The translations under genes and the position numbers were made by a program. The notes under the pieces are model-generated. The model had not been told where the DNA came from. It saw only the letters and a list, made by a program, of their open reading frames with translations, and made no database searches. From positions 1 to 32,000 of the forward strand of contig MTSL01000112.1 of the NCBI GenBank assembly GCA_002794465.1: a DNA stretch of 32,000 bases, given 5' to 3'. This document shows, piece by piece, positions 1 to 32,000 of the stretch. Every line of letters begins with the position of its first letter. Within the stretch, counting starts at the first letter, position 1. Source of the DNA: Paramicrosporidium saccamoebae KSL3. Lineage: Eukaryota; Fungi; Cryptomycota.

Positions 1-136
1 GTCGAGTCCTGTTGGAACTGTTAAACCCTGTTAGAACTACTAAATCCCATTGTAATTTCCTGGATTTCCTGGATTCATCAGGTTTGCCAGAGCTACTAAA
101 TCTTGTGGAAAACAACAACAATCCTCTACGTCACAC

Positions 137-1606
137 CTATAGCCGGTTGTCAATGGGAAAGAGAAACAAGATTCCAATGGAACAAAGTCCAACCATCAGT
201 AGTCCCGGGGAGGTGGGCGATTTGCTCCATGACAGGCAGGAAATGGTTCGGGAATAGTCGGGGAGTGACACTGGCCCTTTGTGCAATTTTGGTTGCACAA
301 CCCTCATGGATATTTTGACAGTATCGGGAGTGACACTGACAACTTGCAGGACTTGTTCTTCAAAGAGCTGTCGACGACGCGGATCCAATCGTACTAAATG
401 CACCGTCCCCTCCACCCCCGCCATTGCCACAATACTATGAAATGGAGAAACCTGCACATCCAAAAGAGCCGCATTAAAGGTGCCTGCAGGCACAGTTTGA
501 CGATCAACAAGCGAATCAGACGGAAGAGCACGCACTCCGCCATCAGAGTCAGCCAGGATCCACACGTCATTAAGGGGCGACCATCGCACCAACGGCACTA
601 ATGCCAAGGTGGAGAGAAGCGTCTGTGGATTGTGTGGACGACGAAGATCAATGAGGAGGGAGGGCGAGTCATGCACCCCAATTGCCAACAACATTGCATC
701 AGAGGAATGGAATGCCACCGAAGTCACTGGTCGTTTCGAAGATTGCAATCCCGCAATACATTCCACTCGGTCATTGTGAATCCTCCACAACAGAACCAAA
801 CCATTGGCAGTCCCAGTGGCAATGCGCCCTCTTATGGAAGGACACCATTCCACTCCCGTGATTACGTATTCATCGTCACCAATCAATATACTGTTTTCCA
901 GGGAATAAGTGCCGACTGGATGATCTGGAACCGACCAAACTCGCACTTTGCCATCACCAAACAAGGCGAGGAGAGTGTTGCGTGAGTGGGGACACCATCG
1001 TAGGGAGCGCACTAATCCGAATTGATGAGTGATGGTAGCAACATGAGCCGAAGAAACATTTGGGGCAGTTTTCTGGGTTGTATACCGATACAATTGGATG
1101 GGCGAACAGTGTTCCTCATTGGTCATAGTCCAATGGTCTCGAAATCCATAATAAGGAAAGGTGGCCACAGCGAGCAAATCGCTGGCTGCATCCAAGGCAG
1201 AAATGCCTCCGGGTCCCACACAGACATGATGGACATGTTCATCGTCAATATGCACATTAAATTTTGCAGCAATTTCAACATTATTGCTGACATGTTCCAT
1301 CATGGGGATGGTGCTAATCCATTCCTCCTTAATGTTCTTCTCTTCCACAACAGTAACCCATTTGCTCCCCTGACAGACTTCCCTCCATTCTCCAATATCC
1401 AGCAATCCCGCTATTGTCCGAGTCGCCCGTTTCGGCGGCCTTCCTCTCCTCCGTGGGGTATACACCCGTCGTGGGGTGACTGGCCGTTCCTCGCTAGATG
1501 GAGACTCGGGTATAGCCTCTTCTTTCTCGTTCTCAGAATGTCCGTCCGTGTCAAGGTCAGTGCTGCGCAGACGGGCTTGCAGGGCAGCATTCCGTTTAGG
1601 TCGCAT
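137..1606 (-). CDS. WD40-repeat protein with N-terminal AT-hook; likely RNA polymerase III factor TFIIIC tauB subunit (Tfc6/Sfc6/GTF3C2-like)
   Basis: ORF 137..1642 has its first ATG at 1606 (MRPKRNAA). It has an AT-hook (RRRGRPPKR) followed by WD40 repeats (SLRWCP..LLALFGDGKVRVW; GVEWCP..IATGTANGLVLLW). AT-hook plus WD40 with an 'LLAV' segment matches my recollection of Sfc6/GTF3C2; orthology is inferred. Confidence 0.65.
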   Translation of the reverse strand: MRPKRNAALQARLRSTDLDTDGHSENEKEEAIPESPSSEERPVTPRRVYTPRRRGRPPKRATRTIAGLLDIGEWREVCQGSKWVTVVEEKNIKEEWISTIPMMEHVSNNVEIAAKFNVHIDDEHVHHVCVGPGGISALDAASDLLAVATFPYYGFRDHWTMTNEEHCSPIQLYRYTTQKTAPNVSSAHVATITHQFGLVRSLRWCPHSRNTLLALFGDGKVRVWSVPDHPVGTYSLENSILIGDDEYVITGVEWCPSIRGRIATGTANGLVLLWRIHNDRVECIAGLQSSKRPVTSVAFHSSDAMLLAIGVHDSPSLLIDLRRPHNPQTLLSTLALVPLVRWSPLNDVWILADSDGGVRALPSDSLVDRQTVPAGTFNAALLDVQVSPFHSIVAMAGVEGTVHLVRLDPRRRQLFEEQVLQVVSVTPDTVKISMRVVQPKLHKGPVSLPDYSRTISCLSWSKSPTSPGLLMVGLCSIGILFLFPIDNRL

Positions 1607-1639
1607 CAGTCGTTGGTAGGGGTGTAGGTCAATGACCCG

Positions 1640-1797
1640 CAATCAGAAAACAGTATATGCAGCCAGAAACTATTATTTGCAATCAGAAAATATCATCTGT
1701 GACCCGACACTATCTACAACTAGGCACTAGACACTAACTACGAATAGACACTATCTGCAACCGGAAACTATCATTTGCAACCAGAAAATCTCATCTG
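1640..1797. repeat. Degenerate 20-bp minisatellite, consensus CAAYCAGAAA(A/C)TATCATYTG, with shorter ~17-bp GACACTATCT-type units in the middle
   Basis: Units at 1640-1659, 1660-1679, 1680-1699, 1758-1777 and 1778-1797 (e.g. caatcagaaaatatcatctg, caaccggaaactatcatttg, caaccagaaaatctcatctg). Confidence 0.85.
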
Positions 1798-1870
1798 CAG
1801 AACGATGGCGTCGAATCAACTTTAACCCTCACAAAAGTAAATAATTCCCTCTTCATATACAAGCTCTATT

Positions 1871-2138
1871 CTATACTATAATGCCTCGTCCCTCTACATC
1901 ATTCTTCGTCCTCTGGATGTCTGCCTCGTCATACACAACACGTATCATCAAGGAACAACTTGGACACTTGGCAATCTCTTCTCCATCTGCAAGTTCTTCC
2001 TAAACATGAGCAAAACTATTCTAAAAGTACAAGGGTGATTTGGAAACGGTCGCCACACGGACACGGATAATAATAAGTCCCTAGACTAGAGTCGTATTCA
2101 AAGTCTTCGATTTCCACCTCGTCGTACACGGCGGTCAT
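1871..2138 (-). CDS. DPH3: Diphthamide biosynthesis protein 3 / Kti11 (CSL zinc finger), 78 aa, one 31-nt intron (2000-2030)
   Basis: Hand-spliced product [36 protein letters not shown]|[24 protein letters not shown]... carries the [18 protein letters not shown] and CPSCSL motifs. Not in the ORF track. Confidence 0.97.
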
Positions 2139-2340
2139 CCCGTTGACCAATCATAATGGAGTACTGGTTATAGAAAAACTCCCGATTTGGGGTGTATTAA
2201 CATTCAACTTTTACTTATTACCGTCTCGTTAGCTTTTCTGTACACTCGAAAGCATTTAATATGTGCTTGGTTGCTCACTCATGGGGTTTTTGCAATCGGT
2301 GCATGCAGCACATTCCGGGATTGTGCCAGGGTCAGCTACG

Positions 2341-4596
2341 ATGCTTGCGTCGACATCATCGCTTTTTGCAGTTGACAAGGTACTGGAGCCGATCTACACT
2401 GGCGGCGCCTGTCATGTTAGTGTCGACTCTACTGAAAAGGAGCTGCTGCTTATGAGGTCGGGCTCTTTGTTTGCTCTCCGTGACCCTGAAACTGGTATCG
2501 CAGCGAGCATCCTTCAAATGGACGATGAAGAGAATAATGTGACCGTCTTTGCCATGAAAGATGCACAGACCTTGGTTACTTGCAATACCAATAATGTATT
2601 TGAAGTGTGGACGATGGGCTTGCCCGCCTCGCCTATCCACTCTTGGAAGGCTCATGCATCTCCCATTTTGGTACTGACCCATCATGCGACCCTTCCCCTT
2701 TTGGCCACCGGCTCGGCCGACCATGGCGTGCGAGTTTGGGATAGTTCAAAATCATACTGCACTCACAACCTAAAGGGTGTTCACGGAGCCATCGTGACTG
2801 TCCTTGCATTCCATCCTGATCCCAGCATTATGCACCTATTCTCTGCCTCTGAAGACGGCACCATTGCCGTATGGGATCTGCATGAGAGCAGGGCAATCAA
2901 GGCTTTGAAGGGGGCGCATGTAAGTTCTGTGACTGCTCTGTCTGTCAGTACTTGTGGGGGGCTATTACTGAGTGCCGGACGTGATCAGATTGTCAACATT
3001 TGGAATTTAAACCAAGCCTCGACAAAACCTACAAAGACTATTGCAGTCCTTGAAGCTGTAGAATCTGCGGGATGGCTCACTGACAAGCTGTTCTTCACGG
3101 CTGGTGAAAAGGGAATTGTCAGACTTTGGGATGCCGCTTCTGGTCAATGTGTTCTTAGTAGCGCTGTACTTGGCACTGCTGGACATTCTATTACTCAAGT
3201 AAAACTACTCAGAGAACAGCTGGTCGCCTTTACAAGCGATTTGTTCATTTTTTACTTGAATCCTGCCGATCTAAGCGTGTCGAGGACGATGGTTGGACAT
3301 CACGGGGAAATTACCGATTTGACAATTTGCAATGATCGAGTTGTACTGAGTACTAATGGACCGCAGTTACGTCTATACCAACAAGAACTGACCCACCAAT
3401 GTCGCCTGTTGGTGGGACATGACGAAGCTGTCATTTCACTAGTGTCCAAGGACGAGGTGATGGTTTCGGGCTCTCGCGACCACACTGCAATTGTGTGGAA
3501 TGACTTTGAAATGGTCTGTAAATTGGTAGGACACACAGATGTCGTCAGTGCAGTGTCAATGGGAAACAAAAGCACCGCTCTCATTGCTACCTCCTCTGCT
3601 GATATGACATTAAAATTGTGGAATTTTAATGGAAAGGAGGCAAAATTGGCGTGGACGAGCAAAGCTCATGAAAAGGACATTAATCATGTCTGCTTCACGC
3701 CAAATGACAAGAATATCATCACTACTTCTCAGGACAAGACGGTTCGAATTTGGAAAGTAGAGGACGGGAAGCTATTGGGGACAATCAAAGGCCACAAGCG
3801 TGGAGTTTGGAGTGCCGCAGTGTCCCCTGTGGAACAACTGCTTGCCACAGCGTCGGCTGATCGGACCATCAAGCTGTGGTCTCTGGGTGAAGACTTTAGC
3901 TGCTTAAAAACATTGGAAGGACACAACAACTCTGTTCTCTGCATAGAATTCAGCAAGGATGGGAGTAGACTATACAGTGCTGGCTCCGATGGTCTCGTTA
4001 AAGTATGGGATATCAAAAAGAGTGAATGCATCTGCACCATCGATGCCCATTCTGATCGGATCTGGACCATGTTGAGGACTGAAGACGAAACATTGCTGAC
4101 TGGGGATGCAAGTGGAATCCTAAAAGTATGGCGCGACATGAGTGAAGAGGAGGCCTTGGCTGCACAGATGCTCCGGGATGAGACAATTATCAAGGAGCAG
4201 CAGCTCTCAAATATGATCATGAGAAAGGACTACACCAATGCAATTTTATTGGCGATGCAACTGGAACAACCCCATAGGCTGTACACCTTTTTCGGTCAAA
4301 TTGTTGACGGGCGCAGCATTCAAGAATCGATCGATCTACTTGCCCATCTTTTGGCAGCGTTTGATGAAACTCAAATTGGAAAGCTGACATGTTGGATCCG
4401 CGATTGGAACACTAGTCTAAAACGAGCATACATTTCCCAATTGCTGCTGCATGTGATTCTGAAAAAGCACAAGTCGCCCGCTTTGAAGGAAGTATTTGGA
4501 CATATTCAGCCATACACTGAACGTCATTTTGAAAAGATTGACGATTTGCTGATTGGATCTCATCTGATAGACTTTGTCGTGAACAAGATTAAATAA
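2341..4596 (+). CDS. UTP13: U3 snoRNA-associated protein 13 / transducin beta-like 3 (SSU processome WD40 protein)
   Basis: Start taken at ATG 2341 (MLASTSSLFAVDKVLEPIYTGG, the typical EPIYTGG N-terminus). About 13 WD40 repeats are followed by a Utp13 C-terminal domain (EQQLSNM..DYTNAILLAMQLEQPHRL..WNTS..PYTERHFEKID). Confidence 0.95.
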   Translation: MLASTSSLFAVDKVLEPIYTGGACHVSVDSTEKELLLMRSGSLFALRDPETGIAASILQMDDEENNVTVFAMKDAQTLVTCNTNNVFEVWTMGLPASPIHSWKAHASPILVLTHHATLPLLATGSADHGVRVWDSSKSYCTHNLKGVHGAIVTVLAFHPDPSIMHLFSASEDGTIAVWDLHESRAIKALKGAHVSSVTALSVSTCGGLLLSAGRDQIVNIWNLNQASTKPTKTIAVLEAVESAGWLTDKLFFTAGEKGIVRLWDAASGQCVLSSAVLGTAGHSITQVKLLREQLVAFTSDLFIFYLNPADLSVSRTMVGHHGEITDLTICNDRVVLSTNGPQLRLYQQELTHQCRLLVGHDEAVISLVSKDEVMVSGSRDHTAIVWNDFEMVCKLVGHTDVVSAVSMGNKSTALIATSSADMTLKLWNFNGKEAKLAWTSKAHEKDINHVCFTPNDKNIITTSQDKTVRIWKVEDGKLLGTIKGHKRGVWSAAVSPVEQLLATASADRTIKLWSLGEDFSCLKTLEGHNNSVLCIEFSKDGSRLYSAGSDGLVKVWDIKKSECICTIDAHSDRIWTMLRTEDETLLTGDASGILKVWRDMSEEEALAAQMLRDETIIKEQQLSNMIMRKDYTNAILLAMQLEQPHRLYTFFGQIVDGRSIQESIDLLAHLLAAFDETQIGKLTCWIRDWNTSLKRAYISQLLLHVILKKHKSPALKEVFGHIQPYTERHFEKIDDLLIGSHLIDFVVNKIK

Positions 4597-4776
4597 AGAG
4601 TTTTGAGTGTGAGGGTGAGTGTGTGAGGATTAGAGTGAGAGAGGGATTAAAGAGTTGGGAATAGAGGTTATGAAACGACATTATGATAGGACATTATGGC
4701 ATATTATGGCATGATTACATTGTGAAAAGCCTCTGGTTCTCTAGATTTATACACAAAAAGGGGCAAATTCCTTAAT

Positions 4777-5184
4777 ATGGATGGACGGCCATGGAGCGCG
4801 CCAGTTCCTCGTCACAAGACGCCCGTGGCGCCGGATAAGACTCTTACTCATTGGCTTGCTATAAAGTCCACCCTCCCAAGAGTACGCGCTTTGATAGTCT
4901 AATTGTAGTGTTGGCCGTTGGGCTATTATACCCTCTCTGAGGTGCAGAAACATTGCACTATGGACGACTGTTGGATGATAATTCACGGGATGGTTTTTAA
5001 TGTGACTGCATATCTGCCTTACCATCCAGGAGGAGTTGATGTGCTGATGGAGTATGCTGGTCAGGATGTCACGGTGCCATTCAGTATTTAGGGCGATTGT
5101 GTTGATGTGGTAGGAGAGTATCATTCATGGGTGAACTGGGAGCAGATTCTAGATACGTGTCTTGTGGGCAGACTGTCCGAATAG
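4777..5184 (+). CDS. Cytochrome b5-like heme-binding protein (Irc21/CYB5R4 N-terminal type), 116 aa, introns 4882-4908 (27 nt) and 5084-5113 (30 nt)
   Basis: Spliced product MDGRPWSAPVPRHKTPVAPDKTLTHWLAIKSTLPR|CWPLGYYTLSEVQKHCTMDDCWMIIHGMVFNVTAYLPYHPGGVDVLMEYAGQDVTVPF|REYHSWVNWEQILDTCLVGRLSE. It has the HPGG heme ligand and the second His (YHSWVN). The track's minus-strand ORFs here are shadows. Confidence 0.93.
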
Positions 5185-5490
5185 GATGTTGTACTTTACA
5201 CCGTACAATCACTGTTGTGGTTGGTATTGTCGCGTAGTGGGGATAATACCACGGACGGGAAGGGGGTTGTTCACTGCTAATCCTAGAATAGTATGAATAC
5301 ACATTTCACTGCCCTTAAATATCCAACAACTAGGTCTTTTCCAAACTAGGGAACTATCTTCAAATACCCGACTAATCAATCCTCTATGTCACAATAGGGC
5401 GATTGGCACCGCATCATTACAAGTCTGGAATCAATATCATCTTTTGCAACTATATCAATGTAAAGTCGATTTCAGGCCTTTTCCAGTGAT
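4820..5490 (+). repeat. Direct repeat copy R1 (b5 gene body plus ~300 bp of 3' flank)
   Basis: Aligns by eye to 6777-7540. Shared anchors include ggataagactctt, ggctattataccctctctgaggtgcagaaaca, gtagtgggga(t)aataccacg, ctaa(t/c)cctagaat, taatcaatcctcta and gattggcaccgcatcattacaagtctggaatcaa. Boundaries are approximate. Confidence 0.92.
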
Positions 5491-5566
5491 AGCAAGCTAA
5501 AGAAGCGGCGGCAGGACACCAAAACATCATTCCTACTCCCCTAATTGGAAAATACTAAATCTGAGT

Positions 5567-6550
5567 TTATTGCTTGTTCCCCACGATGAAAACGGTTACA
5601 GCAACTTGGTCCTTGCAATAACGCCGAACGAACAAATTCCAATTGGCTTCAATGTCTTTGACCAGTCCAGGTACAAATTTAAGTGTCTCAAGGTTGTTGT
5701 TATTTGTAAGTGGTATAAACATGAATACCAAATCTCCAGGACGGACTTCTAGTGCATTCTCAGCAGGAAGCTCGCATAGAGGAATAATATTGTAAGAGTC
5801 ATAATGTAGTCTGGAACTAACCAGATCCCGCTTTTCCACTTTACCGTTCCTGGAAACAAGAGCAACGGCGCCACCTGAGACTCGCAGCTTTACCATTTGC
5901 GCCTCAATCTCGGCCGACAATGCAGGAGCCACTAAATTGGTCCTCATCTTTACCATAGTTTCCCCTATATTGAGGTCGACATTATTCAACGGGTTATGGT
6001 TCCTGTACCAACTAAGCACGGGTTCGGGCTCGGCGACAGCTTGTCGCTTTGCTGGCCAGGCTAAATCGTCGCCGTGACGCTTTCGTACAGGAGATGCGGA
6101 ATCTTGCGACGATGTATCGTGACCAATTTTAAAACCAAACATGACAATCTCTGCTTTTCCAAGATATGGGTCGTTCAAGATGGCCCCGTGACCTTGGTTC
6201 GGTGCATTCGAAATGTATTCAAAGATCTTACCTCTATCCGCATGGTCACCAAATAACACAATGAGGATCGAATCGCCTGCCTGTATAAACCCCTCACCAT
6301 TAGGGAAAAGCATCCCTTTGTGGGAGCCGAAAGTCACTGCGATGAAATTATCTCCATATACCCTAATTCTAAAAGGGTCTAAGGTCAGTTCAACGTGGAA
6401 TTTTTCTTTTTGCAGGCTATAAGTGGATGCAGTGAGTTCTTCCCGCACCGGCGGAATAAGACCGAAACGCTCGCCAAAGGCCAGCGCACCAAAAGAAGTG
6501 GTCACAAAAGAGAGACCACAAAAAACGCTGAAGAGTATGGACTGCATCAT
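5567..6550 (-). CDS. Orphan protein, ~327 aa, with predicted N-terminal signal peptide and an internal basic NLS-like motif
   Basis: Uninterrupted ORF 5567..6736. The most plausible start is MMQSILFSVFCGLSFVTTSFGALA at 6550 (hydrophobic core then small residues). It contains PVRKRHGDDLAWPAKRQ. No family recognised. Confidence 0.75.
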   Translation of the reverse strand: MMQSILFSVFCGLSFVTTSFGALAFGERFGLIPPVREELTASTYSLQKEKFHVELTLDPFRIRVYGDNFIAVTFGSHKGMLFPNGEGFIQAGDSILIVLFGDHADRGKIFEYISNAPNQGHGAILNDPYLGKAEIVMFGFKIGHDTSSQDSASPVRKRHGDDLAWPAKRQAVAEPEPVLSWYRNHNPLNNVDLNIGETMVKMRTNLVAPALSAEIEAQMVKLRVSGGAVALVSRNGKVEKRDLVSSRLHYDSYNIIPLCELPAENALEVRPGDLVFMFIPLTNNNNLETLKFVPGLVKDIEANWNLFVRRYCKDQVAVTVFIVGNKQ

Positions 6551-6776
6551 CCCCTGCTGACGCCATTCCATTCCCCATATGTAGGGCTTGGCATCAATTT
6601 CTATTGGTACATGCGCTTGTGGCTGTTCAACAATTGTCAATTTCTTAACTGCCTGATCCGATGGCGCTAGATGGTGAAATAGTCTAATTCTATGCGATAC
6701 TGAACGGATACCGCCCACATTACAAAAGCCTTCCAACTCTACTCGCTATTGATAGTGTGTGAGCAAACGCCAATAG

Positions 6777-7140
6777 CCGCCTGCGGCACCGGATAAGACT
6801 CTTCCCATTGGCTTGCTATAGTCCACTCTCCCAAGAGTACGTGCCTTGGTATGTTGATTGTGGTGCTGACCATTAGGCTATTATACCCTCTCTGAGGTGC
6901 AGAAACACTGCAGTATGGACGACTGTTGGATGATAATCCACGGGATAGTTTTTAATGTGACTGCATATCCACCTTATCATCCGGAAGGGGCTGATGTGCT
7001 GATGGAGTATGCTGGTCAGAATTTCGCGGTGCCATTCAGTATCTAGGATGATTGTGTTGATGTGGTAGGAGAGAATCATTGATGGGTGAACTGGGAGCAG
7101 ATTCCAGATACATGTCTTGTGGGTAGATTGTCCGAATAGG
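6777..7140 (+). pseudogene. Decayed duplicate of the cytochrome b5-like gene
   Basis: About 88% identical to 4820-5184, but it lacks the start codon region. It also has a 2-nt deletion (gctatagtcc vs gctataaagtcc), a destroyed intron-1 acceptor (ttgtgg vs ttgtag), HPGG changed to HPEG, and an in-frame TGA replacing TCA (cattgatgg). Confidence 0.92.
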
Positions 7141-7205
7141 GTGTTGTACTTTGCATCGTAGCGTCATGTAGTGGGGATGATACCACGTACCTTGTCAAGC
7201 GGGAA

Positions 7206-7270
7206 GAGACGAGGTGAAATGAAATGAGGCGAGATGAAGCGAGATGAGACGAAATAAGACGAAATGAAAA
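7206..7270 (+). repeat. Degenerate pentanucleotide microsatellite (GARRY) x13
   Basis: gagac gaggt gaaat gaaat gaggc gagat gaagc gagat gagac gaaat aagac gaaat gaaaa; absent at the equivalent position of R1. Confidence 0.9.
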
Positions 7271-7362
7271 CTCGTTTGCTGCTAACCCTAGAATCACAAG
7301 GATGCAACTCCCACTGTTCTCCAATACCCAATTAATCAATCCTCTACATCACAGTCGAGTTA

Positions 7363-7450
7363 CACCTGTGATTTATATCGTATAATATTGTGCTTTGTAT
7401 CATAAAATAGTGATTATTAAATGGTGCTGTGCATCACAAAATCACTGGTG
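7363..7450. mobile_element. Possible 88-bp MITE-like insertion with 12-bp terminal inverted repeats
   Basis: The left end CACCTGTGATTT matches the reverse complement of the right end AAATCACTGGTG (CACCAGTGATTT) at 11/12. The interior is AT-rich, and the segment is absent from R1. No clear target-site duplication. Confidence 0.4.
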
Positions 7451-7650
7451 AGATTGGCACCGCATCATTACAAGTCTGGAATCAACATCATCTTTTGCAA
7501 CGATATCAATGTAAAGTCGGTACCATGCCTTTTGCAGCTATACCTAGGCCATAGTCTACAAGTTGTCTGGTACCACACTAGATGGTGCCAAAACCATATT
7601 GCACATTACGCCCTGAATCGTAGCCAATCAACGCCAACGCCAACACTCGG

Positions 7651-9723
7651 ATGAGCACACATCGAGTGATACCGGCAGCGCGGGTAAACCCGACCAACGA
7701 GCTGAATGTCGACAATTTGTTCATAAGTCCGTCATCGGGAATGCTGTACACTGAATGGATTACCGCCCTGCAAAATGCTGCAGTGGACAACGCACAAACG
7801 GTGCAGATAATGCGGGTGCTGCGGAATCGACTTTTGGGACATGAAGCACTCAAGCTTTATTTTGTACAAAAGGCGGGTCTGGTGGGAACTTTGACGCGCT
7901 TTATGGATGCTGCGGCATTACCCGCCGTGCAAAGAGAGGCCATTACCATATTGGGCAGCATTGCTCATGGGGGGACGCGAGAACTGGACGCATTGCTGTG
8001 GCACAATGTTCCCCAATTACTGTTAGAGGTGGTACGAAGGGCGGATGTTGGAAGTGAGGAGGGAAAGAAATTGGCCGAGGCGGGTCTGAGAGCGCTGCGG
8101 ATCATCTACCGACACACTGCCACACCCCGAGAACTGCCATTCCGTCCGGAATATCTGGGAACATTGTTACATCTGTTAGAGAGTAATGAGTTGGGAAGGA
8201 TTCGGGAATATTGCGCCGTATTGATTGCAAATTGCTGTGATCAGACGGATAAACAAGCGCTGCTTTGTGAAAAGGGAGTTCCCAGAGTGGCAGTGAAGAT
8301 GGCTCTATCCAGTCGTGGAGCGCCATACAGTCTCTTGGAGGCATCGCTGGATCTGATTGCTGCATTGACGCGCGATAACCTGACGGGAGTGGCACAGATT
8401 GCAAACGAAACAGCGCTAATTACTATGCTATTTGATCTGTTGCAACGGAAAAGCACAGCCGAAATTCGAATCTTTGCTGCGCTCTGTTTGGCCAATATCT
8501 TCCAACGGGAAGAGACATCGACAGATCCAAGAATTGTCACAATTCTTCTACCGAGTCTGAGTACGTTGATGGCGGGAGATAGTCCCGTCCGAGCTCGGGC
8601 TGCAGAAGTATTGGCTCTGCTTCTTACAGATTCGGAAACCCTTCAAGTAGCCGCCTGTGATGCCGATGTCATTAGTCGATTGGCTGCCATGCTAAAGACG
8701 CCGAGGAGTGAGAGTGAATGCGAGGCGGCTCTCCTCGCCCTGGCCGTGGTGGCATCATATAAGGAGGAATGTCGACGTTTGGTGATTGATGCCAAAGTGC
8801 TGCCGTCCATTCTGACTTCGATGGAAAGTGCCAATGTGGGAGTTCGGAGTGCGGCTTGTCAATGCACCCGCAGTCTCTCTCGCAGTGTCAAGAATCTGCG
8901 TACTTCGCTCGTCGATGCGGGAATGGCCTCCCCATTGCTCCGACTTTTGGAAGATTCCTCCCCACTGGTGCAAAAGACCGCCTGTGCTGCCCTGTGCAAT
9001 CTCGTTTTGGACTTTAGTCCGATGAAGGAAACGGTGTTGAAAGAGGGCGGCGTTCGACGATTGGTCGAATTGGTGGGATCTACTGATTCGGATCTGCGCT
9101 ATAATGCTCTGTGGGCTCTGAAGAATCTTTTGTATTTGGCCGACACCCCCATCAAGACGGCGACCATGCAGCTCATTACTTACCCGCGATTGCAGCAGCT
9201 GGCCAATGATCCGGCCATGCTGGTACAGGAGCAGGCGCTGAATTTGATCCGCAATTTGGTCTGTGAAAAGGAACAGGACGTCAATGAGGTGCTCTCCTGT
9301 TTTGGTCAGGAAAGCTTAATTAAGCTCTTGGAGTCTAAAATGGCCTCTCCCAAAGAGGAAGTTCTCGTCCATTCCCTGTATATTGTGGCCAACTCCTGTA
9401 CGGCTGCATCCGCTATTCCCAAGGAGGCTGCCCTGGAGAGTGATGTAATCATGAAAAGGGTTGCATCGCTACTGCAGCCCGGACAGCCCAGTCAGCTTCA
9501 GCTGGCCTCTCTGTGGTGTGTCATTAATCTGACTTGGACAGATGACACTGGCAGCTCTGAGCGTATTACCAAGCTGCGTGGACTCGGCATTGAACGAATG
9601 CTGCAGGGACTGTTGCGTGCCGGTCTCGCCCACGATGTCCGCGATCGTGTGCAAACAGCGTTGGACAATTTCTCTGCTTTGGATCCGCCCCGTGCTCGGC
9701 CCGAGAACCGTCGTACTAATTAG
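7651..9723 (+). CDS. ARMC8: Armadillo repeat-containing protein 8 / Vid28 (Gid5) subunit of the GID/CTLH E3 ligase
   Basis: 690-aa ARM-repeat ORF with ARMC8-type segments: LRNRLLGHEALKLYFVQ, RSAACQCTRSLSRSVKNLRTSLVDAG, ALCNLVLDFSPMK, NALWALKNL and QEQALNLIRNL. Confidence 0.9.
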   Translation: MSTHRVIPAARVNPTNELNVDNLFISPSSGMLYTEWITALQNAAVDNAQTVQIMRVLRNRLLGHEALKLYFVQKAGLVGTLTRFMDAAALPAVQREAITILGSIAHGGTRELDALLWHNVPQLLLEVVRRADVGSEEGKKLAEAGLRALRIIYRHTATPRELPFRPEYLGTLLHLLESNELGRIREYCAVLIANCCDQTDKQALLCEKGVPRVAVKMALSSRGAPYSLLEASLDLIAALTRDNLTGVAQIANETALITMLFDLLQRKSTAEIRIFAALCLANIFQREETSTDPRIVTILLPSLSTLMAGDSPVRARAAEVLALLLTDSETLQVAACDADVISRLAAMLKTPRSESECEAALLALAVVASYKEECRRLVIDAKVLPSILTSMESANVGVRSAACQCTRSLSRSVKNLRTSLVDAGMASPLLRLLEDSSPLVQKTACAALCNLVLDFSPMKETVLKEGGVRRLVELVGSTDSDLRYNALWALKNLLYLADTPIKTATMQLITYPRLQQLANDPAMLVQEQALNLIRNLVCEKEQDVNEVLSCFGQESLIKLLESKMASPKEEVLVHSLYIVANSCTAASAIPKEAALESDVIMKRVASLLQPGQPSQLQLASLWCVINLTWTDDTGSSERITKLRGLGIERMLQGLLRAGLAHDVRDRVQTALDNFSALDPPRARPENRRTN

Positions 9724-9871
9724 TTTTGTTGATAAATCGTGGTTTTTGTTTCCAGGGCCACGGAACAGTATTGTCCAACACTATGCAAAAGGGCGTGTGA
9801 ACAAATACCTTTTATTCTATTATGCTTCCTGGGCCGTCGCCAGGGGCTATTACATACACTACTATATTACG

Positions 9872-11893
9872 ATGGCCCCCCCAAGAAGGTCGACTAGACG
9901 AAAGGAGCCCAAAAAGATTGTCATTTCCGATTCAAGTGATTCAGGTGATGAAATGGTGACTATTCCGATATCGCCCGTGGTGTCGCCTGTAATTCCATTA
10001 CCCTCAAGGTCAAATAGACAACGTCGTGTTCCCAAGCCAAAAGAGCCCGCGGTTGAAGTTGATTCAACAAGTGTTCCTTTAGATTATCTGGAAATCACAT
10101 TGGATAATGCTCCCTCCAAGCCTACAAGTGCAACTATAAGGCCAGAGCCAAACACGAAACCGCGGATCGATCGAACTTTACGAACCGTGGCCAGGCAGGT
10201 TCACCTTGCATGTCTGCTAATTGCTTACTCTGTGAAAAGCAGAGTGTTTCAGACTCCCCTACTCAGGGCAACCATTCTCTCCAAAGTGCCGCCACATTTG
10301 TTGAGACAGTTTGCCCCCGAAATTATAGAAGACGGACGAACGCTGCTGAATGCACTCTCGATGCTGTCTAACTGGTGGAAGAATGGAATCCATCGACAGT
10401 CGTCTGGATCCATCAAAGACTATTCAAAACAAAGTCATTTCCATCGACTGTTGACAGTGATGGAAGAAAAGTCTGGAAAAGACGACGATCTAGTGTGCAT
10501 CTTTGCAATCTTACTGATGGCTTTGGGTCTGGAGACACGCTTCGTTAGCTCCCTACAGCCTATTCTAGTCAAAACCGACGCTGAAGATGCTATTTCTCCA
10601 GTTTCAAGCAGTCCTCCCGTCCTCCAAAAGGGCAAAATGAAAAGAGTCACGAAAACGGTAGTCCAAGATGGCACCGGGATCATTTCAGTACAGAGTTCCA
10701 GTTCCCCACGTCAGACCAGCACTCTGGGCCGAAGCAGCGCGCTGCCTCCCCCTCGGTTTTGGTGTGAAGTGTGGCATCCAAGAGAGGAGAGATGGGTTCC
10801 TGTAGACTGTTTGAGGGCAATTGTCAATGATCGACTCGCATTGGAACCACCGAGCAAGAACAGTCATCAGCATTTGTTTGTCATTGCTTTCAGACAGGGT
10901 GTGGCGCTGGATGTGACACGACGATACTGTTCCCGTTACTTTGCTCACACATTAAAGCTGAGGAGACTGGAAGAGGCCGTTATAATGTTCCATCTTTCTC
11001 GATTTGGGGGGACAATGAGCGTTGAAGAGGATGAACAACTCGGCAGTTTAGTTGATGGTGAGCCTCTTCCTGTCACAGCAGCCGGCTTTAATGGCCATGG
11101 AAGATACATGTTGGAGAGCAAGTTGAAAAAGTATGAAGTTTATTGGCCTCCCGACGCCGGAATCATTGGCGAGTTTCGGGGAGAAAATGTCCGACTACGA
11201 TCAGTGGTGCAGAAAGCGCGGAGCAAAGAAGCCTGGTACACCCAATTTGGACGGATCATAAAGGAGGGGGAGGAGCCATGCAAGCAAGTAAAATTACCCA
11301 AAAAACCCGAAAAGAAACGGCGCAAATTCGATGACGAGATTCCCATGGTCGATCCTGAGATTGCAGACGATGTGAGGTGGCAGCCACTATATGGAGAGTG
11401 GCAGACTGAGCCTTACTCTCCGCCAATTGCACAGGACGGAAAGGTTCCCCGTAACAAGTTTGGCAGCGTAGATCTATATCTTCCCAGCATGTTGCCAGTC
11501 GGCTGTGTGTGGATAAGGCATGAGCACGCCTACATTGCCGCCCGCGATTTGGGAGTGGACTATGCAGCTGCCTGCGTCTGCTTTGCCTTTTCCGGTCGCT
11601 TCGCAGTTCCGCGTATGAGAGGCATTGTCATCTGTGCAGAACACGAGGGACCCGTGCGAAAAAGACTGAAGGAGGTTGAACGTGAGCTAGTCCTTGCCGC
11701 TGCTGAGGCAGAAATTGAGGCAGAGAAGAAACGGACGAGATTGGAGAAGAGAAAGAAAAAGATTATGGACAAAATTATAGAGGACCACAACATTGACGAT
11801 CAGGAAATGCCGGGGGAGATTATCAGTGCTTTGGATCCAAAGTCAAAGCATCACTTGGCCCAGCAAGATGACAATCTCGACGATTTATTCTAA
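9872..11893 (+). CDS. RAD4: DNA damage recognition protein Rad4/XPC
   Basis: True start taken at ATG 9872 (MAPPRRSTRR). It has a transglutaminase-like fold (FWCEVWHPREERWVPVD; ALDVTRRY) and BHD1-3 domains (GHGRYMLESKLKKYE; LYGEWQTE; GKVPRNKFGSVDLY..SMLPVG; GFAFSGRFAVP..GIVI). Confidence 0.95.
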   Translation: MAPPRRSTRRKEPKKIVISDSSDSGDEMVTIPISPVVSPVIPLPSRSNRQRRVPKPKEPAVEVDSTSVPLDYLEITLDNAPSKPTSATIRPEPNTKPRIDRTLRTVARQVHLACLLIAYSVKSRVFQTPLLRATILSKVPPHLLRQFAPEIIEDGRTLLNALSMLSNWWKNGIHRQSSGSIKDYSKQSHFHRLLTVMEEKSGKDDDLVCIFAILLMALGLETRFVSSLQPILVKTDAEDAISPVSSSPPVLQKGKMKRVTKTVVQDGTGIISVQSSSSPRQTSTLGRSSALPPPRFWCEVWHPREERWVPVDCLRAIVNDRLALEPPSKNSHQHLFVIAFRQGVALDVTRRYCSRYFAHTLKLRRLEEAVIMFHLSRFGGTMSVEEDEQLGSLVDGEPLPVTAAGFNGHGRYMLESKLKKYEVYWPPDAGIIGEFRGENVRLRSVVQKARSKEAWYTQFGRIIKEGEEPCKQVKLPKKPEKKRRKFDDEIPMVDPEIADDVRWQPLYGEWQTEPYSPPIAQDGKVPRNKFGSVDLYLPSMLPVGCVWIRHEHAYIAARDLGVDYAAACVCFAFSGRFAVPRMRGIVICAEHEGPVRKRLKEVERELVLAAAEAEIEAEKKRTRLEKRKKKIMDKIIEDHNIDDQEMPGEIISALDPKSKHHLAQQDDNLDDLF

Positions 11894-11902
11894 ATGGTAC
11901 AG

Positions 11903-13111
11903 TTAATCGAGACAAGTGGGGCAGTTGTAGAGGGAGGAATGGACTATATAGTTACACGAAGCACAAAAATCTTGAGCGCATCGTCGGCATCGACCAGGCC
12001 TATATCCATCAATATTTTGTTCGAGATGGACTGGTTGCGCGCAACCTGCACAAGTAACATTCAAAGCATTGCAGTCCTCATATGACGGAGGAGGAAACAA
12101 GTGGTGGTACGATTTAGCAAGATGCGGAGCCGAAATTAGAGTTAGGCGACAAATGGGACAATCAATTGGAAGTTGACAGACAAATGCACGGCAACGCGGA
12201 CACTGGTAGCCCTTGAGCTTGGCGGTACAATGGCAGGCACAGAGAATGGCTTTCTGATGTGTCAATTGCAAAGGGAATCCCATGGGAACCAAATATGACG
12301 TGGTCCGAGTGTCTCGGGTAACAACCGGTGGAACGAGCTGTTCTCTGACAAGATCGACATAGTGGACATCGTTAATTGCCACTGAAGACGTTCCTCCCGT
12401 CTCCTTAGCTATACGCCTCGTAACGGCAACTTCTCCATAGATAGCAATCACATTAAATCGGACCTTGGCTGCAATCATAACGGGCACTAGATCAAAAATA
12501 TTCCCTGCGTCATGCGATCCCATTCCAATTTGGAAATACAGCACTTCTCTAGTGCCATGGCCAGGAACATGGCCCAAAATAGAATGAGCTACCTCCAGCC
12601 CATTCTGAAGAGAAACAACACCTCGTGGTGGAGATACTTCAGTAGTCGTCTCCAACACTAGCTTGTCCAGCGTCTCTTCGTGCTCAGATAAATTTGGAGA
12701 AAGCTCGCTTCGTCTCTCTGCAAGACCATCCCGCAGCACAATCAAGCTCACCTGACTGAGAGGGTTCTGGTCAAAAAACTCTTTTATGAGCGGACGGACA
12801 GCATTATTGATAACCCAAACTCCACGGTTGGGAGTCACATCCACCGCAGCAGCAGCCGCAGACCAGTCTATTAGAATAACTAAATGCCGCATTATGCCGC
12901 GACGAAGTGCAGAATCTGCCGCTATTCGTCGTTTCTGTAGGTACTCGGATTCACGTTGCAGAAGCACTGCGAGCGTGGGCTGAAGAGTGCCGGCCGCATC
13001 TTCTTTGAGGATTTCCCAGCTCTGGGTGTATCTACTTTCCCATGCAAACCCAGACTCCACTAGAGAGTGGTCCTTGTTCAGCTCTTCGTCATCAATCTCT
13101 ACACCGGCCAT
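11903..13111 (-). CDS. SSL1: TFIIH subunit Ssl1/p44 (GTF2H2)
   Basis: vWA domain (RRGIMRHLVILID, EFFDQNPLSQ, SLQNGL), PMGFP motif, C4 finger (GYQCPRC...CPIC...LAKSYHHLFP) and C-terminal RING-like finger. Confidence 0.97.
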   Translation of the reverse strand: MAGVEIDDEELNKDHSLVESGFAWESRYTQSWEILKEDAAGTLQPTLAVLLQRESEYLQKRRIAADSALRRGIMRHLVILIDWSAAAAAVDVTPNRGVWVINNAVRPLIKEFFDQNPLSQVSLIVLRDGLAERRSELSPNLSEHEETLDKLVLETTTEVSPPRGVVSLQNGLEVAHSILGHVPGHGTREVLYFQIGMGSHDAGNIFDLVPVMIAAKVRFNVIAIYGEVAVTRRIAKETGGTSSVAINDVHYVDLVREQLVPPVVTRDTRTTSYLVPMGFPLQLTHQKAILCACHCTAKLKGYQCPRCRAFVCQLPIDCPICRLTLISAPHLAKSYHHLFPPPSYEDCNALNVTCAGCAQPVHLEQNIDGYRPGRCRRCAQDFCASCNYIVHSSLYNCPTCLD

Positions 13112-13131
13112 TATAACTAAACTCTTTTATT

Positions 13132-13644
13132 TTAAACTCCCAAATGTTCCAAAATAGCTTCAATATTGTCGTCCAAATCCTCTGTAGTATTCGAGGCCAT
13201 TTCAAGTGTCTTTTCTTGGCCAAATCGCTCTAATGACTCATCCAAGACAACGCGCATAATCTCGCATTCCATATTCTCAGTGATTTTATCAACGCTATAT
13301 CCACGTGCCTGCAGTCTGTCGTACAGCACGTCCGTGCGAGTTGTCAGAACAATCACGAGATCCACAGACTTTCGGGGAAGGGTTGTCACTGTGTGTGTCT
13401 CAACGATGCAGACATCACTCTCAATAGACGAGAAATGCCGATCCATGAATTTGCAGACTTTCTTGTCGTCGATTATATATGTATCAAAATGGGCATCATA
13501 TTCGTCAAATAGCTTCTGCGACTTGATAAGATCATTCACAAGTATGTTACTCACGCTCCTGCCCCGTTCAGACAGAGTTTGGCCTAGTTTTTGGGCCAAA
13601 GTAGACTTGCCAGTCCCAGGAGTGCCTGTCACCAAGATTCGCAT
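13132..13644 (-). CDS. FAP7: Adenylate kinase 6 / Fap7 (40S subunit maturation ATPase)
   Basis: ILVTGTPGTGKST P-loop, IVETH (hhhD/E-H) motif, LYDRLQARGYS..KITENMECEI. Confidence 0.95.
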   Translation of the reverse strand: MRILVTGTPGTGKSTLAQKLGQTLSERGRSVSNILVNDLIKSQKLFDEYDAHFDTYIIDDKKVCKFMDRHFSSIESDVCIVETHTVTTLPRKSVDLVIVLTTRTDVLYDRLQARGYSVDKITENMECEIMRVVLDESLERFGQEKTLEMASNTTEDLDDNIEAILEHLGV

Positions 13645-13664
13645 ATCCCCGGCAAACTGGTAGC

Positions 13665-14198
13665 ATGCATCCTGGAAAGGCTATATTTCGGGATCCCAGG
13701 AAATTCTGGGAGGCCACCTACTCAAGGGATGGACTGAATCAAATAGTGCATCGACGGAAAATTGCTGGACTCGACCTTAGTCCTCGTCGAATCGGCATTG
13801 CCGTCTCTGACGACATCCAAGAGTTTGCCCTTCCAATTGGGGTCTTCCATGTGCGGCGTAAGGGAATTCATCTTGAACTCCAGCAGCCAAACAAACCTCT
13901 AATTCAAAAGATGCGCTGTGAGGCAAACAGTATTGCTGGCTGGGTGGTTGGGTGGCCACTGACATTGGCGGGCGAGGAGAGCTACCGCACTGAGGAAACA
14001 CTGACAATTATTGAGCAGTGTCAGATTCTACTTGGAATTCAATTCGAAAATATTCTCCTTCACGATGAGCGATATTCCACCATACTTGCCCGGTCTGATT
14101 CTCTCGATCAGCCGAAAGGGCATCAGGTTGGCCTGGACGCACTCGCCGCTTCTAGAATTCTGCAAGAATATCTAGACCTCTCTTCCAGACAACACTAG
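13665..14198 (+). CDS. yqgF: YqgF/RuvX-family RNase H-fold nuclease (pre-16S rRNA nuclease / putative Holliday junction resolvase)
   Basis: All family motifs are in order: IAGLDLSPRRIGIAVSD, WVVGWPL, HDERYST, LDALAASRILQEYLD. The three catalytic acidic positions are intact. There is a ~30-aa N-terminal extension and no intron. Confidence 0.92.
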   Translation: MHPGKAIFRDPRKFWEATYSRDGLNQIVHRRKIAGLDLSPRRIGIAVSDDIQEFALPIGVFHVRRKGIHLELQQPNKPLIQKMRCEANSIAGWVVGWPLTLAGEESYRTEETLTIIEQCQILLGIQFENILLHDERYSTILARSDSLDQPKGHQVGLDALAASRILQEYLDLSSRQH

Positions 14199-14229
14199 AA
14201 ATATTCATCAGCCGGGGCAACTACTCTGG

Positions 14230-15169
14230 ATGACGGACATTTTTGCCGTCAGTTCATGGCCATTAGAGCTACAGAAGCTGTCATTCGATTTCATAGAACT
14301 GCCAATTCCCGATACTTTTCGAGCATATCTCAAAGAAGAAGGGATAGTCTTGGGAACAAGAGTGCCAGAGTAGCATGCAAGTCTCATCTTGAACTTTAGG
14401 TCGATGATCATAAACTCGGATATCGACTACACCGACAACGAGAGTGAAGCTTGTGGTGCTTCTCCTGAAGTTTTGTTTCCGGAATTTCATAAAACGGTGA
14501 CAGAAAGCATACTGAAGTTTAGGGGCGCGTGCATGGCAAAGCTTGGCGGAAACAGTGCAAAGGATGCGGTCTGGATTAATACTGAAAATAGTCTCAAATG
14601 CCGCACCGCAAGCGATGTCTACGAGCTTTTAAAAAGCTCAGACAGAGTCGCACTTAATGTGGATAGTGCAAAGGTATTGACCCTGAAAAAATGGCTTGAG
14701 ATTGATCCGAGCATGGAATTTCGCTGTTTCATCAGGAACGCTTATCTTGTGGCCATCTCTCAGAGAGATGATACTGTATTTTACCAACATCTTTGTGCTT
14801 CTAAGGAACGAGTCGGAAAAGAGATTGAAGGATCCCTAATTCAGCATGTAATTCCGCACCTGCACTCGGAGACATGTACATTTCACAGCGCTTGCTAATT
14901 TACTTTTAGGCGTTGTTGATATTTATATGACTGGCGGCAAGATAAATCGGATTGTTGACATTTCCGCTTGGGATGAACGGGAGACTAGCCCAATATTGTT
15001 CGAATGGCAAGATTTAAACTCTATTACGAACGGATCCCCACCAATATTTAAAGTCATTGAATCGGACGGAAATTGTAGGCTTGGAGTGGCAAGATATAAT
15101 GCAATGCCCGTCGATCTGATCTCGTCAGGCCTTCGGCTTGATGACGTCATTTATGGCAACTTTTCATAG
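14230..15169 (+). CDS. CDC123: Cell division cycle protein 123 (eIF2 assembly factor), introns 14370-14399 (30 nt) and 14876-14909 (34 nt)
   Basis: Spliced product MTDIFAVSSW...IELPIPDTFRAYLKEEGIVL..|..FPEF....GACMAKLGGNSAKDAVWI..SLKCRTASDVYELLKSSD..LTLKKW..PSMEFRCFI....AISQRD..|CVVDIY..IVDISAW..PILFEW matches the D123 ATP-grasp motifs. The canonical PKLNWS motif is diverged. Confidence 0.92.
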
Positions 15170-15299
15170 TCGTCGTTGCAAGTAATGTCATGAGCGCTGT
15201 AAAAAATCGATACATGTGGGATATTATATCGACGGATCAGAGATCCCAATAAAGTCTTTACTTAAATCTCGCAATATACGCCTTTCCAGGGATCTCGTG

Positions 15300-16120
15300 A
15301 TGAGTCGGACTGTCTTGAGAAGGCTACTAGGTGAGGATCTTGACGTCTTGGTGTAGTTTTTACAGGATAAAATTGAAGGGGGGTTCTACTCCTTGGGAAC
15401 CCTGCAACTGCTGGACATTCCTATGCCGGAAGCTTTGCAGAGACCGAATGTTATGGATTGTTTACAGGTTCTGGTGGATTGACCAGTGTTGTAGCTCATT
15501 GCTGGAATGGCAACCTGGTTCTAATTTGGCCTGCCATGCTGCAGTATCTCCCTGATGCATTAACGTATACAGCCGACCGACCAGTTCTACGCATAGAAGG
15601 ATCTTTTGAGGCTGTGGAATAAATGAGTAGATTTTTGCACGGAACGCTCGTATTCAGCACACTAATAAGTTTCTATCTCTCTTTAACCATCACACCTGAA
15701 AGTGCTCAAACATACTCTTGCTTTAGTTCTACTGAGATGGTTGGCGCGCCTCGTCCATCCAAGAACTTGCTGAGGATGCTGATATAAATTACCTCGCAGT
15801 GAGCTCACAGAGATATAGAAGATTTGGTAATACGTGCCAGATTAAGAGCATTAAAATTTAATAGAAGGCTAGTTGCAATGCCGACCTATAACTCTCAAAC
15901 ATACGATGCAGTTATCCTGGGCAACGTTTACGTTCCTCTCATCGAATGAAGAAAAGGGCACACGAGAAGCCTGATACGCTCGTGTTTGGTGGAGCTTAAG
16001 AAACAGGGCTATCGAGTTGCCCGTTTGTTTACCAGTAATCTTGCAGCCATCTCTCTTTATAGGTCTATGGGCTTCGTGGGGAAAGGGTCTTATGGCGCAT
16101 GTGACAACCCTTTTGTATAA
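15300..16120 (+). pseudogene. Intron-less, bacterial-type GNAT (FR47-like C-terminus) acetyltransferase pseudogene
   Basis: One frameshift in the G6 run at 15378-15383 joins MSRTVLRRLLGEDLDVLV*FLQDKIEG to VLLLGNPATAG..YGLFTGSGGLTSVVAHCWNGNLVL...AVILGNVYVPLIE*RKGHTRSLIRSCLVELKKQGYRVARLFTSNLAAISLYRSMGF. In-frame stops lie at 15354, 15620, 15785, 15800 and 15947. GNAT motif A (V..yRxKG) and motif B (N..A..LY..mGF) are visible. The 3' end is approximate. Confidence 0.75.
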
Positions 16121-16132
16121 AAATATGAAGAT

Positions 16133-17077
16133 TTACTCATGTAGCGCTGTCTCTTCCTCGATGGGATCACAGAATATCGCCAACTCGAGTAATAAAGCGT
16201 TAGCGTCATCTGAAGATCGTAGTCGTAATAAATATTGAACAGGTTTGGAATCTACTAGAGCAACAAACCTTACACTCCTGTCCGGAACTGGAGCATACGT
16301 CATGCCGCTAAATAGACGAACATTTAGCAATACTCGTAAAACCCCTTCGGCGCGCATTAGCATCCTGCCCGCCCCCGTCTCAAAATCTTCATTGATTTTC
16401 AAGATTCCCAGTCCTCTATCCTTCCACTCTTTGTTTACAGCATCGAATTCGTAGAGCTTGGCCCGACCAGAAAATTTCATCGCCTCGCCTTCTTCCCCAG
16501 TAGCCTGTGGAAGATTGTGTAATACATCTGCATCAGTCTTTTCTGTGTTAAACGGAGAATCTTCCTCGAGACCGTCTTTTTTAGGAGCCTCGGTGGAAAA
16601 ATCAGCTTTTGACTCGGACTTGGCCACAGTGTTAAATGTTACAAGCGATTTCGCAGCTGAGCCAAACACAAACTTGGGCTTGGACGCTTCAATTACAGGT
16701 GTAACCGGAAGAACAGGCTTAGTGGCTTGCTTCTCTGGAGAGCTCGTAGACGTATCCAAAGGCTCGTCTTCTGTTCCCTCATTATCTGAACCCTCATCGC
16801 TATCTGGACTCTCGTCATTATCTAAGCTTTTATCATCCTCCTCCGTCTCCTCTCCAGAAGACTGGCTTTCCTGGATGGATTCGGGCGAATCCGAGTTGTT
16901 GACAGTAAGGTCCTGTGTTGCCTGTGAGAGTTCTGTGGAACCAGTCTTGGCAACCTGACATATTTCAACCAACTACACTGTATCTACCTTTATCCCTGAA
17001 CTAATTTCTTCCGCCTCGACAGTCTCTGAAGAAGGGGGCTCTTGTCTCTTATTAGCCGTCGCAGAGACTCCCATCAT
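16133..17077 (-). CDS. Ran-binding domain protein (Yrb2/RanBP3-like), intron 16955-16987 (33 nt)
   Basis: Exon 1 MMGVSATANKRQEPP..SGIK splices in frame to VAKTGS. An acidic low-complexity region and FVFG motif precede the RanBD (TGEEGE..F..RAKLYEFD...EWKDRGLGILKIN..GRMLMRAEGVLRVLLN). Confidence 0.88.
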
Positions 17078-17240
17078 TAACAGCAAAATAGCACAAGTAC
17101 TTTCTTTAATCGTTTTAACTGTATTCTGTGCACCATTATCTTAGATTGAATCAAAATGCGATAGCGAAAATTTCCACTGTTTGCAGGCGTTGGATCGAAA
17201 ATCGCAAACGTTGGGCACGCAGACTCAGGGGTTGCCGCCA

Positions 17241-18437
17241 ATGGTCTGTTTACCAGATGTGCAGACAGAATTCGATTTTAACAAGAGATATCCATCATGG
17301 CTGAAGCTCGTTCAGCTCCAGGTCATTCATCGTCACGGTCCTCGCACACCTCTGAGCTACCATCTTTCACACTTGTACCCATTTTCATGGAAGCTGTGTT
17401 CTACCGAGGGTCCAAGTTACCGAGGAGTAAAAGTTGTAATCAGCGGCGATGAGAAGCAGCTTAATGACACCATTATACCAACAGACGGAATTCCGGGAAA
17501 TTGCCTTCTTGGACAGCTCACAGACCATGGAAAAGCAGTCATGACGAAACTTGGGTCCTTTCTAAAGTCCACTTATTTTGACGGCCTTGGCTTTCAAGTT
17601 GCAGCGCATGAAATTCATCTGAGATCAACCAACCTCCCGCGGACAATCCAGTCATTGAGCTCGCTGTTAATTGGACTCTTCCCTCGCAACGAATCAAGCA
17701 TTTCGGCAGATAAACTGCCGGTGCTTATCCGTGACGAATATCTCGAAGACATGTATGGATCCATAGAGTGCCAAAAATATCATTCTATTCTAGCCCAGCA
17801 CGCTGAACGATTTGCCAGGGAGAACGCAGCAAGTATATCTAATCTCCACAAGTCTATTCCCAGTATATTTCACGCCCCGAATCTCTACGGCCAAAAGCCA
17901 TCAATGTATGAGATCTTTGATATTTTGTTTTCTCGGCGAGAACACAATTTGCCGTTGCCAAAGGAAGTCGATAACAAAATAATGGACCAGCTAGAACAAT
18001 TGACAACTAACGAGTTTTTCACACTATTCAACGAGTCAAAGGAAGCAACCAGATTGGCTGTCGGTCGATTTTTAAGAGAAATAGATGCAAATCTCTACAG
18101 AAAAGACCGAAAGCTATGCATTTATTCAGCGCATGATAGTACGATCGCCCCTCTCCTTGGGGCATTTTCAGTGGCCATGGGACCAAAGTCGCCACCCTTT
18201 GCAGCCTATTGCACTCTAGAACTCTTTGAGACTGTGGATACAGGTACGAGAGACGATAGCGAATCGTATGTCCGAATCCTATACCAAAACAGGCCAATTA
18301 TCCTGCCCCATTGTGCCAAGCCAGGAAACCATCATCCCCGTGATCCCTCTCTCTGCAAGCTTCAGTCGTTTTCCGAGTCAGTCAGGCGATTTATTCCTCA
18401 AAACTACCTCGAAGAGTGTAAAGCACCTTTGTCATAA
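17241..18437 (+). CDS. Histidine acid phosphatase, branch 2 (ACP6/lysophosphatidic acid phosphatase-like)
   Basis: Catalytic HRHGPRTP, GQLT, LRSTNLPRTIQS and YSAHDST motifs. The first ATG in the ORF is at 17241; the true start is uncertain. Confidence 0.9.
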   Translation: MVCLPDVQTEFDFNKRYPSWLKLVQLQVIHRHGPRTPLSYHLSHLYPFSWKLCSTEGPSYRGVKVVISGDEKQLNDTIIPTDGIPGNCLLGQLTDHGKAVMTKLGSFLKSTYFDGLGFQVAAHEIHLRSTNLPRTIQSLSSLLIGLFPRNESSISADKLPVLIRDEYLEDMYGSIECQKYHSILAQHAERFARENAASISNLHKSIPSIFHAPNLYGQKPSMYEIFDILFSRREHNLPLPKEVDNKIMDQLEQLTTNEFFTLFNESKEATRLAVGRFLREIDANLYRKDRKLCIYSAHDSTIAPLLGAFSVAMGPKSPPFAAYCTLELFETVDTGTRDDSESYVRILYQNRPIILPHCAKPGNHHPRDPSLCKLQSFSESVRRFIPQNYLEECKAPLS

Positions 18438-18882
18438 TTACAGCTCAACATTTACGTCATCTACATTCGCTACGGTCGTTTCGTCCTCTCCTAGCTCTGT
18501 TTGATCCACACTACCAGCTGCTGCTTCCAGTTCCCACACAGGCGCAGCATGAATGCCGGCAGTAGTAATCCTCGTTGGTCTCGCCAGGTTGCAGCGAATA
18601 GTTTCGCCAAATATTCGGTTCATGTGCATATTATCAATGGCAGCCTTGGCGTCGTCGGCATTCTCGAATTCTACAAAACCAAAGCCGCGATGGCCTCCCT
18701 CTGCCGTTCGGTCTCGAGGGATGAACACTTCTTTGATATCTCCAAAGGTCAAAAAGGCAGTTTGGAGTTTTTCTTCGTCAAACCCTTCACTGAATCCCCC
18801 TACAGAATTAAATACACCATATACGTTTTCTACCAACATAAACAGTGGTCTTGTTGCCCGGGCGAGGATAAATTACTGACAT
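18438..18882 (-). CDS. PPIE/Cyp33-type RRM protein without a cyclophilin domain, intron 18800-18833 (34 nt)
   Basis: Spliced MSVIYPRPGNKTTVYVG|GFSEG..AFLTFGDIKEV..HRGFGFVEFENADDAKAAIDNMHMNRIFGETIRCNLARP matches the Cyp33 RRM signature (AAIDNM..E.FG..I..N.A.P). It ends after an APVW motif. Confidence 0.88.
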
Positions 18883-19018
18883 CCTGGGCTAGTCAGCACT
18901 TGCAACAGGCACAAAGATAGTACCCATGTGATTCTCTTGGCAACGTATGCGCTATTCTCCAATAGCGAAAGCAATAAATTTATTGGATTCCATAGGTGCC
19001 GGCTTGCTGGATGAACAT

Positions 19019-19206
19019 TTATTCCTCTCGACGACGTTCCCGTTCTGCCTTCCTGGCTCGGTCAATCCAGGCATTTATATAAGTCTTCACGTCCGGGACC
19101 TACAAAAATCAGGCCTCCCTCGGCGGAAAACCTCATAATTCTGTGCAATATAAATTCCGCCAACAATTCCGCTCGTAGCGCCGAATAGTAAATGTCGAAA
19201 GGCCAT
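19019..19206 (-). CDS. STMP1: STMP1-like short transmembrane mitochondrial microprotein, 51 aa, intron 19100-19131 (32 nt)
   Basis: Spliced MAFRHLLFGATSGIVGGIYIAQNYE|VPDVKTYINAWIDRARKAERERRREE contains the G-x-Y-x-AQNY-x-VP signature of STMP1/C7orf73-type proteins. Not in the ORF track. Confidence 0.85.
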
Positions 19207-19282
19207 CGATTCTATCCAATGATTCCAAGACGCAACAGGACAAGTAGTATTCAAAATATAAGATACAGCATCTCCCTTTATA

Positions 19283-19354
19283 TCCGCATTGGTCTAGTGG
19301 CTAGGATTCCGCGCTTTCACCGCGGCGGCCGGGGTTCGATTCCCCGATGCGGAA
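19283..19354 (+). tRNA. tRNA-Glu (anticodon TTC)
   Basis: Acceptor stem TCCGCAT/ATGCGGA, D arm GGTCTAGTGGCTAGGA, anticodon arm CCGCG-CTTTCAC-CGCGG and T arm CCGGG-GTTCGATT-CCCCG. 72 nt, no intron. Confidence 0.97.
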
Positions 19355-19355
19355 C

Positions 19356-19360
19356 TTTTT
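19356..19360 (+). terminator. RNA polymerase III terminator (T5) of tRNA-Glu
   Basis: TTTTT two bases after the discriminator. Confidence 0.75.
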
Positions 19361-20015
19361 GGCTACCGAAGAGCTCGACGTGATTACAGTCGCGCCATGT
19401 ATGTACTTTATTATCGATTAGTCAATAGCGTCTTTCAATCGTATCTCAGCGTGACCATATCTTTGAGTATCTACCAGAGATCATCGCGAATAAGGGCCAT
19501 ACCTTTACTGGTTACACTTTTTGTTGCAATATTGGGATCTTGGGACCTGTCGCCTAGATTAATACGTATATACAAGAGGTTTTAGATTAGTTTGAGGTGT
19601 ATTCGAATACTTCCAGATCTACTTACCATCATGTATCTCAAATAAGTAAACAAGGAGTGTTTTAGCAGTCGCCCATGTTCCAATATCTTCTCTCGGCCCA
19701 CTGTGATCCCACGTATATTCGGGCATTAGTCCACGATTCTGTTGGGGGATATTTGCGCACGTGTTAAAGACTATAATCGATAAGATGCTTACACTCCAGA
19801 CACGATTTTTCCATTAAAGCTATACCAGCCGATCCACATGACTTTTCAATCTTTGGCAAAATTCAACGGCTTCACAGAGCGCCTGTGTTGTAGTTATATG
19901 AAACGTTTATATCATGGATAGAATACTATGGTTCCTTCTTGTTGTTGGTATCGTCCTCGCGTTTTGGGAATTTGTTGCCAAAGAGATGCCGCTACAATTT
20001 TAGGATGGTATGATT

Positions 20016-20246
20016 TTAAATAACCCCAGCCTGGACACAGTCTTCTTCCCTATACTGGAAAGGGCGGCGCCGGTCGAACACCACTTGATTGTCAAAGAGC
20101 GATTTAAAGACGAGATAGGATGAGGCGAGTCCAACGGCAATGCCCACGAAAGCAATAATTGGAATGAGCTATAAAGCAATGAAGCGGGACCGGTAGAAGA
20201 ATACTTCTTTATGTTTTCCGATGAATTGTGCTGGAGTCTGCGTCAT
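20016..20246 (-). CDS. NDUFA4: NDUFA4/COXFA4 (B12D family) mitochondrial membrane microprotein, 64 aa, intron 20169-20204 (36 nt)
   Basis: Spliced MTQTPAQFIGKHKE|LIPIIAFVGIAVGLASSYLVFKSLFDNQVVFDRRRPFQYREEDCVQAGVI matches KH-x-xLIPl...G.....Y......dV.wDr of NDUFA4/B12D. The retained intron would end in TAG. Not in the ORF track. Confidence 0.8.
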
Positions 20247-20328
20247 TCCTTGCAACTCCGACAAGGGTCCAAGGCCCGGCCATTAGCTGTCAGCGTTCAA
20301 GACAGATGTAGGCTGGTTCAATCCATGT

Positions 20329-21078
20329 TCATATTCCTGATCTAAACCCAGCCAACGTTAACTGACACTCGAGCGTCTCTGAAGGAGCAAGTGGACACCT
20401 TACAATGGTCACAATCCTCGTGCTCGTATTCTCGGAAACTCTTTCAATCCGCAATCGGCTGGTGACACAGTTAGACCAGGAAAGTCCAAGCGCAGGCTTG
20501 AATAATAAAGAGTTCGTTCCTTCGCTTAGATCTGCCGTAACTTGATTAATGCAAATCACAGGAATCGAGTGCTCCGCGGCCGTACGATACAATGCTTTCG
20601 CAATTGAGTAAAGTGACGCGGTAACTTCGTTTGTGCGTTGACACGGCCTAAAATTGGAGGAAATAGAATCGATTATCACCAAGTTCACATTTTGGTTCTG
20701 CACGAGCGGGTGCAAAAAATAGCATAAAAAATGCTCCTGAGTTTCCAGGTCCCCCAAATGTTGCACAATTATTCTTTCAGCAGCATCTTCAAACCCGAGG
20801 CCATAGAGTTGCTCAAACCTTTTTACACTGAATGTATCGTCCGTGCAAACGTAAATCGCTCTAAAAGTCTCATCGCGGCGTAGACAGGATGCTACGACTT
20901 GAAGGGCAAAGGTGCTCTTTCCAGAACCGCTCGGACCAAATAACTCAATAATTCCGGGCGTAGAAACAATTGGTTGCATCATATTTTGCAAATTTTTGTC
21001 GTCATTTGTAAATCGGTTTGGACCAACACAAACATTTTGCACCAAATCCATGCCACTCTGCCATTCATCATGTGTCAT
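20329..21078 (-). CDS. Rad51 paralog, XRCC3/Rad57-like
   Basis: Walker A GIIELFGPSGSGKST, AIYVCTD..FSVKRF, Walker B LVIIDSI, VICINQV, PALGLSWSNCVTSR (the PALGL.W motif is typical of XRCC3/Rad57). Confidence 0.88.
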   Translation of the reverse strand: MTHDEWQSGMDLVQNVCVGPNRFTNDDKNLQNMMQPIVSTPGIIELFGPSGSGKSTFALQVVASCLRRDETFRAIYVCTDDTFSVKRFEQLYGLGFEDAAERIIVQHLGDLETQEHFLCYFLHPLVQNQNVNLVIIDSISSNFRPCQRTNEVTASLYSIAKALYRTAAEHSIPVICINQVTADLSEGTNSLLFKPALGLSWSNCVTSRLRIERVSENTSTRIVTIVRCPLAPSETLECQLTLAGFRSGI

Positions 21079-21110
21079 TTACGTATAAGCCTGGGTGCTC
21101 TCATTTATTT

Positions 21111-22238
21111 TTACTTACCTTGCATGTTGTCAAACATAATATTAAAGGTTCCATTGACTGCCTCGTCGGCTTTTTGCGTCAAATTTTCCAAGTTGTACTT
21201 TCGAGCAAGATCTGCATGAATTTTTTTGTATTCGGGGTCATTAAAGATGTGCTGTTTTTCATTTGCAGCTTTTCTATAAAAATCCCAGGCATGCTTTCTA
21301 AGTGTGTCGTCTCCCATTGTCGCCATTCTGGCAAGACGTGATGCCTGTAGTTTTGACGCCGACACCTCCACGTTTTCCGCGGCGGTCTTGAGACTTCGAA
21401 GGATCGCGGAATCTCCAACTGGCAAATCGATAATAAAAACAGCCAAAAGTGTGATCAGGAGAACAACGTGTCGTACAAGTGCGATTTGTTCCGGGCGTGT
21501 CAAATAATTTTCACTCGGGGAAGAGGAGTAGAGTTCAATATTGAAACTATCCGAGAATAACCATTCATAGGACTCGTAAGTTAGAGTAAGAATACAAATC
21601 AGCAGAACAATATTGCGCCAGCGGTATTTGCGAGCGGATACAGTAGCAAACCCAGCAACAGCCAAAGACAAAAGATAGTCCTTGAAAACACTTGGTGCAA
21701 TTAGGCCGGCACGTGAAAGAGTAGTGCCATCAAATACCTCATTGTCCATTGCGTCCGGACCAAAGAGCACATACTTTTGGCGGTTTTCGTTAACCCGCAA
21801 GTCCATGGACAGCAATTCAAGCTTGATATACTCTTCTTCCAGCGAAACAAATGGTGTATACACTTTCTGGAGCACTTCCCGATCTGAAGAGTCCCTTACC
21901 ATAGAGCGCCTCAAAGATAGCATTTCACGAAAAACTGCATCTTCCACTTCTCGAGCATTGACATAATCGCGAAACCTGTTTCGAATCAAGTATGCCGGAG
22001 AGTTAATGTTCGTTTTCGTTAAGGCAAAGTACAACTGCTCTGGGTTTCCGATACTGCAAAAGAGGTTCACCAAAAGACCTGCTAAAACTGCCAGAGAGAT
22101 TTTCTCGAGCCACGACTTTTTGCCGAAGAATACGACATGGCTTTTCCAATTCAGTATAGACTTTATAATACCCACGGTTTTTGAGAGGATATGGGGGAGA
22201 AACAAGAAGAAGGCGAGCTTTCCGAGGTTGGCCCACAT
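21111..22238 (-). CDS. Uncharacterised multi-pass membrane protein, 375 aa
   Basis: Long ORF with about five hydrophobic segments and an amphipathic C-terminal region. No function recognised. Confidence 0.8.
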   Translation of the reverse strand: MWANLGKLAFFLFLPHILSKTVGIIKSILNWKSHVVFFGKKSWLEKISLAVLAGLLVNLFCSIGNPEQLYFALTKTNINSPAYLIRNRFRDYVNAREVEDAVFREMLSLRRSMVRDSSDREVLQKVYTPFVSLEEEYIKLELLSMDLRVNENRQKYVLFGPDAMDNEVFDGTTLSRAGLIAPSVFKDYLLSLAVAGFATVSARKYRWRNIVLLICILTLTYESYEWLFSDSFNIELYSSSPSENYLTRPEQIALVRHVVLLITLLAVFIIDLPVGDSAILRSLKTAAENVEVSASKLQASRLARMATMGDDTLRKHAWDFYRKAANEKQHIFNDPEYKKIHADLARKYNLENLTQKADEAVNGTFNIMFDNMQGK

Positions 22239-22289
22239 GTAAATTTAAGTATGCCCTGAAAACATTAACTATTATATAGGGTAAGAAGC

Positions 22290-23311
22290 ATGGATTCGCA
22301 AACGAAGCCTTCTTACCTGAAAGGCACAAAGGTCCTTTGTTATCATGGCCCGCTCCTTTACGAAGCCAAGGTTTAAAAGACGGCGTAGACCTAATTATAG
22401 ATAATAGATATTGAAGCGTGGAGGGAGCTGGGGGACCGTGGGGGGTGCTCATTCTACTTTGTGCATTATAAAGGCTGGAAGACAAAGTATTATTAATTTG
22501 ACAGTATCTGACAACTAGATGGGATGAATGGGTCCCCGAGGATAGACTTGTAAGACTTGATCCCGAAGGAATTGCTTTCGCCAAAGAGCTAAGGAGCGAG
22601 CATGCCAAGTCCGACATGAATCCTCGGAAGCGAAGACAGAGTGTCGATAACCTGGCAAGTGAATTGTCAGGTGTAGACGAATCAGAGATTATTGAGCCTA
22701 ATTTGATTTTGCACAAGAGCCCCAAATTAGTGCACGGCGTCAAGTCCATACACATTAATTTGGGGAACTGGGCCAGGCGGATTCTCTATAATGACTGGGA
22801 CATTATATCCAAGAAACAGTGCCTCCATTGCATCCCAGCCCAGATTACAGCAAAAATGGCCATCGACAAATTTCTCAGGACTCATCCTTCAGATTTGTAT
22901 TTTTCAACCGCACAAAGACTAATTACTAGACAAGTTATTCAATTTTGTGACGGACTTGTGCACTATTTTAATATTATGATCGGGAGGACTCTTTTATACC
23001 GGTTTGAACGACCACAATTTCTCGATGTGCTCCAAGATTCACTCAAATCGCCTGCTGACGTGTACGGACCTGAATACCTCGTCCGTTTATTACGTAATTT
23101 TTTTGCAGTGGTAACCTAGTGTTTAGTGAAGCTGCCCGTATTATTGACCGACTCCGGGCTGTACAATGTTGGTACGTCTTCTTGTGTGCGCCAGTTTGGC
23201 GCAGTCACTAGACAATTTTTGAATTTTTTAGAGTCTAACTATTCTTCATTATTTGTGTCTATCCCGGAGTCTGCAGCTCCAAGTTATGTGACACGTGTAA
23301 AATCTGCATAA
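22290..23311 (+). CDS. EAF3: Eaf3/MRG15 chromo-barrel plus MRG domain protein, introns 22371-22400, 22487-22518 and 23094-23126
   Basis: Spliced KVLCYHGPLLYEAK|I..YFVHYKGWKT|KWDEWVPEDRL (chromo barrel) and MRG domain (LYNDW..I....L..IPA...GLVHYFN..IG..LLYRFERPQF...VYGPEYLVRLL|LKLP). Confidence 0.96.
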
Positions 23312-23322
23312 TAAATTTCAAT

Positions 23323-26300
23323 TTATGTAGAAATTGATCCTTGATCATTCCCAGATGATAGAATAATTGTTCTACTATCAATTTTTCCTGGAAAAACTTG
23401 GCAGATGTGAGGAACTGAAATGACTTTGGTTTCAACATAAATATCTGGTATGCTAGATGCACTCCAATTTAGTTGAACTGTGGGGAGCCCGAGAGTGCCA
23501 GGTCTAATTGGAACCAAATCAAATGTCTGTTTGATTGATGGACACTCACGAGATAACTGAACGTTTCCGATTACTTTTCCTGAAAGCAACCAGCAGTCGG
23601 GACTATAATCAAGCTCATATTTGACATCCACGGCCCAAGACTCTAATATGGATGTCTCGGATCTAAGCAAGGAGATTTCTACAGAAGCAGGGAGATGTGT
23701 TCCAACCTTGAGACTAGATATACACGCTGATAAAGTAGCAGTGATGATCCCCGTAGGGCTTGATTTAGCAAGCAGCGGGGCGTAAAATGTTAAAGCGGGA
23801 AACAAGTCGGTCTTTAAAGCAAGATGCTGCACAGTCTCTGTAATTGTTCTTGGGACAATACGGTAGAACTCTTGAGTCGGGTTAATGAGCTAATAATGAG
23901 TTCATGCGGCGATAAGCTACCGTGATGTCATGTCTGCAAAAGTAACCCTTCAAGCCATCTGAAAATTCAAACCATGACTCTGACAGTTTCAAAGGGGCCT
24001 GTCCGTCCGACAGTGAAACGGCAAACTGTTCAAGAGTCTGATCACCAGTGAGATAACAACTTTTGGTGTGATACTTCCACGGTGATAGGATCTCTATGCC
24101 GACGAGCTGTGAAATGTGGTGATCTTGCTGGTCACTCGTTTTTAGTTGAACCTGAGCATTAAATTCAATTCGACCCCTCGCATTGTCAGGTAGATACAGA
24201 GCAGTCTTGCGGCAACTTTGAGGCGGGATTTTTGGCAATGCAATCAGCTGATTATTAACTTTTGTAACCTGAGCTTCCACAGCATCACCAGACCATGCCA
24301 CCTCGGTAGGGAGCCTGAGCTCTGAATCTGTAGGCACGAGGCTCAAAGTCCCCGAGGTAACTTTGTGATCGAATGTGTTCAGCACTAGTTGGATCTGAGG
24401 GCGGCCAATTATAACTATTGAGTTAGACGTAACTGTAAATTTCACCTTTAGAAGGAATCTCCAGTGAAATGGAAAGGACTGACGGCTCATTTCGAATCTC
24501 AATACTTTGCTTTTTGGGGAGAGTTAGAAAGTCTTTAACAAATCGAACGGATCCAATTCCTATAGTCATCCCTACGGGCGTAAATGTGCCGGGAGACAGC
24601 AATGATGACTACCAATGTCAGAAAATTTTTAAAGAATCATACCGAGCACTTCAAGCCGATCGAAGACAGACCGGGCGAGAGAATTACCGATTCGGCTCTG
24701 AATACAATATCGCATCTATCCTTGGCAAGGACTAACTCGACAAAATCAAGCTCCAAGGGATATTGATAGGGCCAATCGACAAATGCAAGCAGTTTGTCAG
24801 TGCGCAGGCTGTCGTCTTGCTGAGACTTGAATGGATGAAATCTGAAAAATGGATCCATAGGAACCTGCAATGTATTCTGGGATTCCCGAATCAAAACGGA
24901 GAGTTCTGGCAATATGCGGTCCACATTTTCTGCCATAATGATCCCGACACTCCATGCCTCGAGAATATCTTCAATAGCGTCACCCTGCTTTCCCAAACAT
25001 TTCCTACATGCTGCACGCAGTTCAAATAGGCGACACAAGAGATACGGCCAGTTCTCGGACCTTTGGGGCCCGATCAATGTCGTGAGTTTTGTTTCGGCTT
25101 CCATGTATTCTCCACACAAACATTCAATGACCGCCAGTTCACAGTTCGACATGCTGATGCGGCGATTTAGTCTTTTGGGAATCAAACCTGCAATGGTCTC
25201 TTTTGTCAAAAAAACATAACATGAGAGAAAAATATCAACAGCATCTGTTATTTCATTCCATTTCGACATCTTTGTGACTACAAAGTCATGGAGCTTAGTG
25301 GAGCCTGCAGCCTGAAGAATATTAGGCTGAAGTGCCACCGATCTTCCATCAATAAACGCCGCGAAAAATCTGCTTAGAGTCCAATCTAATTGGCGCCTAG
25401 CCAGTGCACAAAGCTCTCCTCGGGCAAAAAGATACGCGGTTTGGTCTTTGCTAGGTTTTGTTTCCTTTGCCGAGATTTCTTCTGCAACACTTAGGATCAA
25501 TAATGAAATGTCAAATGTCCATGCGGCAGACTGTTCCCTATGATCACTATCACAGGTCATGTTTGCCAGCTCTATAATAAATAGGGTAGCTCTCTTGAGC
25601 ATTTCGACTGGTTTTTTTAATTCTCGCCATAACCTCAATCGACATCCAAAAAGATACATCGAAAAGTCATATACGTTTGAGCTGGACTGCATAATGGCTT
25701 CCCGAATGCTTGATGTAGGCGGCTCAAAGAGGATAGATGGAAGATTATCTACAGAGAGTTTTCCGGGTTTAAGCGCCCATTGCATAGACTGATCGTTCGA
25801 AAGCGGCCGATTGTCCATTAAGATTTCCTGGAACATTTTAAAAAGATCGTCATATACCACTAAGGATCTTTCATAAAATCCGATAGACGAATAGGAGAGA
25901 GCTAGCACTTCACTAGTGATGAAAAAAGTGCAAAAATTCCATCCGGGCAGATCCTTTTGGCCAGCCAGCCTCCTGACGTCATCCTCCATCCCTGCCATGT
26001 GAGCCCAAAAGGATGCATAGACAGCATCCGACAGAGCATCTAGGGTTGAAGACCATCCAGCATCATGCATATCCTTGAGTCTGAGCTGTACGATTCTATT
26101 GCATTTATTTCCTCCAAAATCAGTAGACAGACGTTCCAAGACAAGATCAGCGCGAGAAATGGGTTTTGAGCGACTATTTACAATATCATGTGTGGCATTT
26201 GAGCTTGTAACTTGGATTAATACCGTGTGTTGATTGCGACGAGCATGAACAACCTCAAGCCATTTGGCCACATGAGAAAGTACAACTTTTTTGTACGTCT

Positions 26301-26595
26301 CTAGCTCCTCACATGCAACCAGACACACATGCACATGCTGCTGGAGGTGTAATTTTAAAATGTCACGTCTGGTGAATGAGTCTTCAGAGAATGGACTAAA
26401 TTCAATGCCTTGCAAAGGGAAGGAAGCAGCCCCGTGGGTACTTGCCGGCGAAGAACTGGCACCTGGCTCAGCCCTCTTAAGTTTCAATCGCTTCAATAAT
26501 TCCTCATAAAAGTATGGCCATAGGTGATTTGGATCCTCGTCTAAATGCTGTCAAGTGATCGGTGGAGACCAAATACATGATGCTTGGATGGGCAT
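23323..26595 (-). CDS. TRAPPC10: TRAPP II subunit TRAPPC10/Trs130, introns 26541-26576, 24609-24642, 24415-24445 and 23890-23920
   Basis: Four GT-AG introns join the track ORFs into one frame starting MPIQASYEDPNHLW. Motifs include LVACEELETYKK, R.L.GWNFCTFFITSEVLALSY, F.MYLFGC, WLLSGK and LVPIRPGTLGLPTV. Confidence 0.9.
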
Positions 26596-26642
26596 TTAAA
26601 TAGAAAAGATTTGTTCGTAATGGGGGTGTAAACAGGTCAATT

Positions 26643-27805
26643 ATGAGAAGGATGATCGTGAAACGCCTAGTACGTGATACAATTTACGATTCATATTAGT
26701 ATTCCGGAACTAGTGAAGCAGCCAGCAGGCTGATGTTAAGTACTAAGGAACAGGTATTTGACAGACCAGAATTTGCTGGATTGTCAAAGAAAGGTACACA
26801 CTTTTGGGACTTATTAATCGTCTGCCAGAGACTGTCAAGATGAATACTTTTCAGGCAATAAATGATTCTATGCGGCTGGCCATGGAGAGAGATCCCAATG
26901 CCCTGATTTTTGGTGAAGATGTTGGGTTCGGAGGTGTCTTTCGCTGCACGCTGGACCTCCGAAAGAAATTTGGCGATATGCGCGTCTTTAACACTCCGCT
27001 CACAGAGCAAGGCATTGCAGGCTTTGCCGCAGGTGCCGCAGTTATGGGAACAACAGTGATCGCTGAAATTCAATTTGCAGATTATATATTCCCGGCATTT
27101 GACCAAATTGTTAACGAGATTGCAAAATACAGATATCGGAGTGGAGGAATGTTTGATGTTGGTTCTCTGGTGATCCGCGCTCCTTGTGGCGCTGTCGGCC
27201 ACGGAGGACTCTATCATTCCCAAAGCCCCGAGGCATACTTTGCCCACACACCAGGCCTCAAGGTTATTGTCCCACGCGGCCCAATCCAGGCCAAAGGGCT
27301 GTTGACTTCGGCAATCAAAGACAAGAATCCAGTTTTATTTTTTGAACCGAAAATTCTGTATCGATCTGCCGTGGAACAGGTGCCAGTGGAGGATTATTCA
27401 CTTCCGTTGGGGAAAGCAGAGGTCTTGATTGAAGGTAAAGACTGTACCTTGGTAGGCTGGGGGTCTCAGCTATACGTATTGGACGCAGTTGCACAAGAAG
27501 CTGAAAAAAGTGGAATTTCCTGTGAGCTAATTGACTTAAGATCGATTGCGCCATGGGATTGTGAAACTGTAACTAACTCTGTGCGCAAGACTGGCCGTCT
27601 TGTGATTGCCCACGAGGCACCCAAGACTGGCGGATTTGCTGCTGAAATTGCCTCTACAATTCAAGAGACCTGTTCGATGGATCTAAAGGCGCCCGTCTTA
27701 AGAGTTTGTGGATGGGACACTCCGTTCCCTCTAATCTTTGAAAAATTTTACTTGCCAGACCTTACAAGATGTCTCCAGGCTGTAAGGCAGGCAGTATCGT
27801 TTTAG
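26643..27805 (+). CDS. BCKDHB: Branched-chain alpha-keto acid dehydrogenase E1 beta subunit, mitochondrial, introns 26670-26699 and 26794-26828
   Basis: The spliced N-terminus MRRMIVKRL|YSGT.. looks like a presequence. [29 protein letters not shown] and [14 protein letters not shown] distinguish BCKDH from PDH beta. Confidence 0.95.
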
Positions 27806-27820
27806 CCAATATACTATTAT

Positions 27821-28105
27821 TTATTGCTCAGTGCTGCCCGTGGCTGCCAGCTCGGCTGCCTCGCGTTCATAAAATAGCGGGTCCTTCCTCATGCTGTGGT
27901 GATAGTACTGATTAGCCCAGACAAGTAGATAATATCCACCAGCGGCAATACTTGCAAAGTAAGCGACGCCTGTCCAATGCAGTTTTGCCAAGTTTTTGAT
28001 TTCTCTTCCGAATCCAGCAAAGGCACGCTGACGGAAGGGAGACACGCTAAAGATGTAAATCCCCTTGGCGCGCGTCATCCACCAGGCATTGTTTCTCGTC
28101 ACCAT
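27821..28105 (-). CDS. QCR8: Cytochrome bc1 complex subunit 8 (Qcr8/UQCRQ)
   Basis: From ATG 28105: WW...KGIYIFSVSPFRQRAFAG..., one TM helix, then WAN...RK, matching the Qcr8 signature (G...Y.lSPf.Qr...G). Confidence 0.9.
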   Translation of the reverse strand: MVTRNNAWWMTRAKGIYIFSVSPFRQRAFAGFGREIKNLAKLHWTGVAYFASIAAGGYYLLVWANQYYHHSMRKDPLFYEREAAELAATGSTEQ

Positions 28106-28189
28106 TCCCTCGCTTCTCTTCAAAGTCCGAAGACTACCGGGGCGTTGGAGTTGCAGGCGTCGAGGCGCTGAAGAGTTGCACCTGTCAAC

Positions 28190-29056
28190 ATGAGCAGGAC
28201 GCACTATTTTCGGAATTTATTCTCAAAGCGGACCTATCGCTGGTATGTTCCAGACACACCGAGATATCCTGCATGGTCATATGTTCTTATGGTGGTGGGC
28301 GGCTCTACTGTCGCCTACTCAGCCGCCATGATAGTCGACATTGAGCGGGATAAGACCCGCCGGCGGAGGTGGATCTCTCCACCAAAGAACAGCATCGGTT
28401 ATGATAATAATGCTTCGTTGGCCAGCTGGTGGAATGGACGCAGGGAGAGCGAGAAAACCATCATATCACTTATTGGCATAAATGGGCTAGTATTTTTAGC
28501 ATGGAAGTTTCCAGGTTTGCAGACTTTCATGTCTCGATATTTCATGCATTCGACTCGCTCACATCCGATAACCATGCTCAATTCGAGCTTTAGTCATGTA
28601 TCGGGGATGCACTTTCTAGTCAATATGATTGCCCTCTACAGCTTTGGCCGGATGCTGCATGAAAAGATGGGACGAGAGCAGTTTTTGGCATTTTACCTTA
28701 GTGCTGGCCTCGCCTCCAGCGCAGGTAGTCACATGGTTCGGAGTATTAGAGGTGATTTTGCAAAGTCATTGGGTGCATCAGGGGCAGTTTTTGCTGTGGC
28801 CGCTGGATGTGCGCACCAGCCCGATGTAAGGGTCTCACTCATCTTCCTACCATTTGTCTCTATTCCAATCGGATATGCTCTGCCCGCAATGATGGCATAT
28901 GACGCAATTGGATTGGTTAAACGATGGGCAACCTTTGATCATGCAGCCCATCTTTCTGGAGCTCTCTTTGGTTATATTTTTTATACTGCCAGCACACGAC
29001 ACATCTGGCCGCAGAGATATAATATTTTGAAATCTGTAGGCTATCCAATAAAGTAA
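28190..29056 (+). CDS. PCP1: Mitochondrial rhomboid protease Pcp1/PARL
   Basis: SSFSHVSGMHFLVNMIALYSFG, catalytic SLGASGA, FDHAAHLSGALFG. Confidence 0.95.
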   Translation: MSRTHYFRNLFSKRTYRWYVPDTPRYPAWSYVLMVVGGSTVAYSAAMIVDIERDKTRRRRWISPPKNSIGYDNNASLASWWNGRRESEKTIISLIGINGLVFLAWKFPGLQTFMSRYFMHSTRSHPITMLNSSFSHVSGMHFLVNMIALYSFGRMLHEKMGREQFLAFYLSAGLASSAGSHMVRSIRGDFAKSLGASGAVFAVAAGCAHQPDVRVSLIFLPFVSIPIGYALPAMMAYDAIGLVKRWATFDHAAHLSGALFGYIFYTASTRHIWPQRYNILKSVGYPIK

Positions 29057-29103
29057 TCTGATTGGTCACCTCTTTGGAGGCGGGAAATTGCTTCGTATTA
29101 GCC

Positions 29104-30978
29104 ATGGTGGAACGTCGTCTCAGCACTGCTCCGTTTCAAGCACCAACAATGCCATCTGCGGCCCCACGCATGTCACTTGCTGGGCCAAGACAGAGTCTGG
29201 GCCCTTCCCGAGTGCGAGGCTCCAATGTTGGAACTGCTGTCTCAGAGTTGGCGGGGATGTCGATTGGCACAGAACAGCGCAAGTTGTCGCTTGGCAGAAG
29301 CTCTCTGGATCCTCGAGAATCGCTTAATCGTCGTTCTAGTGCATTTGGAAAGAATCTGGCCGGGACTTATGCCGGTGGCAAGGACCCGCGTCCTATTCGC
29401 GAAAAGTCCTATCAGCTTGAGGTTATCAAAAATCTCATCAACTTTCTTGCAAAGTCCGGATATCCGCACCCGATATCGCAAAAAATCTTAACTGCACCGA
29501 GTGCAAAGGATTTTCAGAACATTTTTAAATTTTTGTACGCCCAACTGGATCCTGGATACGATTTCGGCAAAAAGTTTGAGGATGAAGTACCACTAGTGAT
29601 GAAGGGGCTGAGGTATCCATTTGCAGGTGAGATTAGTAAAAGCCAGTTGTATGCGTGTGGGTCAATGCACGCTTGGCCAGGCCTTCTTGCAATGTTGGGA
29701 TGGATGGTCGACTTGGTCAACTGTTGCGACATTCTGCATGCCCAATTTGAGACTGAGCCTTCTGATATGACTGATTTGCCTGGAAGCACCCAAACGACTG
29801 CTTCCGAAAAGGTGTTCTTTGATTATCTGTGCAAATCGTACAAGCTGTTCTTGGCCGGAAGTGACAATTTTGATCCGCTCATATCCGAATTGGGGGCCAG
29901 TTTTGAACGACGCAATGAAGTTGTCTATCAAGAGGTCGAACAGTTAAGTCGGGTGGTAGAAGAGGAGGAGGCAGAATATCAAATGTTAATCACCGAGGAA
30001 CCGCCACTTGCTAAAGCTCAGCGGGAACAATCCATCTATAAGGGAGACATTGAAAAGTTTCGAAAATTCATCAGCCACCTTGAGGTGAAGCGCACCAAGT
30101 TTGACGAGGTGATCAGAAACACTATTAACGACGTTGAGATCTGCGAGAGGGAATTGGAGGAACATGAGATGCTCCGAGCTACTCTTCAGGCTCAGGTGGA
30201 AGCCCAGGACATTTGCCCGGAGGATATTGATCGCATGAATTCTGACAAAGAGCAGCTTGTCAAGACCTTGGAGTCACTCAGTCAGACTAAAGAGGAAGCC
30301 AACAAAGTGTTTTGGGAGCGCGAGCTTTTGGTCCAGAAAAAGCTGGATGCAGTGGAAAAGCTTGTACAAGAATACAACTACTCGGGAGAGCAGATTGCAG
30401 TCATTCCTCAGGAGGCAGTCAATTCCAAGGGGCTTTCTCTGGAGTTGGCTTTCAACCCTCACGCCACCCGTGCCGACCAGCTTGTCAACTTGGACATTCG
30501 CACTCAGGTTCATCCCAGTTTTAATTCCTTGCGCGAAGAGTGCCATGCAATGATACATCAGGCCCAGGACCAACTATTATCGCTACAGGAAGCACTGGAT
30601 AAGCTGAATGAGGCATGCAATGACAAGATTGAAGAGCTACGAAGCAATGAGAAGAAGATTGAGCGAACAGTCCAATCATACCTTGAAGAGAAGGAGTCTT
30701 GTGCAGTCGAAAACAAAAAGACTGACGAAGAAGCCGAGTTGCTTGAGCAAACGATTCAAAAGTTGCGATCTGATATTTCTTCACATTCCATCATGTCGCA
30801 ACAGCGCCTACAACGTGCCACTGTCGAGTATGATCAGCTTGTTACAAATGTCGCTAGCGAAAAGGAACGTATTGGGACCGACATGTATCGTCTTCTCGAA
30901 GAATTAATCAACTTTAAAACTCATGTGGAATCGTCCCTTGAGGACCTGGAGCAAGCCTTTGGTCGCGAAGATTTGTAG
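29104..30978 (+). CDS. NDC80: Kinetochore protein Ndc80/HEC1
   Basis: Basic N-tail, then KDPRPIREKSYQ, calponin-homology domain (APSAKDFQNIFKFLY..LDP..KKFEDEVP...LRYPF..ISKS, HAWP.LL..L.W) and a long coiled coil. ATG taken at 29104. Confidence 0.96.
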   Translation: MVERRLSTAPFQAPTMPSAAPRMSLAGPRQSLGPSRVRGSNVGTAVSELAGMSIGTEQRKLSLGRSSLDPRESLNRRSSAFGKNLAGTYAGGKDPRPIREKSYQLEVIKNLINFLAKSGYPHPISQKILTAPSAKDFQNIFKFLYAQLDPGYDFGKKFEDEVPLVMKGLRYPFAGEISKSQLYACGSMHAWPGLLAMLGWMVDLVNCCDILHAQFETEPSDMTDLPGSTQTTASEKVFFDYLCKSYKLFLAGSDNFDPLISELGASFERRNEVVYQEVEQLSRVVEEEEAEYQMLITEEPPLAKAQREQSIYKGDIEKFRKFISHLEVKRTKFDEVIRNTINDVEICERELEEHEMLRATLQAQVEAQDICPEDIDRMNSDKEQLVKTLESLSQTKEEANKVFWERELLVQKKLDAVEKLVQEYNYSGEQIAVIPQEAVNSKGLSLELAFNPHATRADQLVNLDIRTQVHPSFNSLREECHAMIHQAQDQLLSLQEALDKLNEACNDKIEELRSNEKKIERTVQSYLEEKESCAVENKKTDEEAELLEQTIQKLRSDISSHSIMSQQRLQRATVEYDQLVTNVASEKERIGTDMYRLLEELINFKTHVESSLEDLEQAFGREDL

Positions 30979-31070
30979 GGCAATTGGCGATAGTTGTTGT
31001 GTTTTCAAGTGGATTAGATAATGGTATCTGTGTCTGCATGATGTAATAGAGTCCATATCTATCCCAACTA

Positions 31071-31136
31071 GTGTCTATCTGAATTAGTGCCTCATTCTCG
31101 TCCGTGTCTATCCGAATTAGCACTTTACTCTCGTCT
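31071..31136. repeat. 33-bp tandem duplication (2 copies)
   Basis: gtgtctatctgaattagtgcctcattctcgtcc / gtgtctatccgaattagcactttactctcgtct; 7 mismatches, all transitions. Confidence 0.85.
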
Positions 31137-31208
31137 GTGATAATCATTCCACTGGGCGGCTTGTTTACTACGCCAATAAACCACCCATCGGATCTAGTCT
31201 AGTGATAT

Positions 31209-31982
<774 letters not shown>

Positions 31983-32000
31983 CTAGCCCCGGACGGCAAG

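Follow-up and report, generated by a model that had tools for sequence, protein, structure and literature searches.

A decayed second copy of a cytochrome b5 region beside a clade-restricted gene of Paramicrosporidium saccamoebae may reflect an old duplication in situ

The tandem secreted-protein families of intracellular parasites, for instance the multigene families of Microsporidia and the effector clusters of fungi and oomycetes, form the class with which the gene family treated here can be compared. The likeness extends to small size, fast evolution, restriction to one clade, the absence of a Pfam domain, and a signal-peptide-like N terminus, as well as to a conserved proximal promoter, head-to-tail growth, and homogenised 5' ends of neighbouring copies. 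Unlike members of that class, the copy in our window (the whole stretch of 32,000 nucleotides analysed, positions 1 to 32,000 of contig MTSL01000112.1 of P. saccamoebae KSL3) is a singleton and is inverted relative to a spacer element, S; in addition, the arrays of the family lie, as far as the short contigs show, between housekeeping genes and not in repeat-rich or subtelomeric regions. Local duplicated pseudogenes are a further point of reference. As in those, the decayed cytochrome b5 copy described below has the orientation of its parent, lies 2 kb from it, has lost its 5' end and promoter, and carries stops, frameshifts, and simple-repeat expansions; such copies are usually adjacent, however, whereas here an unrelated gene separates the two. 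The intact b5 gene resembles the soluble RLF/Irc21/CYB5R4-N-type b5 proteins (8tgb), including their N-terminal extension, with no notable difference. The arrangement also recalls Campbell integration or eccDNA reintegration, from which it differs in the lack of any known circle, donor, recombinase, or empty site, and in that the repeats hold a truncated host gene.

Repeat search and alignments across the window delimited two direct copies of a 0.7-kb segment made up of the cytochrome b5 gene and its downstream spacer, R1 (4810 to ~5505) and R2 (6768 to ~7555), the second of which lies beyond the family gene and is decayed. The features of the locus are as follows.

2263 to 4596, plus strand: UTP13, the left neighbour; ORF as listed, with Pfam Utp13 (PF08625, 2.3e-31) and WD40 propellers.
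4777 to 5184, plus strand: intact RLF/Irc21-type cytochrome b5, 116 aa; exons 4777-4881, 4909-5083, and 5114-5184.
4810 to 5505, plus strand: R1, the left repeat copy; b5 from codon 12, S, and the terminal block.
5199 to 5393, plus strand: S copy 1, non-coding, with an R1-specific deletion of ~40 bp and a local duplication of ~45 bp.
5392 to 5505, plus strand: R1 terminal block, 87% identical to 7443-7555; no match elsewhere in the sequences compared.
5567 to 6550, minus strand: core of PSACC_01550, 327 aa, the supposed orphan; conserved hydrophobic N terminus MMQSILFSVFCGLSFVTTSFGALA.
6551 to 6616, minus strand: family-type proximal upstream module, CCAATAGAA ... CATATGGGG ... ATGATG.
6617 to 6767, no strand: unique spacer from the promoter module of the gene to R2; a homologue was searched for and none was found.
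6768 to 7139, plus strand: unprocessed b5 pseudogene, 5'-truncated, without codons 1-11 and promoter.
6768 to 7555, plus strand: R2, the right repeat copy, from repeat search and alignments.
7140 to 7353, plus strand: S copy 2, with an internal low-complexity expansion at 7206-7269.
7354 to 7442, plus strand: R2-specific insertion, including a 22-bp tandem repeat in two copies (7367-7409).
7443 to 7555, plus strand: R2 terminal block, 96-208 bp upstream of the ARMC8 ATG.
7651 to 9723, plus strand: ARMC8, the right neighbour; Pfam Arm repeats, homologues named ARMC8.

The order along the locus is thus R1 (b5 and flank), the minus-strand gene at 5567-6550, and R2 (pseudo-b5 and flank), with a start-to-start spacing of the repeats of 1955-2051 bp, and the alignments bear out the earlier note, which had described ~0.7-kb direct repeats with an intact b5 gene on the left and a dead copy on the right of a single gene. 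R1 and R2 are 83% identical across 711 aligned columns, and the ungapped 336-bp b5 core reaches 89%; R2 is the longer copy owing to low-complexity expansions at 7206-7269 and 7367-7409 (TRF). No significant homology between the two extends past the repeat limits on either side, and a match left of R2, in which ATG would have become ATT, was rejected as an extension of the repeat since it is not significant. No inverted repeats were found. The same note had seen neither transposase nor LTR, which agrees with the repeat search and the ORF and domain content and holds for TIRs as well: the ORFs comprise the family gene and housekeeping genes only, none encoding a transposase or RT, and R1 and R2 consist of host gene and spacer, not of terminal repeats of element sequence with short target-site duplications.

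The intact b5 gene is interrupted by two mini-introns of only 27 and 30 nt, on account of which it was missed in genome annotation; GCA_002794465.1 in GenBank has no gene called at 4777-5184, and one should be added there. Its product matches Pfam Cyt-b5 (7.1e-26) and PDB entry 8tgb (RLF; 1.9e-23, residues 9-114), and both axial haem-ligand histidines are present in the aligned HPGG and YHSW motifs. The spliced product is collinear with the b5 of a relative (L003), which has no intron 1 and shares the position of intron 2. By these matches, the left b5 is an ordinary RLF-type orthologue.

The copy in R2 begins at codon 12 and consequently has no ATG. It carries three stops (K14>TAG, 6774-6776; W37>TGA, 6867-6869; S98>TGA, 7080-7082) and, in exon 1, deletions of 1 nt and 2 nt that both shift the frame; the acceptor of intron 1 is lost (AG>GG), the haem motif has become HPEG instead of HPGG, and a residual Pfam Cyt-b5 signal of 9e-17 is obtained when the stop is masked. 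Both mini-introns and ~370 bp of the non-coding 3' flank are kept in R2, indicating that the copy was made from DNA and not from RNA. With its homology to the parent, its lesions, and its retained introns and flank, the R2 b5 is an unprocessed duplicated pseudogene. The differences between b5 and pseudo-b5 amount to 5/88, 7/89, and 14/88 at codon positions 1, 2, and 3, respectively, and to 11/57 in the introns, a pattern consistent with one copy under selection and one in decay. Omega between the two is 0.18 in what is a small sample, too small for the death of the pseudogene to be dated by this value as dead-on-arrival or later, and that approach was rejected.

The same divergence bears on whether the doubling could come from mis-assembly, for instance from the head-to-tail joining of two haplotypes that had diverged. 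The draft assembly does consist of short contigs, those bearing family loci being 5-8 kb long; however, the copies differ by 11-27% with many indels, which makes an artefact of collapse or expansion implausible, and one copy is truncated at its 5' end, holds three stops, and has microsatellite expansions of its own. Moreover, the flanking single-copy genes show no such doubling, and assemblers collapse near-identical repeats and do not generate diverged ones. We consider this explanation very improbable.

The neighbouring genes identify the older of the two copies. UTP13 orthologues lie upstream of b5 in L003, L007, and L008, ARMC8 directly follows b5 in L007 and L008, and synteny of ARMC8 with Rad4-Ssl1-AAA18-RuvX is kept in six relatives, confirming UTP13-b5-ARMC8, whose conservation had been left to be checked, as the ancestral order. 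R1 keeps the ancestral adjacency to UTP13, its ATG and 5' flank being in place as they are in L003, L007, L008, and L009, whereas R2 starts only at codon 12; of the two, R1 is therefore ancestral. In sister lineages, the gap between b5 and ARMC8 is repeatedly home to unrelated lineage-specific genes, and the family gene has no homology to the genes X (769 aa), Y (448 aa), and W (1369 aa) found in this slot in relatives. Between X and Y there is weak collinearity (E 0.02). Locus L005, from the nearest relative, is without the 5' end of ARMC8. A chimeric protein query (UTP13-C/b5/ARMC8-N) for the sister-species locus returned more distant UTP13 matches only, one of which (L010) has no b5 at all.

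The gene flanked by the repeats had been called an orphan but is not one: a profile search finds a family of eight proteins at E<=1e-17, including the annotated P. saccamoebae paralogues PSACC_00887 and PSACC_00139, and tblastn added copies in L012 and L013 that are unannotated or partial. At least five members belong to P. saccamoebae, and more are found in environmental relatives; the family is small, fast-evolving (omega 0.3-0.6), and restricted to the Paramicrosporidium clade. All full-length members have a conserved hydrophobic N terminus followed by ALAFGERFG, and this signal-peptide-like N terminus suggests that the proteins may be secreted; a KR...KR linker is conserved as well. An alignment of seven family 5' ends places the true start of the window gene at the ATG at 6550. 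The GenBank model PSACC_01550, of 420 aa, has a spurious N-terminal extension that runs into R2 and should be shortened. A profile of six other family 5' ends finds a single match in 4500-7800, at 6616-6429(-) (E=1.2e-29), and transcription would be expected to start at about 6560-6600. Omega between the gene at 5567-6550 and its L001 copy is 0.31; it is a real gene. The family protein has no sequence match in Pfam or PDB. AlphaFold gave a pLDDT of 33 from a 2-sequence input, and a pLDDT of 73 with a pTM of 0.47 from an 8-sequence input. The best Foldseek matches of the model (pTM 0.47) are PP2C (PPM) phosphatases at E ~5e-5, yet with TM-scores of just 0.28-0.41, and D273 alone is an Asp invariant across the family, whereas the PP2C fold calls for conserved metal-binding aspartates.

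Head-to-tail tandem pairs with periods between 1268 and 1609 bp are present at all four other loci seen (L001, L011, L012, and L013), while the member in the window is single. The paralogues are not themselves flanked by duplicated host sequence, a pattern for which the earlier note had proposed looking, but form plain head-to-tail arrays; nor is the housekeeping neighbourhood special, as had been supposed, given that every family locus seen adjoins housekeeping genes (TIM, RPL11) in this compact genome. Neighbouring copies in L013 have homogenised 5' ends, with 83% nucleotide identity over 189 bp compared with 36% amino acid identity overall. A metagenome scan with the family alignment gave no confirmed locus, in a collection without even the contig of L001. 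The genome paper makes no mention of introns, secreted families, or tandem arrays (PMC5701793).

With regard to relative age, dS is 0.64 between the family gene and copy A of L001, in the nearest relative, and 0.65 between ARMC8 and its counterpart in the same relative, whereas between R1 and R2 it is 0.30, with divergences of 0.19 in the introns and 0.27 in S. The dS of the gene therefore equals the species divergence, the neutral divergence of the repeat is ~0.2-0.3, and by these distances the repeat is younger than the family gene.

The b5-distal part of the repeat does not fit the description of the repeats as host sequence, which holds for the b5 part: the ~200 bp of S have a homologue on another contig, MTSL01000067 (L012 4412-4620), in the spacer that separates tandem family genes. 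In nhmmer searches with the L012 spacer, S copy 1 is found at E=8.4e-6 and S copy 2 at E=1e-13, and, in the sister species, sequence upstream of P0129 shows partial homology to S (E=2e-5). Within the window, the 20-mer GTAGTGGGGATAATACCACG occurs in R1 and R2 only, with 0 occurrences expected by chance; six metagenome matches to the S motif, to the 20-mer alone, were rejected, being about the number expected by chance. The idea that S is a known RNA or derives from a tRNA was rejected, as neither Rfam nor ARAGORN gave a match and no conserved fold was convincing. A b5 remnant was sought in the array spacer of a relative (L001 779-1358) by Smith-Waterman comparison against shuffles, tblastn, and Pfam, and there is none. 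As both R1 and R2 contain S, and S has its homologue in the spacer of a family array, family DNA stood beside b5 before the duplication.

On this basis, we regard it as somewhat better than an even bet that the locus is the product of an old segmental duplication at the DNA level, in situ, at a site that already held family DNA, and does not record the arrival of a gene from another place. Starting from the ancestral order UTP13, b5, ARMC8, the gap between b5 and ARMC8 would have gained, in the P. saccamoebae lineage, a family member, and S directly after b5. A unit of ~1.96 kb, running from codon 12 of b5 through S and the terminal block and including the family gene and its promoter, would then have been duplicated in tandem, through unequal exchange or replication slippage, as the family grows at every other locus seen, and the distal copy of the family gene would later have been deleted, leaving R1-gene-R2. 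The b5 copy without promoter or ATG would have decayed, the left b5 staying under purifying selection. A tandem duplication with subsequent loss of one copy had been put forward earlier as an alternative, and it matches the way in which the family demonstrably expands. An intervening gene between b5 copies requires either a lost second gene copy or a templated copy that was not tandem, and in a one-step variant a templated, non-tandem copy of b5-S-block would have been inserted upstream of ARMC8.

This duplication in situ has costs of its own. The whole 32 kb contains no second copy of the gene, as had been noted before, and no remnant of one; specifically, no family-gene remnant is found in the 95 bp that separate R2 from ARMC8 (7556-7650), left of R1 (4597-4809), or inside the terminal blocks of the repeats, which tells against the tandem model and obliges it to assume an extra clean deletion or a templated event with two switches. 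S lies on the plus strand, opposite to the window family gene, whereas in L012 it is in sense and directly 5' of the gene; the layout before duplication was hence not the canonical family unit, and an earlier rearrangement is left unexplained by the model. Site patterns of 16/17/15 place the S on the unlinked contig as close to R1 and R2 as these are to each other, which also counts against the in-situ model. The three S copies (R1, R2, and the MTSL01000067 array) form a star tree and seem to have arisen at about the same time, and these equal distances hint at exchange between loci around the time of the duplication.

The missing second copy and the contemporaneous S on the unlinked contig would suit an insertion, in which b5 and spacer were first duplicated in tandem, or as a ~0.7-kb target in staggered-break repair, and a family gene copied from an array at another locus was inserted at the junction, the second b5 losing its promoter and first 11 codons. 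No trace of a second gene copy need then be accounted for, the same-age unlinked S indicates a transfer of DNA among family loci around then, the outer junctions UTP13|R1 and R2|ARMC8 are both of ancestral type (b5 directly precedes ARMC8 in L007 and L008), and the omega of 0.18, from few sites, is below the dead-on-arrival expectation, so that the second b5 could have worked for a time. However, the family-associated S inside both repeats places family DNA there before the duplication, the gene is accompanied only by its own 65-bp family promoter module in otherwise unique flanks in which no donor-array spacer is recognisable, and at least as many steps are needed as in the duplication in situ. 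Insertion repair is not known to produce target duplications of 0.7 kb with any regularity, and this also speaks against an insertion. Overall, we consider it unlikely.

Nothing in the data requires the Campbell-type or break-repair origins that the earlier note had advanced. In the former, a circle (for example, eccDNA from a family locus) carrying the gene and a b5-S segment would have entered the chromosomal b5-S by a single crossover; one insert bracketed by direct repeats is what such a crossover leaves, the repeats could in principle mediate excision, and an S of the same age at another locus is compatible with a diffusible intermediate. A circle bearing b5 could stem only from this locus or its allele, however, which presupposes that the gene already stood beside b5, and integration into a gene-bearing chromosome yields R-gene-R-gene and not R-gene-R. 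A recombinase, an att-like site, and a donor were looked for and none was found; R2 is cut inside the b5 coding sequence with no mark of a crossover site at that point, and the other family loci are plain tandem arrays. As the repeats are old (~20-27% neutral divergence), looping-out today would be inefficient. We rate this integration as quite improbable. About equally improbable is that S is a recombination-prone spacer module and that family loci exchanged DNA by homology, perhaps via a circular or ectopic intermediate, which would have seeded S at another locus and also made R1-gene-R2; if true, this compact rozellid genome would shuffle genes for likely secreted proteins, and pieces of adjacent host genes with them, independently of transposons.

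Taken as an old duplication in situ, the locus would be a tidy example of a compact parasite genome remodelling one intergenic slot. It would say something about the movement of such genes only if S turned out to mediate exchange between loci. In addition, the analysis defines a previously unrecognised family with a conserved promoter module and a signal-peptide-like N terminus, whose proteins are reasonable candidates for host interaction in this intranuclear parasite of amoebae.

The window covers the first 32 kb of MTSL01000112.1, a contig of GCA_002794465.1. A repeat search recovered five families of direct repeats in collinear order, at spacings of 1934-2051 bp, and found no inverted repeat. 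Gapped local alignment merged these families into two copies, R1 and R2, which are 83% identical across 711 aligned columns and 89% identical in an ungapped 336-bp core; tandem expansions of low-complexity sequence, at 7206-7269 and 7367-7409, make R2 ~90 bp the longer of the two. Outward similarity in the left and right flanks did not rise above shuffled controls, indicating that the repeat limits are real. The arrangement described in the earlier note, a gene enclosed by direct copies with an intact b5 on the left and a dead b5 on the right, is confirmed.

Features of the locus (window coordinates)
4777-5184: intact RLF/Irc21-type cytochrome b5 gene, in the left copy
4810-~5505: R1, left copy of the direct repeat
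5199-5393, plus strand: S, non-coding element just after the b5 stop, in R1
5567-6550, minus strand: family gene, 327 aa
6768-~7555: R2, right copy of the repeat, with pseudo-b5
7140-7353, plus strand: S in R2

The b5 gene is unannotated, the GenBank record having no gene at its position. It contains one intron of 27 nt at 4882-4908, which has GT..AG ends and holds an in-frame stop, and one of 30 nt at 5084-5113, and the spliced 116-aa product matches Pfam Cyt-b5 (7e-26) and the solved RLF protein 8tgb (1.9e-23, residues 9-114), with both haem histidines present. The corresponding introns in orthologues from relatives measure 35-44 nt; the orthologue on contig L003 encodes the same protein, lacks intron 1, and has an intron at position 2, and the one on contig L007 has an intron 1 of 44 nt, which together support the two-intron model. 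On sequence grounds, the left b5 is functional. Between UTP13 and b5, the stretch that precedes the b5 start (4604-4717) is filled with short tandem repeats of TGAGTG (x3.3) and of 13-bp and 10-bp units. The R2 copy begins at codon 12 and has three stops (K14>TAG, W37>TGA, S98>TGA), one 1-nt and one 2-nt deletion, and an AG>GG change at the intron-1 acceptor; both introns are present, so it was copied as DNA. Differences between the copies at codon positions 1, 2, and 3 (5/88, 7/89, and 14/88) and in introns (11/57), with a dS of 0.30 and an omega of 0.18 (NG86), fit one selected and one decaying copy, with too few sites to tell whether the latter was dead on arrival. Mis-assembly is very unlikely, since the copies have diverged and R2 has decayed independently.

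The enclosed gene matches PSACC_01550 with 100% identity; the species, Paramicrosporidium saccamoebae, is a rozellid that parasitizes amoebae within the nucleus. Inside the gene's minus-strand open reading frame (5567-6736), an ATG-ATG at 6550 leads into a hydrophobic stretch resembling a signal peptide; all relatives share this start, which is preceded by a conserved module, CCAATAGAA ... CACATGGG ... ATGATG. A profile of six other family 5' ends matches 6616-6429 on the minus strand (E=1e-29) and has no second match in 4500-7800. The 420-aa GenBank model adds 93 residues before this start (6551-6873, minus strand), among them an exon that lies opposite the b5 pseudogene; because all family members and the promoter module point to the ATG at 6550, that model is over-extended at its N terminus, running into the antisense strand of R2.

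The gene had been taken for an orphan, which was not borne out: a word-indexed search found one relative only (P0002), whereas an exhaustive profile search recovered a family (P0129 to P0134 and P0136; E values of 1e-70 to 1e-4) that includes PSACC_00887 (P0131) and PSACC_00139 (P0132), both of P. saccamoebae. By tblastn, head-to-tail pairs occur at all other recovered loci, with repeat periods of 1268 bp (L011) and 1414 bp (L013), and none of the four is bracketed by a host duplication, the feature that the earlier note had proposed to look for around paralogues.

Family arrays at the other loci
L001, sister species: two family copies
L011, sister species: two family copies, adjoining TIM
L012, MTSL01000067: PSACC_00887 and a copy starting at 4682
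L013, MTSL01000012: 362-aa copy and PSACC_00139, adjoining RPL11

The family matched no Pfam or PDB sequence. AlphaFold modeling of eight members (pLDDT 73) gave two alpha/beta domains with a disordered linker between them (residues 147-172 of the window protein). The linker's conserved dibasic KR motifs, with K168 and R169 invariant, may represent a Kex2-type processing site. The best Foldseek matches are PP2C phosphatases, with TM-scores of just 0.28-0.41 and catalytic aspartates not conserved, and the predicted resemblance serves as a lead only. In the L013 pair, the promoter-proximal and signal-peptide-coding parts (688-876 and 2102-2290) are 83% identical in DNA, whereas the proteins are overall just ~36% identical, which suggests gene conversion or strong selection limited to the 5' end.

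S has a homologue in L012 at 4412-4620, in the spacer that directly precedes the CCAAT module of a family gene there. The homology was first traced through a 28-nt BLAST match; nhmmer with this spacer detects R2 (E=1e-13), R1 (E=8e-6), and, in the sister species, the sequence upstream of P0129 (7e-4; 2e-5 in a smaller search). The earlier description of the repeats as host sequence therefore holds for the b5 part and fails for S, and the presence of S in both copies implies that the family already adjoined b5 when the repeat formed. Insertion of the gene between pre-existing b5 duplicates is possible but requires extra assumptions. Over 121 well-aligned columns, the site patterns (R1=R2, 16; R1=L012, 17; R2=L012, 15; all different, 1) and p-distances of 0.26-0.28 describe three equidistant copies in an unsaturated star tree; the unlinked L012 copy is therefore as old as the R1/R2 split. 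S matched no known RNA and gave no convincing fold, and metagenome matches to an S 20-mer were rejected as chance. In L012, 4.5 tandem copies of a 58-bp unit (89% matches) occupy the spacer between the two family genes at 4147-4405, immediately upstream of S.

Synteny was compared in six contigs of uncultured relatives reached through ARMC8 homologues. ARMC8-Rad4-Ssl1-AAA18-RuvX is kept in all six, and the region upstream of ARMC8 varies.

Arrangements upstream of ARMC8
L007, L008 (~1500-1725): UTP13-b5-ARMC8, empty gap
L003, L004: 769-aa unrelated gene X in the gap, plus strand (L003 7545-9854)
L009, 819-2165: 448-aa gene Y, plus strand, signal-peptide-like N terminus
L010, 2523-6632: 1369-aa novel gene after UTP13; b5 absent

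The genes at these positions are domain-less and lineage-specific and differ between related uncultured rozellids; X shows weak collinearity with Y (E 0.02), and none of the three is related to the family gene. The ARMC8 neighbor-joining tree groups the window with L005, then with L003 and L006, with L007 and L008 more basal. The ancestral order is therefore UTP13-b5-ARMC8, and lineage-specific genes recur in the gap between b5 and ARMC8; the interval looks like a gene-turnover hotspot inside an otherwise rigid syntenic block. The best-conserved DNA by far between the window and L003 is a tRNA-Glu(TTC) at 19283-19355, 97% identical to L003 21331-21408.

ARMC8 of the window and its nearest relative, L005, differ by a dS of 0.65 (omega 0.045), and the family gene and L001 copy A differ by 0.64 (omega 0.31), so the gene lineage dates back to the species split; at a divergence of 0.19-0.30, the R1/R2 repeat is clearly younger. 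We favor an in situ origin, in which family DNA (S) would have adjoined b5, a ~1.96-kb unit would then have been duplicated, and the distal family-gene copy would have been lost; a single templated non-tandem copy would be a variant. This is favored because S lies in both repeat copies, tandem expansion occurs at every other family locus, and no mobile-element feature was found at the locus. Three observations weigh against it: no remnant of another gene copy was found, S and the family gene point in opposite directions, and an unlinked locus carries an S copy of the same age. The Campbell-type integration put forward earlier is possible, but it demands extra assumptions, and a circle with b5 sequence could derive from this same locus only. 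Of the earlier interpretation, the synteny and the absence of mobile-element features stand, and the orphan status and the purely host repeat do not. The locus presents known processes in a new instance, combining a segmental duplication with an unprocessed pseudogene and a tandem family restricted to one lineage, and the analysis has useful by-products: an unannotated b5 gene, a corrected PSACC_01550 model, one unexplained element, S, and a newly defined family.
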